Origin: a virus | Reading direction: 5' to 3' (one strand) | IMG/VR virus record: IMGVR_UViG_3300030105_001626 | Coordinates: 1 to 64,000 of that record | Length of the DNA stretch: 64,000 nt | Shown: positions 1 to 64,000 of the stretch, one piece after another | Numbering within the stretch: position 1 is the stretch's first letter | Layout: each line of letters starts with the position of its first letter | Notes under the pieces: generated by a model | Databases searched by the model: none | What the model was told of the DNA's origin: nothing | What the model saw: only the letters and a program-made list of their open reading frames with translations | Made by a program: the position numbers and the translations under genes

Positions 1-102
1 AAAATTGGCACTACAAGAGGCCGATTTAGTGAATGATAGAGGTCAAACTCGCAAACAGATGTCACCTCGTTATGAACAGTTGTGTTATACAGGAGAATAA
101 TT

Positions 103-258
103 ATGGAAAAAATAAGAAATAAAATAACAATGGCCATTGGCGTGATGTGTATCGCCGGTGCCTTTGTAAATGAACCAGTAAATGGTTACTTAATCCTATC
201 TGGTATGATACTCATATTCATGTCACTTATGGATATGTTTAAATGGATGGACGATTGA
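103..258 (+). CDS. small membrane protein (51 aa, two hydrophobic segments)
   Basis: Manual translation MEKIRNKITMAIGVMCIAGAFV...KWMDD*; AGGAGA RBS upstream; not in ORF track. Confidence 0.6.
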   Translation: MEKIRNKITMAIGVMCIAGAFVNEPVNGYLILSGMILIFMSLMDMFKWMDD

Positions 259-365
259 GAAACTTCTACATAGTTAATGTAGTGTTGTTTTTGATATCAC
301 TCTATTATATTGGATATATCGTAACAGATGGATTTACATTTCTGTTACCAAGTGTGATGCAGTAA
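243..365 (+). CDS. small membrane peptide (40 aa)
   Basis: Manual translation MDGRLRNFYIVNVVLFLISLYYIGYIV...; overlaps the previous ORF end and converges on 367..717. Confidence 0.45.
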   Translation: MDGRLRNFYIVNVVLFLISLYYIGYIVTDGFTFLLPSVMQ

Positions 366-366
366 A

Positions 367-717
367 TTACCAGTCTTCGGCTTTAGAATAACCTTCGAAG
401 TCATCCAAATCACGAACATCAGGAACATCTATAGCAAAGTCTTCTGCCTTAACGGCGATGCCTTGTTGTAGGAGTCTAGCGTGGGCCATTCGGTCTGGTT
501 GTTTGTGTTGCTCTCGCATCGATGCTGAGATTTTGTCCTTACCTGCCTGTGGCATTACTTGTACTTTCTTATAAGAACACTCTAGAGAGCAATAAGGACC
601 TTTCTTACGATGTGTCTCTTCACATATAGGACATTCTTTCTCTTTATATCTATCGGTTGGTCTTACCTTAGGCATTATTAAACACAAACGCAAATGTTTT
701 GTATGCGTACATACCAA
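367..717 (-). CDS. hypothetical protein with Cys-rich zinc-binding motif (true start probably MPKVRP)
   Basis: CPIC...YCSLEC motif. Confidence 0.6.
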   Translation of the reverse strand: MVCTHTKHLRLCLIMPKVRPTDRYKEKECPICEETHRKKGPYCSLECSYKKVQVMPQAGKDKISASMREQHKQPDRMAHARLLQQGIAVKAEDFAIDVPDVRDLDDFEGYSKAEDW

Positions 718-788
718 TGACCATAAATGGGAATATAGCTACAATCACTATTAATATTGTACTGTAAGCCACAATATCAACCACGGTT

Positions 789-995
789 TCAAGTGTTTTT
801 CTTAACAGTTTCCGAAACATCATCTATCTCCAATTGATATATTCTAGTTCTATAATCTTGTAATATGAAATTCAACTTCTTTCTTAGTTCAACATCAGTT
901 ATACCATTTAAATGGGTTCTCATGTCAACGACCATACTATCTACTAATCTATGAAATTTCATATATTGTTTATAATCTATTTTTGTTTTTGGCAT
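789..995 (-). CDS. hypothetical protein
   Basis: ORF track; tightly packed with neighbours. Confidence 0.6.
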   Translation of the reverse strand: MPKTKIDYKQYMKFHRLVDSMVVDMRTHLNGITDVELRKKLNFILQDYRTRIYQLEIDDVSETVKKNT

Positions 996-1012
996 TGTAT
1001 TGTCTCATATAA

Positions 1013-1231
1013 TTAATGTAATGTATTCCTATGACCCTGACCACGATTAATCATATCATCTATGACATCGATATATTGTCGGTCTTCAAATTCAAGTTGA
1101 GTGTAGTACTGGTGAATTTCTGTAATAAGGACGGAAACCATAGATGGTGAAGTGATATGTAAATTCTCATCTACATATTGTTCCAATAGGTTCATTTTGC
1201 TGTTGATAATATCTCTAATCTTGGTGTCCAT
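1013..1231 (-). CDS. hypothetical protein
   Basis: ORF track; overlaps upstream gene. Confidence 0.6.
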   Translation of the reverse strand: MDTKIRDIINSKMNLLEQYVDENLHITSPSMVSVLITEIHQYYTQLEFEDRQYIDVIDDMINRGQGHRNTLH

Positions 1232-1646
1232 AGAAGCCCGATTCTTTTAGAAATTGTTCTGTTATCTTCGGGTATAATTTACCCAAATTTTGGTCTTTCA
1301 CTGCTAATAAAACTTTTACTTCATCTACATGTATATCTTTTAGTAAATCAACAAAATGCATCTCACGTCTAAAGGATTCCATATTAGGATTCTCTTTTGT
1401 ATAGACATAGAGTTTCTTTATCTCTGCAGTCAATAGACCATTCAGACCAATATTATCGGGATTTGGTTCAAATGGTGGGTCGCCTTCTGGCAACAAAAAC
1501 TTATATTCTGGGTCAAACGCATACTTAAATAAAAGATTGAGTATTGGTTTCTTCTCTTCGTAATCTTTTATTTTAGATGTATCACTATTTATTTCATTTA
1601 AAATCTCTGGAATATATTTTCTCACGAAAACAACCAGATATAACAT
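1215..1646 (-). CDS. conserved T4-like phage hypothetical protein
   Basis: FDP..KFLLPEGDPPF, RRE.HF..LL..IH.DE...L..VKD pattern recurrent in T4-like phages. Confidence 0.7.
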   Translation of the reverse strand: MLYLVVFVRKYIPEILNEINSDTSKIKDYEEKKPILNLLFKYAFDPEYKFLLPEGDPPFEPNPDNIGLNGLLTAEIKKLYVYTKENPNMESFRREMHFVDLLKDIHVDEVKVLLAVKDQNLGKLYPKITEQFLKESGFYGHQD

Positions 1647-1843
1647 CCGATTGAATTCAGACCAATGAAATATATGTTCTGTAAGAATAGAGGTAAGTTC
1701 TGATACTTTACACTAAATTCATATGCTAATATTACATGAGCAACAACGAATAATGGAAAACAAAACTTATAGTAGGGTAATTGCAAGGCTAATGCCGTTG
1801 CACCTGTTACTAATAAGCCAGTTGAAATCCATTTAATATCCAT
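1622..1843 (-). CDS. small membrane protein
   Basis: Three hydrophobic segments. Confidence 0.6.
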   Translation of the reverse strand: MDIKWISTGLLVTGATALALQLPYYKFCFPLFVVAHVILAYEFSVKYQNLPLFLQNIYFIGLNSIGCYIWLFS

Positions 1844-2082
1844 TACTTGGACTGACGTTTAACTATATCAGCTTCTATTTTTTCTAGACGAGCTTTGACC
1901 CATTCATCTTCGTCTTTAAATTTTGTTAGAGTTTTCATTGAAGTTTGAATATGAAATAGTATCTCATACATTTTCTTCTTAGAACTCCAACCTTCTTCTG
2001 GATGGCCTGCATAAAAATCTAGGTCATCTAGATATTCCCATACTGCACCTTCTTGGTCACCTTTGTCAAATGGATTCATCAT
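1843..2082 (-). CDS. hypothetical protein
   Basis: ORF track; GGAGA RBS. Confidence 0.6.
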   Translation of the reverse strand: MMNPFDKGDQEGAVWEYLDDLDFYAGHPEEGWSSKKKMYEILFHIQTSMKTLTKFKDEDEWVKARLEKIEADIVKRQSK

Positions 2083-2094
2083 AATCTATTTCTC

Positions 2095-2352
2095 CTATCC
2101 TTCGCCTGTTACACGATGATATAATATTACAAACTCATCGTGAGTTGAAACTTCTTCTGCTAAGTTTTGATTGTGATATACTTTCGCCATCTTAGAAATA
2201 ACCTTTTTAGGTATCTCAAATTTTTCATGTAGATTGCTCACAATTTCTTTCATTAAATCTTTCTCAGCACCTGTTCTTAACATACAATTGCTTAACTCTT
2301 GCATTGCACCTGATATTTCTTTCTTATCTGCATCACTAATCGCTGCCATCAT
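2095..2352 (-). CDS. dsbA: T4-type double-stranded DNA-binding protein DsbA
   Basis: ELSNCMLR..AEKDLMKEI......F.IPKKVISKMAKVYH.QN..EE pattern; 85 aa. Confidence 0.75.
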   Translation of the reverse strand: MMAAISDADKKEISGAMQELSNCMLRTGAEKDLMKEIVSNLHEKFEIPKKVISKMAKVYHNQNLAEEVSTHDEFVILYHRVTGEG

Positions 2353-2494
2353 CTAACTCCTTGTTTGATTTCGAATGTTTAATCTTTCTGTTATACTTTG
2401 TCTTGTCTTTCTCAACCTTGTGACCAAATGGCGAATCTATACTAAACAATTCTATTGCTCTTCTAGTCCAAGGTTTAGGTTTCTGAGGTATCAT
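2336..2494 (-). CDS. small basic protein, ArfA-like motif (52 aa)
   Basis: Manual translation MIPQKPKPWTRRAIELFSIDSPFGHKVEKDKTKYNRKIKHSKSNKELDDGSD; ATGA overlap with upstream stop. Confidence 0.6.
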   Translation of the reverse strand: MIPQKPKPWTRRAIELFSIDSPFGHKVEKDKTKYNRKIKHSKSNKELDDGSD

Positions 2495-2769
2495 TGAATG
2501 TCTTCATCATATGGGTCTTCGCCTTCATTATCATCAGACCAACCTCTAGACCAATCAGGAGAGTCATTGAGCCAACCAAATATCTTTTCGTATGCATCGT
2601 GTTCGCTTGATGCTAACACTCTAAACACGGCATCACCATCTACAAATTTAAGTTGAAATGGCATATTCTTTGGTAATTGAAAAGGCTTCTCGATGCTTAC
2701 TTCTATGTCAAAGTATTTCATCGCCTTAATTTTATCAATTGCTTCTGTTACTTGCCAATCGCCTATCAT
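2491..2769 (-). CDS. hypothetical protein
   Basis: ORF track; ATGA coupling. Confidence 0.6.
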   Translation of the reverse strand: MIGDWQVTEAIDKIKAMKYFDIEVSIEKPFQLPKNMPFQLKFVDGDAVFRVLASSEHDAYEKIFGWLNDSPDWSRGWSDDNEGEDPYDEDIQ

Positions 2770-3005
2770 TCTGATTCTGGCTCTATTGGTGTAACTGATG
2801 ATATAAATTCATCAACCTGTTCATCAATCGTTTCAGTTCTATTAAGATTCACTATACCACCTACAACCTTATCTGTAAAACTTGGTTTATCTGCAATGTC
2901 TTTTTCGTCTAATGACCATATTACAGATAGCATTATAACAAAGGCCACTAATAATAGAGGCAATCTTTGTTTCTTGATGTGTTTAATAATCTGGCGCTTA
3001 TTCAT
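2766..3005 (-). CDS. membrane-anchored hypothetical protein
   Basis: Basic N-terminus followed by a TM helix. Confidence 0.6.
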   Translation of the reverse strand: MNKRQIIKHIKKQRLPLLLVAFVIMLSVIWSLDEKDIADKPSFTDKVVGGIVNLNRTETIDEQVDEFISSVTPIEPESE

Positions 3006-3144
3006 TGATAAGAAGTGATACTTGATTAGGTTGGGGTGTGTAGGGTACGACCAGGCTTATTTCTGATGCCTGTGTATCTGCATGATAATGCTCTTCTATT
3101 GTTTCATAGAAAAACATAAATGTGTAAAGTATAACATAGTCCAT
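2998..3144 (-). CDS. hypothetical protein (48 aa)
   Basis: Manual translation MDYVILYTFMFFYETIEEHY...; GGAG RBS. Confidence 0.45.
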   Translation of the reverse strand: MDYVILYTFMFFYETIEEHYHADTQASEISLVVPYTPQPNQVSLLINE

Positions 3145-3173
3145 AATAACTCCATAATATAAATTAAAATTGC

Positions 3174-3323
3174 TTATTCAGATGAAAAAGCTTCAATCAT
3201 TCTTCTGTTTTTTTCTTTAGTTTCTTTTGTTGCTAACATCTCAGCTTCTTGTTGTTGCTGTTCAAGATTTTGTTGTTGGTTTTCAGCCGCAGCACGGTCA
3301 TCTTGTTGTTGTGTATCAGTCAT
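3174..3323 (-). CDS. Gln-rich hypothetical protein (49 aa)
   Basis: Manual translation MTDTQQQDDRAAAENQQQNLEQQQQEAEM...; AAGGA RBS. Confidence 0.5.
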   Translation of the reverse strand: MTDTQQQDDRAAAENQQQNLEQQQQEAEMLATKETKEKNRRMIEAFSSE

Positions 3324-3386
3324 TTTACCATTCCTTTTGGGATTAGATTAGAAATAAATGCCTTTTGAGCAATTCTATTTATGCCT

Positions 3387-3569
3387 TTATTCCGTCCCAG
3401 GTATTCTTTGTTTAGTCTGAGTCAAATGATATCGATATCTTTTCAAATAACTTAACGCTCTTTTTGGTTCGTGTATTGGATTTGGTAAAGGACCAAACAA
3501 TCTGTCCATGTCTTCTACTATCTCTTGAGCTTCTTCATCAGGTATGTGGTCTTCACCTAAAACTATCAA
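3387..3569 (-). CDS. hypothetical protein
   Basis: ORF track; FG.LPNP.HEPK motif seen in T4-like small proteins. Confidence 0.6.
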   Translation of the reverse strand: MIVLGEDHIPDEEAQEIVEDMDRLFGPLPNPIHEPKRALSYLKRYRYHLTQTKQRIPGTE

Positions 3570-3802
3570 ATGAAAGTTCTCACTACTCCATATCCATATA
3601 ATACCGCCATCATTACATTTATTATGATAACACTTGGTTCACGCCAGAGACTTCCGATGTAAATCCAACCGATACCTGCTACAGTACCTAACCAGACATT
3701 TAGTGGGAACATTTCTAATGCAGATGCTAATGCACAACCGCAGGCAGCTATCGTAGATAACCACTTAACCCAAAATGCAAATGTTGATTGATTTGATATC
3801 AT
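3566..3802 (-). CDS. small membrane protein
   Basis: KW.ST...FPLN...G..GW...G..WRE.S...IN pattern; three TM segments. Confidence 0.65.
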   Translation of the reverse strand: MISNQSTFAFWVKWLSTIAACGCALASALEMFPLNVWLGTVAGIGWIYIGSLWREPSVIIINVMMAVLYGYGVVRTFI

Positions 3803-3820
3803 ATTACAAGGAGTATAACA

Positions 3821-4075
3821 CTATTTTGAGTGTTTTTGAGGCGAACTTTGGAGGCCGTAGGTGGATGGGTCTTGATGTAGAACCCAATTGACATAATCAA
3901 CAGCTAAATCTTCATCTTTAAAGTATTTTGTGATTACTTGCCCTGACAATATAGAGCCAACGAAGATAAGTATATTGCCTTTATAGTTAGAAAACTTAAT
4001 CCACCAATAATGTTTTACTATTGGCTTATATGTTCTCAATGAGATTTCAATATCTCTCTTGATATCTTCATTCAT
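3821..4075 (-). CDS. hypothetical protein
   Basis: ORF track. Confidence 0.55.
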   Translation of the reverse strand: MNEDIKRDIEISLRTYKPIVKHYWWIKFSNYKGNILIFVGSILSGQVITKYFKDEDLAVDYVNWVLHQDPSTYGLQSSPQKHSK

Positions 4076-4111
4076 TATAACACTATATCTAGTATGAGTT
4101 GGGCAAACATG

Positions 4112-4582
4112 CTACTTTCTTGGTGAACTTCGGCTATATCCATTGGATTTAGGTGATGAGTTATTATAAGTAATGGTGTCCGGTTTTGATATAAGATTAT
4201 CTTTCCTTATTCGACAAGTGACCCAATCATTATAGTATTCGTGTGTAACTAGAGCATCTCGTGTAAATATCTCGTACGTCTCGAAATAAGATAGTTCTGA
4301 ACGAGTCTTACATAGATGTAGAATTTCTCTCGTAAAATGTTTCTTACCAGCCTTCTGTACATCTTCTTTGATTACTTTGTTTGAACCCCAATATTCTTCC
4401 CAATCAGACTTCACTCTAATTTTTTTCTTCTTACCTTTTACTTGTTTTCTAGAAGCCTTGGTAAAAAACTTCTTACCTACATACTTTCTATTATTCTGTA
4501 AGTTGGTGATTAGGTAAACTATCCCAAAATACTCACCAACATTTTCTTCAGTAAATTCTTTACCTCTAAATGTCCAATTCAA
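4112..4582 (-). CDS. GIY-YIG family endonuclease
   Basis: GIVYLITN...RKYVGKK, YWGS, FTREIL, YYN motifs. Confidence 0.8.
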   Translation of the reverse strand: MNWTFRGKEFTEENVGEYFGIVYLITNLQNNRKYVGKKFFTKASRKQVKGKKKKIRVKSDWEEYWGSNKVIKEDVQKAGKKHFTREILHLCKTRSELSYFETYEIFTRDALVTHEYYNDWVTCRIRKDNLISKPDTITYNNSSPKSNGYSRSSPRK

Positions 4583-4598
4583 TATAGATTCAACCTTT

Positions 4599-4769
4599 CT
4601 AATAAGTTACGTTAGGATTATATGGTGCATCATTTTTATTTATGGGCTTTATAGCTAAGTATTCACCACAGAATGGGCAATAAGTAGGTTCATCGTCAGC
4701 TGTCTCTTCACTGTAACTTACTACAAATTCAGATTGACAACTACTACAAGTGTGGTCTAATGTCTTCAC
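4599..4769 (-). CDS. zinc-ribbon protein (56 aa, GTG start)
   Basis: Manual translation with CSSC...YCPFCG; AAGGA RBS; not in ORF track. Confidence 0.7.
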   Translation of the reverse strand: MKTLDHTCSSCQSEFVVSYSEETADDEPTYCPFCGEYLAIKPINKNDAPYNPNVTY

Positions 4770-4800
4770 TTTTTATTTCCTTTATATTCAACAATTCAAA

Positions 4801-5217
4801 TTATACTGCAACAACTGGAATAGATATTTCCCTTTGTGACTTTTTCTTTTCATAATCAGCCAAGGCACCTTTAATGGCATCTTCAGCTAAAACTGAACAA
4901 TGTATTTTAACTGGCGGCAAAGCTAGTTCTTCTACTATGTCCATATTTTTAATTTCTTGAGCTTGCTCAACAGATTTACCCTTGAGCCAAGTTGTAACAA
5001 GACTACTTGAAGCTATAGCTGAACCACATCCGTATGTTTTGAATTTAGCATCTTCTATAATTCCAGTGTCTTCATTAATTTTTATTTGGAGTTTCATTAC
5101 ATCACCACAAGCAGGAGCGCCAACCATACCAGTTCCTACTGTCGGGTCATTTTTGTCCATTGAGCCCACGTTTCTAGGATTCTCATAATGGTCTAATACA
5201 CCTTTACTATAAGCCAT
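4801..5217 (-). CDS. iscU: Fe-S cluster scaffold IscU
   Basis: DHYENPRNVG, GAPACGDVMKLQI, FKTYGCGSAIASSS, LPPVKIHCS motifs. Confidence 0.97.
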   Translation of the reverse strand: MAYSKGVLDHYENPRNVGSMDKNDPTVGTGMVGAPACGDVMKLQIKINEDTGIIEDAKFKTYGCGSAIASSSLVTTWLKGKSVEQAQEIKNMDIVEELALPPVKIHCSVLAEDAIKGALADYEKKKSQREISIPVVAV

Positions 5218-5218
5218 T

Positions 5219-5278
5219 TTACTTCTCCTTTTTTCTCCGTGTCTTTCTCTTTGTAACTGTTTTTTTTCTTCTAGGCAT
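5219..5278 (-). CDS. putative 19-aa Arg/Lys-rich peptide
   Basis: MPRRKKTVTKRKTRRKKEK*; ATG overlaps the erpA stop (TAATG) and the ORF ends 1 nt before the iscU ATG. Confidence 0.35.
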   Translation of the reverse strand: MPRRKKTVTKRKTRRKKEK

Positions 5279-5610
5279 TATACTGCGAAACTACTTCCGC
5301 ATCCACATGAAGATTTAGCAACTGGATTTGATATCTGAAATTGTTCTGCCATTAGAGTTTTAGTATAAGCAACTGTTGAACCTTCTAGATATTGACTAGA
5401 GTGTGCATCGACAATAACTTTTAGTTCTGTGCCTTCTAAATCTAATACAGTAGCATCTTCTTCAATCTTGGATTCCCATGTAAATCCATATTGAAACCCT
5501 GAGCATCCGCCACCCTGTACATACATTCTGAGACCTTTTATATCGGCATCGGTTTCATCCGTATATAGGTCCATAATCTTGTCAATAGCGGACTGTTCAA
5601 TGGTTATCAT
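5278..5610 (-). CDS. erpA: A-type Fe-S carrier (ErpA/IscA, HesB family)
   Basis: LRMYVQGGGCSGFQYGF and NP.AKSSCGCGSSF motifs. Confidence 0.93.
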   Translation of the reverse strand: MITIEQSAIDKIMDLYTDETDADIKGLRMYVQGGGCSGFQYGFTWESKIEEDATVLDLEGTELKVIVDAHSSQYLEGSTVAYTKTLMAEQFQISNPVAKSSCGCGSSFAV

Positions 5611-5613
5611 TTT

Positions 5614-5814
5614 TTATTTCTTTGATTTCTTTGCTTGTTCTTTTGTATATAATGTCCAAGCACCATAAACGATAGCGCCAACTGCCGCTACTGATACTAA
5701 TGCATGTGACATTAGAGCAAGAGTGCCAAGTACAATCAAAGCAACTCCGTCCCATGAAGTTCTTTCAGCCCAACGTGCAAGAAGCCAAGCTTTTATAACG
5801 TTTAAATCTAACAT
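5614..5814 (-). CDS. small membrane protein (start reassigned from 5994 to MLDLNV)
   Basis: ERTSWDG..LI...YGAWTL motif; AAGGA RBS before 5814; the longer ORF overlaps nrdB. Confidence 0.65.
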   Translation of the reverse strand: MLDLNVIKAWLLARWAERTSWDGVALIVLGTLALMSHALVSVAAVGAIVYGAWTLYTKEQAKKSKK

Positions 5815-5866
5815 AATATTTTCCTTATTTTGATTATAGCGGTAAGCTATTTTATTGTTTTTAACT

Positions 5867-6892
5867 TTAGGTTGCAACTTTCTCATGTTTCTTATCCTCG
5901 GGGTTTCCCCATACATCCTCCCATGAACCTGACAGAGCGCCTTTAGCGTAATCTGTTGCACGATTCTCGAAGAAGTTAGTGTGTGTTGGAGCATTAACCA
6001 TCTCTTCTACCCAAGGCAATGGATTCTTTTTAACTTTATACACGCCTCGAAGTCCTAATGATATCAGCCTTCTATCACAAATATAACGAATATAGTGCTT
6101 AACTTGTGCTGCAGTTAAATCAGGCATATCGCCCATTTCAAATGCTAAATCAATAAATTTATCTTCCAACTCAACCATTTTTTCTGCAATTGAATAAATT
6201 CGAGATTTAAGTGTATCATTCCAAATCTCTTTGTTCTCCTCTATATAGGTTCTGAATAACTTAATCATTGATTCAGTATGCATTGTTTCATCAACAATAG
6301 ACCATGTTATAATCTGTCCCATACCTTTCATCATGCCATGGCGAGGGAAGTTTAGTAACATAATGAATGATGAGAATAATTGCATACCTTCAGTAAATGC
6401 AGAGAAAACTGCAATGTGTGTAGCTGTAGACTGTTTATCGCCGTTACGACTACTAATATCTTTTACATAATCATGTTTATTCTTCATCGACTCATATTCT
6501 AGAAATTCACCATATGTTGAATCAGGCATTCCTAATGTTTCAATTAAATGTGAGTAAGCTGCAATGTGAAGTGCTTCACGAGCGGCAAATCCCATTAACA
6601 TCATTCGAACTTCTGGTTGTGGAAAATATGGTAAATAGTTGTTTACATAACCACCGGCAACATCTACATCACCTTGTGTGAAGAATCTAAAGATGTTTGT
6701 GAGAAAATGTTTTTGTGGTTGAGTCAATACTCGTTGCCAATCTTTTACATCTTCTGCCATAGGAACTTCAGTGTGTAGCCAATGACTTTGCTCATGTTTT
6801 AACCATGCGTTATAGGCCCATGGATAATTAAATGGTTTAAAACTATTTCTGTCTTCCATTAGATTCGAATCTTTTGCCATTATTTTGCCCAT
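5867..6892 (-). CDS. nrdB: class Ia ribonucleotide reductase beta subunit
   Basis: FFTQGD, EALHIAAYS (radical Tyr), EGMQLFSSF, DETMH, NFFE motifs. Confidence 0.97.
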   Translation of the reverse strand: MGKIMAKDSNLMEDRNSFKPFNYPWAYNAWLKHEQSHWLHTEVPMAEDVKDWQRVLTQPQKHFLTNIFRFFTQGDVDVAGGYVNNYLPYFPQPEVRMMLMGFAAREALHIAAYSHLIETLGMPDSTYGEFLEYESMKNKHDYVKDISSRNGDKQSTATHIAVFSAFTEGMQLFSSFIMLLNFPRHGMMKGMGQIITWSIVDETMHTESMIKLFRTYIEENKEIWNDTLKSRIYSIAEKMVELEDKFIDLAFEMGDMPDLTAAQVKHYIRYICDRRLISLGLRGVYKVKKNPLPWVEEMVNAPTHTNFFENRATDYAKGALSGSWEDVWGNPEDKKHEKVAT

Positions 6893-7125
6893 TCCTCTAT
6901 TTGTTTAGTTGATAAAATACCTGTGCTTCTTTTTACTTCTGTTTCACCATCTAACATTAATAGAGTTGGTACAGAACGAACTTTCCATTTCATTGCTAAA
7001 TCATCGTCATCATCATCAATATCAATAACCTGTAAAGGCATATCAAACTTGGCTGAATTTAAATTCATTTCTAATCCCTTACATGGTTGACACCAAGTGG
7101 CTGTAAATCTTAATATCTTTTTCAT
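6880..7125 (-). CDS. thioredoxin
   Basis: WCQPC active site and VPT cis-Pro loop; lies between nrdA and nrdB. Confidence 0.92.
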   Translation of the reverse strand: MKKILRFTATWCQPCKGLEMNLNSAKFDMPLQVIDIDDDDDDLAMKWKVRSVPTLLMLDGETEVKRSTGILSTKQIEEWAK

Positions 7126-7137
7126 TGTTATCCTATT

Positions 7138-8934
7138 CTATTCGCAGGCGATACAAATACCGTCATCTTCTGCCATTTTTGTTAAGTCCAGTTCTTGAAT
7201 TACCTGTCGTTCAATTTTTCTTGCCACTTTATCAGCCTTACCAATTTTCTCTGAACGACAATAGTACATCGTTTTAAGTCCACCTTTCCACGCTAAGTAA
7301 TGTATTGCATGTACATATTTAATATTAGCATCTGGTCTAAAGAATACATTCAATGATTGTGCTTGGTCAATCCAGTCTTGTCTATCAACTGCATGTTGAA
7401 TTAACCATCGTTGGTCAATTTCCATTGATGTTTTAAATATATCTCTTTCCCAATCTGACAACTTATCTAAATGTTGTACACTACCGTCATTAGCAATGAT
7501 TGATGACCAAATCTCATCATAATCCATTTTACTATCTGTTTTACATTTATCTTTTATTATTTTATCTAAAAACTTATTCTTATGTAAATGTGAACCAGAC
7601 AATGTATCTTGTCTATAAGCATTTGCACGATATGGTTCTATACTTGGTGAAGTATTGCCCATGATAATAGATGATGAGGCATTTGGTGCTATTGCCATAA
7701 GATGTGAGAATCTTTGACCTGAACCTTCTGCATCTGGAGCTTCACCTCTTGCTTTACCAAGTTCTTGATTAGCTGTATCTAAAGATGTTCTTATGTGTTT
7801 AAATATTTGTTTGTTTTTACTCACGGCCAATGCCGATTCCCATGGAATATTCTTCTTCTGAAGATGAGCGTGCCAACCTAATGCACCAATACCAATACTT
7901 CTTTCACGAGAGGCTGAGAATGCCGCTCTTGCAACAGCTTCTGGTGCATTTTGAATAAAGTATTGTAATACATTATCTAACATCTCAGCAATATCTTTTA
8001 AGAATGAATCATTCTTTTTCCACGCATCATAGTATTCTAAATTTACAGAAGATAAACAACACACGGCTGTTCTATTTTCATCTGTTGGTAAAATAATCTC
8101 TGAACATAGATTCGATTGTTTAATAGATAAACCTAAATCTTTTTGAAACTGTGGCATCTTATCATTAGATATGTCAATGAAATGTAAATAAGGTTCGCCT
8201 GTTTGCATACGAATTTCTAGAATTCTTTGCCATAAGTCTTTAGCTGAAACAACTTCTTTAATCAAACCACTGTTCGGGTCTTTCAATTGCCATGAATCGT
8301 CAGCATCGCCATCTATCATGCTTCTTTCAATAATCTGCATGAAGTCATTTGTAATATTGATGCCATGATGTAGATTCAGACATCTCATGTTCTGGTCACC
8401 TGTAGGTCTTCTCATTTCTAGAAACATCATGATATCAGGATGAGATATATCTAGATACGCTGCATAGGAACCTCTCCTTGTTCGTCCTTGACGGTATGCC
8501 AATGAGGATGCATCATATGTGCGTAAGTGAGGCATTACACCAACAGATTTATCGTCTGATGAACGAATACCAACACCAATGCCGACACCGCCGCCTAGCA
8601 TAGACAGGGAGTTTACTTCTGAGAGTGTTGAGATTAAACCTTCTGATGAATCATCTAGATAAGGTAGAAAACACGATATCGGTAAGCCACGTTTAGAGCG
8701 ACCATACGATAATATAGGAGTTGAATAAGATAACCAATGTTGACTTGCATAGTCATATAATCTTTGTGCATGTTCTTTATTTGAGCCAAACACACTCGAC
8801 ACATATGCGAATCGTTCTTGAGGACTATCTTCTTCCTCCTTCATATAACTTTCTTTTAATCTCTTGAGACCTAACTGGTCAAATAGGGAATCTTTTGTAA
8901 AATCAACTTTAATACCATGAACTATGTTGTCCAT
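7138..8934 (-). CDS. nrdA: class Ia ribonucleotide reductase alpha subunit, short form without N-terminal ATP-cone
   Basis: PISCF, GEPY, SNLCSE, AIAPNASS, KTMYY and C-terminal CIACE motifs; 598 aa. Confidence 0.97.
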   Translation of the reverse strand: MDNIVHGIKVDFTKDSLFDQLGLKRLKESYMKEEEDSPQERFAYVSSVFGSNKEHAQRLYDYASQHWLSYSTPILSYGRSKRGLPISCFLPYLDDSSEGLISTLSEVNSLSMLGGGVGIGVGIRSSDDKSVGVMPHLRTYDASSLAYRQGRTRRGSYAAYLDISHPDIMMFLEMRRPTGDQNMRCLNLHHGINITNDFMQIIERSMIDGDADDSWQLKDPNSGLIKEVVSAKDLWQRILEIRMQTGEPYLHFIDISNDKMPQFQKDLGLSIKQSNLCSEIILPTDENRTAVCCLSSVNLEYYDAWKKNDSFLKDIAEMLDNVLQYFIQNAPEAVARAAFSASRERSIGIGALGWHAHLQKKNIPWESALAVSKNKQIFKHIRTSLDTANQELGKARGEAPDAEGSGQRFSHLMAIAPNASSSIIMGNTSPSIEPYRANAYRQDTLSGSHLHKNKFLDKIIKDKCKTDSKMDYDEIWSSIIANDGSVQHLDKLSDWERDIFKTSMEIDQRWLIQHAVDRQDWIDQAQSLNVFFRPDANIKYVHAIHYLAWKGGLKTMYYCRSEKIGKADKVARKIERQVIQELDLTKMAEDDGICIACE

Positions 8935-9076
8935 TCATATACTCCAAATAAATTACTTTAAATAAAAAACACTGGGAAATAACTTTACAAACATGAGCCT
9001 TTTTGGTGTTAGCATGAAAATGGCGACTGGCCAATCCGTGTTAGATTACACACTGATTTTTTTTATTAACTTGATA

Positions 9077-10111
9077 CTAGACTTTCTTCCAGTATACTAA
9101 ATTTGTCTCTGCTTCCAAACCTGAAAAGGTATTACTACTTATAATATTTTCTATCTCACTTACACTCATTCCTGAGATAATCATGTCATTAATATCTTTC
9201 TTGCCGTGAAGTGTTGTAGGCCAAATTACGACATTCTGTTGCGAACTTACTGCAACTTGCATCATCTTCACAATCTCTTTGTTTCTTGGTTCATTATCAA
9301 AGATAAGCACTTTACTAGCACATTCAATACTTTTAGATGCTAAGTATAGATTTGCATCGCCAGATGCCAGACAGTTGTCTAAGAATAAACTATCTAGTGG
9401 CCCTTCTACAATCTTTACTGTTTTTGATAAATCAATTCTATCTAAACCAAAAGCTAACTTCTTATCACTTTCAATAACTCTCATTGTGACGTAACGAATG
9501 AGTTTATCATTAGATTCTAATGCACGACCTGACACAGCAATTAAATTATTATACTCATCATAGAAAGGAATTACCAATCTAGCATCATCAACTAATGGTT
9601 TGTCATGATTAGGTATAAGGTCATCAATGAACTGCTTATACTTTGGTGCAAAGAGTAAATGAGACCAGAACTTTTCTGGAATCTTTCTACCTTGTAAATA
9701 CTTAACACACCAATGTTCTACAGATAGTTGATTACACCATTCTGCATTGTCAAATGATTTTTGTTTTTGTATCTTATCAAATCTAGGTGGAGCTATTTCG
9801 AATTCAGGTTTTTTATAATTTGAATTACCAATCTCACCAGCTTTATATCTCTCTAGTATATATTCTTTATGTAGAGTTTCGTCAATAGACTTAATAAGAT
9901 TACCGACAGTAGTGCCTGAGCCACAATTATGACACCTATAAAACAAGTTATTTGCTTTTTGGTATACATAACCTCGAGCTTTAGATTTATTCTTTTGTGA
10001 ATCGCCACAGAAAGGGCAAGAAAAATTAAAGAGATAGTTGTTCTTCTGTTTGAAGTTTCTCAAACGATATGAGACCATCTTGGTATATTTAGAATCTATT
10101 ATTAATGACAT
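9077..10111 (-). CDS. 61: T4-type DNA primase gp61
   Basis: CPFCGDS..NKSKARG...CHNC zinc finger; TOPRIM VEGPLDSLF, DNEPRN, KDINDM. Confidence 0.96.
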   Translation of the reverse strand: MSLIIDSKYTKMVSYRLRNFKQKNNYLFNFSCPFCGDSQKNKSKARGYVYQKANNLFYRCHNCGSGTTVGNLIKSIDETLHKEYILERYKAGEIGNSNYKKPEFEIAPPRFDKIQKQKSFDNAEWCNQLSVEHWCVKYLQGRKIPEKFWSHLLFAPKYKQFIDDLIPNHDKPLVDDARLVIPFYDEYNNLIAVSGRALESNDKLIRYVTMRVIESDKKLAFGLDRIDLSKTVKIVEGPLDSLFLDNCLASGDANLYLASKSIECASKVLIFDNEPRNKEIVKMMQVAVSSQQNVVIWPTTLHGKKDINDMIISGMSVSEIENIISSNTFSGLEAETNLVYWKKV

Positions 10112-10117
10112 TGTGTA

Positions 10118-10146
10118 ATTATAACAGGTAAGGCTACTTATGTCAA
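10118..10146 (-). promoter_or_regulatory. sigma70-type promoter for gp61 (probably leaderless mRNA)
   Basis: TTGACA-N17-TATAAT, with the ATG 6 nt after the -10 box. Confidence 0.8.
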
Positions 10147-10147
10147 G

Positions 10148-10564
10148 TTAAAACAGGTCAAATATCTCAAGTTCGCCTAAAAGAAAACCAAGTGCTAACA
10201 CAAAACCTATAAGAAAGTATTTAGCTTTATCGATATCGGCCCACTTTACAAATGGATTTCTATCATCTTTCTTATGCTTGATTAAATCATTTTTTATTTC
10301 GTCTAACTTATCTGTAATACGGTCTTCTATCTGGTCTATTTTTGTATGAATATCTCTAATATCGTCATGTAATCCGTCTGATAGTTTTTCTTGTTGGTCA
10401 AGTCTCTGCTCATGCAAAGAAATCATTTTAACGATATTCTGGTTAGTCTCTTGTATCTTATCTAGAGTTAGTTGAGTTCTATCAAATAAAGATTCACACT
10501 TTTCTGCATCTTTTTTCAACAGTTCAGTGGCTATCTTTAATTCGATTATGTCTTTATCTGACAT
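10148..10564 (-). CDS. coiled-coil protein with C-terminal TM helix
   Basis: Heptad-rich sequence, LHEQRL motif, C-terminal hydrophobic segment. Confidence 0.7.
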   Translation of the reverse strand: MSDKDIIELKIATELLKKDAEKCESLFDRTQLTLDKIQETNQNIVKMISLHEQRLDQQEKLSDGLHDDIRDIHTKIDQIEDRITDKLDEIKNDLIKHKKDDRNPFVKWADIDKAKYFLIGFVLALGFLLGELEIFDLF

Positions 10565-10905
10565 TACGAATCTACGTTTTTAGTTTTTTTAGAGTACGCC
10601 TGTGTTCCATAAAATGCGGCTACAATAGCTGCGACTGATACAAAGTATGTAGCTGCCATATCACCTAATATTTTAGCTGCACCATCTAGACTGAGTGCTA
10701 CTGCGAGTACGACTGCGAATGGATATAATAACATACCTCCAAGAGCAAACCACGCCATGTTCCTTTGAGCGTCTTCTCTCTTGTCTTCATTCTCTAATCG
10801 TATTTGTCTTTCTTCCAATTTAAATTCCTCATCGCTAACTACGCCATTATTGTCGGCATCAAACTTTGCATACTTAGATGTCGATTCAAGTTTCTTTGCT
10901 ACCAT
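10564..10905 (-). CDS. membrane protein with EF-hand-like loop (holin-like candidate)
   Basis: DADNNGVVSDEE loop followed by two TM helices. Confidence 0.65.
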   Translation of the reverse strand: MVAKKLESTSKYAKFDADNNGVVSDEEFKLEERQIRLENEDKREDAQRNMAWFALGGMLLYPFAVVLAVALSLDGAAKILGDMAATYFVSVAAIVAAFYGTQAYSKKTKNVDS

Positions 10906-10918
10906 GGTTTCTCCTAAA

Positions 10919-11200
10919 TTAAACTACTAGAGACCCAACAGATATTAATGTAGATATTAAACCATTTAATTTAGTTCTTACTTCAAGTTCACCAGCTGCT
11001 GCTTCTACTACTTTTGTGTTTTCTAAATCAACTAGAAATTCTTTATATTCGTCAAAAGATATTTCTTTTGCTTCAAAAAGTTCTTTAAAGTTTTGTGTTT
11101 CTACTACCAAGTCTACAACAGATACATTGTCTGACTTAAGTAATTCTTCTATTTGTTCTTCTAGACTTTGAAGTCCTTCTGTTATTTTATCAAGACTCAT
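10919..11200 (-). CDS. hypothetical protein
   Basis: ORF track; coupled to upstream lipoprotein gene. Confidence 0.65.
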   Translation of the reverse strand: MSLDKITEGLQSLEEQIEELLKSDNVSVVDLVVETQNFKELFEAKEISFDEYKEFLVDLENTKVVEAAAGELEVRTKLNGLISTLISVGSLVV

Positions 11201-11598
11201 CGTGGTTTTCCTCCAACTACATTCTGAATTGTTATTGCATTTTTATTCAGTAAATCAAACTTAATGGTACAATACAATTTACTTACTTTTGGGTCAACGT
11301 CATATTTAACGTGTAGACCTTTTGCAATGCCTTTTAATGCTTCAGACATTTTTATTGTCTGTTCATTGTTTGGAATTGAAGCAGAGTAATTATTAAACTC
11401 ATTCACTTTAATCCAAAGACTATTAACTAATGGTTTCGCATACTTAGTGCCACAATGCTCTTCACCTAAAGATGTCGTTGTTCTAATTTGATTTATGATA
11501 TAATATTCATTATTGTCAAATTTTGCCATATTGTAACTATCTATGATAGCACAACCTTGTAATACGAATAGTGCCAATACTATAATTAATTTTTTCAT
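11197..11598 (-). CDS. lipoprotein
   Basis: Signal peptide with LQGC lipobox. Confidence 0.75.
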   Translation of the reverse strand: MKKLIIVLALFVLQGCAIIDSYNMAKFDNNEYYIINQIRTTTSLGEEHCGTKYAKPLVNSLWIKVNEFNNYSASIPNNEQTIKMSEALKGIAKGLHVKYDVDPKVSKLYCTIKFDLLNKNAITIQNVVGGKPR

Positions 11599-12041
11599 TT
11601 ACACCAACTCTCCTTTTTTTTACCATAATATTCTCTTGCGTAACCTTTTTCAAGTAATTGTTTTGTTAAACTCTTGCCATCTAGTATAACATCACCAATA
11701 ACTCGGCCTCCATACTTATCCCATTTCATTATAACTACTTTAGTAGTCGTTGCGTTCTTAACTAAAGCCTTTGTAAAGGCAGAAGCTTCTTGTCCTTTCT
11801 TAGCCTCTGATGGGCACTCTGCACGATGTCCTTTCTCAGGAGTATCAACACCATAAACACGAATACTTAGTTCTTGTTTTAGTGGAGCAGGTAGAAAGTT
11901 AGCTTGAAATGCAACAGTATCTCCATCAATAACTCTTGTTATTTTATAATCATATTCCATGCCCACCAACTCTTTAGAAAATACTGATATAGAGGTGAGG
12001 CCTAATATTATGATTGTAACTGCAATGAAGATTTTATTCAT
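11595..12041 (-). CDS. thermonuclease (SNase family) with signal peptide
   Basis: RVIDGDT, IRVYGVDTPE, DKYGGRVIG motifs. Confidence 0.92.
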   Translation of the reverse strand: MNKIFIAVTIIILGLTSISVFSKELVGMEYDYKITRVIDGDTVAFQANFLPAPLKQELSIRVYGVDTPEKGHRAECPSEAKKGQEASAFTKALVKNATTTKVVIMKWDKYGGRVIGDVILDGKSLTKQLLEKGYAREYYGKKKESWCK

Positions 12042-12134
12042 TTATTTTTTCTTTTTAGTTGGTACTATTTTTAATTTAGGTGCTTTTTTAACTGGTTGTG
12101 TTTCTACAATTGGTTTAGGTCTTAAAATTCTCAT
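12042..12134 (-). CDS. small basic protein (30 aa)
   Basis: MRILRPKPIVETQPVKKAPKLKIVPTKKKK*; AGGAGA RBS; late-promoter-like GATAAATA at 12157-12164. Confidence 0.55.
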   Translation of the reverse strand: MRILRPKPIVETQPVKKAPKLKIVPTKKKK

Positions 12135-12155
12135 GTGTTTCTCCTTTGTGAATAT

Positions 12156-12554
12156 CTATTTATCTTGCTTTGGTTCGTAATATTCTTTATATTTAATAAT
12201 AATTGTTTTTTGTGATTTCATATAATTTCTTATTTCAGCCATCGTTATAGACAACTCTTCATATCCATTATCAGTCAATGCGAATAAGACTAAATCAATA
12301 TTCTTATTCTTTAGTTTTTCAAACACCTTTTCTGCATTATCAGGAGTAACAACATACCATTTAGGTGCTCTTGGTTCTAATTGCGGAGGGTTAGGTAGAT
12401 TAAGAGGAACTCTATCTACAGCTACAGACTTAATTTCTATTTGTTTGACATCATTATCATCAAATAAACTAAATGATGCACACCCCTGTAAACTAAGGAG
12501 TAGTAGGGATATAATTAGGATTTGCAATCGATGGGCATTCACGGTTAGTCTCAC
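12156..12554 (-). CDS. outer-membrane lipoprotein, o-spanin-like
   Basis: LQGC lipobox and Pro-rich linker; overlaps the upstream TM/coiled-coil gene. Confidence 0.65.
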   Translation of the reverse strand: MRLTVNAHRLQILIISLLLLSLQGCASFSLFDDNDVKQIEIKSVAVDRVPLNLPNPPQLEPRAPKWYVVTPDNAEKVFEKLKNKNIDLVLFALTDNGYEELSITMAEIRNYMKSQKTIIIKYKEYYEPKQDK

Positions 12555-12978
12555 TTGTTAATTTAGCGTTAAGTTCTTTTTCAGTATGTGGAGCACCAGT
12601 TAATAGTTCTAAACATCTAACTGTATTTTTTGTTCCACGGTTAATCAATCTTTCTATTACTTTTGGTTTGACAGCTGCAAGTGTACCAAAATCTCTTTTG
12701 TCTCCATTAGCTTTGACATTAAATTTGTCTGTCAGTTTTTTAATCTCTTTTTGATTCTCTGTATTAAGGTCATTCAATTGTTGATTGATTACTTGAATCG
12801 AAGTAACATCGTCTTGCATTTTATCAACCAAATATTGTTGCTCTTTGATGCCTTCTTCTAACTTGGCACTATTAGCTTCACTGATTGCAAGATTAGCTTT
12901 TAAATTTGAGACGTGCCAAAGGCCGCCTGCAAGTATTAATACAATAATCAATATAGCAATCATCTTCACTGCACCCAT
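12493..12978 (-). CDS. inner-membrane coiled-coil protein, i-spanin-like
   Basis: N-terminal TM helix, long coiled coil, C-terminal Cys pair. Confidence 0.65.
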   Translation of the reverse strand: MGAVKMIAILIIVLILAGGLWHVSNLKANLAISEANSAKLEEGIKEQQYLVDKMQDDVTSIQVINQQLNDLNTENQKEIKKLTDKFNVKANGDKRDFGTLAAVKPKVIERLINRGTKNTVRCLELLTGAPHTEKELNAKLTSETNRECPSIANPNYIPTTP

Positions 12979-14006
12979 TATACAGGAGTTTTCCTATTAA
13001 ATGCGGCAAACCCCATAACGGCATCTTTTTTGTTTTTCTTTCTAGGTAACATTACACCTGGTTCGCCTTCTGCTCCAACACCGACTCCTGCAATGGCGCC
13101 GCCACCTGAGGCATTAGCTGGTGCATCTTCATTCTTAGTTTCAGGTTCATTTTCCATGTAATGACCAACACTATTCATATAATCTGCAGCCTTGGTAATC
13201 TTAGATTGAACCCACGCTTCTATATTATAATCAGGACCTTTTGCTTCTAGAGTTTTAATAAGGTCTGTGCCATATTCACACATTGTTTTTAATTGACTAA
13301 CAGCCATAGAAACTTCTCTATCTTCTTTTACCATTTTCTTTTCTTTATCATTATATTCTTTAACATTAGGGTTCATGCCACATGAAGCTTCTTTATATGT
13401 GCTATAATCCATTTTCTTAGGTTGGTCTTTGTATTTTAATTTTATTGGTTTAGGATTCTGAGCATCTTTTATTTTTTGGTCTGCTCTTCCTTTTTCTAAT
13501 TTTTCTTTAGAACCCCAATAGTTAGGTTTAACTTTAGCGCCACCAACTTCTTCTTTAATTTTATCTTTAATAACTGGTGAAAATGTAACTGCAGGTTTCT
13601 TTTTAGGTAGAGGAACTAATGGTTGTTTTGGTCCACCATATTCATTTAGGCCTTTTTGAAATGTATGCCAACTTGACCTATCTTCAGTCATTTTATAAGC
13701 ACCACCAAATTTATTTAATTTAAGACCATGTTTCTTTTCTAAATCTTTCATGGTTTTCGCATGAGTAGTTTGGTCTTTCATTGCTTCAGTATGATTTGGA
13801 CTTGTAGAGTAAGATTTCATTGCTTTCGTAAAAGCTTTATGATGCAACTTTCTTGCAGTGTTATGTTGTTCTACGCCATCTTCAGAGATATCTTGGCCAA
13901 CTTGACCACCAGCAACATCGACTGAATCATCTTTATATTTCTTAATCATGCCTTGCTGTTTTGTTTTAGAAGGCTCTACGTTTGTTTTATTTTTTGTTTC
14001 CATCAA
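12978..14006 (-). CDS. charged modular protein, putative internal head protein
   Basis: Lys/Glu-rich with many xxE junctions; EAWVQSKITKAADY and EDAPAN..G modules. Confidence 0.65.
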   Translation of the reverse strand: MMETKNKTNVEPSKTKQQGMIKKYKDDSVDVAGGQVGQDISEDGVEQHNTARKLHHKAFTKAMKSYSTSPNHTEAMKDQTTHAKTMKDLEKKHGLKLNKFGGAYKMTEDRSSWHTFQKGLNEYGGPKQPLVPLPKKKPAVTFSPVIKDKIKEEVGGAKVKPNYWGSKEKLEKGRADQKIKDAQNPKPIKLKYKDQPKKMDYSTYKEASCGMNPNVKEYNDKEKKMVKEDREVSMAVSQLKTMCEYGTDLIKTLEAKGPDYNIEAWVQSKITKAADYMNSVGHYMENEPETKNEDAPANASGGGAIAGVGVGAEGEPGVMLPRKKNKKDAVMGFAAFNRKTPV

Positions 14007-14395
14007 ATTGTCTCTCTTAAAATAATTTCTACTCGTGAATCAATAGGTATATCGGCTGATATAAGGTCAACACCTTGAATACCTATTACCGTATTTGGCA
14101 TTAGGTTAAGAAATGTTAAATAAGTCTTAAGTGCTGAGTAATCTTCAGGTACCATTTTATAAAATAACAATCTAGTTGCTACTACTGGACCAAAAACATT
14201 ACAAAGAACTATTAAATGATTTATTATTAATCGTTCTTTTATTTCACCAACTGACCTATATCGTTTAAATAGTCTCTTAAGATAATTGAATCTCTTCATA
14301 TCATCTTTAAATTCACTCATGACACAATTAGGTCTATCATAAGCTTTTACTGCATACATCATTAAACTATCATGGTTTAAATTATCAAATATCAT
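14003..14395 (-). CDS. conserved T4-like hypothetical protein
   Basis: YA.KAYD.P.C...EF..D.KRF.YLKRL...KERLIINH pattern. Confidence 0.8.
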   Translation of the reverse strand: MIFDNLNHDSLMMYAVKAYDRPNCVMSEFKDDMKRFNYLKRLFKRYRSVGEIKERLIINHLIVLCNVFGPVVATRLLFYKMVPEDYSALKTYLTFLNLMPNTVIGIQGVDLISADIPIDSRVEIILRETI

Positions 14396-14406
14396 ATTAC
14401 TCCAGA

Positions 14407-14841
14407 TTATTCTAGTTCTAGTTCTTCCTCATCTTCTTCATCTGCTAGAATTTCATCCAAAGATTCATTATCAATTGCTTCAGCATAAAAATCATATGTG
14501 CCATCGTCTGCTAGATAATATAAAATATACATTGAATATTCTTCAACTGATAATTCATTACCAAATTGATTTAATTCAATTGTTAATTCGTCTTCTTGTG
14601 GATTAAGGTCATAAAGTGTAGGTATATCTAAAGCGTGTCTACTTAATACTTTACGAACCGTCTGTATGCCCGAATATGGAGACTTAACTTCTACTAATTC
14701 TCTAGAGAGGCGGAGGTTTATGTCCGCTCTAACTCTAGGATTAGATATTGAAGTTGCACCAAGTCCATTTGGCGTGAGTGTTTTAATCGCTTGGCCAGAA
14801 TCTGTAGCTACAGTCTGGCTCAAATATTGTTTAAAGTTCAT
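14407..14841 (-). CDS. acidic hypothetical protein
   Basis: ORF track. Confidence 0.65.
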   Translation of the reverse strand: MNFKQYLSQTVATDSGQAIKTLTPNGLGATSISNPRVRADINLRLSRELVEVKSPYSGIQTVRKVLSRHALDIPTLYDLNPQEDELTIELNQFGNELSVEEYSMYILYYLADDGTYDFYAEAIDNESLDEILADEEDEEELELE

Positions 14842-14844
14842 TTG

Positions 14845-16419
14845 TTATAAAGGCGTTGCATCACCAGTAATACTACCCATAGCAACTAATGTTTCATAGT
14901 TGACACGACCAGCACGACCGCCTGTACCAATAGTTTCTCTAACCCAACCAGCGTGAGTGATTTGAGAACCGCCAGGACCTGAACCTCTGATTGCCTCTGC
15001 AGTTGCTTGAACTACTGTAGCAGTTAGTGGTATAACAAAGTGTTGAGCATTATTACCTGTGCCTGTAACTTTTGGAATGTCTTCTATTGCATAAGTTAAT
15101 CCAGTCGGAGTACCAGCTGTTGTAACTATTGCAGCATTATTATTAATTTCAGTTAAAGTGAAACCTGTTCTTGATGAAGCAGCGCCGCCTGTTACAGCAG
15201 AAACTCTATAAGATTTAGGTGAACCAGCATATCCTGTGATACTACCACTTCCGCCGAGAGTACCTGATATTGTAATTACATCGTCAACTGCAAGTGCAGT
15301 TGCACCCATTGAGAATACACCAGCTGTATTAGTAATTGCGACAGTGCCTGCAGGATTTGTTATAGTATTTGTTTCTTTAACTTGGAAAGTTGATGCAGAT
15401 AATCCTGTTCCTGTAGCAATAAAGTAAGTTGTACCAGAAGTTAAACCAGTTGCAGTTGTACCACCGCCATTATTATAAACTAAAGAAAAACCAGCTGTAC
15501 TAGGTCTTGTGCCACCAAATGTAAATACACTTGAGTTTACTGCCAAAGCAGATGTAGCAATTGTCATTCTAGGACTATCAATTGTAACTGCTGGAATAGT
15601 TGCGTAATTTGAACCTAAGTTTGTCATTACTGTACCACCTACTACCATACTTCCGCCTGAGAATTGTGCAACAGCCGTTGCAGTTATTCCTTTTAAAGAT
15701 TGATTATTGTTACCTGTTCCTGTAAGAGCTACTTTAGTTCCAGCACCTGAATTAGCTAATGTTGAAGCTAATGCAACTGTTGTTGCTGTAAGTTTGATAA
15801 TAAAATAAGTTGTACCATCAGCTAAACCACCTAATACTGTACCACTATTAGCTAAATATTTAACTGCGGTGCCAGTTGTTGGAACAGCTGCAGCTGCTAA
15901 TGTAATTGTGTCAGTTGCAATTGTAACAGCTGTTGTAGCAAATACTGATTGTCCTGCTCCAGCTATTGTTACAGCCGGTACTTCAGCTGTAGGATATCCT
16001 AAACCTAAATTTATTTCAGATATACCTACAATATTGTCTTCACTTCTTTCAGTTTCTTCTGTATCTATACCAAATACATCCTTTGGATTATTTTCATTAT
16101 GAACAGATGAAGCTGATATTGAACGAGGTTTCTCATTTAGTGTATATTGAGCACCAGTACTGACTGTTGTCATTGTAGAGCCAGGTATTCCTGCTTTTAC
16201 TTTACAACTTGTATTTGATGCTACTGATGTGATTAAATATGAATCAAGATATCCGGCGCCGCCAGTTGTTACGACTATGTAGCCAAATGTTCCTTTACCA
16301 ACAGCGGGTTTTGCTTGTGTCAAAAATGCAGTGCCGCTCCCTGTTACAACACCAGTGCTACCATTAATTGCTATAGTACCTGATGATGGTTTGTCGTCTC
16401 TGTTTCCCCATAAAGCCAT
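14845..16419 (-). CDS. virion structural/fibre-like protein
   Basis: MALWG N-terminus, HAGWV..GRAGRV..ETLVAM C-terminus, Thr/Gly/Ala-rich beta repeats; late promoter upstream. Confidence 0.8.
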   Translation of the reverse strand: MALWGNRDDKPSSGTIAINGSTGVVTGSGTAFLTQAKPAVGKGTFGYIVVTTGGAGYLDSYLITSVASNTSCKVKAGIPGSTMTTVSTGAQYTLNEKPRSISASSVHNENNPKDVFGIDTEETERSEDNIVGISEINLGLGYPTAEVPAVTIAGAGQSVFATTAVTIATDTITLAAAAVPTTGTAVKYLANSGTVLGGLADGTTYFIIKLTATTVALASTLANSGAGTKVALTGTGNNNQSLKGITATAVAQFSGGSMVVGGTVMTNLGSNYATIPAVTIDSPRMTIATSALAVNSSVFTFGGTRPSTAGFSLVYNNGGGTTATGLTSGTTYFIATGTGLSASTFQVKETNTITNPAGTVAITNTAGVFSMGATALAVDDVITISGTLGGSGSITGYAGSPKSYRVSAVTGGAASSRTGFTLTEINNNAAIVTTAGTPTGLTYAIEDIPKVTGTGNNAQHFVIPLTATVVQATAEAIRGSGPGGSQITHAGWVRETIGTGGRAGRVNYETLVAMGSITGDATPL

Positions 16420-16474
16420 GTGTATCTCCTTATTGTTTCTTTTTTTTGTTTAATTAATATTTTACTTTATAATC

Positions 16475-16482
16475 TATTTATA
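16475..16482 (-). promoter_or_regulatory. T4-type late promoter
   Basis: Exact TATAAATA upstream of 14845..16419. Confidence 0.75.
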
Positions 16483-16494
16483 CCATCAACGTGT

Positions 16495-18564
16495 CTAGTT
16501 ACTGTCATTCTTACTGATGTTGTTATTCAAAGTAGGCTCGTTCTGAAAGGTCTCAGGCTTTACTTTCTTATCTTTTTCTTTCTTAGCTGCTTCTTTTACC
16601 GTTTGTACCTTTTTACTTAAATCATATGGTTTATTTCTAGGTCTTTGCGAATAATCAGGAATTTTAGATTTACCAGTCGCAAAACTCTTTTGTGTTTCCA
16701 TATCATTTAATTTCTTAGCAACACGGTCTGAAGCTGAAGATTCTTTTACCACCATACTCTTTAGTTTGTCTTTTCTTTTTGACATGTATCTTGAAGCTGG
16801 AGTACTATCTTTTGCAATTTTTGCTTTTGATTTTGCTATTTTCTTCGCATATCCAGGATTAGTCTTATCTATCATATTAGCAATATCATTATCTTCTTTT
16901 GCTAATTTTTGAGTTGCAGTATGAATGCCTTTCGTTCTTACTTTCATTCGTTGGCTATACATATCTTTCATTTCATTATCTCTTGGTCGAGTTGCATAAG
17001 CTCTACCTTGAGCATTACGACTTAATGAACCTGCAGCTTGTGGTATATAACTTTTTAATGTATTTTTAGATAACTCATCTAAAGACTCATTCTTTGGTTT
17101 AGTTAAAGCTTGTTCATTAGGACCATAACCTTTTGGTGTTACATCTGTAGTTTTAAAACTATTTGCTGGCATATTTTTCTTAGCAACTCGTTTCATTAGT
17201 TGTTGAATATGTGGAGGTAATTCTTTCTTCTTAGCGGGTTTAGAATTAGCAAGTCTCGCATCTTCTTTTCTATTTGTATCTATATTTTTATAGTAACCTT
17301 CTTTGATATCTCTAACAGTAGGTCTTAAAAGTGCAGCTACTTCTTCATTCTTAAATGAACCAGGTGATGAGACTGAATCAGAACCCATTGTGTCTGCCCA
17401 TTGACTTGTGTTTGGTTTTTTGTGTTTAGATGGTGCATTTTTTAAAGTACTTGCAAGTCTCTGATTATCTGTTTTGCCTTTAGGTTCACCTCCATATTCT
17501 CTTTGAGTCTTTTGTTGTGTTACAATCTTATTAGCTCTTTGGCGATTAGATTCTTTTGTTCTAGCTAACTTCTCTGCAGGTGTCTCTTCAATCATTCTTT
17601 GTGGTTCTTTAGTGTGAAGATGAACATCAATACCTTTAGTGTCTTTTGCACCAAATTGTTTTGCTGCATTTTTAGCTGCATCATATGATGATGTGCCTTT
17701 AACTTTTCTTGTACCATGTTTAACATGAACAGCTGTGTAATCTCTATTTTCTTTAGTTAATTTATCTGTAGCTCTATTAATACCTTTTCTTCGATTGAAA
17801 ATTGTTCTTTGTCTAGCCATACGCTCTGCTCGAGTATCATCAAAAGAAGCTTCTGGTTCATTATCTCTCACATGGTCAGTAGCATCTTTATGTGCTTTCT
17901 TAATATAAGAACCCATTGTTTTTGGTGCTAACTCATTTAATTCTATCTGTTGTAAACGAAAGTCTGTAATTTCTGAATCTGTCATTTCTGATATAGCGAT
18001 AATTAAGTCATTTCTATAGCTTTCTGTAGCTTCTATTCTACTGCCGCCTTTGTAATCACCACTTCTATCTACATTAGTTTCAGTAAAAGAATCTACATAA
18101 GATTTATTAGTGTTTCGTTTGCGGCCTCCAGCAGTACTTTCTCTTTCTTTTGTTTTTTTCATTGGACCAATATATGCTTTTTTGCTTGGGTCTTTTCTCA
18201 TTCCTGCAGTTTTAACTTCTTTAGCACCTGCAAAAGGAAGTGAATCTTCTTTCACACAATTATTTACACGCTTGCCTGTGTTTTTGCCAGTTCCTGGTTT
18301 TGTGCCTTTTTTTCTATAGCCGTCCCAACACTTATCATATCCATCCACAGCATCCGCTTCTTTCATGATATTGTCATGATTAGCAATTGCATATTCATTA
18401 GCATCCTTTTCGTTATCAAATTCTTTAGCAATACTACCACTGTTGTTGTAGACACAATATGTTCCATCTTTATGTCTCGTAACGTGGTCTTTAGGGTCCA
18501 TTTCTTCGTTTTGAGTAAAAGATTCAAGTGCCTTTCGTTTTTGTTCTTTCAGTGTTATTGCCAT
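16495..18564 (-). CDS. large basic modular protein, putative gp21-processed internal head polyprotein
   Basis: Internal repeats LNELAPKTMGSYIKKA / LDELSKNTLKSYIPQA and RRKGINRATDKLTKE / RTKGIHTATQKLAKE. Confidence 0.7.
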   Translation of the reverse strand: MAITLKEQKRKALESFTQNEEMDPKDHVTRHKDGTYCVYNNSGSIAKEFDNEKDANEYAIANHDNIMKEADAVDGYDKCWDGYRKKGTKPGTGKNTGKRVNNCVKEDSLPFAGAKEVKTAGMRKDPSKKAYIGPMKKTKERESTAGGRKRNTNKSYVDSFTETNVDRSGDYKGGSRIEATESYRNDLIIAISEMTDSEITDFRLQQIELNELAPKTMGSYIKKAHKDATDHVRDNEPEASFDDTRAERMARQRTIFNRRKGINRATDKLTKENRDYTAVHVKHGTRKVKGTSSYDAAKNAAKQFGAKDTKGIDVHLHTKEPQRMIEETPAEKLARTKESNRQRANKIVTQQKTQREYGGEPKGKTDNQRLASTLKNAPSKHKKPNTSQWADTMGSDSVSSPGSFKNEEVAALLRPTVRDIKEGYYKNIDTNRKEDARLANSKPAKKKELPPHIQQLMKRVAKKNMPANSFKTTDVTPKGYGPNEQALTKPKNESLDELSKNTLKSYIPQAAGSLSRNAQGRAYATRPRDNEMKDMYSQRMKVRTKGIHTATQKLAKEDNDIANMIDKTNPGYAKKIAKSKAKIAKDSTPASRYMSKRKDKLKSMVVKESSASDRVAKKLNDMETQKSFATGKSKIPDYSQRPRNKPYDLSKKVQTVKEAAKKEKDKKVKPETFQNEPTLNNNISKNDSN

Positions 18565-18584
18565 TTTTACTTCCTTAATTTGAA

Positions 18585-20144
18585 TTATCGTTGGTTGTCA
18601 CTCATGTATTGTGCTTTAGCTCTAGCTCTATTTGCATCTGATGATTTTTTCTGTGCTTTTGATAACTTCGGTTCTTTAGACTTGATTTTTTTAGAAGCAT
18701 TCATCATTCCATAAGAAGCATTTACTTTCCCATAAGACTCATTCTTCTGTCTTGCTAAATCTTTGTCTAATTCTTTCTTATCTTTATAATCATCTTTCTG
18801 AGCAAGTTTAGTAGCAGTAGCATACATTACATTTTTTGCATCTTTACCATATGTGTCTTTAAATGATTTAAGATTCTTTTTCATGCCTTTAACGATATAC
18901 TCTTTATGTTCGTCCTCATCATCGGTCATTTTCTTTTCGTCTAATACCACATTGTCAAAATAAGCATCTTTTTCGGTAACTGGTTCTAAACCACTCATGC
19001 CTTTTTTCTTCATTGCAACGGTGTCTTTCATTACATGATGTTTCATGTTTGCTTTGTAATCATCGTCAGCTGTTTTGTTATTATCATAACCTTGTTCTGC
19101 ATTTTCTTTCTTCATGGCACGAAGTTTTTTAAAGTCTTTACCATCAATTTTATCATCATCATGAACATCAATTGATTGTTGTGCAGGAGTTAATTCTTTT
19201 GCTGATTTTAATACTCTAACGCCGCCATTGAAACTAGATGGATACATTTCATCAAGTTCTTGATGTATATCATCATTAGTAACAGTTGACATTGGTGCAG
19301 ATTCGTTTCTAACTGTAACTCTAATGTTTGAAGGTACTGTACCAGATGCTGCTTCTTCTTCAGAATCTTTTCTTTGTGACATGAATTTTTGATTCTTTTT
19401 CATCTCAGCTTCATATTGGTCTTGATTCTTTTCAGTAGCACTTCTAGTGTTATCTGTTTGATGGTCTACACCTGATGTTTGCTTATCAGCATAGAAAGCT
19501 GGTTTAGCAGATTGACCAGGAGTTACTGATAGATTATTATACATTGCTTGTAGAGCTGGTAGCCCATTTTGTGCATAATCTTCACGCATCTGGCTAAATG
19601 GTTTTTTAGAATCAACCATTACGCCTCTCATTTTGTTTATTTTTGCAACATTTGATTTTGGTTTTGTATCTAGTTTTTTGTTTCTATCTATTTTTGATAG
19701 GTCTTTACTAGAAGGTCCATCGACCTCTGTTTCTTTTTCTTTAGTAGAAGCGCCATATGATTTACCTGTAACACGAGTAACACCGCCTGAACCGGGAGAA
19801 TATTCATTTAGTTTTTCATCTTCATACATCTTCTTAGCTACTTTAGAGCCTTTACCTTTAGGAGCAAGCATCATGTTTTCTTTTTGCATTGCTTTTTTCT
19901 TCCTATCAGCTTCAGCTTTCTTCATGCCCATTTGAGCAAGAGACTTAGCTCTATCTATTCCGCCAGAAGGACCTGGATGATTTTTAGAATCAGCACCAGT
20001 ATATGATACAGTAGTGACGCCGTTTTTAACTGTACGAGTTATTGCTTCGTCTAGTGTATCTTGAGTTTTGTCTTCAGATTTTTTTATAATCTCAAGAACG
20101 GTGTCAGAAACACCTTTTAACTTGTTTATTTCATTATTGAACAA
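18585..20144 (-). CDS. charged modular protein, putative internal head protein
   Basis: Lys/Asp/Glu-rich; DDDKIDGKDFKKLR and VMYATATKLA modules. Confidence 0.7.
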   Translation of the reverse strand: MFNNEINKLKGVSDTVLEIIKKSEDKTQDTLDEAITRTVKNGVTTVSYTGADSKNHPGPSGGIDRAKSLAQMGMKKAEADRKKKAMQKENMMLAPKGKGSKVAKKMYEDEKLNEYSPGSGGVTRVTGKSYGASTKEKETEVDGPSSKDLSKIDRNKKLDTKPKSNVAKINKMRGVMVDSKKPFSQMREDYAQNGLPALQAMYNNLSVTPGQSAKPAFYADKQTSGVDHQTDNTRSATEKNQDQYEAEMKKNQKFMSQRKDSEEEAASGTVPSNIRVTVRNESAPMSTVTNDDIHQELDEMYPSSFNGGVRVLKSAKELTPAQQSIDVHDDDKIDGKDFKKLRAMKKENAEQGYDNNKTADDDYKANMKHHVMKDTVAMKKKGMSGLEPVTEKDAYFDNVVLDEKKMTDDEDEHKEYIVKGMKKNLKSFKDTYGKDAKNVMYATATKLAQKDDYKDKKELDKDLARQKNESYGKVNASYGMMNASKKIKSKEPKLSKAQKKSSDANRARAKAQYMSDNQR

Positions 20145-20177
20145 TTTATTTCTCCTGTTTTAAATCTTTGTAAGTTA

Positions 20178-20468
20178 TTAACAATTCCATCTTCGTAATG
20201 CTTTATTAATTGGTGAGTCCGGATTTCTAGCATTCTTTGGATTCGTCAATTTCTTTTTCATGCCCTTCATTCTTCTACAAAAAGATAATCGTCTTTTAGC
20301 ACGTTTACCTCCTGCTTTAGGTTTCTTCTCTGTCACAGCTGTCTTTAACTTTGAACCTGGGTTCTCACTGCGATATGCTTTAACTGCAGCTCTACTTAGG
20401 CCATCTGTTTTATCAGCTTTATTTATTTTCTGCCAATCTTCTTTAATGAATGTGGTTAGTGATTTCAA
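20178..20468 (-). CDS. conserved basic phage protein
   Basis: YRSENPGSKLKTAV, RRLSFCRRM.GM, ALRRWNC motifs. Confidence 0.75.
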   Translation of the reverse strand: MKSLTTFIKEDWQKINKADKTDGLSRAAVKAYRSENPGSKLKTAVTEKKPKAGGKRAKRRLSFCRRMKGMKKKLTNPKNARNPDSPINKALRRWNC

Positions 20469-22609
20469 CCTATTCCACCTCCACCCATACTTGTAATTCC
20501 TTTAAAGTTACCAAGTGCATTTCTTGCCTTCCATGTTGCTAATCTAATACCTTGATTATGTAATTTTTGGTTATTATTAGCAGATATTGATTCTATTCCA
20601 TCTGCTGTACCTTCTTGAGATACTGGGTCAATCTTATTTCCATCTGCAGAAACTGTAAATGGTTTTTTTGGTTTTGCTATTTTAACATCACCTTGCATTC
20701 CTTGTTTATCTTTTGCAACATCATCTGGAAATGCTTCATCTTTTGTCTTATTTATTTTACCTTGTGGTATTCTCTTTTTAGGTCCAAAGTTAGAATTAAA
20801 AGACATATTAGGGTCTTTACCCCAAGATTCAGGTGCGGCTGTATGACCTAATGACATACCAGCTTCTGGAAATCCAGGTGCAACAGATTCTTTTAATTCA
20901 ACACAATAACCAGGTCCTTTATCATTTAGATGAACCTTGCCTTGTATCTTATGAGCTTCTCGTGCAGCTGCAGCTCTAACTACAAACACCTTGCGTTTGC
21001 CGTTTTGCATAAGGTATTTAGTCATTCTTTTACTCTCAACCTTTTCAGTAAACATATCTTCAAATGATGCATTTAACTCTTCTTGCACTGAAGGTTGTTT
21101 GTTATCTGTAGTAACAGGAACTAGTGTATCATGAACTACACGATGAGATACTTTATTGTCTGTACCATATCTACCAAAGCCATAATAGTCTAATCCTAAT
21201 CTTCCAGCTTCTTCTTTTGCTTTTGAATTTGGATGAGGGTGTTTTCCAGAATCAGGCACTTTTGTTAGTGTATGTGATGTGTCTTTACCTTGTAATTCTC
21301 CAGCAATCCATGATTGTGCCACTTCATTTTCTGGTTTCTGTTCAATGAAATTACTAGCAAATTTAAATATCTCTTGCATTTCATCTTTCTTGCGTTTTAC
21401 GTCATCAGGACTTGATTTTCTTAAGTCTAGTGAATTATCAAATTCAACATAATTTTGACCAAACATTTCAGCTAATTTAGGTCTAGACCTTTGAACATGT
21501 TCCCATTTTGCTTTTCTGACTTCTTCTGGCACTGTACGACCGCCACTTTGGCCTCTTTCAATATTTCTTTCTGCTGATATATTATCTTCAGTATTAACCA
21601 TAACCATTGCAGAAGTATAACCTAACTTTTCAAGAGCATCTTTAATGCGAGATATCTTCTCAACGTCTTCGCCTGTGCCATTAATAATAAGACCATTTCG
21701 TCCCATTAAAGCAAGTTTCTGTTTTAGTTCTGTAATTGATTTGGCTTTGCCTCTCACTGCATCTCTTTTACCTTTTTCAGATATCTTATCTGACATGATT
21801 TTAGACATGTTATTTTTATCTAATAGATATTCAAATGCTTTATCTGAGTTTATTTCTGTTAATCCTAGTCCGTCTAATGTATTTGATAATACATAGTCTT
21901 TACCAGAACCAGGTCCACCTGCAAGAAACATTGCTTTGAATATTGCTTTATCATGTACACCTTCTATTAATATTTGTTCGAACTTGGTATCTATATCTTC
22001 TCTTACTCTCATACCACTCCTTAAATCTTTGTATAGTTCTCTTGCATGTTGGTCTGTTACATGCTTAGGAACGCCTTGTCTAAATTTATTGTAGTTGCCT
22101 GCGGTTGCATGACCTCTAAGTTTACTTGCAGACATTCCTGCAGTACCTTTTGCATCAGGGTCTCTAGCGCCAGCATTGTGTAATTTTATTTGTTTAAAAT
22201 TAAACATAGCACCTTTGTGTGTGCCATTATATTTGTTTAATAATCTTTTGAATTCTGGTATTCTATCGCCACCTGCAATCATATGCAAATGTGTGTTACC
22301 AGCTTTGTGTAATTTTCTCGCTTGGTGCAAAAAAGTAGGATGTTCTCTTGATGATGTTGTTATATTTGTTCTAGGGAAGAATCTCTTAGCGTGTTTTACT
22401 TTTTGTGCAGCTGTCAGAGGATTTGATTTTGCATCATTAGTATGTGATAATACAACATGATGAGTTGCTTTGTATCTTGCGGCTACACTTTTAACTTTAT
22501 CAACTAACTTGGCGTGACCTGTTGTAGGTGGTTGCAGACGACCAAATGCCATAGCGGCATGACGCTCTTGTGCTTCAACTATTACATCTATGAATTCTTT
22601 AAATTTCAT
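20465..22609 (-). CDS. cytidylyltransferase-like (HxGH-type) domain fused to a P-loop kinase domain
   Basis: FGRLQPPTTGH, AGGDR and MSASKLR, followed by FLAGGPGSGKD and RNIERG motifs. Confidence 0.85.
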   Translation of the reverse strand: MKFKEFIDVIVEAQERHAAMAFGRLQPPTTGHAKLVDKVKSVAARYKATHHVVLSHTNDAKSNPLTAAQKVKHAKRFFPRTNITTSSREHPTFLHQARKLHKAGNTHLHMIAGGDRIPEFKRLLNKYNGTHKGAMFNFKQIKLHNAGARDPDAKGTAGMSASKLRGHATAGNYNKFRQGVPKHVTDQHARELYKDLRSGMRVREDIDTKFEQILIEGVHDKAIFKAMFLAGGPGSGKDYVLSNTLDGLGLTEINSDKAFEYLLDKNNMSKIMSDKISEKGKRDAVRGKAKSITELKQKLALMGRNGLIINGTGEDVEKISRIKDALEKLGYTSAMVMVNTEDNISAERNIERGQSGGRTVPEEVRKAKWEHVQRSRPKLAEMFGQNYVEFDNSLDLRKSSPDDVKRKKDEMQEIFKFASNFIEQKPENEVAQSWIAGELQGKDTSHTLTKVPDSGKHPHPNSKAKEEAGRLGLDYYGFGRYGTDNKVSHRVVHDTLVPVTTDNKQPSVQEELNASFEDMFTEKVESKRMTKYLMQNGKRKVFVVRAAAAREAHKIQGKVHLNDKGPGYCVELKESVAPGFPEAGMSLGHTAAPESWGKDPNMSFNSNFGPKKRIPQGKINKTKDEAFPDDVAKDKQGMQGDVKIAKPKKPFTVSADGNKIDPVSQEGTADGIESISANNNQKLHNQGIRLATWKARNALGNFKGITSMGGGGIG

Positions 22610-22646
22610 TCCCGCCTCTGCAGCAGTTAGTTAATGTGGTATTTAG

Positions 22647-22654
22647 TATTTATA
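22647..22654 (-). promoter_or_regulatory. T4-type late promoter
   Basis: TATAAATA with a tandem CTAAATA at 22640-22646. Confidence 0.7.
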
Positions 22655-22670
22655 CCTTTTTGGAGTGAAA

Positions 22671-23309
22671 TTATTCAGCTACAATAAAGGCATTACCAAA
22701 TGGGTGTTCTCCTGTCCAATTTTCTTTTAGATGGCCATATTCATAATCAAAATACTTAATTTTAAACCCAGCTTCTACGATAGTGGTTAACCACCATTCT
22801 TCTGATTCTCTAGTAACATGTGTGATATCCATTTCATACTCACGAATACGATATCTCTCGCCATCACCTAAAGGAACTGCAACAAATATAGATTTGCATC
22901 TAGCTCTTAATGATTTTAATACAGATAGTATTTCATCTTTTGGTATATGTTCTAATACATCTTTAGCAATGATTAAGTCCCAACCACCTTTGATATCTTC
23001 TACTGCTTCAATTTTAGATACATAATCTTTAACTTTTGGGTGGCACTTTTCAACTGCATATTCAGATACATCGACACCAAATGCTTCTTTACCTAATAAT
23101 CTTAAGGCATGAACCATAAATCCTTTAGCACAACCAAAATCTAATACATTTTTAAATTCAATGTTGTTTATAATAGATGAGGCTTCACGAATACTTCTTT
23201 CTGGCATCCAACGATATTGTTCATAAGCACTAACTCTCTTACGGACTCCATCTTCATAGTAATCTTCATTAAAAACTTCATATTTTTGTGTCTTATCAAT
23301 ATAACTCAT
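22671..23309 (-). CDS. class I SAM-dependent methyltransferase
   Basis: VLDFGCAKG, GVDVS, DVLEHI motifs. Confidence 0.9.
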   Translation of the reverse strand: MSYIDKTQKYEVFNEDYYEDGVRKRVSAYEQYRWMPERSIREASSIINNIEFKNVLDFGCAKGFMVHALRLLGKEAFGVDVSEYAVEKCHPKVKDYVSKIEAVEDIKGGWDLIIAKDVLEHIPKDEILSVLKSLRARCKSIFVAVPLGDGERYRIREYEMDITHVTRESEEWWLTTIVEAGFKIKYFDYEYGHLKENWTGEHPFGNAFIVAE

Positions 23310-23317
23310 AATATCCT

Positions 23318-24433
23318 TTAAGCAAATTCATTGTGTCGTGTTGGCATTAAAACATCATCTATTAATTCATTTTGCATTGCATACTTACAGTATGAACAAT
23401 CGTGTTGTCTTGTAAAGTTATCTACACCTTCTTGTGTGTTATAGAACTCTGTAATACCTTCAATATCACATAGTTTAAATTCATCATTCACACGATATAG
23501 ATTTTCTGGTGCTAATTCTGCTGATGGACAAACATAAACATTTCCATCAGTGAATACAAATGGTTTAACACCGTGCATATAACAATTACTATTTCTTCTC
23601 TCGCCTTTGAAGTTGAAATCCGATAAGAAAGCGTATTGCAATTTACCAAATTCTTTTTCGTGGACTTTTATTAGACTTCTTATTTTTTCAATGTCTTGTT
23701 CTACAATCTTTGTTGCTTTGATAGCATTGAAAGCTATTCTAGTCGGTATTTTATTTTCTTCTACCCACATTAACATCTTTAAGAAGTTCTCTTCTTTATA
23801 ATCATTTGATTTTAGTCTTCTTGCTTTATCATCGGACCATTCACCAGTTACATTTGGATTAGTTGATGTCTCCATTGCTCCGTCCCAAACATAGGCAGCT
23901 GAAATCTCGACATCATCAAGACCATCAAAAACTTCAAGATTATATTCATAAGGTTTTTCTTCGTCCCATGCATACATGCCCAATCTTACCCATGAAAACA
24001 TATGCCAAGTCTTTATCTTTTTAAGTAAAGAACCATTTGTGCATATACCAATCTTCATACCTTTGTTGTAAGCGTATTCCACTACTTCATCTAATTTTGG
24101 ATGAAGAGTCGGTTCACCTCCGCCAGTAAATTCTAATCCCTCTGCACCAAGAGCGTGAAATTGGTCAATCGCAGACTTCATCTGGTCAACTGTAAGCATT
24201 TCTTTCATTGCTCTATTGGCAAAACAACAGAATGAACATGTGAGATTACAAGGATTACATGGTGACATGTGAATCATTATTGGTTTAGGTTTCTTACCTT
24301 GTTGTAAGTCGACCAATCTATCCATATGTTTTAGTAATTTGCTTGTATTACTAGAATAGCTTCGCCCTTTAATTTGAGCATCATTATCTGATTTTTTCTT
24401 TACAAATTTTATTGTTTGTGTCAAATCAATCAA
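23318..24433 (-). CDS. radical SAM protein with C-terminal SPASM/twitch-like Cys cluster
   Basis: CNLTCSFC, GGGEPTL, TNG, DGNVYVC, CSYC motifs. Confidence 0.92.
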   Translation of the reverse strand: MIDLTQTIKFVKKKSDNDAQIKGRSYSSNTSKLLKHMDRLVDLQQGKKPKPIMIHMSPCNPCNLTCSFCCFANRAMKEMLTVDQMKSAIDQFHALGAEGLEFTGGGEPTLHPKLDEVVEYAYNKGMKIGICTNGSLLKKIKTWHMFSWVRLGMYAWDEEKPYEYNLEVFDGLDDVEISAAYVWDGAMETSTNPNVTGEWSDDKARRLKSNDYKEENFLKMLMWVEENKIPTRIAFNAIKATKIVEQDIEKIRSLIKVHEKEFGKLQYAFLSDFNFKGERRNSNCYMHGVKPFVFTDGNVYVCPSAELAPENLYRVNDEFKLCDIEGITEFYNTQEGVDNFTRQHDCSYCKYAMQNELIDDVLMPTRHNEFA

Positions 24434-25226
24434 TCCTTAATTCATCAGATTCTCTAAGTGTAACTTCGTGTAATTTATATTCTGGTTCAAAACTCTTAAT
24501 ATCTTCATCATAAACTTCTTTCATGAATTTAGGATAAACATCAGAGAATATATGTGCCATTTCTTTATTTGCATCTGTAACATCATAGGTTGTGTGTCTA
24601 CCTGGATGATACATTGAAGCTGCATGTATTACACCACATTTTTCTTTAGTGATTGAGGATAATATCCAATCAAATCCATATCCACTTTTTACGTCATGAT
24701 ATTCCATAAACTTTAATATTTTAGGTATCAGTGATGAATGAATAAACACTGCCATGCCTTCATTAAAATTAGTTAAACTATATTTCATTGAAGTATCTTG
24801 ATGAAGTATATTGTGACTACACTCTGAACCATGCATTGTAGATAACTGAAATATTTTAATATTTTCTTCTTTAGCAATCTCTAAACCACGATTCACATTT
24901 TTAATGTCAGTAACTAAGTCATCGTCCCAAAAACCAATATATTCATAGTCACGATAATCATAAGTCTCAAGAAAATGTTTTACCATCTCCCACTTAAATC
25001 CTGTGTCTTTTTGGATTATATCATAACTATCATCTTCAACCGGACAATCATTGTAACTATAAGCTACAACTGAATAGTCTCTTTCTTCTCCTTTTGTAGA
25101 ACGCCAATGATTATCTTTATCATAATTCTCATGATAGTTTAGTGGTATTCCTACTGGAACAACTATTACATTCTTAGAATTTATGAATGTTTCTGCACCT
25201 GGTTTAGGCTGTTTCATTTTGTTCAT
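24426..25226 (-). CDS. GT-A fold glycosyltransferase-like protein (DUF707-like)
   Basis: YEYIGFWDDDL DxD motif; TNFNE.M; SGYGFDW. Confidence 0.7.
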   Translation of the reverse strand: MNKMKQPKPGAETFINSKNVIVVPVGIPLNYHENYDKDNHWRSTKGEERDYSVVAYSYNDCPVEDDSYDIIQKDTGFKWEMVKHFLETYDYRDYEYIGFWDDDLVTDIKNVNRGLEIAKEENIKIFQLSTMHGSECSHNILHQDTSMKYSLTNFNEGMAVFIHSSLIPKILKFMEYHDVKSGYGFDWILSSITKEKCGVIHAASMYHPGRHTTYDVTDANKEMAHIFSDVYPKFMKEVYDEDIKSFEPEYKLHEVTLRESDELRID

Positions 25227-25936
25227 TTGTAGCTTCCACCTTTTGCAATAAATAAATTTGTATTAGTTTCAATAAGTTCATCTGTTATTGTGAATGGTGT
25301 CTTATAATCATTACTCTTGAAAAATTCTTTTGCGGCCATGTCATGGTTAATAAAAAACATACTATTCTTAGCAACCAAGTCCGCATCACTAGTTTTAGAT
25401 ATTTCATCTGATATATCTTTTTTATATTCTAGGCCATATTCATTAAATCTATCAATCCAATAATCTTTCGGTTTACAATTTACATGATGATGTCCTGGCT
25501 GACCAGGAACTGCAGCCGTACACCAGATATATTTTGCTTGCTTAAAGGTTGATATAAAGTTTTTGATGTATTTTTCTTCTACATGTTCTAAAAATTCAGT
25601 TGAATATGCCAAATCAAATGATTCAGTAGAGTTATATTCACCTAAAGTATAATCATGTATGTGTATATACTCTTTATTATTTTTGATTGTCTCATCACCA
25701 TCAACACCAATAGAATATATTCCAATATGGTTTGCGTACTCAACCATTCCGCCTGGTCCACATCCAATATCAATCATAGACTTTATATCATATTTTTGTT
25801 TAATTAAATCTAAGGTTGGTTTTAACATCGAGGTGAAATCATAATGTCCACCTAAGTGTGGTGGTAAAATAAATTGTTTATTTGCCATCTTTAAATTTCC
25901 TCTCAATAGATTCTTTCCATTCTGGTACTCTGTCAT
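25223..25936 (-). CDS. class I SAM-dependent methyltransferase (true start probably MANKQF)
   Basis: IDIGCGPG, GVDG, EFLEHV, PGQPGHHHVNC motifs. Confidence 0.88.
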   Translation of the reverse strand: MTEYQNGKNLLRGNLKMANKQFILPPHLGGHYDFTSMLKPTLDLIKQKYDIKSMIDIGCGPGGMVEYANHIGIYSIGVDGDETIKNNKEYIHIHDYTLGEYNSTESFDLAYSTEFLEHVEEKYIKNFISTFKQAKYIWCTAAVPGQPGHHHVNCKPKDYWIDRFNEYGLEYKKDISDEISKTSDADLVAKNSMFFINHDMAAKEFFKSNDYKTPFTITDELIETNTNLFIAKGGSYK

Positions 25937-26744
25937 ATTGATGTACTAATGCAAAAGGTTTTCCCTCTGAGGTACAAACCATTCCATCTTTCATAATAGG
26001 AGATTGTTCAAGAAGTTTATCGCCATATTCTTTTGCTATTTGTGGTCCTGTTGTGCCTAATTGTGCAGCCCAACCATCCTCACTATTTGCAAAATTTGTA
26101 ATATCTTGATATGTCTTCATTTGTAATAATACATTTAGTGCAGCTTGGTCTGGACCACCACCGCCTTCTATATTATGATTAGTACTATTTGATAACATGT
26201 ATATATTCAAAAACAAATCAACCATAGTATCGAATTTGCCAGAGATTGTACCTGCATTGTATATAGGATTATTAACACATTCTTCATGTACTAATGGACC
26301 AAAAGATTTCATTAGATTATTTGTTCCCCACTGCTCATCTTTATATGCAATAGATTCACAAGCAACATTGATTTCTTTATCACCAAGGTTCTCATCTAAC
26401 CAAATTGATGGATTAGTTTGAAAGATAACATCTTTAACATCAGTTGTGATGATTCGATTATATTGACCTTTCATTCGTTTGAGTAAATACCATAGATGCA
26501 AGAATCGTTCTACAACAATCTGAAATTCTTCTTTAGGGTATTTGAATGTTTCTTTTTCTTCGTCTTTGCCAAATGCGAGAATTGAATAATCTCTTTTGAC
26601 TAATTCATCAACTGTTTTATAATCTATGTTGTAGCAAATCATAGCTTTTGTTCCAGTAAAACCAGAACGGTCTAAAGAATTGACCCAAGGTTTGATTTTC
26701 TCAAAATTGTATCCTGTAATACAACCAATCACCATGTCTTTCAT
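25878..26744 (-). CDS. GT-A fold glycosyltransferase-like protein
   Basis: TTDVKDVIFQTNP, YNAGTI.G, DQAALN, VHQYDR motifs. Confidence 0.8.
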   Translation of the reverse strand: MKDMVIGCITGYNFEKIKPWVNSLDRSGFTGTKAMICYNIDYKTVDELVKRDYSILAFGKDEEKETFKYPKEEFQIVVERFLHLWYLLKRMKGQYNRIITTDVKDVIFQTNPSIWLDENLGDKEINVACESIAYKDEQWGTNNLMKSFGPLVHEECVNNPIYNAGTISGKFDTMVDLFLNIYMLSNSTNHNIEGGGGPDQAALNVLLQMKTYQDITNFANSEDGWAAQLGTTGPQIAKEYGDKLLEQSPIMKDGMVCTSEGKPFALVHQYDRVPEWKESIERKFKDGK

Positions 26745-26782
26745 ATAAATTTCCTTATATAATAAATATTAAAACTTCATTT

Positions 26783-27607
26783 TTACAGACTGCCAAACCC
26801 ATTTGGATTATGACCTGAACCAGCATCTTGAACTGTTCGTCCGTCTTTACCTCTGTTTACACCTTTTGCTATCTTCTTCCATGTTTTAAAACTTCCTTTA
26901 GAAGTAGAGTAAGGTGTATCTTTCTTGTATTTATTCACCAACTCCGTAGTACCTATTTCGCCAGCGCCATACTCTTCTTTAATTGTTTTTACTGTACCAT
27001 CTTTATTAGCAAGCCAAGCTTCAAACTTAATCTCTGGAAACATTCTTTGTAATTTTAAGAACTCACTTAGATTAGGTAAACTATCATCAAACAATCTTAC
27101 ACGACTGAACTGACCAGTCTTTAAATAATTATATATGATAATTGCTTTTGCTCTTGTTGTTGCTACGCCTTTTAATTTGCCAGCTCTTTCAACACGAACT
27201 TTATCAATATTAAAACCATGTTTTCTAAAAGTATCTAAGAACACTTTTTTATTATTCATATCTTGTCTAGCAGTTACAATGATAACTTTACTCTTTGGTG
27301 TAGCTAAAGAATTCTTAAGAATAATCTTGGCTTTTGCCATCATTCTTTTAATTGGTCTAGATTCTTTATTAAACTTCTCTGCATCTTTCATTTCAGAGAA
27401 ATCAAATGACTCACCAGCTTTTAATTTATATTTAGAATAGGTGCCAGTCTCTAATCTTTTTACTAATTTCTTACCTTTTCTGACTAAGACATTAGCTGTA
27501 GTTTCAAATAGAGTATCATCTATATCAAATATAGTCAGTCCACCTAAAGCCTCAGTTTTCTCTGCAAGTAAGTTTTCTGTTAAGAAGGCGTCAAATTTTA
27601 GCAACAA
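26783..27607 (-). CDS. HAD-family phosphatase
   Basis: IFDIDDTL (motif I), IVTAR (II), K (III), LFDDS..NL (IV). Confidence 0.85.
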   Translation of the reverse strand: MLLKFDAFLTENLLAEKTEALGGLTIFDIDDTLFETTANVLVRKGKKLVKRLETGTYSKYKLKAGESFDFSEMKDAEKFNKESRPIKRMMAKAKIILKNSLATPKSKVIIVTARQDMNNKKVFLDTFRKHGFNIDKVRVERAGKLKGVATTRAKAIIIYNYLKTGQFSRVRLFDDSLPNLSEFLKLQRMFPEIKFEAWLANKDGTVKTIKEEYGAGEIGTTELVNKYKKDTPYSTSKGSFKTWKKIAKGVNRGKDGRTVQDAGSGHNPNGFGSL

Positions 27608-27608
27608 A

Positions 27609-27917
27609 CTATCCTCGTGTCAATGTAAGTATTTTTTGGATTTGTTGCTCAACTGATTCTTTACGTTTTGGCCAATATATGTATTCTTTATCGGCAGTTT
27701 TAAGTAGTTTGCTAAAGAATGGTAATACTAGTTTCTCTAGGTCTGCTAACTTCTCTTCATATTCCTCGACTGTTGAATTCTTTTCTCTTTGTGATTGTGT
27801 AGCTACATCTTCAATTACTTTTTTGTAATCTTTTTCAGATACAGTATCAAACACTGAACTGAAGCCGAAATCATCGTCTCCATATTCTGCTATAATTGCA
27901 TTAATATCATATGCCAT
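27609..27917 (-). CDS. conserved hypothetical protein
   Basis: DDFGFS and KEYIYWP.R motifs. Confidence 0.7.
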   Translation of the reverse strand: MAYDINAIIAEYGDDDFGFSSVFDTVSEKDYKKVIEDVATQSQREKNSTVEEYEEKLADLEKLVLPFFSKLLKTADKEYIYWPKRKESVEQQIQKILTLTRG

Positions 27918-27919
27918 CT

Positions 27920-29170
27920 TTATTTACTCCAATTTTTGGCAGCATTAAAATTAGATTGACTAAACTCTAATCTATCTACTAATTTAACTGCATTACCTTT
28001 TAAGTGGTCAACTGCAACGAAACCTTCTGGTGCAGTTATTCTATAACCTGAATCTGTTTTAATAAATGTTCTCGCTACTTGGTCTACTGATTGTAGTTTA
28101 TTAATTATCATCAGTTTAGCCTCAGTAACTCCATTTTGTATATCGAATATTCTTTTTAGTTCAACTGCATTATTACGGAAGAATCGCATCACTTCAGATT
28201 TCTTTAACTGGCGATTTCTTTTTGTTTCTGCTCGTTTAGCTTCTAATATCTCAGCATTCATTTGTTTTTCAACATCGAGAATGAGTTGTCTAGTATGTTG
28301 CATTGTATCTCGAATTGTTTGGCCTTCTCTAACTTTTTTATTATTGAATACTTTAATGTATTGTCTTATCACTGAATTGTCTTTAATTCTATTCATTACT
28401 GATGGACTTGCCTGTCTAAACAATTGACCAACATCAGACAATATTCTAGTGATTGCTTTAGTTTCTTGTATTGTAAATGTAGCTGTACCAGATGTATCAG
28501 TAAAGTCTGCATCACGAAACCAAACATCTTTAGTTGTACTTAAATTTTTAATATCTATATTGAAACTTGCTTTCATTTGTTCCATTGTTTGACCTGCATA
28601 TGAGGTATGAAATACAATTCCTACATGAGCAGCTCTCATACTACTGGCTAATTTTGAATCAGCTGGTACTGCATATGTAATAGTATTTGGTGTAAATGTA
28701 ATAAACTTTTCGCCTGAAATTGATTCAGTTCTTATATCACCTTTAGTAAACATCATATCACCTTGTAAGATGCCTTTGATACCAAGTTTTGGTAAATATC
28801 TTAATGATGTTTTTAGTTTCTTATTGAGACCTTCAGCAGGATGATTTTTATCTATATCTGCATTTGTATAATTTAGTTTAGCGTTCTTTGTAAAGACACT
28901 CTTTGTTCCAACAAAAAACTTTTTGTTCTCTGGATTAATACCAACAAATATTGCAGGAGCGCCGTCCCACTTTGTAGTGATATTAACTTTTGACGTAGAG
29001 TTTCCCGCCAACATATCTCTTAATGATTGTAAGAAGTTTATAGCTTCACGAGTACCTGCTACACCATTATCTAACACGATGTCTTCAAGATGTTCAAGAT
29101 GTAAATTCTTACCTGAACTAGCTTCAGTAAGAACTTCTATTTGTTTTATTTTATCATTAAATTTATACAT
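27920..29170 (-). CDS. ligase-fold nucleotidyltransferase-like protein
   Basis: Motif I TKWDGAP, III LQGD, IV PEGFV, V VKLVDR. Confidence 0.7.
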   Translation of the reverse strand: MYKFNDKIKQIEVLTEASSGKNLHLEHLEDIVLDNGVAGTREAINFLQSLRDMLAGNSTSKVNITTKWDGAPAIFVGINPENKKFFVGTKSVFTKNAKLNYTNADIDKNHPAEGLNKKLKTSLRYLPKLGIKGILQGDMMFTKGDIRTESISGEKFITFTPNTITYAVPADSKLASSMRAAHVGIVFHTSYAGQTMEQMKASFNIDIKNLSTTKDVWFRDADFTDTSGTATFTIQETKAITRILSDVGQLFRQASPSVMNRIKDNSVIRQYIKVFNNKKVREGQTIRDTMQHTRQLILDVEKQMNAEILEAKRAETKRNRQLKKSEVMRFFRNNAVELKRIFDIQNGVTEAKLMIINKLQSVDQVARTFIKTDSGYRITAPEGFVAVDHLKGNAVKLVDRLEFSQSNFNAAKNWSK

Positions 29171-29189
29171 TTGTTCTCTTTATGGGTCC

Positions 29190-29218
29190 ATTATAACACA
29201 ATAAGCAAGAAAAGTCAA
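29190..29218 (-). promoter_or_regulatory. sigma70-type promoter, with an additional late-type GATAAATA at 29234-29241
   Basis: TTGACT-N17-TATAAT with extended TG. Confidence 0.75.
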
Positions 29219-29244
29219 GCATTTGTTTGGTTCTATTTATCTCA

Positions 29245-30684
29245 TTAAAATAACTTACCAAAGGGGCCAAATCGAGCGCCTTTTTTCTCTGCAAGATATA
29301 ACATATCAGTTAATAATTCATTTCTTTTAGAATTTGTTAAATTGATAATATAACACACAAAATCTAATTGTTGCAATTTAGATGTAGATACACCATTACT
29401 TTGGTCTGCTGAATTAAATGATTTAGTCATATTATCAATAAACTTATTGTTAGTAATACCTGTATCTATATTATCTTGAAACTTTTGTTTATTAACCATA
29501 ATAAATTTATCTAAATATTTCTTTTCTACATTTTTAAACTCATCAGCTGTTTGTGGGTATAATCGCCAGTTATTTTTAAAATCTTTAATACCATATTCTG
29601 GCAATAATGCTGCTAACATATCTAATGGTACTTTACCTAATCTGGCTGCGCCAGCACCTATCTTTGTTGGTTCAAACTTTAAATTATTAAAACCTTTAGA
29701 GTTTTGTCTTAACTGAAACTTGGCACCTGCTGTGCCTGATTTAATTGTAATTACTGTATCTGTAGTGCTTAATGTACCATCTGGTTTAGAAGTCATTATC
29801 ATTCTAATGCTATCTAATTCAAGTTTATCAGCTTTTGGTATATTAGAAACCATATTTACATCTTCCCACCTAGCAGTTTTACCTGTAACAGCTTTTAATG
29901 ATACACCTACAAGTGTCTTGTTTTTATACATCAACCTCATAGTATCGTTCAATTTACTTATACTAGGATTACTACCTTCAACACTTTCTTCTATTTCATT
30001 TTTAATCATCCAAATATCAGCAGGATTCCATGAATCTTTTTTAGAGATGCCAAATTTTTCTATGATTAGTTTCGTTATGAAGTCCATAAAACCACCATCT
30101 CTATTAATTTCTGTAAAACCAGAACCTGCATATAAAGATTTTATCTTTAAACCTTGTGCATATAAACCTTGTAACCAATTATCATTGATTTGAGGATATA
30201 CTTTTACCAATCTATTAAAGAATGGTTCATCTTTGGCTATTGCTTCAGGTGAGTTGTATGTTTTATTTTCTTGTAAAACTCTTTTCACCATCTCTAGTGA
30301 AGCTCGTTCTTGCATGGCAGTTGTAAATCCGTCTGAGGCATTAACTGAAATTTTACCTGTTTCTAAAAATCTTAATGTACCTACACCAAAGTCAACAACA
30401 GAAGACTTTTTACCACCACTAGTAACGATTTTAGCTTTATCATCGTTTTTTAATAAAGTTCCAATAGCCAAAAAGTTTTTAGTAGATACTTTTACAATAT
30501 GAATTTTTGAAGGTGAAAATTTAGTATCATCAGCAAAAAAAGCACCTTCTTGCATTTTGTCAAAATAAGGTTTACTGCTTTTGAATAAATCAGGGGTGAA
30601 GTGTTTTTTTATTCCAAGTTTTGTGGTTATATTGAAAGCCATACTTCTCCTTTGTATTAGTCTATTTATGCTATAGCATAACAC
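29245..30684 (-). CDS. putative PD-(D/E)xK nuclease-fold protein (start probably MAFNIT)
   Basis: QE...DSWNPADIW...GVSLK pattern; CATAAATA late promoter at 30663-30670. Confidence 0.6.
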   Translation of the reverse strand: MLCYSINRLIQRRSMAFNITTKLGIKKHFTPDLFKSSKPYFDKMQEGAFFADDTKFSPSKIHIVKVSTKNFLAIGTLLKNDDKAKIVTSGGKKSSVVDFGVGTLRFLETGKISVNASDGFTTAMQERASLEMVKRVLQENKTYNSPEAIAKDEPFFNRLVKVYPQINDNWLQGLYAQGLKIKSLYAGSGFTEINRDGGFMDFITKLIIEKFGISKKDSWNPADIWMIKNEIEESVEGSNPSISKLNDTMRLMYKNKTLVGVSLKAVTGKTARWEDVNMVSNIPKADKLELDSIRMIMTSKPDGTLSTTDTVITIKSGTAGAKFQLRQNSKGFNNLKFEPTKIGAGAARLGKVPLDMLAALLPEYGIKDFKNNWRLYPQTADEFKNVEKKYLDKFIMVNKQKFQDNIDTGITNNKFIDNMTKSFNSADQSNGVSTSKLQQLDFVCYIINLTNSKRNELLTDMLYLAEKKGARFGPFGKLF

Positions 30685-30686
30685 AC

Positions 30687-31805
30687 TTATCGGATGATGT
30701 CAATCTCTTTTTCGCCTGTCCACACTTCTATATCATTTCTTAATCTATTATCTTTCTTTAGATTCTCATATCGATTACTAGCTTTCTTCTTCCACCATTC
30801 AATGATATTTTCTAGATTATGTTTTTCATAATTTTCTTTATCTTTGATTATCTTATCAGTTTTGCCTGTAACGATATCTATGAAGTTCTTGATACCATAA
30901 TTTGAGACATAGTATCTTTTCTTTTCAGTTAGATTCAATGCGTTCTTAATAGTATTCTCGAAGCCTTCATATTCTGGTGTGCCTTTAAGTGCAACTTTCG
31001 TTAATGACATTATCTTATTTGATATCTTCAATTTACGAGATGTAGCATCAGCTGGCACCAAAGGTTCGCCAATGGCAGCTTCAACATATTTCTTTAAATC
31101 TTCATATATTGGTCCATGCATCATGGGAAGAAAAGCAGAATCAGTCAAACCTTTGAATCTTATTAATGGTTTCATACCATCATACTGTGAGGACGCCTTG
31201 GAACTGCCATACAAACTTGTTGTTTCAAACATACAGGTGTTCATTTTATATTTGGCGTTAAGCCTTTCACGAACCCAATGCGAACAACATATAGCGGCCA
31301 ATAATTTGCCACCAAGATAATTAAAACCGAATGGTTGCGATGGCACAATCACAAAACCCATCATAGTGGTTTTATTAAATGCTGAAGCTCCTTCTGCAGT
31401 TTGCGAGAAGACCGACTCCAACATCTGGTTTCTTGGTTTCATATTAATTACTGGAGAACCAAGGCGTATAAACCCGACCCATTTCTGAGTATTTTTTTCT
31501 AATACAGCCAACCTTAAACATCTACCAGGAATACTGGTCATATTAGAGTGAGACGAAATCATATTGAGATAGATGTCCCATTTGTCTTGTGGTAATTCCA
31601 CAATTTCTAAATCCATATCTCTTGGATGAATACTAAAATCTGTAAATAAATCTTCTTCTGGTCCCATGCCTGGTAAAACAAAAGGCCTATCAGCCAAAGA
31701 GTTTAGTTTCTGGTCACGAATGTAGTCATCAATTCTTTCAAATCGGTCAAAGTAATCTGAATAAACTTTTGCACAATGAACTGCCTGTTCTTTGGTTAAT
31801 CTCAT
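30687..31805 (-). CDS. DUF4338/DruA-like protein (paralog 1)
   Basis: PGR.LRL.V......WVGFI.LGSP, IVPSQPFGFNYLGGKLLA, ETTSLYG, SQYDG motifs. Confidence 0.75.
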   Translation of the reverse strand: MRLTKEQAVHCAKVYSDYFDRFERIDDYIRDQKLNSLADRPFVLPGMGPEEDLFTDFSIHPRDMDLEIVELPQDKWDIYLNMISSHSNMTSIPGRCLRLAVLEKNTQKWVGFIRLGSPVINMKPRNQMLESVFSQTAEGASAFNKTTMMGFVIVPSQPFGFNYLGGKLLAAICCSHWVRERLNAKYKMNTCMFETTSLYGSSKASSQYDGMKPLIRFKGLTDSAFLPMMHGPIYEDLKKYVEAAIGEPLVPADATSRKLKISNKIMSLTKVALKGTPEYEGFENTIKNALNLTEKKRYYVSNYGIKNFIDIVTGKTDKIIKDKENYEKHNLENIIEWWKKKASNRYENLKKDNRLRNDIEVWTGEKEIDIIR

Positions 31806-33199
31806 ATTTTAAAATCACCATATCCATTTTTACTACTCTCACGACTGCCAAATGTATTTACTGGTTTATCTGCCTGTGTACCAGTATCTAATAGTTCAAG
31901 TTGTGCTGATGGTTCTGCATCATACAATCTCATTTTAGCTCTATCAATACCTACAACGAATCTTTTATAATAAGAAGGGTCATTGTATCTATTCTTTAAT
32001 TGTTTAACCATGATTTGACCAAGGCCTTCAAGTTCTTCATTATTAATTAAAGCAAACATAAAGTCAGCAGTTGCTGGCAAGCCAAATGATTCTGAAGTAT
32101 CTTCTAGACCAGGGTCTGAACTAGTAAAGCCACCTCTTGTGGTTTGTGTAGCAGACATTATTGGAACATTTGCTTCTACAGCCAAACCTCTTAGTTCTTC
32201 TGCAATCGATTTAATATATGAATAACTATTTACATTAGAACCTGGTCTTATACGAGCAGATGTACATATATTTAAATAATCAATAAAGATAATTTCTGGT
32301 TTGAAACTCTTCTTTAAAGCAAGTTCATTGATAAGAGCTCTGAAGTGTAATGCAGAAGCAGCCGCAGTAGGATATTCTTTGATGATTAATTTACCATGAG
32401 TTTTACTTTTTAAGTTCTCAAATTTAACATTAAAATCTTTCTTACTTAATGTATGTAAATCGGTCATTGTAACATCTAATAAGTTAGCATCAATTCTTTC
32501 TGCAATCTTTTCTTCTGACATTTCTAAAGTAATGTATAAAACATTTTGGCCTTGAGATAAACAATTTGCAGCCATGTGACACATGAATAATGATTTACCA
32601 ACACCAGTACCAGCAAGAGCAATGTTTAGAGTCTTGACTGGAAGACCGCCTTTAGTAATCTTATTGAATAGGTCTAAATCAAACTTAACTTTGTTTTCTA
32701 CTTTATGCATCATCTCAAATCTGGCATCTTGGTCTTCAGTGTAATCGTGACCAACATGGCTATCAAAAGATACACCAAGGGCATCTGATAGTAGTTTTGG
32801 TATTTCACCTTTTGGTTTTTTGTGTTCTTTGTCATCAAGTATTTGAACTGAATCCATAATAGCATTATAGATTGCTTTGTCTTGACAGAACTTTTCGGTC
32901 TCATTAATTAACCATGCTGTATCAGTTGGTTCATTCTTAGTGAGATGAATTTGTTTTAGAAGTTCAATAGATTCAGAAACTTGAGTTTCATTCAAGTCCT
33001 TCTTCTCTGTAAAATTAATTACAAGAGCTTCATGTGTTGGTGGGTTTTTGTACTGTTGAATAAAATCAAAGACTTCTTTGAAGACTATCTTTTCAGAATT
33101 GTCAGCAAAGTATTCAGGTCTTATGAATGGTAAAACTTTTCTTGCATATTCATCATTGTATATTAGGTTCTTCAGTATTGTCGATTCTAGTCTGTTCAT
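31802..33199 (-). CDS. 41: replicative DNA helicase gp41 (DnaB-like)
   Basis: LAGTGVGKS, ITLEM, FIDYLN, SIAEELRGLA, KQLKNRY motifs. Confidence 0.97.
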   Translation of the reverse strand: MNRLESTILKNLIYNDEYARKVLPFIRPEYFADNSEKIVFKEVFDFIQQYKNPPTHEALVINFTEKKDLNETQVSESIELLKQIHLTKNEPTDTAWLINETEKFCQDKAIYNAIMDSVQILDDKEHKKPKGEIPKLLSDALGVSFDSHVGHDYTEDQDARFEMMHKVENKVKFDLDLFNKITKGGLPVKTLNIALAGTGVGKSLFMCHMAANCLSQGQNVLYITLEMSEEKIAERIDANLLDVTMTDLHTLSKKDFNVKFENLKSKTHGKLIIKEYPTAAASALHFRALINELALKKSFKPEIIFIDYLNICTSARIRPGSNVNSYSYIKSIAEELRGLAVEANVPIMSATQTTRGGFTSSDPGLEDTSESFGLPATADFMFALINNEELEGLGQIMVKQLKNRYNDPSYYKRFVVGIDRAKMRLYDAEPSAQLELLDTGTQADKPVNTFGSRESSKNGYGDFKI

Positions 33200-33575
33200 G
33201 TTTTTGTTGTGCCATTATAATGTCGGATAGAATTTCACCCATAATTTCTTCAAATTCTCCGTCTTTCTGTAGTTCATCTATATCATGTGTGCCTGGGGAT
33301 AATATAGTGAAACCAAATTGTAGTCGGGCGCCTTCGCCTTCTTCAACTACCCTCGCTTTATGATAATGATATAGAACACCTTCATATTCTGGTATCATTA
33401 AACCAATTGCTGTCACTGGTGCATCTTCAAAAGTTGCACCATCTGGATTGACATATTGCCAATCCAAATCTTTTTTATACTTTGTCTGTTTCTGTTTTTT
33501 TGGATTCATTGTTGTCCAAAACATCTGAAGATAATAAGCTACTCTCTCCCAAAATGTTAGAATAGGCAATTTCAT
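33153..33575 (-). CDS. hypothetical protein (gp40 position; start uncertain)
   Basis: Lies between uvsX and gene 41; YEGVLYHY...FEEIMGEIL pattern. Confidence 0.55.
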   Translation of the reverse strand: MKLPILTFWERVAYYLQMFWTTMNPKKQKQTKYKKDLDWQYVNPDGATFEDAPVTAIGLMIPEYEGVLYHYHKARVVEEGEGARLQFGFTILSPGTHDIDELQKDGEFEEIMGEILSDIIMAQQKHEQTRIDNTEEPNIQ

Positions 33576-34569
33576 ATTTTTTACTCACATAATCAGTGAA
33601 CTCTGGATTACTTAAAATAGATTTCATAAACTCTTCTGTTTGAGTGTCAGCTAATCTTACTTTATCTTCAATTTCACCAGTTGTTCGGTCAATTTTAGCA
33701 TACCATCCTGGACTTGGTTTAGAAACAAACCCACCTTCTATTGCTAGAGGAATTAAACCAGAATATTTCTGTATACCACCTTCCCATGATACTGTTATAG
33801 GAATCTTACTCTTCTCTTTTACATATCTAGATTTTTCTACATTAATAATAAAGTTATATCCTGTAACTTCTTTTCCCTCTTTTTCTTGTTGACGACCAAC
33901 AATGTATATACTATCAGCTGAGTAATAAGAACCTGTACCACCACCAACAATATCTTTAGGGAACATACCAATTTCTTTGTAAGTATGATTAACTACAACC
34001 ATTGGAATATCTTTAAGATTCAAATGCGGAGTAATCATTCTGAATAGAGACTTAACTTGTTTAGCACGAGACATATCTGCCACTGATTTGCCATCCATTG
34101 CATCATCAACTTCTTTCTTCGAAGCAAGATTACCAATAGAATCAATTAGAATAATAATTTTATCACCACGTTCAATAGACTCTAGTTGTTTCATAATATC
34201 AAACTTGAGTTCTTCAATGTTAGTTAGAGGAGTATGTAACACTCTTCCCATATCAATATTAAATGTCTCAAAGTATTTCTTTGGCGTACCAAACTCTGAA
34301 TCATAAAATAATAACACTGCATCAGGATATTTGTCTAGATATGATTTTGCCATCAATAAACTAAATGCAGTTTTAAAATGTTTAGATGGACCGGCCCACA
34401 TCGTAAGACCTGGTGTTAATCCGCCATCTATTCTTCCAGATAATGCCACATTAACCATTGGTATTTCAGTGGATATCATATCTTTTGCATTAAAGAATTT
34501 AGAACTAGAAAGAATTGAACTTTCTTTGATGGTTGAATTGCTTTTTATTCTATCAAGTATACTGCTCAT
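33475..34569 (-). CDS. uvsX: RecA-like recombinase UvsX
   Basis: AGPSKHFKT, YDSEFG, DSIGNLASKKE, VVNHTY motifs. Confidence 0.97.
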   Translation of the reverse strand: MSSILDRIKSNSTIKESSILSSSKFFNAKDMISTEIPMVNVALSGRIDGGLTPGLTMWAGPSKHFKTAFSLLMAKSYLDKYPDAVLLFYDSEFGTPKKYFETFNIDMGRVLHTPLTNIEELKFDIMKQLESIERGDKIIILIDSIGNLASKKEVDDAMDGKSVADMSRAKQVKSLFRMITPHLNLKDIPMVVVNHTYKEIGMFPKDIVGGGTGSYYSADSIYIVGRQQEKEGKEVTGYNFIINVEKSRYVKEKSKIPITVSWEGGIQKYSGLIPLAIEGGFVSKPSPGWYAKIDRTTGEIEDKVRLADTQTEEFMKSILSNPEFTDYVSKKYEIAYSNILGESSLLSSDVLDNNESKKTETDKV

Positions 34570-34583
34570 AATTTGTGCCGTCC

Positions 34584-35519
34584 TTACATTTTCATAATTG
34601 ATGATTTAGGAATAAGTTTATTGTTCTTATCAAGGGTGGATGGTACTACATTTTCATGGTCTTTGTCAAGGTTTAATCGGTTCTTTGCCTGTCTATATGA
34701 CATGTTTGATGCTACCAATAATAATACAGCCAAAGGGTCAAAAACAAAAATAATAATAAGTATAACAAGTCTTACCGCCTTATCGATGATGTCTTTATCG
34801 GAATATCCATAAACCAATTCTGCAACATATTTAATAGGACCAATCTCAGCAGATAGTTTATTTTCTTCAGATAAAAGTGGAAGTCTTTCTGTAATTAGAA
34901 CTTCTAGTTCTTTTTGTGTTGATAGTACAAGTGCATTAGTTTTTCTACTAATTTTCTCAGGGTCATCACCTGCTTTTTTAAGCAAGTATTGAAGTTTATT
35001 GTTTAACAGATATTCTCTCTGGTCAAGCATTTGTATTTTAACTTGATTAGAACCTATCATTATATTAGTATCAATGTGAGCCTTTGATAGAAAACCAAAA
35101 ATGCCCATTGAAGTAATTAACATAAGCAATACAATAGCTAACAAGAAATATGTCTTCATGAGTAATGCAGTTTCTTTCCAGTTATTATATAACCAAGATG
35201 CAGTTACTAATTTAGCAACCTCTAATGCACCACCCATAATAACAATTGGCCAAAAAGCACCAGGAAAGATTTGTGCTAAACCAATAATAGAATAATAAGC
35301 AGCTATCGATGATAGGCCTATTGCTGTAAAAAATGGTATTAAATAATTTGTTTTCATTGGCGATTTCTCTGGCAAGCTTTGAAATTCTTCTGGCACGATT
35401 GCGACCATATCTTTTGATACATCAGGTACTGTATTAATATTGCTTAACAGTTCTGGTTGTTTAGAATGAGGTTCTTGAACCTTATCTTTTTGTGGTAGTA
35501 TGTTTTTAAATATGCCCAT
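34584..35519 (-). CDS. membrane coiled-coil protein
   Basis: Several TM helices; GIFGFLSKAH and FVFDPLAV motifs; TATAAATA at 35523-35530. Confidence 0.75.
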   Translation of the reverse strand: MGIFKNILPQKDKVQEPHSKQPELLSNINTVPDVSKDMVAIVPEEFQSLPEKSPMKTNYLIPFFTAIGLSSIAAYYSIIGLAQIFPGAFWPIVIMGGALEVAKLVTASWLYNNWKETALLMKTYFLLAIVLLMLITSMGIFGFLSKAHIDTNIMIGSNQVKIQMLDQREYLLNNKLQYLLKKAGDDPEKISRKTNALVLSTQKELEVLITERLPLLSEENKLSAEIGPIKYVAELVYGYSDKDIIDKAVRLVILIIIFVFDPLAVLLLVASNMSYRQAKNRLNLDKDHENVVPSTLDKNNKLIPKSSIMKM

Positions 35520-35533
35520 GATTATTTATACAC

Positions 35534-38077
35534 TTAACCAAAGAATGATTCTAATGAGTTTGATTTCTCTACTTCCCAACCAATTGAATCTAGAATAATT
35601 CTGAGTGGGTCGACAAATGATTTCTGAAATTGTAATTCATAATCCACATAATCTTCGATATTAAATTCTTTTGGACAACTATTAGTGAATGATATAACAT
35701 CAGTATGAAAGTTGTTTGGTTGTTTGAGATATATGAATTTAATCTTCTCGCCTTCTTGAATTCTTTGATGTCTTTTCTTGAGACCTAGTTTATCGAGTTG
35801 ATGATTATATACTAATGCACCACGAACATGTATAGGTGTTCCTTTACCCCATATAGATTTATTACAACTATATTGTTTGAGACCATTCATTGACCTTGGA
35901 AATGCAATATCTTCTACTGGTAGTTTTTTGAATTCATCTTTGAACGCAGCTATATATTCTTGGACTTGTTCTTGTTCGCCAAGTACTAGAAGTTTTAATG
36001 CAGACTTAATCTTTTCACGACAAGCGCCAGGCGTAGATGATTTAATCGCCTCTAGACCTTGAATCTTCATTTGAGGTTCAGTGTATTGAACGCCTTCTGA
36101 ATTATATACATTTAGAATATATCTTTTCTTTGCAGTCCATATTGCTTTGTCAGCCAAGACTTCTCTTTTCATTACCATCTTTTGTGAATATGAATTAAGA
36201 TAAGTTGCGAGTTCAGTATAACTTTCATCAATAAAAGGTTGAAGCTTTTCTTCGCAGAATTTATCCATGACTTCTATTGCTTTTTGTTTACTATATTCTT
36301 TTTCGCCAAATACTTTATTGATAAGCAATTCAAGATTAAGATATACTGAATCTGTATCTGATGCTAGAACATAATCAAATGCATTTGTCTGTAATACTTT
36401 ATTTAGATATTGATTTAGTTTCTTTTCAATCCATCGAATAGATAATTGACCTGCCATAGTAATGCCTTCTGCTTGTCTCACATCAAAGAATCTAAAGTAT
36501 TGATTACCTAGAGCACCATAAGCTGAGTTCAGACATTCTTTCTTAGTTAGTTGCAAGTTTGCATATCGAGATACGAGAGCTGCATAATTACTTTTTTCTT
36601 CTGGCGTAGTTGCATCTTCAAACTTTTGTTGAGCAGCAAGCATTTTCTTTTTATATACAGTTCTGTCATTATACATCTTCTCAAGAATCTCTGGTAAGAA
36701 ACCTTGTTTAGTTTTCTTGAAGAATTGTCCGTTTGGAGTAAATGCTACATCTGTTACTTTAGTTAAGTCAACTTCTTTAGCAATTAACTTATCAATGTTT
36801 ACACCATCATTAAGAACTTCTCGCATATCTTTTGTATATTTGTCAGGTTCAACAATCGTGTCTGGTGATATATTATATTGCATCATCAAATGTGGATATA
36901 GTGAGTTTAAATCAAACGATGCTACCCAATTGAACATTCCGATTTGAGGGCTTTTTACATAAGCACCTTCATAAGCTGCATTTTTACTTGAGAAACTTTT
37001 AGGCGGAATTGCAATCTTCTTTTGATATAGATAATTATGTACAATTGTGTCCCACATACGAACTTGTGTAAATATCTCATCATAGTTTACTTTTGAATCA
37101 TAAGCAATTGTAATTGCCATTTCTAACAATCGACCTTTCTCATTCAACTTTTCTACAAGTTCTACATCTCGAATATTATACTCAATGAATAGTTGATGAT
37201 TCTTTTTATACAAATCAAACAGACCATCATATTCAGAATAGGCTATCTTTTTACCAACGCCTTCTGATTGAGCAATTGTATCTAATCGATAATTATCTTG
37301 TGAACGACTTGTAGAGAATCTTCTGAACAATCTCATGTAATCTAAAGTTGCAACACCTGATATATTACCAATTTGTATTGCACGACCATAGAATGTTTCA
37401 TCTCGAATTGAAACATATCCCCAAGGAGATAATTGTTTCATTGTGTCTTCGCCTGCTATTTTAGCAAATCTATTAATGATGTAAGGTATATCAAAACCAT
37501 AAACATTCCAACCAGTGATTGCATCAGGATAATTATTAGTCCAGACTTGCATGAACATTTTAATTAAATGATACTCATCTTCACATTGAAACCATTCAAC
37601 ATCTTCTCTATGCTTTTTGTAATCACCGATACCAAACACATAATACTTATCTTTGTTTGAGAATTTTACAGTGATTGCAGTGATAGGTTCAGCTGCTGCT
37701 CTTGGTTCAGGAAATCCATTCTCAGAACCAACTTCGATATCAATATTAGCAATGCATAGGTCTTTATAGTCCCATGCAATTACTTCTTCTGGATTGTTTT
37801 CTGCGATAAATGGATATTCGAATCTATCATTACCATAGACTTTGAAGTTACTGACATCTTTATATTTCTTAAGAAAGTCTTTAGCTTCTCGAATTGAATT
37901 GAACTTCATAGGGTCGAGTGACTCACCATGAAATGTTTTCCATTCAGTTTGTTTATTTGAAGGAACAAATAATGTTGGAGAGTATGTTATTTTTTCACGA
38001 TGTCTTACACCGTTTTTAACACCTCGATAATATATATTGTTTCCTACGACTCTTACATCAGTATAATATTTTGACAT
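35534..38077 (-). CDS. 43: family B DNA polymerase gp43
   Basis: DIEV exonuclease motif, FDLNSLYP, LNSAYGALGN, SDTDS; uninterrupted. Confidence 0.98.
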   Translation of the reverse strand: MSKYYTDVRVVGNNIYYRGVKNGVRHREKITYSPTLFVPSNKQTEWKTFHGESLDPMKFNSIREAKDFLKKYKDVSNFKVYGNDRFEYPFIAENNPEEVIAWDYKDLCIANIDIEVGSENGFPEPRAAAEPITAITVKFSNKDKYYVFGIGDYKKHREDVEWFQCEDEYHLIKMFMQVWTNNYPDAITGWNVYGFDIPYIINRFAKIAGEDTMKQLSPWGYVSIRDETFYGRAIQIGNISGVATLDYMRLFRRFSTSRSQDNYRLDTIAQSEGVGKKIAYSEYDGLFDLYKKNHQLFIEYNIRDVELVEKLNEKGRLLEMAITIAYDSKVNYDEIFTQVRMWDTIVHNYLYQKKIAIPPKSFSSKNAAYEGAYVKSPQIGMFNWVASFDLNSLYPHLMMQYNISPDTIVEPDKYTKDMREVLNDGVNIDKLIAKEVDLTKVTDVAFTPNGQFFKKTKQGFLPEILEKMYNDRTVYKKKMLAAQQKFEDATTPEEKSNYAALVSRYANLQLTKKECLNSAYGALGNQYFRFFDVRQAEGITMAGQLSIRWIEKKLNQYLNKVLQTNAFDYVLASDTDSVYLNLELLINKVFGEKEYSKQKAIEVMDKFCEEKLQPFIDESYTELATYLNSYSQKMVMKREVLADKAIWTAKKRYILNVYNSEGVQYTEPQMKIQGLEAIKSSTPGACREKIKSALKLLVLGEQEQVQEYIAAFKDEFKKLPVEDIAFPRSMNGLKQYSCNKSIWGKGTPIHVRGALVYNHQLDKLGLKKRHQRIQEGEKIKFIYLKQPNNFHTDVISFTNSCPKEFNIEDYVDYELQFQKSFVDPLRIILDSIGWEVEKSNSLESFFG

Positions 38078-38083
38078 GTACCT

Positions 38084-38115
38084 ATTATACTACTTTTTAT
38101 CACGAATAGAGGCAA
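38084..38115 (-). promoter_or_regulatory. putative activator-dependent (middle-type) promoter of gp43
   Basis: TTGCCT-N20-TATAAT; ATG 6 nt after the -10 box. Confidence 0.55.
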
Positions 38116-38410
38116 GGTCCGTAACTGATGCTTGTTGTATGCCTGAACCAAATACAGTGTTGTATTGATTTAGAACTTCTTTAACAGGCGATGTTAAACA
38201 TAGAACTGACTCTACAGGAATATCTATTCCGGTTGCAAATTCAGCTGAGAACTCCAAGAATGGAGCAAATCCCACACTAGAAGAACCGTCTTTTTGCATT
38301 TCTGAGTACAGTTGTACTGGTTTTTTGATTTGATATTTATCACCTTTCTCTTCAATCTGAGCTATGATTGTTTGATTCGTTTTAAATGTCAATATTTTTA
38401 TATCTGCCAT
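38090..38410 (-). CDS. conserved T4-like protein, Sm-like fold candidate
   Basis: IK.L.FK...IIA, GFAPF, YN..FGSGI pattern; sits upstream of gp43. Confidence 0.7.
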   Translation of the reverse strand: MADIKILTFKTNQTIIAQIEEKGDKYQIKKPVQLYSEMQKDGSSSVGFAPFLEFSAEFATGIDIPVESVLCLTSPVKEVLNQYNTVFGSGIQQASVTDLASIRDKK

Positions 38411-38438
38411 GATGTATTTCTCCGCTAATTAAGTGTCT

Positions 38439-38471
38439 ATTATACTATAAATGATGTGTAAATTGAGGCAA
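38439..38471 (-). promoter_or_regulatory. putative activator-dependent (middle-type) promoter
   Basis: TTGCCT-N21-TATAAT. Confidence 0.5.
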
Positions 38472-38474
38472 TTA

Positions 38475-39005
38475 TTAAAAGTAATCGCCAATTCCACCAC
38501 TTAAAGAACCAGTTTGAACTGGCTTTTCTGCAGGAGTTTCTACCGGTGCTTTTGGTCCACTTCCCATAGAATATCCACTTTCATCTTCTACTGGATATGA
38601 TGATTGTTTTGTTTCAAATTCCCAACCTTCTTTTACAAATTGTTGAAAGTTTGGTGGTGTCCATGTTGTAGGTTTTAGAATCTTACCATCTTCTCTCTTT
38701 GTTACCAATCCAGTTTCTTTATTAATCTTAATTAAATTATTTGCAGCACCTTCTTTCCAGATACCATCAACATTTAATCCTAATGAATTCATGTAGCCAA
38801 GAATAACCCATATTGAATCAAAACAAGCATCAATGATTTCTGGTTTATCGCCAATAGCCATGCTTGTGTGTAATTCTGCAATCTCTTCTTTTATAAGATT
38901 ATAATATAGGTCAGATTGTGGTTGATTAACCGTTGTTGTGGTTTGTCCTGCAGCTTTCATAAAGGTCTTTACATCTTTATTAAAATTTGTGATTGCTTTA
39001 GTCAT
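38475..39005 (-). CDS. MazG-like nucleotide pyrophosphohydrolase
   Basis: LIKEEIAEL, DACFDSIWV, NNL.K, REDGKILKP..W..P motifs. Confidence 0.85.
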   Translation of the reverse strand: MTKAITNFNKDVKTFMKAAGQTTTTVNQPQSDLYYNLIKEEIAELHTSMAIGDKPEIIDACFDSIWVILGYMNSLGLNVDGIWKEGAANNLIKINKETGLVTKREDGKILKPTTWTPPNFQQFVKEGWEFETKQSSYPVEDESGYSMGSGPKAPVETPAEKPVQTGSLSGGIGDYF

Positions 39006-39472
39006 AATATTTTCCTTGATTTATAATATTTTTTCATTCCTTCTGATATCTTAGTCTTTGTTTCGTCACTATGCCATTCTAGTTCTTTTGCCTTTTGATT
39101 AGCAACACGAGAGGCACGATTGTTTCTAGCGTGTTCGGCAGTTCTTACTTTACCACTTGCAGACTTAGACATTTTTCTTTTGGTCTCTTCAGAATGTTTT
39201 TTGCCAATCTTACTTGCAATCATTCTAGCTTTGCCTTCTGGTGACATTCTATTTTTCATACTCCCACCAATTGAGCGTGCCATGAAAAGCGCCTCGTCCT
39301 TATTCATTTGACCTTTTAGCATATGCCAGGCCATAAAATCTTCTTGTTTTCCATGTTGTTCGTATAATTTCTTATGAGCGAGACTATGGTCTTCAACTGA
39401 AAGTTCTATAAGATTGGATGGTTCGTCTGTTCCACCCATGTGCTTAGGTATTATGTGATGTTTATGTTTCAT
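39002..39472 (-). CDS. free-standing HNH homing endonuclease with NUMOD3 DNA-binding repeats
   Basis: HHIIPKHMGGTD..SNL..L...DH...H HNH core; GKKHSEETKRKMS and HSDETKTKISE NUMOD3 repeats; start reassigned to MKHK, downstream of the CTAAATA promoter. Confidence 0.88.
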   Translation of the reverse strand: MKHKHHIIPKHMGGTDEPSNLIELSVEDHSLAHKKLYEQHGKQEDFMAWHMLKGQMNKDEALFMARSIGGSMKNRMSPEGKARMIASKIGKKHSEETKRKMSKSASGKVRTAEHARNNRASRVANQKAKELEWHSDETKTKISEGMKKYYKSRKIL

Positions 39473-39477
39473 ACATC

Positions 39478-39504
39478 TATTTAGTAGCATCGTGAGTTCA
39501 AACC
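39478..39504 (-). promoter_or_regulatory. late-type promoter (CTAAATA) with adjacent putative endonuclease operator
   Basis: GGTTTGAACTCACGATG (39504-39488) matches the spliced pqqA junction GGTTTGAAGTGACTATG at 14/17 nt. Confidence 0.65.
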
Positions 39505-39520
39505 TAACTCTTTGCCCAAC

Positions 39521-39543
39521 AAAAAACCCTCTTGCGAGGGTTT
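39521..39543 (-). terminator. intrinsic terminator after pqqA
   Basis: AAACCCTC-GCAA-GAGGGTTT followed by TTTG; GNRA loop. Confidence 0.85.
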
Positions 39544-39605
39544 AATGATTTTACTATTCTGATAAAGCGTTTGTAATTTGTAACAACTTTATATATTGTG
39601 AATAA

Positions 39606-39955
39606 TTATCTATTCATAACATACATAGTCACTTCAACGTAGTGGTGGCAGGCGTTCCAGAGTATTCGTCTTTTTGCCTGTTGCCTTGTTATCGATGTGG
39701 CTCTTTATCCTCACCTTCAATATATCACTATATTGTCCAGACTATATCATCAAGACTTGTTGTCTTGCCGGGCACTCGTGTCATCTTCATCACTGTTCTA
39801 GTGGTATGATGTTAGTCGTTGAACCTTCTCATAATCCCTTATGAGCTTGGATGCTGATTGTCTCGAAAGATGTCCCAGCAGTTCACCCGGTTTTAATTGG
39901 GCCTAAATCAAATTAACCCAAAACGCATTTCAGTTGCTGATGGAGTTGTCCACAT
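39606..39955 (-). CDS. pqqA: pyrroloquinoline quinone precursor peptide PqqA, split gene: exon 1 39955-39916, exon 2 39637-39606
   Basis: Spliced product MWTTPSATEMRFGFEVTMYVMNR (23 aa) with E-x-x-x-Y core; AAGGA RBS; the unspliced frame stops at ...RFGLI*. Confidence 0.95.
39638..39915 (-). mobile_element. group I self-splicing intron without ORF (278 nt, IA-like)
   Basis: 5' exon ends in U; P1 UUGGGU/GCCCAA with U.G at the splice site; P GAACUGCUGGG; Q CAAUCAGCAUCC; R GGUUCAACGACUA; S GAUAUAGUC; P3 CCGGG/CCCGG; P8 CAAGAC/GUCUUG; P9 CAAUAUA-GUGA-UAUAUUG; terminal omega-G. Confidence 0.95.
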
Positions 39956-40062
39956 AGTATTGATTCCTTTTTAAAAAGTTATATTAAAGAACCAGGTCAA
40001 CAGAGAGTATTTCTACAAAGTCTGCCTTGAGATTTAACAAACAATTTCTATTTGTTAAAGGT

Positions 40063-40091
40063 ATTTTATACTACTTGACAGCTAAAAGCAA
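40063..40091 (-). promoter_or_regulatory. sigma70-type promoter of pqqA
   Basis: TTGCTT-N17-TAAAAT, about 100 nt upstream of the pqqA ATG. Confidence 0.55.
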
Positions 40092-40118
40092 TAGAGAAAA
40101 TCATTAAATTGTTCTAGA

Positions 40119-40583
40119 CTATTTTATTAGTCCTACCTTGTATACAGTTTTGCCATTTTCTTTCATAGCAGTTAAAGCTCTTTTACGGTTGCTACCATCT
40201 GTTTTGTGACTTACATGAACCCAACCAGAGTCATCAATACCTGGAGTATAAAACTCCAATATTACTTGGTCGAAGTCGAGGTTGTCTACAATATACTGAG
40301 CCAGGTCTGCATTGGCGACACCAGGACACTCTATGTCGGCAGCTTCACCGTGACAGTGTTGTGATTTAGATGAACCGCCTACTGCTTTGTTAAGTTCTGG
40401 ACCACGATATCCTGAATTGATTGTTGTTACGCCAAAATGGTCTCTGACCTTTTGCACAACATTATCGAATAAGGCTTTTGCATTTTCTAGATGACCATCA
40501 TCTGGAGTATTATCAATGTCCATTCGAATTGCTGTTTGGCTTTTAGTAAATTCTTGTAGTGTAAAGTTTTCAGATAGTTTCAA
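40119..40583 (-). CDS. peptidase M15 family (endolysin candidate)
   Basis: SGYR..LN.AVGG...SQH..GEAAD and WVHVS motifs. Confidence 0.9.
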   Translation of the reverse strand: MKLSENFTLQEFTKSQTAIRMDIDNTPDDGHLENAKALFDNVVQKVRDHFGVTTINSGYRGPELNKAVGGSSKSQHCHGEAADIECPGVANADLAQYIVDNLDFDQVILEFYTPGIDDSGWVHVSHKTDGSNRKRALTAMKENGKTVYKVGLIK

Positions 40584-40585
40584 TT

Positions 40586-40780
40586 TTATTCTCCCATTGC
40601 TTTAACCTTGCGGTTGCTTGTTCGAACGCCAGTAGCAAGTGCATCAACGATTGCGTTTTTAAAGACGTAATCTTTTGTGCCAGTCATACCACTTGACATT
40701 GTTTTAAATTGTTTGTGTAACTTGAAACTTGGACCAGTTTTTTTATGAGCCTTTTTTCTATAATCTATATCTGCCATCAT
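40586..40780 (-). CDS. small basic hypothetical protein
   Basis: ORF track; GGAGA RBS. Confidence 0.6.
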   Translation of the reverse strand: MMADIDYRKKAHKKTGPSFKLHKQFKTMSSGMTGTKDYVFKNAIVDALATGVRTSNRKVKAMGE

Positions 40781-40794
40781 ATATCTCCAATGTT

Positions 40795-40822
40795 AAAAAA
40801 GTGGGAGTTTAGGAACTCCCAC
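40795..40822 (-). terminator. intrinsic terminator after hsp20
   Basis: GTGGGAGTT-CCTA-AACTCCCAC followed by T6. Confidence 0.88.
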
Positions 40823-40825
40823 CAT

Positions 40826-41341
40826 TCATTTACGTTTACCTGTTTTACTTTCATTTAATAGTTCTGGCTTAAATAAATTAAGCGATTCGTCACTAATTTC
40901 AATATTGCGAGGTTTCTTATGTTCAGGAATTACATTCTCTAAACCTATTCGTAAGATGCCATCTGTATATTCGGCACCACGAACTTCCACCGTATCAGCA
41001 ATTTTGACTGTTTTGGTAAAAGAACGAAGACCAATACCTCGATGTAAATATTCAATATCTGATAAATCTACATTTTTGGATTGTTCGTCTTTATTGCCCT
41101 TAATTATCAAATGGCCATCATCAACCGTAATATCAATCTCAGACTTATTATATCCAGCCACAGCGAGTTCTACCACATAATGGTATTCATCGACTTTAAC
41201 GATGTTGTGAGGTGGAAATGAGGTTTGAGTATTGTTGTTAGGTGTTGATGCTAGCATCTGTTCAACTTCACCGAATAGTTGTTCGAATCCAAGTGTAGAG
41301 TTATATAGAGGGCTAAATGAAAAGCGTTGACTTAATGTCAT
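40826..41341 (-). CDS. small heat-shock protein Hsp20 (IbpA-like)
   Basis: FPPHNI, ELAVAG, YLHRGIG.RSF, GILRI.L...IPE.KKPR.I motifs. Confidence 0.95.
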   Translation of the reverse strand: MTLSQRFSFSPLYNSTLGFEQLFGEVEQMLASTPNNNTQTSFPPHNIVKVDEYHYVVELAVAGYNKSEIDITVDDGHLIIKGNKDEQSKNVDLSDIEYLHRGIGLRSFTKTVKIADTVEVRGAEYTDGILRIGLENVIPEHKKPRNIEISDESLNLFKPELLNESKTGKRK

Positions 41342-41373
41342 GTTGTTTCTCCTTGTTAAGCGAGTTTCAAAAA

Positions 41374-41440
41374 GATGACCCCGAAGGCATCATCAAAGTG
41401 ACAGTTTTAAACTGGTCTGCCAACCAGATTCTTATTTATA
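41374..41440 (-). promoter_or_regulatory. late promoter and structured hsp20 leader
   Basis: TATAAATA at 41433-41440; hairpins CTGGT/ACCAG and GATGATGCC-TTCG-GGGTCATC. Confidence 0.6.
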
Positions 41441-41454
41441 ACCTTTTGGTTATA

Positions 41455-41862
41455 TTATTCATGCTCCATAGGTTTTTTGCCTATATTATATTTTGCAATT
41501 AATTCCCAATCATCTTTTTCTTTATATGAGATAATCTTTATTTGATGTAGAGGTGCCACATTATCTTCTAATGGTTTTGGATTTAGAATTTTAACTAAAG
41601 CCCATTCCTCTAATAATTTTGCTATTGCATTTCTTCTTTGTATATCATTCTCAGATATATTGGATGGTTTTCCATCCAGTCCAAACAATTCCTTGAAATG
41701 TACAATATAATATCTACCTTGCTTGTGTAATATATGACAAGATTGATATAGAATCTTTTCTTTACGAGAAGATACACCTATTCGTGTGAGTGTCTCACGA
41801 ACTTTTAAAAAGTCATCTTGATGATTAAGAGTGACCTCAATGAAATCGTTTAAATCTACCAT
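41455..41862 (-). CDS. regA: translational repressor RegA
   Basis: DDFLKVRETLTRIG, LYQSCHILHKQGRYYIVHFKELF motifs. Confidence 0.97.
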   Translation of the reverse strand: MVDLNDFIEVTLNHQDDFLKVRETLTRIGVSSRKEKILYQSCHILHKQGRYYIVHFKELFGLDGKPSNISENDIQRRNAIAKLLEEWALVKILNPKPLEDNVAPLHQIKIISYKEKDDWELIAKYNIGKKPMEHE

Positions 41863-41866
41863 ACAT

Positions 41867-42259
41867 TTATCCCTTCTTACCTAAACCGCCAGTGTTGGCT
41901 GAATTGGCTAATTCTTCTAGTTGCGTTTTCGTGAGGGTTGAGAGGACTTCTCTCGCTTTGGAATTTGAGATATTATAGACCTGTTTGATACATTCTATAT
42001 TTGCAATCTTCTCAGTTTTCACCCACTTAGCAAACGGCCTTTTGCTCTTTCTAACTATATTTAGTAAAAAGTCATTCTGCAACCTAGATTCTAGGTGATG
42101 ATGTTGATTCATCTCGTTGGCATAAAATATACAGTCTTTATGGTAGGATAAAGTCCGATTAATTAAGAATGGTTTATAACCAAGTTCAGTTATATCATCA
42201 ACAATTAATTGTTTGCCGCCGTATAATATTTGGTTTGAGTAATCGAATGGGCTACTCAT
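41867..42259 (-). CDS. 62: clamp loader small subunit gp62
   Basis: Y.PFLINR.LS...D....ANEMN pattern; synteny 45-44-62-regA. Confidence 0.92.
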   Translation of the reverse strand: MSSPFDYSNQILYGGKQLIVDDITELGYKPFLINRTLSYHKDCIFYANEMNQHHHLESRLQNDFLLNIVRKSKRPFAKWVKTEKIANIECIKQVYNISNSKAREVLSTLTKTQLEELANSANTGGLGKKG

Positions 42260-43191
42260 TATTTAAATTCGCAGTTAGCCATCAATTCAGTTAAACATGC
42301 AACTAAATTAATTTCTGAATCAGCTACAAAAGCATTCTTGTATTGATAGTCTGCAATAATTAATACTGCTTGAGGTATCGATTCTTTCTTCATCATATCA
42401 TAAAGAGCTTCATAAACTTGTCTGAACACCGTATTAGAATCTATGTCAGTAGTTGCAACCCATTTACGAATTGAATTAAAGTTCTTCTCTTTTAGATATT
42501 GTGTAATCTGGTCAATTTGAACATTACCAATATGAGCCAAAATGCCAGTATCAATCTTACCAAATTGTGAGTATCTTTGTAACTCATTAATTACTCTTCT
42601 GAAATCAGGGAAATGTTTCTTAATCAATTCAGCAATCACAGCTTTCTCAAATTCAACTTTTTCTGTTACCAGAACTGATTCGATTCTCTGCATAAACTGA
42701 GTTGCCATTTGAGACTTCTCATTTCCTTTAAGAGAGAATTCAACACCAGCACATCTAGAATGTAATGGTTCAATAATACGATTCTTATAATTACAAGTAA
42801 ATATGAATGAACAGTTTCCTGCAAATTCTTCTATTGCATTACGAAGAGCGGGTTGAGTTGAGTTTGGATTTAGATAGTCTGCTTCATCCATGATAATAAC
42901 TTTTCTGCCACCAACAAGTGACATCGAAGAAGCATAGTTCTTGATTTTAGTTCTGAATGTATCAATACCACTTTCATCAGAACCATTAATGACTAGATAG
43001 TCACAACCAATTTCTTCACACATAGCTTTTGCAACAGTTGTTTTACCAACACCTGCACCACCAGATAAAAGAAGATTGGGAATACTTTTCTGATTGACAT
43101 ACTCTTGAAAAGGTTTCTTTAACCTTTCAGGTAATATACAATCTGCAATTGTTACTGGCCTATACTTTTCCGTCCATAATAAATGTTCCAT
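42259..43191 (-). CDS. 44: clamp loader large subunit gp44
   Basis: WTEKYRP, GGAGVGKTT, DEAD, LHSRC motifs. Confidence 0.97.
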   Translation of the reverse strand: MEHLLWTEKYRPVTIADCILPERLKKPFQEYVNQKSIPNLLLSGGAGVGKTTVAKAMCEEIGCDYLVINGSDESGIDTFRTKIKNYASSMSLVGGRKVIIMDEADYLNPNSTQPALRNAIEEFAGNCSFIFTCNYKNRIIEPLHSRCAGVEFSLKGNEKSQMATQFMQRIESVLVTEKVEFEKAVIAELIKKHFPDFRRVINELQRYSQFGKIDTGILAHIGNVQIDQITQYLKEKNFNSIRKWVATTDIDSNTVFRQVYEALYDMMKKESIPQAVLIIADYQYKNAFVADSEINLVACLTELMANCEFK

Positions 43192-43223
43192 TTTTCACAT
43201 ACCTCATAATATAATATAATAAA

Positions 43224-43901
43224 TTAAGATTCAAACTTAGAACCTTGTTCAGTTGTCACCCAATATTGTAAATCAATATCTTTGTTTTTGAAATGCGAAA
43301 TACCTTTTGATGAAATATTTACATCATAGCTACCTGGTAATAGTTTAGATAAGTTTTCTGTTTTGAAAATCATTTTATAAACTTTAGTATCGCCGTCAGC
43401 AATTTCAAGAGTGTTTGTATGTGAAGAATCGTTAGAAGTATCTAGAGTAGCAAGACTAATTTTCGTGCCATTAGATTCAACTGCGATTTGTGGAGAAGAT
43501 AGAACTGCAGCTGTTCTCATGATATCACTAAAATCATCGGCTGATAAAGATATTGATATTTCTGGTTCAGGCATTACAAGTTCTTTTTCTGGAGGAGTAA
43601 CAATCATTGTTGGTTCACAAAAACGATATTTTGTTTTTGAACGACCTTTGTTACTAACAATAATTACATTTTTATCTTCAAATTCAAATGTCGGGTCAGT
43701 GCCTAACGAGATGACGGATAAAAAGTTGTTGAGGTCATAAACGCCAAATTCTGCAGGAACTTCTTCAGCAATATTCACTTGTGCTAGAATATTCTTATGA
43801 GAAGATACAGTCTTTAATGTCTTACCTGCTTTAAATAAAATACCTTGGTTGATTGCACCAAAGTTTTTCAATATCGATAATGTTTCATTCGAAAGTTTCA
43901 T
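43224..43901 (-). CDS. 45: sliding clamp gp45
   Basis: MKLSNETL.ILKNF..IN, FGVYDLN.FL motifs. Confidence 0.95.
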   Translation of the reverse strand: MKLSNETLSILKNFGAINQGILFKAGKTLKTVSSHKNILAQVNIAEEVPAEFGVYDLNNFLSVISLGTDPTFEFEDKNVIIVSNKGRSKTKYRFCEPTMIVTPPEKELVMPEPEISISLSADDFSDIMRTAAVLSSPQIAVESNGTKISLATLDTSNDSSHTNTLEIADGDTKVYKMIFKTENLSKLLPGSYDVNISSKGISHFKNKDIDLQYWVTTEQGSKFES

Positions 43902-43954
43902 AATATAGTTTCACCTTATAATAATAAATTTTGTTTCTTTTCACTTACTTTAAC

Positions 43955-43987
43955 ATCCTACTACAAATATTCATAGAAAAGAGGTAA
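43955..43987 (-). promoter_or_regulatory. putative middle-type promoter of gp45 (variant)
   Basis: TTACCT-N21-TAGGAT. Confidence 0.35.
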
Positions 43988-44003
43988 ACTTTATTTGTTT
44001 TCC

Positions 44004-44228
44004 TCATTTTAATGAATTCATCTGTTCAATTCTTTCTAGTCTAATTTTCTCGAAGGCTATCTTTTTTTCTTCTGGAGTTAAGCTGTCATAGTCTACTTCT
44101 GTAGTATATTCAGATTTTGGTTTTTCACATAAGAAGTTACAACTTATCTTATATATTATTTGATACCATATTGTAAAAAAGAGTATGATACAGAACCAAA
44201 GTATTATCTTATTGAAATAATATCTCAC
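44004..44228 (-). CDS. small membrane-anchored protein
   Basis: N-terminal TM helix. Confidence 0.55.
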   Translation of the reverse strand: MRYYFNKIILWFCIILFFTIWYQIIYKISCNFLCEKPKSEYTTEVDYDSLTPEEKKIAFEKIRLERIEQMNSLK

Positions 44229-44869
44229 TATCTTGCCATGAAAATATCATTATCCAACATTCTAAGAACTTCAGTTTCTAGTTCAGCAATAGTGCCATTG
44301 TTTTCAATTGTATAATCAATATGACATCCAACCCAATCAAATTCAGAGGAATGAATTTTAAGTTCTTGCATCCTCATGCAGGCCATTGACCAACGATAGT
44401 TTTTCTTAGGACCTTTATTCACATTTACAGCATCTTCAAACCATTTTACTTCAGGTCCTCTGATTATTCTTACAATTTTACCACCTTGTTTATGAATCAT
44501 TTCAATTTCATTGCGAAATCTTACATCAGTAACAACAGTGTTGGTATCTTGAGCTCTTTTCATAAGAGAATGAACCCATATATCTTTGTGAAAGACATTG
44601 CGACCACCTTCTGTACCTAATAATTGTAAGGCTTCTCTTGGTGTAAATTGGCGACCAAAGGCTTTTGACCAATACTCATCGGGAAGTTCTCGCCAGTTTC
44701 TGGACTCTTCTGAATCCCCCTCAAGTAATCTTCTATCCCATGCAAATATTTCAGCACAAGCATCTTTTAATGGCTTAGCAAAACTGTCTTTGTTATATCC
44801 TTGTTTTTGGATAATATCACCAACTGTTCCTTTGCCAGACCCCATGAATCCGACAACGCCAATTAACAT
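44228..44869 (-). CDS. deoxynucleoside monophosphate kinase (gp1-like)
   Basis: GFMGSGKGT, SFAKPLK, TPREALQLLGTE, DVRF.NE, HSSE motifs. Confidence 0.92.
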   Translation of the reverse strand: MLIGVVGFMGSGKGTVGDIIQKQGYNKDSFAKPLKDACAEIFAWDRRLLEGDSEESRNWRELPDEYWSKAFGRQFTPREALQLLGTEGGRNVFHKDIWVHSLMKRAQDTNTVVTDVRFRNEIEMIHKQGGKIVRIIRGPEVKWFEDAVNVNKGPKKNYRWSMACMRMQELKIHSSEFDWVGCHIDYTIENNGTIAELETEVLRMLDNDIFMAR

Positions 44870-45684
44870 TATAATTTACCTGTGTATTTTGCGACTGCAC
44901 CCATATCGCCGGTAAAGGCATAAGTTCCAATATGGTGAGTTTTCATCCAAGGACATAACCAAATTTTACCACCAGTCTTTCGCCACATTTGGCAGAACAT
45001 ATAATCTTCTGATAGATATCGGTCAGTACCACCGCCAGTATAACTATCTTTTGTATCAATGATTGTATCAAAGAAAGCATGAATATAATTCTTTCCATCA
45101 AAATGTTTTTGACCAACATGGTCTGGTTTATATCTAATTAAAGGAAATTCTTCTTGCATCTTCTCGAACACTCGGCGTTTAATCATCATGTGTCCTGTGC
45201 CAATTTCCATTACTTCAATCGGGTCTGTTACTGTAAATTGTTTTGTGCCTTTAACGACATTAAATACATATTCGCCAACCACTTTATTCAATTCATTAAC
45301 ATCCATATCAGGATGTTTTCTTGCTGTTTCAGCAATATTTTTCCAATTCATTGACTTTTTAGGATAAGGTCCGCCAACAATATCTTTATCTAGTGCCAAT
45401 AAAGCAACGATATCTTGTGGGTTGAATTGAACATCTGCATCAATAAACATCAAGTGAGTATATCCTGACCTTAAGAATTCATCTGCAAGGTAGTTTCTAG
45501 CACGAGTGATTAAAGATTCGTTGAATAGAAAAGAAAACTTAGTTTCGATTCCGTATTTCATCATTTGGGTTTGTAGGTCTAATGCGGCTTTGGCATAAAG
45601 ACCAAAACATTGACCACCATACATTGGTGTTGCTATAAAAAGTTTACACTTTTTCAGTTCATCTACATTAATTTTGAGTTCCAT
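44869..45684 (-). CDS. GT-A fold glycosyltransferase-like protein
   Basis: IATPMYGG, ESLITRARN, LMFIDADV, LSEDY.FC motifs. Confidence 0.75.
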   Translation of the reverse strand: MELKINVDELKKCKLFIATPMYGGQCFGLYAKAALDLQTQMMKYGIETKFSFLFNESLITRARNYLADEFLRSGYTHLMFIDADVQFNPQDIVALLALDKDIVGGPYPKKSMNWKNIAETARKHPDMDVNELNKVVGEYVFNVVKGTKQFTVTDPIEVMEIGTGHMMIKRRVFEKMQEEFPLIRYKPDHVGQKHFDGKNYIHAFFDTIIDTKDSYTGGGTDRYLSEDYMFCQMWRKTGGKIWLCPWMKTHHIGTYAFTGDMGAVAKYTGKL

Positions 45685-45706
45685 AATATATCCATTAGAG
45701 TTAAAT

Positions 45707-45739
45707 AAAAAAAAGGAGCAATATTATTTATATCGCTCC
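45707..45739 (-). terminator. intrinsic terminator with embedded late promoter
   Basis: GGAGCGATAT-AAATA-ATATTGCTCC followed by T8; TATAAATA at 45725-45732. Confidence 0.8.
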
Positions 45740-45761
45740 AATTTTAAGTCAAAGCTATACT

Positions 45762-46046
45762 CTAAGCAAAAGCTTTTTCGCCACGAAGGCGTAAATACTC
45801 AACACCGGCAGCAACAACTTTTCTAGTTGGTGTACCCATGCGATAGAATGTAACTTTCTTTCCATTTACCGTTTTGGCATTCGTGTAAATTGCATGACCT
45901 TCTTTGCGAAGTTCATCTACTCTGGCAGCAACATTTTTAATACCAAATGTTGATTGAGCCTTAGCTACGGTTAACGTATTGTAACCTGTTGGTTTTGAAA
46001 GGTAACCTAAGATTTTAGCTTTACCTGATTTTGATACTCTAGTCAT
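45762..46046 (-). CDS. winged helix-turn-helix DNA-binding protein (start reassigned to MTRVSK)
   Basis: LTVAKAQSTFGIKNVAARVDELRKEGHAIYT...YRMGTP; GGAG RBS. Confidence 0.75.
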   Translation of the reverse strand: MTRVSKSGKAKILGYLSKPTGYNTLTVAKAQSTFGIKNVAARVDELRKEGHAIYTNAKTVNGKKVTFYRMGTPTRKVVAAGVEYLRLRGEKAFA

Positions 46047-46118
46047 AAAAAACTCCATGATGTATTTGATTGCATTACAAAAAACAATCAAGCGTGCAAT
46101 CTTTCACTTGATTGTATA

Positions 46119-46150
46119 ATTATATCAGAAAACTAGACTGAATGAGGCAA
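46119..46150 (-). promoter_or_regulatory. putative activator-dependent (middle-type) promoter
   Basis: TTGCCT-N20-TATAAT. Confidence 0.55.
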
Positions 46151-46178
46151 ACTTAACCTCTATTGCCTAGTATTCTAT

Positions 46179-47420
46179 TTAAGTAAGTTGTGATGGATGT
46201 AATTCATTATCACTTTTAAGCTCTTCTAATATCTCTTCATCTGTTTTTTCTTCTTCTGTATTTTCAACAGTGAAAGCATCATCGCCAGCATCGACCTTTG
46301 TGTAAAGGTCAAGGAACGAAATCTTGGTTTCATCATCGAATCTATTTAAACATAGTTCTAATGATTTGGTTTTATCACCAAAGATACTTAAAGTCTCAAC
46401 GACTTGAACCAATCTTCTAGTTGAAACAACTTCGTCACAACCACCCTCAGCGAAAGTTTTTCTAATCGCATCAGCCCATGTAACAAGTTTAGTGGCAAAA
46501 TCATCATCTTTTAAACCGCTCTTAGCAAGTTCTCCGATAATAATTTTTTTCTCAACAGAAGCAGGTGGCCATTCTTGTTCGTAAGTATTTCTAAATCTTT
46601 CTAAGAACGCTTCGTTAAGAATGTTTGTAAACATATAACGGCCGTCATCAGAACCTTTACCTTTTGTATTCGCAGTGGCGAAGACCGTGAACCCAGGAGA
46701 GGGAGCAACCAATTCGCCTTTTTTCTTAAGCAAAAATGGTTTACCTTCTAGCACACGTTGAAGACATGAAAGATTCTGAGCGCCGTAATCAATTTCATCA
46801 ATACATAATACTGCACCTTGTCTAGCAGCAGTAGTAACAGGACCATCTCTCCATTCCATCTGACCATTGATTAACACATAGTTACCAAGTAAGTCTGATT
46901 CATCAGTTTCAGGTGTCATTGAAACAATTACACACTTACGCTTTAGTTTAGCACAAGCTTGCTCAATAGACATTGTTTTACCATTACCAGAATGGCCTGA
47001 AACGAACACAGGAAAGAATTTGCCTGATTTAACAATTGAAAGAATATCTGCAAAGTTGCCGAAAGGCACATAGTTGTCATAGACATCTGGAACTAAATTT
47101 GTAATAGCAAGTTCAGTCGTAACATTTGCAATACGACTTCCTGAATCTTCTATCTCAATTTTAGTAGGCACAAAAGGAATAACTTTTGCAGAGGAAACTT
47201 TTAATCTAGCTCCGCCTGGTTGTAATGCAATTGAAATATCTTCTGGCACTTTATACTGGCCTCTAGATAATTTATTTACATCTTTTTTTGTAAACCAACC
47301 GAAACTTTTTAGACCAACTTCTTGGCCTAGTTTGTTTAGTTCTGTTCTTGACACCGAATCTTTCCCGGTATCTTTGAGCTTCTGAAGAAACTCTTTTCGT
47401 ATCACATTTAAATCACTCAT
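46179..47420 (-). CDS. CobS/MoxR-like AAA+ ATPase
   Basis: GHSGNGKT, CIDEID, ATANTKG, NEAFLERF, STRRL motifs. Confidence 0.9.
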   Translation of the reverse strand: MSDLNVIRKEFLQKLKDTGKDSVSRTELNKLGQEVGLKSFGWFTKKDVNKLSRGQYKVPEDISIALQPGGARLKVSSAKVIPFVPTKIEIEDSGSRIANVTTELAITNLVPDVYDNYVPFGNFADILSIVKSGKFFPVFVSGHSGNGKTMSIEQACAKLKRKCVIVSMTPETDESDLLGNYVLINGQMEWRDGPVTTAARQGAVLCIDEIDYGAQNLSCLQRVLEGKPFLLKKKGELVAPSPGFTVFATANTKGKGSDDGRYMFTNILNEAFLERFRNTYEQEWPPASVEKKIIIGELAKSGLKDDDFATKLVTWADAIRKTFAEGGCDEVVSTRRLVQVVETLSIFGDKTKSLELCLNRFDDETKISFLDLYTKVDAGDDAFTVENTEEEKTDEEILEELKSDNELHPSQLT

Positions 47421-47482
47421 AATATACTTTCTCCTAATTTCACTCAGTGGTTTTTCACTGTTATTACTTAATTTCTACAACC

Positions 47483-47522
47483 ATTATAACACAACCGGAC
47501 CAAAAGTCAAGCACTTTCGAGC
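47483..47522 (-). promoter_or_regulatory. sigma70-type early promoter
   Basis: TTGACT-N16-TATAAT; 22-nt block identical to 49971-49992. Confidence 0.75.
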
Positions 47523-47524
47523 AT

Positions 47525-49945
47525 TTAAGCAGCAATTTTATCAATAAATTTACTCACCAGAACTCTGTTAATAACCTTTGATTTATTCACTTTCATAAAT
47601 GCATTTTTTAATTTGTTAGCAGTTACTTTTCCTGATACTTCAACTTCTTTGTCAGCAGCATTTAAGTCTTTGCCTCCAAGAATCATGTAGAAATCATCAT
47701 AGTTTGGTTTTTGAGAAACCAATAATTTTTCTTTTCTAAATATTTTAACAATATTCTTTTGATATTCCCACTTCTCGTATCCTTTATCACTAACAGTTTG
47801 ACCATCTTCATTTACATATTGTCTGTAAATAGCATCTTTAACTTCTCTTGAATTTGGAGCAACAATATAGAAACCAATAATTTTAGAACCGGTTAACTTT
47901 TTAAACCAATCCATAGTATTAAGAAATACTTGATTTGTATTATAATGTCCTTGTTTAATTCTAGATGTAAATCTTATTGAATCATCTTTAATCACTATGT
48001 TAGTTTCTTGAGTGTCCATTCTTTTAGTATGTTCATGTGGAAAATGTTCTTCTTTAGGCATATATTTATTTTTTAAGTTATGGTCATTTGGATATTTTTG
48101 ATATTCATTCAGTCCAAAAGCAGTGTAGTCATGACAATAGTCAGCATCGCCATCATGTATAATAATTAAATTAACAATGTCAAGACCTCTAGAAGCTTTG
48201 AACTCGTTAGTATATTTACCAAGAGCAACTAATGCTTGAAGCAGTGGAGTATTTGTTAATCTTTCACTCTTTGGAGTATAAGGTCTATTCACTGAATCAT
48301 ATCTAAGATTGTGGTCATATGATTTTGCTAACAGTAACATGTTTTGAACTGCTTTAGTATACTCAGCTTTATTCATATTTGAATTAAGATATTCTCTTAA
48401 GACAACATTTTCTAATTTTAATGTACCAACTTTAGTTTCAAAAGATGAAACATCTTCAAGTCCATCTTTATAAGTTTTACTGTCAAATTCTATATCTCTA
48501 TCCATATACCAAGTTGTACTTGTATCTGAAAATGTTTGAACTGTAAATGGAATATTTACTTTTCTACAAAAACTAGAAAGTATTAATACTTGCTCAATAG
48601 CACCTTGAATATTATCCCACATTGAACCAGAATAATCTAATAACAGAATCAGTCCGTGAGATTTACCTTTAGGTATAATCATCATCTTTTTGAAAATGTC
48701 ATCATTGAATTTATAAGAAGCAAGTTTGTTAATATCTAAATCACCAGTACTTGCAGTTCTTCTCTTGCCATAAACTTTGGCAGCTTTTTTCATTTCGAAT
48801 TCTTTAGCAAGTAAAGCTACAAACTTATCATTTTTCTTTTTAAAGTCATTATAGATTTCATCTTTGTAACCTTTCTTAAAATATCCTGCAACTTCTTGGT
48901 TTTGAAAATCGTTAGATAATAATTCTTGAACTTTTTTAGCAGGAGTGATAATATTTTTCATGATAGGTTTAGGAAAGTCAAGGTAAATAAACTCTTTACT
49001 TTCTTCGTCAACTAATGAGTTCTCATTATTTCTATAATTTTCATCAGTTTCACATCTTGGTCCATCATCAACTTCTGATTCTTCGTAACCTGAATCTTTA
49101 AATCTATTTAATCCTGTAATTTCGCCATTTTCATCTGATTCTTCTGAATCATCATCATCATCGCAATTTGTTTTATTTTCATTTTCGTCTTCACCTTCTT
49201 CTGAATCATCATCTGAATTATTTTCAGAATTATTGCCGTCTTTACCGTCATCATCTTGAGAATCATCATTTTCATATTCATCATAACCTGAATCTTCATC
49301 ATCAGGGTCTTCAGAAAAGTATTGCTCTTCTTGTGACATCATCTCGTCCTGATAATCTAATTGCTCTTCAGTTGAATATGCATATATATCATTCGTAACA
49401 TTAACAACATCTGACCATGATTCTGTAGTCTTAACTCTTTCTAATAATTTAGTTTCTTCTTCATTAAAATCAAGAGCCATAGTATATTGTGATTTAGTAT
49501 AAAGATTTAGTCTATCGATAAAAGCTAATTTGTTAGCGTCTCTACCTTGAAGACCAAAGAAATCTTTTTCTCTTAAATCAGCATATGCTGTTTTGAATGA
49601 TTTTTTTAGACCTGGATATTTTCTTTGTACACGCTTCTCGATTCTAGCATCTTCAATTACATTTAAAAAGTTTTTATAATTCTTACCTTTATTATTAATT
49701 GTAACTGCATCATGCCATCCTTCAGCAGGTGTATACAGAGCATGGCCAACTTCATGTCCACAAAGTAAATCATAAGTTGTACCTATCATATCAGTCCAGA
49801 TTGGAAGATATAATATTCTGTTTTTAGGGTCGAACTTTGCAGTAGAAATCTTCTGATGTTCGATTGTTAGATTTTCATTAGCCATCAGTTTTGCTAACTG
49901 AGACTTCTGTTCTTGTAATAAATTGTCTTCTTTTTTCACTATCAT
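47525..49945 (-). CDS. HExxH metallopeptidase-like domain, acidic linker and vWA domain (CobT-like partner of the AAA ATPase)
   Basis: GHEVGHAL, NVIEDARIE, MIDAS LLDYSGSM, TPL, HDGD; start moved downstream of the promoter. Confidence 0.85.
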   Translation of the reverse strand: MIVKKEDNLLQEQKSQLAKLMANENLTIEHQKISTAKFDPKNRILYLPIWTDMIGTTYDLLCGHEVGHALYTPAEGWHDAVTINNKGKNYKNFLNVIEDARIEKRVQRKYPGLKKSFKTAYADLREKDFFGLQGRDANKLAFIDRLNLYTKSQYTMALDFNEEETKLLERVKTTESWSDVVNVTNDIYAYSTEEQLDYQDEMMSQEEQYFSEDPDDEDSGYDEYENDDSQDDDGKDGNNSENNSDDDSEEGEDENENKTNCDDDDDSEESDENGEITGLNRFKDSGYEESEVDDGPRCETDENYRNNENSLVDEESKEFIYLDFPKPIMKNIITPAKKVQELLSNDFQNQEVAGYFKKGYKDEIYNDFKKKNDKFVALLAKEFEMKKAAKVYGKRRTASTGDLDINKLASYKFNDDIFKKMMIIPKGKSHGLILLLDYSGSMWDNIQGAIEQVLILSSFCRKVNIPFTVQTFSDTSTTWYMDRDIEFDSKTYKDGLEDVSSFETKVGTLKLENVVLREYLNSNMNKAEYTKAVQNMLLLAKSYDHNLRYDSVNRPYTPKSERLTNTPLLQALVALGKYTNEFKASRGLDIVNLIIIHDGDADYCHDYTAFGLNEYQKYPNDHNLKNKYMPKEEHFPHEHTKRMDTQETNIVIKDDSIRFTSRIKQGHYNTNQVFLNTMDWFKKLTGSKIIGFYIVAPNSREVKDAIYRQYVNEDGQTVSDKGYEKWEYQKNIVKIFRKEKLLVSQKPNYDDFYMILGGKDLNAADKEVEVSGKVTANKLKNAFMKVNKSKVINRVLVSKFIDKIAA

Positions 49946-49952
49946 GTAATCC

Positions 49953-49992
49953 ATTATACAGATTTCCATGCAAAAGTCAAGCACTTTCGAGC
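49953..49992 (-). promoter_or_regulatory. sigma70-type early promoter
   Basis: TTGACT-N16-TATAAT; ATG 7 nt after the -10 box. Confidence 0.75.
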
Positions 49993-50043
49993 TTTATTTT
50001 AGCAATTTAATGATAAGTTTTACTTATTAAAGAACTCAATAAG

Positions 50044-50112
50044 TGGAGCGGAGATTAGGATTCGCACCTAAAGAATTGACTGGAAGCCATTTCTGTTCTA
50101 CTACTTCTCCGC
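50044..50112 (-). tRNA. atypical D-armless tRNA-Gly(TCC)-like RNA (downstream copy)
   Basis: Acceptor GCGGAGA/TCTCCGC followed by TCCA; T-arm TTAGG-TGCGAAT-CCTAA; loop CTTCCAG on an extended stem; 69 nt. Confidence 0.75.
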
Positions 50113-50118
50113 AAAAAG

Positions 50119-50187
50119 TGGAGCGGTGTGTCAGATTCGCACTGACTGATTAAACGGGAAGAATAATCTGTTCTACTAACCCACCGC
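50119..50187 (-). tRNA. atypical D-armless tRNA-Gly(TCC)-like RNA (upstream copy)
   Basis: Acceptor GCGGTG/CACCGC followed by TCCA; T-arm GTCAG-TGCGAAT-CTGAC; CTTCCCG loop within a GATTA/TAATC stem; 69 nt. Confidence 0.72.
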
Positions 50188-50199
50188 AATTAAGTAACC

Positions 50200-50227
50200 A
50201 TTATACATGATTGACATCACAAGTCAA
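50200..50227 (-). promoter_or_regulatory. sigma70-type promoter for the tRNA-like pair
   Basis: TTGACT-N16-TATAAT, ending 12 nt before the first RNA. Confidence 0.75.
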
Positions 50228-50242
50228 GCATTATATCCATTA

Positions 50243-51523
50243 TTACCGACCAACTTGGTCTAGATAATAATCTTTAGTTTCTTCCCACGATAACACCGTT
50301 AAGTTATCATAGAATAATGTTTCTGTAGAAACTCGGTCTGATTCTTTTAAATTTCTAATTCTCTTTGTTGCATATCTTTCTTTCCATAAAGTTACCAGAG
50401 CTTCAGTCGAAGTATCAAATGATTTTACTAATTTGTCTTCAGTAATATCACCTCTTAAGAACTCGGCTGAATTATTGTATAAAGGAGAAAAGTATATACC
50501 TCTGGCATGAGCTGATTGTGTTAATGCTTTATCCATTTTCATTTGTGAATATGCAAATGATAGTGACCTATTCTTATGGTCTCTTTTGTGTGGTTGCCCA
50601 CTTGGTTTCTTTGCAACATACCATTCAAAGTATTTTCTGGTATGATTTTTCTTTATCCAATCATTAATTTTATTTCTAGTCACTCTTCTTGGTTCAAACT
50701 TAACTGAACCTGCAGTGAATCCCATTTTCTTCCAGTGTTTAAGTCTATCGTATTGTGATAGTCCATGAAGTTTCGCTTTACCATATAAGGATGTAGTTGT
50801 AACGCCTATTAGCGTGTCACCATACAATTCTTTCCATAGTTTCTGTATCTTATCATCTAAACATAATAATGCTAATAACTTACCACCTGTGTAGTTGTAA
50901 CCTAAAGGTTGTAAAGGAACAATCGTAGAACCAATCGCTGTATGATTAATCATTGAACCTTGTGTTTTAAGTTCTCTACTCCATCCAATAAAATTATCTC
51001 TAGGCGTTAAGTCTAGAAAGTCTGAAGAAATACAAATAACACCAAGATATTTTTTAGTTGGTTTATCTCTGACAATGAAGTTAAGATTACGACCAATATT
51101 AGAATTGTTTTTCATTGTAGATGAGAATGTTCTAATTACATTCCATAGTTCTGGCAAGTCTTCTTGTTTGTTTGCATATATGAGTTCAGGTTCTATATTC
51201 ATAAACTCATCTAAGTCTTGTGGATTCCAAACATTATTTTTAACTTCTTCAATAGCTATTCTTTGTTTATCGTTGGCTAGAACTTTCTTCTCGCCTTCCC
51301 ATAAATCATTAACCATAGTGAATGGATATTTTTCTTGTACTTCACACCACTTTTGATACAATGTATATTCTTTTACGTCCATCTTTGAAACAAATTCAAG
51401 GTCTGTAATCGTCTCTTGTTTAATTTGTTCAAAGTCAGGGTCATCCATATCTTCTACAGGATTAGCCTCTGACCATTTTTCCCACTGAACTTCTACATCA
51501 TCTTTTGTATAATCAATTGCCAT
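50243..51523 (-). CDS. DUF4338/DruA-like protein (paralog 2)
   Basis: GRNLNFIVRD...YLGVICISS, PRD.FIGW, IVPLQPLGYNYTGGKLLA, TTTSLYG, SQYDRL motifs. Confidence 0.8.
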   Translation of the reverse strand: MAIDYTKDDVEVQWEKWSEANPVEDMDDPDFEQIKQETITDLEFVSKMDVKEYTLYQKWCEVQEKYPFTMVNDLWEGEKKVLANDKQRIAIEEVKNNVWNPQDLDEFMNIEPELIYANKQEDLPELWNVIRTFSSTMKNNSNIGRNLNFIVRDKPTKKYLGVICISSDFLDLTPRDNFIGWSRELKTQGSMINHTAIGSTIVPLQPLGYNYTGGKLLALLCLDDKIQKLWKELYGDTLIGVTTTSLYGKAKLHGLSQYDRLKHWKKMGFTAGSVKFEPRRVTRNKINDWIKKNHTRKYFEWYVAKKPSGQPHKRDHKNRSLSFAYSQMKMDKALTQSAHARGIYFSPLYNNSAEFLRGDITEDKLVKSFDTSTEALVTLWKERYATKRIRNLKESDRVSTETLFYDNLTVLSWEETKDYYLDQVGR

Positions 51524-52195
51524 TTACATTTCGTTCCATTTAAATTTGTTTTTCTGTTTTCTTGTTTCAGTCTTCATTAGTTTATTCTGCTTCTTCTTTG
51601 CTAAGGATAACACAAGATTGGACACCTGTGAGGTAAACTTTATTCCGTTCATATGGTCTAATTCGTGTTGAAAACATCGTGCTAACATTCCATCTAAATG
51701 TTTATTTACAGTCTCGCCATTTTCATCTTGATATTCAACGTCAATCTCTTCGTATCTCTTTATAGAAAGAATTAAACCAGGATAAGATAAACAACCTTCA
51801 TCTAGCTTAATATCATTTTGGCCAAATGCAATCAATTTAGGATTAACACAAACCATCTCTTCACCTAGATGTGTCATTATAAACATTCTTGTTGACACAT
51901 TACATTGATTAGCTGATAATCCAATACCACCAAACTTTCTCATGGTCATTTTCATTCTCGCTATGAGTGTTCTCATGTTAGCATTAGGTAAAGCTTCATC
52001 ATAAACAGGCATTGTTTCACTTAACAATGGAAGTTGGTCGTCATATAAATCTAATGGTTCTTCTCTGAGTTTTTTTATCTCTTCAGTTGGGTTTTCTTTT
52101 GTTTCTGGTCCAAGGCCTTCTGCTGTGCTATAGTTAAATGTCATGCCTGGTTCAGTAACTACTGTTGTATCATCAAATTGTTTAATATCACTCAT
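51524..52195 (-). CDS. def: peptide deformylase
   Basis: GIGLSANQ, EGCLS, QHELDH motifs. Confidence 0.95.
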   Translation of the reverse strand: MSDIKQFDDTTVVTEPGMTFNYSTAEGLGPETKENPTEEIKKLREEPLDLYDDQLPLLSETMPVYDEALPNANMRTLIARMKMTMRKFGGIGLSANQCNVSTRMFIMTHLGEEMVCVNPKLIAFGQNDIKLDEGCLSYPGLILSIKRYEEIDVEYQDENGETVNKHLDGMLARCFQHELDHMNGIKFTSQVSNLVLSLAKKKQNKLMKTETRKQKNKFKWNEM

Positions 52196-53906
52196 GTTTT
52201 TCTATCCTTGAAAAGTTCTTAACTTTACTAAATTTAATTATATTTTGAAATTTATCTTGTAGTATATCGCCTTTATGTGATATCACAAAAATATTCACAT
52301 CATCTAGTTCATGTAGAATCTTAAGTAACTCATCAACGCCTGTAGCGTCTAGTGATGAATCGAATGTTTCATCTAGTATGAGTAGATTGGTGTTAGTAGA
52401 ATTCTTTAGTCTAGCAACGGCACGCCAAGTTAGCATAAGTGCCATGTCAATTCTTTGTTTTTCGCCTTGTGAGAAGTTATTATATGTAAAGTCATCTCTG
52501 AATCTAGATTTAATTGATTCTTTAAATGATTCGTCAAGGGTAAAGTTTACAAAGAAATCTAATTTAGCCAAATAACTATTTACTAATTTGTTTATTACAG
52601 GTAAGTATTGTTTTATAATCTTTGTTTTAATACCAGTGTCTTTAAGTAAAGCACTAGCTACTTCAAAGTATTCTTTATCATCAAGTAATTTTTTAAACTC
52701 AGTTTCTTTGTCTTCAATCTCTTTTTTGAGTTCACTTAACTTCAACTCTTCTATGTCTGAAACTGTTTTTGTGTTTTGTAATTCTTCAATACTTGTTTTG
52801 ATTCGAGTGATGTATCTATTAATTTCAGTTATTGATGTTGTATTTGTTGCCGTCTTAATCTGTAATGCTTGTATCTCTAATTGTTTTACTGAGATAGTAT
52901 TAAGCTTAGTCTGTTCTTCGGTTACTTTAGTATCAAGTTCAACTAGACCTGTGTCACAACCAGTAATCTTATCGGTAAGTGTTACAATTTGTTCTGACTT
53001 AAAATCAGATTCAATTCCTTGCCTACATGTTGGACAGTCATCATTGTGTTCAAAGAAATTAACATCTTTTTTATATTTCGATAGATTAGTTTCTATTTGA
53101 GATTCTAGATGATGGTACTGTTTTACTCGTTGTTCGATTTCGAGTTTGTTTGTAACAACCTTTTGAATTTCAGCGACTTGTAATCCAATGCTCTCAATTT
53201 CTTCAGTGAGATTGTTAATATTAGTTTCGTTGGTAGAAATATCTGTTTCGTATTCATCTATTTTGTCTTCATTGTTTTGTTTTAAATCGCCTATTCGTTT
53301 TTCTTCAAATTCATATTTCTGTTGTGTCAATTGAATCGTGTGTCTTTTGTCGTTGAGTAAATCTTTGTTATTACCCAATCGTTCTCTTGTAAGTTTATTC
53401 ATTACCGAGAATATTTGTATATCTAATAAGTCTTCAATTATAGCACGTCTATCATTATTTGATAGTTGCATAAACGGAGTAAATGCGGCTGAACCTAGTA
53501 CCACTATTTGTGTGAAAGATTTATAGTTCATTTTTAATATGAACTTCTCAAGTTGTTCTTGATAATCTCTTATAGCTGCATCTTGGTTTAATAACTCACC
53601 ATCGATATATATTTCAAATTTATTAGGTTTGATAGTACGAACAACTCTATATGATTTATTGTTTGTATCAAACTCTACTTCTACTTCACAGTTTTTACCA
53701 TTAATCGAGTTAGTTAGATTGCCTTTTGGAATACTACGAAATGGTTTACCAAATAATCCAAAACACAAAGCATCAAGCAACGTAGACTTGCCTGAACCAT
53801 TGACACCAACAATTAATGTATTGATGTTCTTATCTAAATTAATTTCTGAAAAATGATTACCTGTACTTAATAGGTTTTTCCATTTTACTTTTCTAAATAT
53901 AATCAA
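52188..53906 (-). CDS. 46: recombination endonuclease subunit gp46 (SbcC/Rad50-like)
   Basis: GVNGSGKST, CPTC zinc hook, FSQGEK, LILDE motifs. Confidence 0.97.
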   Translation of the reverse strand: MIIFRKVKWKNLLSTGNHFSEINLDKNINTLIVGVNGSGKSTLLDALCFGLFGKPFRSIPKGNLTNSINGKNCEVEVEFDTNNKSYRVVRTIKPNKFEIYIDGELLNQDAAIRDYQEQLEKFILKMNYKSFTQIVVLGSAAFTPFMQLSNNDRRAIIEDLLDIQIFSVMNKLTRERLGNNKDLLNDKRHTIQLTQQKYEFEEKRIGDLKQNNEDKIDEYETDISTNETNINNLTEEIESIGLQVAEIQKVVTNKLEIEQRVKQYHHLESQIETNLSKYKKDVNFFEHNDDCPTCRQGIESDFKSEQIVTLTDKITGCDTGLVELDTKVTEEQTKLNTISVKQLEIQALQIKTATNTTSITEINRYITRIKTSIEELQNTKTVSDIEELKLSELKKEIEDKETEFKKLLDDKEYFEVASALLKDTGIKTKIIKQYLPVINKLVNSYLAKLDFFVNFTLDESFKESIKSRFRDDFTYNNFSQGEKQRIDMALMLTWRAVARLKNSTNTNLLILDETFDSSLDATGVDELLKILHELDDVNIFVISHKGDILQDKFQNIIKFSKVKNFSRIEKHE

Positions 53907-54973
53907 TCAGTTTCTTCCGTATGTAATGCTTCAACATATAATTCTCTCATTAGTGTTTTGAGTTTTTCATTCTCAACATTGAGAGATAGTCCATCAATAT
54001 ACTTGGACAATATGGTCATTGTATCTTCAGCTTGATTAATTATATCATCGTCATTTAATATAAGGTCATCATTGAAGTCCTCAACAATTGCTATGTCAGC
54101 TGCACCAGCTTTATATAAGTTATCGGTTAAATAATCAAACAAAAATGGATTCTGTTTGTGTAGTACAACTACTTTTACATAACTATCTTGGTATTGTTTA
54201 AAATCAAAACTTTTAAAGTCTTCAATACTTTTGTCTCTATCATCATAACTTATCTTATGAAATATTTCAAATGGGTTCTGTATGAACTCTAATTCTCTTG
54301 TGTTCGTATCAAAGATATGAAAACCTCTTGGGTCTTTATAATCTGCCCATGTCATTTGACCTGGAGTTCCAACGTAAAATATTTGGCCATCATCTGACTT
54401 GTGATGGAAGTGTCCAGATAAAACCATATCATACTTGGATAAAAGTGATTTATCAATACCTGTTTGTGAAACTGTGCCTTTGTCCATCTCAAACCCTCGT
54501 ATCTCAAAATGTCCAATACAAAGTTGTGACCGACTATTCTTTATTGATTCTTTTATACCTTCTTCGTTGTCATCACATAACCAAGGAACAATGTCTATTG
54601 GAATGCCATCAAATTCTTTTGTGACAAACTCATCAAAGATTGTAATGTTGTCATATTCGTTTAGTAGTAATTGTGATGAATTAATTTCTAATGTATTACG
54701 ATAGGTAATGTCATGATTACCTAGAATAGAATAGAACGTAATGTTATTTTCTTTTAGTTTATTAAAGAAGTATCTACGACATAGATACAGGGAGTTGTAA
54801 TTGATAAACTTGCGGCGGTCAAATAAGTCGCCCATTTGGAATACCGTATCGATGTTATTTTCTTTCAGATACGGAAAGAATACTGTTTCATAAAACTTCT
54901 CATAGTGTTTATGGAAGATAACAGAATCGCCACGCATACCGAAGTGGGTATCGCCTAATATACACATTCTCAT
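53903..54973 (-). CDS. 47: recombination endonuclease subunit gp47 (SbcD/Mre11-like)
   Basis: GDTHFG, GDLFD, GNHD, SGHFH motifs. Confidence 0.97.
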   Translation of the reverse strand: MRMCILGDTHFGMRGDSVIFHKHYEKFYETVFFPYLKENNIDTVFQMGDLFDRRKFINYNSLYLCRRYFFNKLKENNITFYSILGNHDITYRNTLEINSSQLLLNEYDNITIFDEFVTKEFDGIPIDIVPWLCDDNEEGIKESIKNSRSQLCIGHFEIRGFEMDKGTVSQTGIDKSLLSKYDMVLSGHFHHKSDDGQIFYVGTPGQMTWADYKDPRGFHIFDTNTRELEFIQNPFEIFHKISYDDRDKSIEDFKSFDFKQYQDSYVKVVVLHKQNPFLFDYLTDNLYKAGAADIAIVEDFNDDLILNDDDIINQAEDTMTILSKYIDGLSLNVENEKLKTLMRELYVEALHTEETD

Positions 54974-54976
54974 AAT

Positions 54977-55144
54977 CTAGTCTTCTTTTAGTTTTACTAT
55001 TTCATCTTTCATTTGTAATTTTTCTTGTTTCATTTTTACCATAAGTTCATCAGAAAGATATCTTGAATGTGCTTCTTTTATTTTAGAATCAAGGTCTCTA
55101 TGTTTGGCTTCGAGATGTTTAATTTTATCTTCTATCAATTCCAT
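54977..55144 (-). CDS. DUF465/YdcH-like small coiled-coil protein (55 aa)
   Basis: Manual translation MELIEDKIKHLEAKHRDLDSKI...KQEKLQMKDEI; not in ORF track. Confidence 0.7.
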   Translation of the reverse strand: MELIEDKIKHLEAKHRDLDSKIKEAHSRYLSDELMVKMKQEKLQMKDEIVKLKED

Positions 55145-55231
55145 TCTCCATAAACAAGTTTAATACTGTCACAATTTTCTTTCATGTCATAGTTGCACTC
55201 TTTCAAGAAACCTCCATAACCACATGATGAT

Positions 55232-55263
55232 ATTATACAAGAAACTAGTATCAATAGAGGCAA
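55232..55263 (-). promoter_or_regulatory. putative activator-dependent (middle-type) promoter upstream of gp47/46
   Basis: TTGCCT-N20-TATAAT. Confidence 0.55.
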
Positions 55264-55267
55264 TTGT

Positions 55268-55885
55268 TTAAGCATCTTTTGTGGCTGCGGCATCTGGTTC
55301 AACAAACTTTTCTAAGCCTTTTATCTTCTCCTCTTTCTTCTTTCTTTTTGCTTCTTCGAAGTTAAATATAAACTCAGATATGTTTTCATAAAGTTCAAAT
55401 TGTCTTGTATTCCCTTCGCTGTCTTCTAACATCTCAAACTCATCTAAAATACCTATTTGCTCAGTAGCTTTATATTTTACATATAGTTGTTTTTTCTCTC
55501 TAGTAATTCTTCTGAGAAAAGCATAATAGATAATTTGGGTAAAGTAAGCGAATGGATTCTTTGACTTTTCGGGGTTAAAGTTTCTAAAATACATCATACA
55601 ATTCTCAATTCCATCGGCAATCATCTCATCTCTAAATGAGTACGATGCGAAGTTAGGTTTGTGTGATAAATGTTCTGCAATCTTAAGAAAACATTCACCA
55701 ATATAATTAGGAACTTGTGGTTGAATCTCTTTAGCTTTATCTGCAACGTCACATAACCGTTTGTATTCAACAAGTCCTGCTAAAAAGTCAGCATTGTTTA
55801 CATAGTGTTTTTGACGTTTCTTTGCTGGCGCTTTAGCAACAACTTTCTTTTCTTTTGGGACTTTTGCTTCTGTTTTTTTAGTCAT
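55268..55885 (-). CDS. 55: late-transcription sigma factor gp55
   Basis: HYVNNADF, DGIENC, NPFAYFTQIIYYAFLRRI..EKKQ motifs. Confidence 0.97.
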   Translation of the reverse strand: MTKKTEAKVPKEKKVVAKAPAKKRQKHYVNNADFLAGLVEYKRLCDVADKAKEIQPQVPNYIGECFLKIAEHLSHKPNFASYSFRDEMIADGIENCMMYFRNFNPEKSKNPFAYFTQIIYYAFLRRITREKKQLYVKYKATEQIGILDEFEMLEDSEGNTRQFELYENISEFIFNFEEAKRKKKEEKIKGLEKFVEPDAAATKDA

Positions 55886-55989
55886 AATATACCTTTCGTT
55901 CCAAGTTTGCCTTCATTTCGCTTGACAAAGTGCTTGACAAGAGTTATGGTAGCGGTGTTCCGTTTGATTAATGAATGAATAGCTACTCC

Positions 55990-56391
55990 TTACCATCCTT
56001 TCTGAAACCCTAAATCGTATGTTACTTTATCTAAAAGTGATAACACTCTTTTTCGATAATCAAATCCTAACATACCCGATTTTGTTCCGTTTTCATAAGG
56101 AGGAGTTCTATTGAATTTCGTATATTGTTGTGAAGTTAAATCAATTATCTTTCCATCAGTGTCGACACACCACCAATGATAGATGTTTTCATCATCTAAA
56201 GCTCGATTCAATTTTAATGTTTTTGTTCCAAATATTTTCTGTAAACAACCAGAGGCTGTGTGACAATGCCCAAACATTGGATTAGATTTATTTCTTTCGA
56301 CCCACTTCTTAGGTAACATGTCTTCCGATAAATTATTATATATCGCTTTAGATACCATCTTCAAATTCTTTTCATTATATTCTATTGTCAT
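55990..56391 (-). CDS. hypothetical protein with Cys-His-Asp pattern (transglutaminase/YunG-like)
   Basis: GHCHTAS...HWW...IIDLT..Q. Confidence 0.6.
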   Translation of the reverse strand: MTIEYNEKNLKMVSKAIYNNLSEDMLPKKWVERNKSNPMFGHCHTASGCLQKIFGTKTLKLNRALDDENIYHWWCVDTDGKIIDLTSQQYTKFNRTPPYENGTKSGMLGFDYRKRVLSLLDKVTYDLGFQKGW

Positions 56392-56392
56392 A

Positions 56393-56824
56393 TTAATGTA
56401 GTTTACTTTTATCCGGTTTATTTACAGTATTTAAATAATCATCCATCACTGATGCATCATCATCATAGTATTCTTCAATCTCAGATTCTGTTTGTGTTCT
56501 CAAATTAAAGTCTTCGAGAACTCCGTTTGAGTTATTAGCTTCACGAGTTACAGTTTCAATTGCATTTAAATAATACTCGACTAGACTATTTTTAGGATTA
56601 GTAAAGGTAACAATCTCCCTGTTATTTAATGTGGCCATATTATCAGATATTATCTCAATTGGCAACCATGGGACCATCATCATTACCGAGCCTTTAGCTG
56701 AGCGTCTCACCATAAGGACCATAGGTCTGTTTAGTATTGTTGATTCAGAATCAGAAGTGATATCGGCGATAACATCTTCGCCAGATTGAAGTCTCACTAA
56801 TTTAATGTTTAATTGATTATCCAT
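56393..56824 (-). CDS. conserved T4-like protein, Sm-like fold candidate
   Basis: IKLVRLQSGEDVIA, PW.P pattern; lies downstream of uvsW. Confidence 0.7.
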   Translation of the reverse strand: MDNQLNIKLVRLQSGEDVIADITSDSESTILNRPMVLMVRRSAKGSVMMMVPWLPIEIISDNMATLNNREIVTFTNPKNSLVEYYLNAIETVTREANNSNGVLEDFNLRTQTESEIEEYYDDDASVMDDYLNTVNKPDKSKLH

Positions 56825-58286
56825 TTTTTAGCTCGATGTTGTAAAATTTATATTTGAACTTCTCGTCATCATATATTTTCATTCTTTCAATAAAATGTTT
56901 TAATGTATAATTGGTAAATTTACCAACTCTAAAATCATCCGCAATATCAAATAATGTTGCTGCTCTTTTGTCATCACCTACTCTAAGGCCTCGACCAATT
57001 GATTGTAAATTACGAATACGAGATTTACTTGGTGATGCAAAGATAATGTTGTGTAAGTTCCTTATATTTATGCCTGTCGAAAAAGTACCATATGATGCAA
57101 CAATAATAGCATCCTTTTCTTTCTCTGTAATTCCTCGAATAGCTTCTCTTGTTTCCGTATCAGTTCCTCCAAATACAAAAAAAACCTTTCTTTTTTTCGC
57201 ATGGTCTTTTATGTTAGCATATAAAGCTTTACCATGTTTCTCAACAAATTGGAATAGTATAAGTGAATTGCCGTTAAGTGATAACGCTAAGTTTCGTATA
57301 AAATCATTTCGGGCATTGTTCTTAACAATAAAATCAATTTCTTGTTGATAGTCCCACGTTTTGCATTGTTTACAAAGTGGCTCAGGATACTTTAACACTA
57401 AACACTTTATATTAAAATCAGATAAATGTTTCTTTGCAATTAAATCTGCAGTTGTTGTTGCACGATAAACAGGACCAAAAAGTCCTTCTAACACCAAACG
57501 ATGTGTTTGTGTGCCGTCTAATGTGCCTGTTGTTCCTATTCTATATCTAGCATTTGTACAAGCAGACATAATTGTTGCCAGTGACTTGGCTTTAAATTGA
57601 TGTGCTTCATCGCCGAGTACAAAATCAAATTGTTCAAAGTAATCGGGTGGGTTTTTATAAACAGATTGCCATGTGGTAATCGTTAAGAAATTATTTGTAT
57701 GTTTGTCTTTACCAGAGTATTGTCTATGGCAATATTTTTCAGAATCAAATCCATAAGACTTAAAATCTGTATACATTTGTTCAACAAGAGATGTTGTTGG
57801 AACGATTAGAAGACCTTTCTGCAGCTCATTTGTTAAGAGATGTCTGACTATCAAGTATAATATCAAAGACTTACCAGACGCTGTTGGAGACAACAGGAGA
57901 AGCCTTTTATTGCGTATAGCAGTGATGAATGATTTTAGTTGGTAGTCTCTAACTACATGAGGGAGATTCAATGTATCTACGAAAGCTTTAGCCTCGACCA
58001 CTGAAAATACATCAGTTGAATTGACATCATCATCTATCAAACATTCATAGTTACGTTCAACACAAAACTCTTTAATGTATGGAGTAAGACCGTGATAAAT
58101 TTGAAAGTTTCTTAAGTCGAGCAACCTTATTTTTCCATCCCAAATTCTTGACTTATATGCAGGAGTATATTGATAACCTGGAACATGAAAGGTAAAATGG
58201 TCAGATAGCTCTTGAGCAAGGCCTCTTTCACATTCAACTTTAATGAACGACTCGTTTAATTTATGAAGTTGTATTGTATCAGTCAT
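56817..58286 (-). CDS. uvsW: DNA helicase UvsW
   Basis: WDGKIRL, SPTASGKS, GDEAH, TGTL, QSIGRGLR motifs. Confidence 0.97.
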   Translation of the reverse strand: MTDTIQLHKLNESFIKVECERGLAQELSDHFTFHVPGYQYTPAYKSRIWDGKIRLLDLRNFQIYHGLTPYIKEFCVERNYECLIDDDVNSTDVFSVVEAKAFVDTLNLPHVVRDYQLKSFITAIRNKRLLLLSPTASGKSLILYLIVRHLLTNELQKGLLIVPTTSLVEQMYTDFKSYGFDSEKYCHRQYSGKDKHTNNFLTITTWQSVYKNPPDYFEQFDFVLGDEAHQFKAKSLATIMSACTNARYRIGTTGTLDGTQTHRLVLEGLFGPVYRATTTADLIAKKHLSDFNIKCLVLKYPEPLCKQCKTWDYQQEIDFIVKNNARNDFIRNLALSLNGNSLILFQFVEKHGKALYANIKDHAKKRKVFFVFGGTDTETREAIRGITEKEKDAIIVASYGTFSTGINIRNLHNIIFASPSKSRIRNLQSIGRGLRVGDDKRAATLFDIADDFRVGKFTNYTLKHFIERMKIYDDEKFKYKFYNIELKNG

Positions 58287-58721
58287 TTATACGCCTTGAA
58301 TGAATTTTTCCCAATCAATAAACGATTTCAACTGAAACGTTCTACTATGAAGTTCTTTCATAATAGTTTCACATACAGTGACTATCTCTTCGTGAAGAGC
58401 TTTAGATGCTTTATACTTGTTGATGTCTTCATCACTATCAAGATATGTAGTTATCTCAGATTTAAGAACATATGGAAATGGTTCCCATCCATGCTTACTT
58501 AAATCTTCATCATCTAATTTACCTGTATAATATTCCCACTTCAATCGTTTCATGCGATTTAATTTAAAATCAACATCTTTAACGAGCAATCTATGGTGAG
58601 AAAGTATGTTTAAATATTTACTATGATGTAGTGGAATCTTTGTGAGTTCTTTACCTGGCTCTGTTCGGTCAAGGTCAGAATCTTTTCTCCACATCTCAAG
58701 TAACTCTTCTAGTTGTTTCAT
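58287..58721 (-). CDS. uvsY: recombination mediator UvsY
   Basis: W.KDS..D, IPLHHSKYL, EYYTGK, I.W.KF..G pattern; GGAG RBS before MKQLEE. Confidence 0.92.
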   Translation of the reverse strand: MKQLEELLEMWRKDSDLDRTEPGKELTKIPLHHSKYLNILSHHRLLVKDVDFKLNRMKRLKWEYYTGKLDDEDLSKHGWEPFPYVLKSEITTYLDSDEDINKYKASKALHEEIVTVCETIMKELHSRTFQLKSFIDWEKFIQGV

Positions 58722-58745
58722 AATATAATTCTCCAATTAATTTGG

Positions 58746-58774
58746 ATTATAACAGGTTGGCATTCTGTTGTCAA
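58746..58774 (-). promoter_or_regulatory. sigma70-type promoter of uvsY
   Basis: TTGACA-N17-TATAAT. Confidence 0.8.
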
Positions 58775-58779
58775 GCGTT

Positions 58780-59319
58780 TTAGTAAAGTTTTTCTATATC
58801 GAAGTATGTGTACCGAAAAGTAGCATCTGCAGTCAACAGTTCATCTGGACCAGAAGACGATGACATAATAAATGTGGAAAGAGTGGTTGGGAAAGCATCT
58901 TTAAAATGAATTTTAACATAAGGAATATTAGACGATGATAAAAGAGTTAGTGTTGCATCAGAATATTGAGGAGTTTTAGTCTGAGTTAATGTAGCGGCTT
59001 TGTTAAGTCTACTGAGACCTTTATAATCTTCAAAATCTTCTGGAAATGTCATAGCACGAATCCAATCATGAACTTCAATCCATGAACCCATTCTCTCATC
59101 AATCAAAAATGTTACATTGAATATATCGTAAATTGCTTTATCACCAGGTGCAAAGATGTCTACGAAGGGAGTAGATTGAGGAGTTTCAGACATTGAGATG
59201 CCTGGAACTGAAACAGATTGACAGAAATATGACATATTTGGTAGTCTATCAAAATTCAAAACATACTTGTTTGGTTGAAGAAAATTAGGATTAACTGGAT
59301 TTCTATCTGTAGCTGCCAT
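58780..59319 (-). CDS. 3: tail completion and sheath stabilizer gp3
   Basis: NFLQP..Y, YFCQSV.VPG, PGDK, F.DAFPT.LS pattern; synteny after gp23. Confidence 0.85.
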   Translation of the reverse strand: MAATDRNPVNPNFLQPNKYVLNFDRLPNMSYFCQSVSVPGISMSETPQSTPFVDIFAPGDKAIYDIFNVTFLIDERMGSWIEVHDWIRAMTFPEDFEDYKGLSRLNKAATLTQTKTPQYSDATLTLLSSSNIPYVKIHFKDAFPTTLSTFIMSSSSGPDELLTADATFRYTYFDIEKLY

Positions 59320-59369
59320 TTAATTTGTCCATACTATTATTATTATATTATCTATTTATGCTAGTTATT

Positions 59370-59444
59370 TTGTTGTTATTTTTGCAGTCATTATTAACAA
59401 CAAACTGAATTGTTGTTATTTTAGCAGTCATTATTAACAACAAA
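59370..59444. repeat. two tandem 35-nt repeats with palindromic ends (40-nt period)
   Basis: TTGTTGTTATTTT(T/A)GCAGTCATTATTAACAACAAA at 59370-59404 and 59410-59444, one mismatch. Confidence 0.9.
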
Positions 59445-59452
59445 TAGCAGAC

Positions 59453-59481
59453 AAAAAAATACCCACTATTTCTAGTGGGTA
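59453..59481 (-). terminator. intrinsic terminator after gp23
   Basis: TACCCACTA-GAAA-TAGTGGGTA followed by T7. Confidence 0.9.
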
Positions 59482-59532
59482 CCTTTTCGTGAATCTTCAT
59501 TACTACTCACAAATAAATGTGAGTCAAAGTGA

Positions 59533-60873
59533 CTACATTAAGTTAGAAACTTTGAATGAACGGTAATAAACATTTGCTACAGCAGCTCCGACACCAGAAC
59601 CAGCAGCAGCAGTGCCAGCTGAGAATGGATTTCTTTGCATACCATATCGTGTTTTGAAACCGATTTTAGGTTGGAATGTACCAGTATCAACTGCACGAAC
59701 CATTTGTAATGGAACATACGGACAATAGAACAGACCAGCATCATAAGCGTTTGAGCCTTTATAACCAACAACTGCAAACTCTTTAGATGTAGTACTTGTG
59801 ATAGCATATGGGTCTATATAGACTTTAATTCTACCGAATAACATGCCTGCATATGTATTACCTGAATCATCTACAGTTAAGTTAGTTTGTGCTTGTAAAG
59901 CAGGATTGTAGTCTAAAAGACCAGACATTGCAAGAGCAGAAGCTACGTCAGAAGTAACAAGGATGAAATTACCTTTTCCTCTACGAGTTTCTTTAGCAAT
60001 CTGATTAGCTTCTCTTTCTAATTGAAAAGCAAGTCCTTTAATTTTCTCTACCATCCAACGACCGTTTGAATCAGTATCTAAATCAAAATTACCAGCAGAT
60101 GTTGTTCCTACTTGACAACCAATTTTAGCAGTCTTGTAGATAGTTCTAACAACTTCTCTGTTAATTTCTGCAAGAATTTCAGCAGAAAGGATATTAGCTA
60201 ATTCTGTTTCAGCGTCAAGACCGTGAACTGCTTTTAAGTCTTGTGCTAATTCGATAGAGTATTCTGCTTTAAGTGCTCTTGATACAGCAGTAACAGTTAC
60301 TTTTTCGATTTTAAATGCCATTTCAGCAAATGTGTTTGCAGCGATACCAGCTTCTGCCTGAGCAGTAGTCATACCAGTTGGTGCCATACCTGCAGCAGCA
60401 TTATTTGTGAATGTTCTAGCATCGTTACCACCAGCAGCTGCAGTAGCATCTACTTGTAGAGGAGAATTAACAACAGCATTACCAGAGAAACCAGATTGAA
60501 CTTCGTTGTAGAAGTTTTCATTGCCGCCTTGTGTAGTATATGTAGAACGCATTGCAAAGATAAGACCAGTAGGTCCTGTCATTGGCTGAACGCCACATAT
60601 ATCATATGCGATTAAGTTAGGTAAAGAACGTCTAACTAGTGAGATTAAGATTGGGTCAAAGTTACCGATGTTAGCGCCGGTTGAATTAGCTGGTGCAACT
60701 TCGTCAAGTTGTTGCATGCTAGTAGAACCAGTTTGGTCTTTTGACATTTCGTTATACTGATTTTCAAGAATAACAGCAGTAACTGCTTTCTTGTATGGGT
60801 CAGCAATAGGTGCTAAATCTGGATGATTTAGTACGCCTTCCCATTTTGTTTGTAGTGATTCGGACAAATACAT
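59533..60873 (-). CDS. 23: major capsid protein gp23
   Basis: DPILISLVRR, GVQPMTGPTGLIFAMR, ELAQDLKAVHGLDAE, YCPYVPLQM, GFKTRYG motifs. Confidence 0.99.
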   Translation of the reverse strand: MYLSESLQTKWEGVLNHPDLAPIADPYKKAVTAVILENQYNEMSKDQTGSTSMQQLDEVAPANSTGANIGNFDPILISLVRRSLPNLIAYDICGVQPMTGPTGLIFAMRSTYTTQGGNENFYNEVQSGFSGNAVVNSPLQVDATAAAGGNDARTFTNNAAAGMAPTGMTTAQAEAGIAANTFAEMAFKIEKVTVTAVSRALKAEYSIELAQDLKAVHGLDAETELANILSAEILAEINREVVRTIYKTAKIGCQVGTTSAGNFDLDTDSNGRWMVEKIKGLAFQLEREANQIAKETRRGKGNFILVTSDVASALAMSGLLDYNPALQAQTNLTVDDSGNTYAGMLFGRIKVYIDPYAITSTTSKEFAVVGYKGSNAYDAGLFYCPYVPLQMVRAVDTGTFQPKIGFKTRYGMQRNPFSAGTAAAGSGVGAAVANVYYRSFKVSNLM

Positions 60874-60898
60874 TGTGTACTCCTAATTGTTTATATTA

Positions 60899-62068
60899 TT
60901 ATTTCTTTGTATTACTAATTGCAGAAGTTACAGCATTAACAAATGGGTCAAATGACTTTTGTTTTGCTGTTGAAGCCGCAGCTTCTTCCGCAGATTCTAT
61001 TTCTTCATGTAACATTTCTTCACCTGGTTTCTTAATTCCTGTAGGGAAGTAGTTCTCACGGATTGATTCAAGTTTATCTTTGTATTCATCCTCTGTGGAG
61101 AATTCAACGCTCTCTGCGAGTGTTTTAATTTTTGCAACTTGAGTATCAATAAGACCTTCTGTCACTTGATGAGCAATTTCGTTTTTACGAGATTCAGTTA
61201 GTTCTTTTTTATATTCAATACCTCTTTCGATTTCTTCGTCAAGTTTGCTTTCAAGTTCTTCAACTTTAGTAGCTAACTCGTCAACTAAATCAACTTTTTC
61301 TGCAGGAACATCAATATAATGTTCAGCAAATAAATTTCTCATTCCTGAGATAAATTCTTCAGTTAGTTCTGAGCGTAAACCAGATTCAATAGCAATTTCG
61401 TTATCGCCCATCCACTGTTCTACAACATACGAAAGATAGCCGTCAACTTTTTCTGTTAAGTCTACTTTAATAGCATCAACAGTTTCTTCTAATTGACCAG
61501 CATACTTAGCTTCAATTTCTTCTTCAATCTGAACAACACGGTCAAGAACACGAGCTTCAAAGATTGTAGATGCCTTAGCACGGAAATCTTCTGAAATTGT
61601 CTTATCATCAGCAAATAGTGCATCGATATCTTCTTTCATTTTTTCTTTCCTTTTTTCATCTTCCTCTTCGTCATCATCATCGTCATCGTCATCATCGTCT
61701 GAATCATCTTTAGAGTGTTTTTTATCTTTTTTATCTTCGTCATCATGCTCTTCAGCTTCAATAACTACTGTTTCATCTTCAACAGGTTCTAAAACCTCTT
61801 CGTCTTCTACAGTATCTTCATTTTTCTGACTAGCAGATGCAGCTGATGGATGCATTTTGTAGTCTGCAACATTTTTGGCGTGATTGCCCTTTTCGTCTGT
61901 AGCTTTAACTTTGATAGAATCTCCAGGATTAGTGGCTGTTTTATTATCCATTCCTCCTAAATCTTCGACCTCTGAGCCAGCCATTTTTTGCATTGGCATA
62001 GAGCCTGCGTTACGCTTGCTTTGAGCAAGAATATCTGCAGCCGCTTCCATTAATTTGTTTATTGCCAT
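60899..62068 (-). CDS. 22: prohead core scaffold gp22
   Basis: FRAKASTIFEA, VDGYLSYVVEQW, LFAEHYIDVP motifs; synteny. Confidence 0.95.
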   Translation of the reverse strand: MAINKLMEAAADILAQSKRNAGSMPMQKMAGSEVEDLGGMDNKTATNPGDSIKVKATDEKGNHAKNVADYKMHPSAASASQKNEDTVEDEEVLEPVEDETVVIEAEEHDDEDKKDKKHSKDDSDDDDDDDDDDEEEDEKRKEKMKEDIDALFADDKTISEDFRAKASTIFEARVLDRVVQIEEEIEAKYAGQLEETVDAIKVDLTEKVDGYLSYVVEQWMGDNEIAIESGLRSELTEEFISGMRNLFAEHYIDVPAEKVDLVDELATKVEELESKLDEEIERGIEYKKELTESRKNEIAHQVTEGLIDTQVAKIKTLAESVEFSTEDEYKDKLESIRENYFPTGIKKPGEEMLHEEIESAEEAAASTAKQKSFDPFVNAVTSAISNTKK

Positions 62069-62093
62069 TAGAATTTCTCCTTGTGTATTTTTC

Positions 62094-62101
62094 TATTTAT
62101 A
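62094..62101 (-). promoter_or_regulatory. T4-type late promoter of gp22/gp23
   Basis: Exact TATAAATA. Confidence 0.8.
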
Positions 62102-62104
62102 ATT

Positions 62105-62755
62105 TTAAAGTTTTCGTAAATATGATTCGAATAAATTTAAAGCAACCGCTTCGATTTCTCTAGCAGAAGCTCTCTTTATTGTTCGTTTAGCATGGTCAAA
62201 ATCTGATTCAACAAATCGTCCTTCAACAAACATCCATTCTTTATTTTCCATTATGCCATTAACAAAAGCACCTGGAGCTGAGGGGTCAGCAACAATATCA
62301 GCTGCGGTTGCAAGTTTTAAATCATCTTGCACTAAATTATATCCTTCTTTAGATTGTACCACAGAGCCTAAAGCTCTCGATGATACTCCGACACTAACGT
62401 CATTATCTATAAAGTTTTTAACAATCTCTCCATAGGGTGTTTCTAAAATTTGTGCTTTGCCGTAGAATGTATTACCATCTTCTTCTAATTTTACAATTTT
62501 ATGTGATACTCTTTCAAGATTAATTGTTGGTGTGTCAGGATGTCCTAGTTCACCTAATGCACGATTAGTTTTAATGTAATCTTCATTATAACGTTTAACT
62601 TCGTTTCGAAGTGTGTCCATTTTATACATTCGATTATTACGATTTACTGTGTCGCCAACCAAAAAGGTGCCTTCAATAAATAACTGTTTTTTGCCTTCTT
62701 TTGTTTCTTCAGTTAGATATTTAACATCCTCTACGGTTTCTCTTATTAGTTTCAT
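62105..62755 (-). CDS. 21: prohead protease gp21
   Basis: NRN.R.Y, ALGELGHP, GVSSRALGS, DIVADPSAP.A motifs. Confidence 0.97.
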   Translation of the reverse strand: MKLIRETVEDVKYLTEETKEGKKQLFIEGTFLVGDTVNRNNRMYKMDTLRNEVKRYNEDYIKTNRALGELGHPDTPTINLERVSHKIVKLEEDGNTFYGKAQILETPYGEIVKNFIDNDVSVGVSSRALGSVVQSKEGYNLVQDDLKLATAADIVADPSAPGAFVNGIMENKEWMFVEGRFVESDFDHAKRTIKRASAREIEAVALNLFESYLRKL

Positions 62756-62759
62756 TCTA

Positions 62760-63353
62760 TTATTCTCCGAGAGCTATTTTTGTACCAAGACAAGGACTGG
62801 CCGCATAAATTTTATCATCATATTCTTTAACTACATACATTATCGGTTCAGCAAAATTATTGGGATTCATTGTAAACGAACCTTTAATAGCACCAGTAGC
62901 TGTCGTTACTGTAATTTTATTTGTCGCATCATGAGTATTAATAAGTCTTACTCGTCTCGCATAATTAATATTTTGAGGACTACCATTAACTTTAAATGTT
63001 AAACCTGTTGTAGTACCAGCAACTGTAACAACTGGTGTGCCATCTGTATTTTCAAGTTGAGCTGTTAATGAAAGTGGCCATGCCTGTACATCTGTCTCAT
63101 TTCCACTAACGAGTTGACCAGTAACCTGTTTAACTCTATAGAAATTATTTGCACCATTATTATATCCTACGATACGACCAGCTGGTTGTGTACCAGTTAC
63201 TACTATTGTATCGCCAACATTAACTGGAGCACCAGTTGATATTGTTATCTCAAAAGCTGTATCTGCTACAGCAACTGTACCGATTGTTGGACTGGCTGCA
63301 CCAAGAACTGTTAAAGTCACTTCGGCCGATTGTACTTGTATATTCTGTGTCAT
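62760..63353 (-). CDS. putative virion structural protein
   Basis: Thr/Val/Gly-rich beta composition; lies inside the head operon. Confidence 0.65.
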   Translation of the reverse strand: MTQNIQVQSAEVTLTVLGAASPTIGTVAVADTAFEITISTGAPVNVGDTIVVTGTQPAGRIVGYNNGANNFYRVKQVTGQLVSGNETDVQAWPLSLTAQLENTDGTPVVTVAGTTTGLTFKVNGSPQNINYARRVRLINTHDATNKITVTTATGAIKGSFTMNPNNFAEPIMYVVKEYDDKIYAASPCLGTKIALGE

Positions 63354-63354
63354 T

Positions 63355-63816
63355 TTATTTTAATCCCATTGCACTTCTTCTACGCAAAGACATCCTTCTT
63401 TTAATGAGAGAGCGGCGCAGTTTCGCTCTTCTTGTCGTTTTCCATGCTCTTCTTAATAGTCTAGCTTTCTTCAATCTTGTTGTGGCAGGTATTCTTCTTA
63501 CCGTATTTCCAGAAATCTTATAGCCTTTAAGTCTAGACCGCCTTCTATTCTTCTGAACTGTAATTCTACCTTTTTTATTACGTCTTATTCTTTTACGAAT
63601 TCTTCTGACACGACCCATATTAATTATGTTTGGGTTTCTTTTAGCAACTTCATCTAACTCTTCAATTGAAGGTTCTTCAATAAGGTCAAATCTATCAGCT
63701 GCAGCATACTTTTTTGCTTCTTCTAGATACTTAGATGATATCTCATTCAGTCTAGCAACAATTAAATCTTTTGCTTCGTCTAATTTATTAGATATAAGTA
63801 AGTCTAAAAAACTCAT
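63355..63816 (-). CDS. prohead core protein (gp68-like)
   Basis: Acidic N-terminus ending LDE, then a very Arg/Lys-rich C-terminus ending RRSAMGLK; lies upstream of gp21. Confidence 0.7.
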   Translation of the reverse strand: MSFLDLLISNKLDEAKDLIVARLNEISSKYLEEAKKYAAADRFDLIEEPSIEELDEVAKRNPNIINMGRVRRIRKRIRRNKKGRITVQKNRRRSRLKGYKISGNTVRRIPATTRLKKARLLRRAWKTTRRAKLRRSLIKRRMSLRRRSAMGLK

Positions 63817-64000
63817 TTTGCATCTTTAGCTTTATTACCACCAGCAGAGCTGTGGGCTTTAAATGCGAAGTCAGAACCTTTTCTAAAGTGTTCAGGACTT
63901 TTATGTACCATGTCTGCATATTTCTTTTTATTAACATCATTTAAAGACTTATGTACATTTGTCATAGCACTTGCTGTATAGTGGTCAACCTTTTGTGATT
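63813..64000 (-). CDS. partial (3' end) conserved head-region protein
   Basis: KVDHYTASAM..VH..LN..NK.K...M pattern; truncated by the window edge. Confidence 0.6.
   Translation of the reverse strand, partial: SQKVDHYTASAMTNVHKSLNDVNKKKYADMVHKSPEHFRKGSDFAFKAHSSAGGNKAKDAK

Follow-up and report, generated by a model that had tools for sequence, protein, structure and literature searches.

A DruA-family gene and two adjoining tRNAGly-like RNAs probably form a tRNA-dependent modification module in a marine T4-like phage

The DNA analysed here (the window) is a stretch of 64,000 nucleotides from a viral record of 77.6 kb. On its minus strand, a gene of the DruA/DUF4338 family is followed by two short RNA elements that resemble tRNAGly. 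The neighbouring genes (peptide deformylase, gp46/47-like, cobS-like and cobT-like genes) are those of a T4-like phage. The features referred to below are:

50243..51523, minus strand: DruA/DUF4338-family GNAT gene, 426 aa (Pfam PF14236, PADLOC DruA, AF2 model)
50200..50227, minus strand: sigma70-type promoter TTGACT-16-TATAAT, predicted for both RNAs (11 of 12 consensus positions)
50119..50187, minus strand: tRNAGly-like RNA A, 69 nt (sequence; covariance model R1, 77.9 bits, E 8.8e-20)
50044..50112, minus strand: tRNAGly-like RNA B, 69 nt (sequence; covariance model R1, 75.9 bits)
49953..49980, minus strand: second promoter TTGACT-16-TATAAT, of the same build as the RNA promoter, predicted for the downstream cobT-like gene
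49984-47525, minus strand: cobT-like ORF (sequence)
30687..31805, minus strand: second, divergent DruA-family paralogue, 372 aa (PF14236, E 2.8e-10; phrog_19197, E 2.4e-137)

The stop codon of the DruA-like gene is at 50245-50243, and 55 nt separate it from the start of RNA A at 50187. A first-pass annotation had described a tRNA-like pair 55 nt after the stop of a DUF4338/DruA-like gene on the same strand, which is exact by coordinates, and the protein motifs that it listed are present in the translation of the 426-aa ORF as GRNLNFIVRD, YLGVICI, GGKLLALL and TTTSLYG..SQYD. The predicted RNA promoter, identified by consensus match alone, begins 15 nt past the stop codon, and TTGAC(A/T)...TATAAT boxes are found upstream of the RNA in most orthologous loci. 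The second promoter marks the end of the RNA unit. No RNA element adjoins the paralogue; a search of the whole record with covariance model R1 returned RNAs A and B only.

Structure and glycine identity of the RNAs

RNA A consists of the acceptor GCGGUGG/ACACCGC, a 12-nt linker with UAGUAGAACA, an 8-bp stem with two U-U mismatches and the loop UUCCC, and the T arm GUCAG-UGCGAAU-CUGAC, followed by U73 and CCA. RNA B has the same layout, with the acceptor GCGGAGA/UCUCCGC (7 bp), a 12-nt linker, the 8-bp stem GAAAUGGC/GUCAAUUC with the loop UUCCA (GUCCA in close relatives), and the T arm UUAGG-UGCGAAU-CCUAA, again followed by U73 and CCA. Both terminate in CCGC-U-CCA, so that the CCA is encoded. 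The motif GTGCGAATC-N7-CCGCTCCA is present in 2 copies in the window, compared to 0.00 expected by chance. Standard tRNA finders miss these RNAs: ARAGORN found 0 tRNA genes at the two elements, and Rfam gave no tRNA match to them (RF00005) at the gathering score or at E <= 10. We regard the Rfam matches at E <= 10 over 49900-50300 (TUG1, SAM-II and others) as chance.

Contigs from RNA libraries span the elements (for example X16, which covers 49927-50181 and runs into adapter past 50181). Each run contributes a single contig and may contain carried-over DNA, so we do not count these contigs as evidence of expression.

Folded as single sequences, the elements beat shuffles by a modest margin only (z about -2), and the structure is established by comparison. 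Applied to 38 distinct relatives, RNAalifold gives the 8-bp stem, the 5-nt loop and the 5-bp T arm, with covariation at 10 of 13 pairs; 97.2% of the pair cells are paired, and 119 cells are changed on both sides compared to 34 in shuffles, a value reached by none of 500 shuffles. If the pairing register is shifted, the covariation signal collapses. All cells of the T arm (100%) are paired, four of its five pairs covary, and in an end-anchored alignment the first four acceptor pairs are invariant (GCGG/CCGC) and the fifth covaries.

The RNAs thus share with canonical tRNAs a 7-bp acceptor stem, a 5-bp T arm with a 7-nt loop, a discriminator base and a 3' CCA. GCGG/CCGC, U73 and two loop Cs are invariant in 38/38 sequences, and the elements contain the bacterial tRNAGly identity set of G1-C72, C2-G71, (G3-C70), U73, C35 and C36 (identity elements from PMC9976931). 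U73 itself is almost exclusive to bacterial tRNAGly and tRNACys (PMC6097841). By these sequence features RNAs A and B are glycine-tRNA mimics, as had been proposed from the window alone.

As judged from sequence, the same RNAs seem unfit for decoding. They have no D stem, the 8-bp middle stem is capped by a 5-nt loop, and most relatives have G at the position of the would-be U33, with loops down to 4 nt. U55 is lost from the T loop, which reads UGCGAAU in both elements, with UGC in place of UUC; staphylococcal non-proteogenic tRNAs have UGC or UGU there. This last feature does not by itself mean that an RNA is non-ribosomal, because apparently ordinary tRNAGly(GCC) of Patescibacteria have a UGC T loop too; canonical-length phage tRNAGly with this loop also exist and are called by ARAGORN. 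At one locus (L022) a canonical tRNAGly(UCC) with the T loop TTCGATT lies 5 nt after the short element, a pairing that suggests a division of labour.

Linkage of the RNAs to DruA-family and Mom genes

We examined 80 unbiased loci containing orthologs of the 426-aa gene (63-100% protein identity), 79 of which could be evaluated. A GCGG..CCGC-U-CCA element is present on the same strand within 400 nt in 59 of the 79, starting 23-142 nt after the stop codon, and six further loci have the element 550-770 nt downstream, so that 65/79 have it within about 800 nt. The co-occurrence of gene and RNA that the first-pass annotation had suggested looking for in T4-like phages is therefore real. The other 14 loci have the gene without the RNA, and in some relatives the RNA is 7 kb from the gene, at a tRNA cluster. 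Covariance model R1 found no element in the cultured phages HTVC008M and Mosig, which keep the gene; their intergenic DNA retains only GUAGAACA..GUGCGA relics. By blastn, the elements have no match among 50,697 cultured-phage records. At 26 DUF4338 loci from published gammaproteobacterial genomes there is no tRNA gene within 1.5 kb of the DUF4338 gene, which is often multi-copy in these bacteria; four further loci, from unpublished genomes, are left out of this count and of every claim made here. Because the linkage is confined to one phage clade, inherited synteny is a possible cause of it.

The RNA family is also linked to a second family of GNAT genes. In a sister RNA subclass, characterized by 8-nt spacing and a bulged T stem, the RNA overlaps a Mom-family ORF (PF25680) in 10 of 11 viral loci, and at the eleventh (L018) Mom is 2.2 kb away. 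We then considered 80 unbiased Mom loci. A strict acceptor/T-arm scan found elements in 8 of them, and we used ARAGORN in its place, which calls a tRNA at the 3' end of Mom in 38 loci. Every one of these 38 calls is either Gly(UCC/ACC) or a short-loop '???', and ARAGORN found no other tRNA in the 264 kb of the 80 loci. Mom moves glycine from Gly-tRNAGly to adenine N6 of DNA (PMC13219725), and this donor is the one named in the first-pass annotation. The main text of the 2026 Mom paper draws no link between Mom genes and dedicated tRNAGly-like RNAs.

A scan of genome contigs returned Patescibacteria tRNAGly(GCC) and GC-rich chance matches, none of them adjoining Mom or DruA. Five phage records with canonical-length UGC-loop tRNAs (four of them called Gly) contain no Mom gene, and the two of these that were searched for DruA have none.

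The DruA-like protein and a proposed mechanism

DruA/DUF4338 proteins are widespread: marine T4-like phages and giant viruses encode them, as does a known defence system, and to our knowledge DruA has no known function. The 426-aa protein matches Pfam DruA PF14236 over residues 108-358 (E 1.8e-22, 80.3 bits against a cut-off of 27) and PADLOC DruA (2.4e-17), and is assigned to phrog_19197 (function unknown). DUF4338 has already been called a GNAT domain by the Aravind group (PMC10853773). Our AF2 model (pLDDT 95.1) has a GNAT core at residues ~105-372, a helical C-terminal part, and a basic helical insertion in the core (residues 276-340, net charge +11) before the last strand. The N-terminal domain (residues 1-104), when modelled by itself, has a pLDDT of 53.5.

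The modelled protein is a GNAT fold: 23 chains match residues ~105-370 with Z >= 8, the top 50 are all GNAT folds, and Foldseek likewise gives GNAT matches. The best match to a solved structure, among 48,161 chains compared, is Mu Mom (8bv8_B; Z 9.6, rmsd 3.7, 164 residues); acetyl-CoA GNATs score Z 8-9.1, within 1 Z unit of it, so the Mom match is statistically tied with them. The catalytic residues of Mom are R111, S124, D149 and R151. Mom-type proteins and Mom-nuclease fusions recur among the viral fold matches. The ESM Atlas points, below threshold (score 0.87), to a phage cluster of GNAT-like proteins. Of the Mom-like GNAT fold proposed from the motif order, the GNAT part holds, and the Mom part is reduced to a nominal best match. 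Kinship with Mom by sequence did not survive: Pfam gives DruA and no Mom (PF25680) match at E <= 0.01, hhalign of the DruA profile against the Mom profile gives a probability of 1.7% (no signal), and by sequence we place the protein outside the Mom family. An HMM search of PDB sequences found no relative. The model has a single GNAT core and not the two lobes of Fem (FemXAB) proteins.

We conclude that the DruA-like gene and its RNAs are probably a new tRNA-dependent modification module. The specific mechanism that we put forward, tentatively, is that the phage supplies a DruA-family GNAT transferase, whose target may be DNA, with glycine donors of its own, which do not decode and are charged by the host glycyl-tRNA synthetase (GlyRS). 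The RNAs would be phage-made tRNAGly derivatives that keep G1-C72, C2-G71, G3-C70, U73, CCA and a CC-containing loop, which would be the needs of GlyRS and of an enzyme that reads the acceptor end, and that have lost what decoding would need: the D stem, U55 of the T loop and, in most members, an anticodon loop of 7 nt that contains U33. They would be transcribed from their own early-type promoter and loaded with glycine by the host GlyRS; EF-Tu and the ribosome would largely ignore the charged RNAs, leaving a private pool of activated glycine for the adjoining GNAT. This enzyme would then pass on the glycyl group; the analogy with Mom makes phage DNA the most probable target, and the putative modification may protect that DNA from restriction.

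The glycine could instead be handed to something other than DNA, such as the N-terminus or a lysine of a protein, a precursor of cell wall or lipid, or a small molecule (compare Fem, L/F-transferase, MprF and PacB). Such acceptors are the rule for most known aminoacyl-tRNA-dependent GNATs (PMC13219725), and FemA aligns to our model with Z 8.1 (rmsd 5.6) over 191 residues. The N-terminal domain is acidic by its segment charges, unlike a DNA-binding domain, and no DNA-binding domain was identified in the protein. Against these points, Mom is the nominal best fold match, the gene sits amid replication and recombination genes, the paralogue is coupled to a replicative helicase gene, and the basic insertion before the last strand is approximately where Mom has its DNA-binding insertion (as inferred from alignment ranges). 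A non-DNA acceptor is, in our view, unlikely.

We also consider it rather improbable that the protein is an ordinary acyl-CoA acetyltransferase, acting on the charged RNAs or on an unrelated substrate, and that its adjacency to the RNAs is inherited gene order with no shared function. The adjacency persists over 63-100% protein identity even though RNA sequence and intergenic DNA diverge widely among the loci, and the parallel linkage of Mom to tRNAGly makes chance synteny less likely. What counts for an acetyltransferase is the closeness of the acetyl-CoA GNATs to Mom in the fold comparison, the one-clade linkage with loss of the RNA and retention of the gene in HTVC008M and Mosig, and a motif: Q205-P-L-G208-Y-N is a partial match to the acyl-CoA motif Q/R-x-x-G-x-G/A (beta4-alpha3), and is followed by an invariant G213-G214-K215 at the start of helix 3. 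With this partial Q-x-x-G, an acyl-CoA donor is possible.

The RNAs might alternatively be decoys or sponges that absorb tRNA-targeting defences (for example TacT-like GNAT toxins, which acetylate Gly-tRNAGly) or titrate GlyRS or DTD, with the DruA-like gene a mere neighbour. U73 and G71, which occur together in tRNAGly alone, are the bases that TacT recognizes (PMC9976931), and neither varies among the RNAs here; the RNAs also have a predicted early-type promoter of their own and are distant from the gene in some relatives. We think this distinctly unlikely, because it leaves unexplained why two unrelated GNAT families, one of them a proven consumer of Gly-tRNAGly, should share a link to the RNA family, and because bait for anticodon nucleases would require a normal anticodon loop.

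It is very improbable that the RNAs are working, though odd, tRNAGly that supplement glycine decoding: although phages of the same group encode tRNAs, the UGC T loop is shared with canonical-length phage tRNAGly and with the tRNAGly(GCC) apparently used by Patescibacteria, and loop B, if opened to C-U-UCC-A-G, would be a normal anticodon loop of 7 nt, the RNAs have no D stem, G replaces U33 in most relatives, loops are as short as 4 nt, L022 has a canonical tRNAGly(UCC) beside the short form, and known bacterial tRNAs are all cloverleaf (PMC11551756).

Private glycine donors therefore remain our preferred reading. A wider version, which we consider doubtful, is that D-stem-less non-decoding glycine-acceptor RNAs are a hitherto unrecognized class of private GNAT donors in marine T4-like phages and in many Mom phages, and that DruA/DUF4338, including that of type I Druantia, is a Gly-tRNA-dependent nucleic-acid modifier.

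Comparison with known systems

If tRNA-dependent glycyl transfer is true, it offers the first testable mechanism for DruA/DUF4338. If non-proteogenic tRNAs do occur in abundant ocean phages and beside Mom, viruses would have private pools of activated amino acid that bypass translation. Should DNA be the target, marine viromes may commonly contain a new base modification, with effects on both restriction evasion and sequencing.

Mu Mom (PF25680) resembles the DruA-like protein in being a phage-encoded GNAT with an additional basic, helical insertion towards the end of the fold, and in other phages tRNAGly-like RNAs of this kind lie at the ends of Mom-family genes. The two proteins have no sequence or profile similarity, however, and the DruA-like protein, which has additional domains at both termini, is double the length of Mom. 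The donors of Mu Mom are tRNAGly isoacceptors of the host.

T4 itself encodes small stable tRNA-like RNAs, RNAs C and D (species 1 and 2), near its tRNA genes; they have no known function, and we liken the present RNAs to them by description only. A structural parallel lies in D-arm-lacking mitochondrial tRNAs such as metazoan tRNASer(GCU), which decode on mitoribosomes with 7-nt anticodon loops. Like the present RNAs, these lack the D stem, have an extended anticodon stem and retain the acceptor and T arm, but the present RNAs have 4-5-nt loops and are encoded by a bacterial virus. If our reading is true, they would be the first naturally occurring tRNA derivatives without a D stem to be found in the bacterial world, organelles aside.

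The staphylococcal Fem system is the precedent for dedicated glycine donors. There, FmhB, FemA and FemB are GNAT-fold glycyl transferases with dedicated tRNAGly(UCC) paralogues that keep GlyRS charging and have a UGC T loop. These non-proteogenic tRNAGly, whose T loop has TGC/TGT for TTC and which are weak binders of EF-Tu, are the only dedicated non-proteogenic tRNAs so far reported, and in staphylococci only (PMC7826273). They are full cloverleaves and chromosomal, whereas the present RNAs are D-stem-less and phage-encoded; the Fem enzymes have two GNAT lobes and a coiled coil and act on lipid II, whereas the present RNAs are paired with a DruA-family enzyme.

Type I Druantia DruA belongs to the same Pfam (PF14236/DUF4338) and PADLOC family as the phage protein. 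The phage gene differs from a type I Druantia operon in that druB, druC, druD and the gene of the DruE helicase are absent from its vicinity. If DruA modifies nucleic acid, it would be the self-marking module of Druantia, taking the place that the methylase has in type II systems.

Layout and possible transcription of the RNA locus

The first-pass annotation placed a pair of tRNA-like elements 55 nt past the stop of a DruA-like gene on the same strand, and this is borne out exactly, with element A starting at 50187. The motifs that it quoted for the gene are all found in the 426-aa ORF, and its observation is correct in all details. The DNA comes from an uncultured relative of the pelagimyophages (whole viral record 77.6 kb, ~44% complete), and the DruA-like gene has 68–72% DNA identity to those of the Pelagibacter phages Mosig and HTVC008M. 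This is a common phage: 14 marine DNA runs from 11 studies each contain at least 97% of the words sampled from the stretch, although every one of these runs is flagged as a possible source of the DNA.

Features of the locus, in order along the minus strand
Before the peptide deformylase gene, minus: gp47-like and gp46-like recombination genes, first in order
52195-51524, minus: peptide deformylase gene, directly before the 426-aa ORF
51523-50243, minus: 426-aa DruA-like ORF (Pfam DruA/DUF4338, E = 1.8e-22; PADLOC DruA; phrog_19197, no assigned function)
Following the ORF: intergenic stretch of 198 nt
50187-50119 and 50112-50044, minus: tRNAGly-like elements A and B, 69 nt each
49984-47525, minus: cobT-like gene, preceded by a second promoter
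47420-46179, minus: cobS-like gene, after the cobT-like gene

A predicted promoter (TTGACT-16-TATAAT, 50227-50200) that matches the consensus at 11 of 12 positions lies 15 nt past the DruA-like stop. It is one of two near-identical predicted promoters (GCTTGACT-N16-TATAATGG; 50200-50227 and 49953-49980, minus strand, 247 nt apart) that flank elements A and B, the first apparently placed for the RNAs and the second for the cobT-like gene. Contigs from RNA libraries cover both elements. One metatranscriptome contig (sequencing run X16, 49927-50181) extends across both elements into the beginning of the cobT-like gene and stops at an Illumina adapter that directly follows 50181, a point 6 nt into element A. 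The junction hints weakly at a transcript end, but it comes from a single contig in which DNA carry-over is possible.

Structure and glycine identity of the RNAs

Neither ARAGORN nor Rfam detected elements A and B as tRNAs, and their single-sequence folding energy is only ~2 SD better than that of shuffles. Judged singly they are weak candidates, and it is comparison among sequences that we regard as decisive for the reality of the RNAs. Pattern scans of IMG/VR collected more than 116 loci. For 38 distinct short (D-stem-less) elements, unguided RNAalifold returned two hairpins, one of 8 bp with a 5-nt loop and one of 5 bp with a 7-nt loop; 10 of their 13 pairs show compensatory change. By direct count, 97.2% of cells are paired and 119 cells are changed on both sides, compared to 34 ± 5 after shuffling (0 of 500 shuffles reach the observed value); pairing drops to 23–47% when the register is slid. 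In an end-anchored alignment, acceptor pairs 1–4 are invariant (GCGG/CCGC) and pair 5 covaries (UA, AU, GC, CG). Each element thus has a 7-bp acceptor stem, then a 9–13-nt single-stranded linker that includes UAGAAC, and an 8-bp stem capped by an N(U/C)CCN loop. A single unpaired nucleotide separates this stem from the T arm (loop UGCGAAU), and the 3' end carries U73 followed by an encoded CCA.

In canonical phage and Patescibacteria tRNAGly (..AGUAGUAGAAC..), the 3' half of the D loop and D stem is matched by the linker, so the elements look like tRNAGly derivatives from which the 5' D-stem strand has been lost. Patescibacteria (CPR) tRNAGly(GCC) genes, in L135, L145, L147, L150 and other genome contigs, combine a UGC T loop with a D loop that lacks GG, and are very similar to the phage tRNAGly lineage that is the apparent origin of the short elements. 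Because these bacterial genes share it, a UGC T loop is not diagnostic by itself.

The glycine identity elements determined experimentally in E. coli and T. thermophilus (G1-C72, C2-G71, U73, C35 and C36; PMC9976931) are all invariant across the RNA family, and U73 is nearly limited to Gly and Cys among bacterial tRNAs (PMC6097841). The D stem is absent, the middle loop has 5 nt (4 nt in 63-nt variants), the U33 position is G in most members, and U55 of the T loop is replaced by G. The positions lost or variable appear to be those that decoding needs, and the elements are probably not for the ribosome, rather than being odd but functional translational tRNAs. Replacement of TTC in the T loop is common to the phage elements and to the non-proteogenic tRNAGly that serves the staphylococcal Fem transferases, which has TGC or TGT there and binds EF-Tu poorly (PMC7826273). 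At one locus (L022:6438-6586) a short non-canonical element stands 5 nt ahead of a canonical tRNAGly(UCC) whose T loop is the normal TTCGATT; a single promoter precedes the two, which open a phage tRNA cluster. This arrangement fits expectation if they have different jobs.

Association with DruA-family and Mom genes

Co-occurrence of DUF4338 genes with the RNA motif, proposed as a check by the first-pass annotation, was found. We sampled 80 loci with orthologs of the DruA-like gene (63–100% identity) blind to the RNA, and in 59 of the 79 evaluable loci a GCGG..CCGC-U-CCA element starts 23–142 nt past the stop on the same strand, mostly with its own TTGACA..TATAAT box; in 6 more it is 550–770 nt downstream. 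RNA sequence diverges strongly from locus to locus, with UGCGAAU, UGCAAAU, UGUAAGU and UUUAACU among the T loops and UUCCA, GUCCA, UCCCC and CCCC among the middle loops, yet every element keeps the acceptor end and the middle-loop CC. The element is absent from 14 sampled loci, and from HTVC008M and Mosig, which have a relic only: GUAGAACA..GUGCGA and then hairpins just past the DruA gene (L001:3439-3573, L002:3673-3808), in Mosig after an inserted MazG gene. The relic looks like a decayed tRNAGly-like element. In another subgroup, an element with its own promoter heads a tRNA cluster 7 kb from the DruA gene, which is still present in all three such long contigs. The gene–RNA pair is therefore conserved yet not obligatory, and every case is inside one phage clade. 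No tRNAGly neighbors the DUF4338 genes at any of 26 bacterial loci in published genomes, a count that leaves out four loci of the unpublished genomes G150, G048 and G317. In Gammaproteobacteria (L409–L438), one genome often has multiple near-identical DUF4338 genes, a pattern suggestive of a subfamily carried on mobile elements.

The strongest functional clue comes from outside this clade, and is a link to Mom (PF25680), the GNAT-fold DNA modifier of phage Mu. In an unrelated phage with DUF1376 and RusA-type genes (L011), an element having UAGUAGAACAG and GGUGCGAAUCC in common with those of the window overlaps a Mom-family ORF (E = 8.7e-33) over the ORF's first 29 codons. At 10 of 11 viral loci, elements of a sister subclass with a bulged T stem and 8-nt spacing overlap one end (5' or 3') of a Mom-family ORF; at the eleventh, one small contig (L018:573-647 and 2896-4385), two tandem Mom paralogues are 2.2 kb downstream of an element pair. 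Among 80 Mom loci sampled from IMG/VR without bias (L329–L408, 264 kb), 38 have an ARAGORN tRNA call at the 3' end of Mom, all of them Gly(UCC/ACC) or short-loop '???', on either strand (many on the opposite one, 12–33 nt past the stop). ARAGORN found no other tRNAs in the 264 kb, but missed more elements that can be seen by eye. Mom transfers glycine from Gly-tRNAGly onto adenine N6 in dsDNA, probably reading the acceptor end alone (PMC13219725). A search for terms in the main text of that paper gave no reference to neighboring tRNA genes, and our other literature searches found neither a Mom–tRNA gene link nor these RNAs.

At six loci (L011:5337-5412, L025:3449-3519, L030:5342-5412, L061:2638-2708, L099:1906-1976, L033:2976-3051) the element lies within the Mom stop-to-stop ORF, which uses the one frame of the element that is open and reads ..GGANPT(S/R/H/Q)PL.. 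at the N- or C-terminus. Maturation of the tRNA might thus cleave the mom mRNA; alternatively, translation might run through the tail.

The DruA-like protein and a candidate glycine-transfer module

The AlphaFold2 model of the 426-aa protein (63 homologs, pLDDT 95.1) has an acidic N-terminal helical/beta domain (residues 1–104, net charge −14), a GNAT core (~105–372) with a basic helical insertion (276–340, net +11) ahead of the last strand, and a helical C-terminal part. Mu Mom (8bv8_B) is the best match among 48,161 representative PDB chains (Z 9.6, rmsd 3.7 Å, 164 residues, model range 105–359), but the ordinary acetyltransferases (Z 8–9.1) and FemA (8.1) that follow count as ties under the rule that the tool sets. 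A viral structure library puts Mom of a Salmonella phage in ninth place, below true family members, and sequence profile comparison found no relationship between the DruA-like protein and Mom. Of the Mom-like GNAT fold suggested initially, the GNAT part holds, and DUF4338 was previously called a GNAT domain by the Aravind group (PMC10853773); likeness to Mom in particular is suggestive in the model but not established, given the tied scores and lack of profile similarity.

'Endonuclease-like' and 'homing endonuclease' proteins recur among the viral structure matches. They are probably Mom–nuclease fusions, because a Mom-family protein matches PHROG families annotated as endonucleases and such fusions have been described (PMC7824862). 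In BFVD, the model has clear structural homologs from giant viruses (Faunusvirus, Yasminevirus, Dasosvirus; E 1e-10 to 1e-20), and some of these are segments of proteins exceeding 1100 aa. The window also has a second, divergent DruA-family paralogue (30687-31805, minus strand, 372 aa; phrog_19197, E = 2.4e-137), which abuts an upstream 465-aa ORF. Homologs of this kind are common across cultured Synechococcus T4-like phages, and one record gives the annotation 'methylcarbamoylase mom' (PQ898602.1).

The reading we favor, at slightly less than even confidence, is a two-part aminoacyl-transfer module of private glycine-acceptor RNAs and a DruA-family GNAT: host GlyRS would charge the RNAs, the charged RNAs would stay out of translation, and the GNAT would consume them. 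That DNA is the acceptor, as first proposed, is less certain than the module itself, and the glycine may go to some other acceptor. Alternatively, the RNAs could act as decoys for toxins that target tRNAGly; TacT, one such toxin, reads U73 and G71 (PMC9976931), two positions that the RNAs retain. The protein could also be an acetyl-CoA enzyme whose synteny with the RNA is merely inherited; acyl-CoA is a possible donor. The interest of the glycine-transfer module is high because each of its steps is directly testable. Transfer by a tRNA-dependent GNAT (Mom) and a dedicated non-proteogenic tRNAGly (the staphylococcal Fem system) are already known; what is new is an apparently non-decoding, D-stem-less form of such an RNA encoded by phages, and its pairing with the uncharacterized DruA family and with Mom genes.
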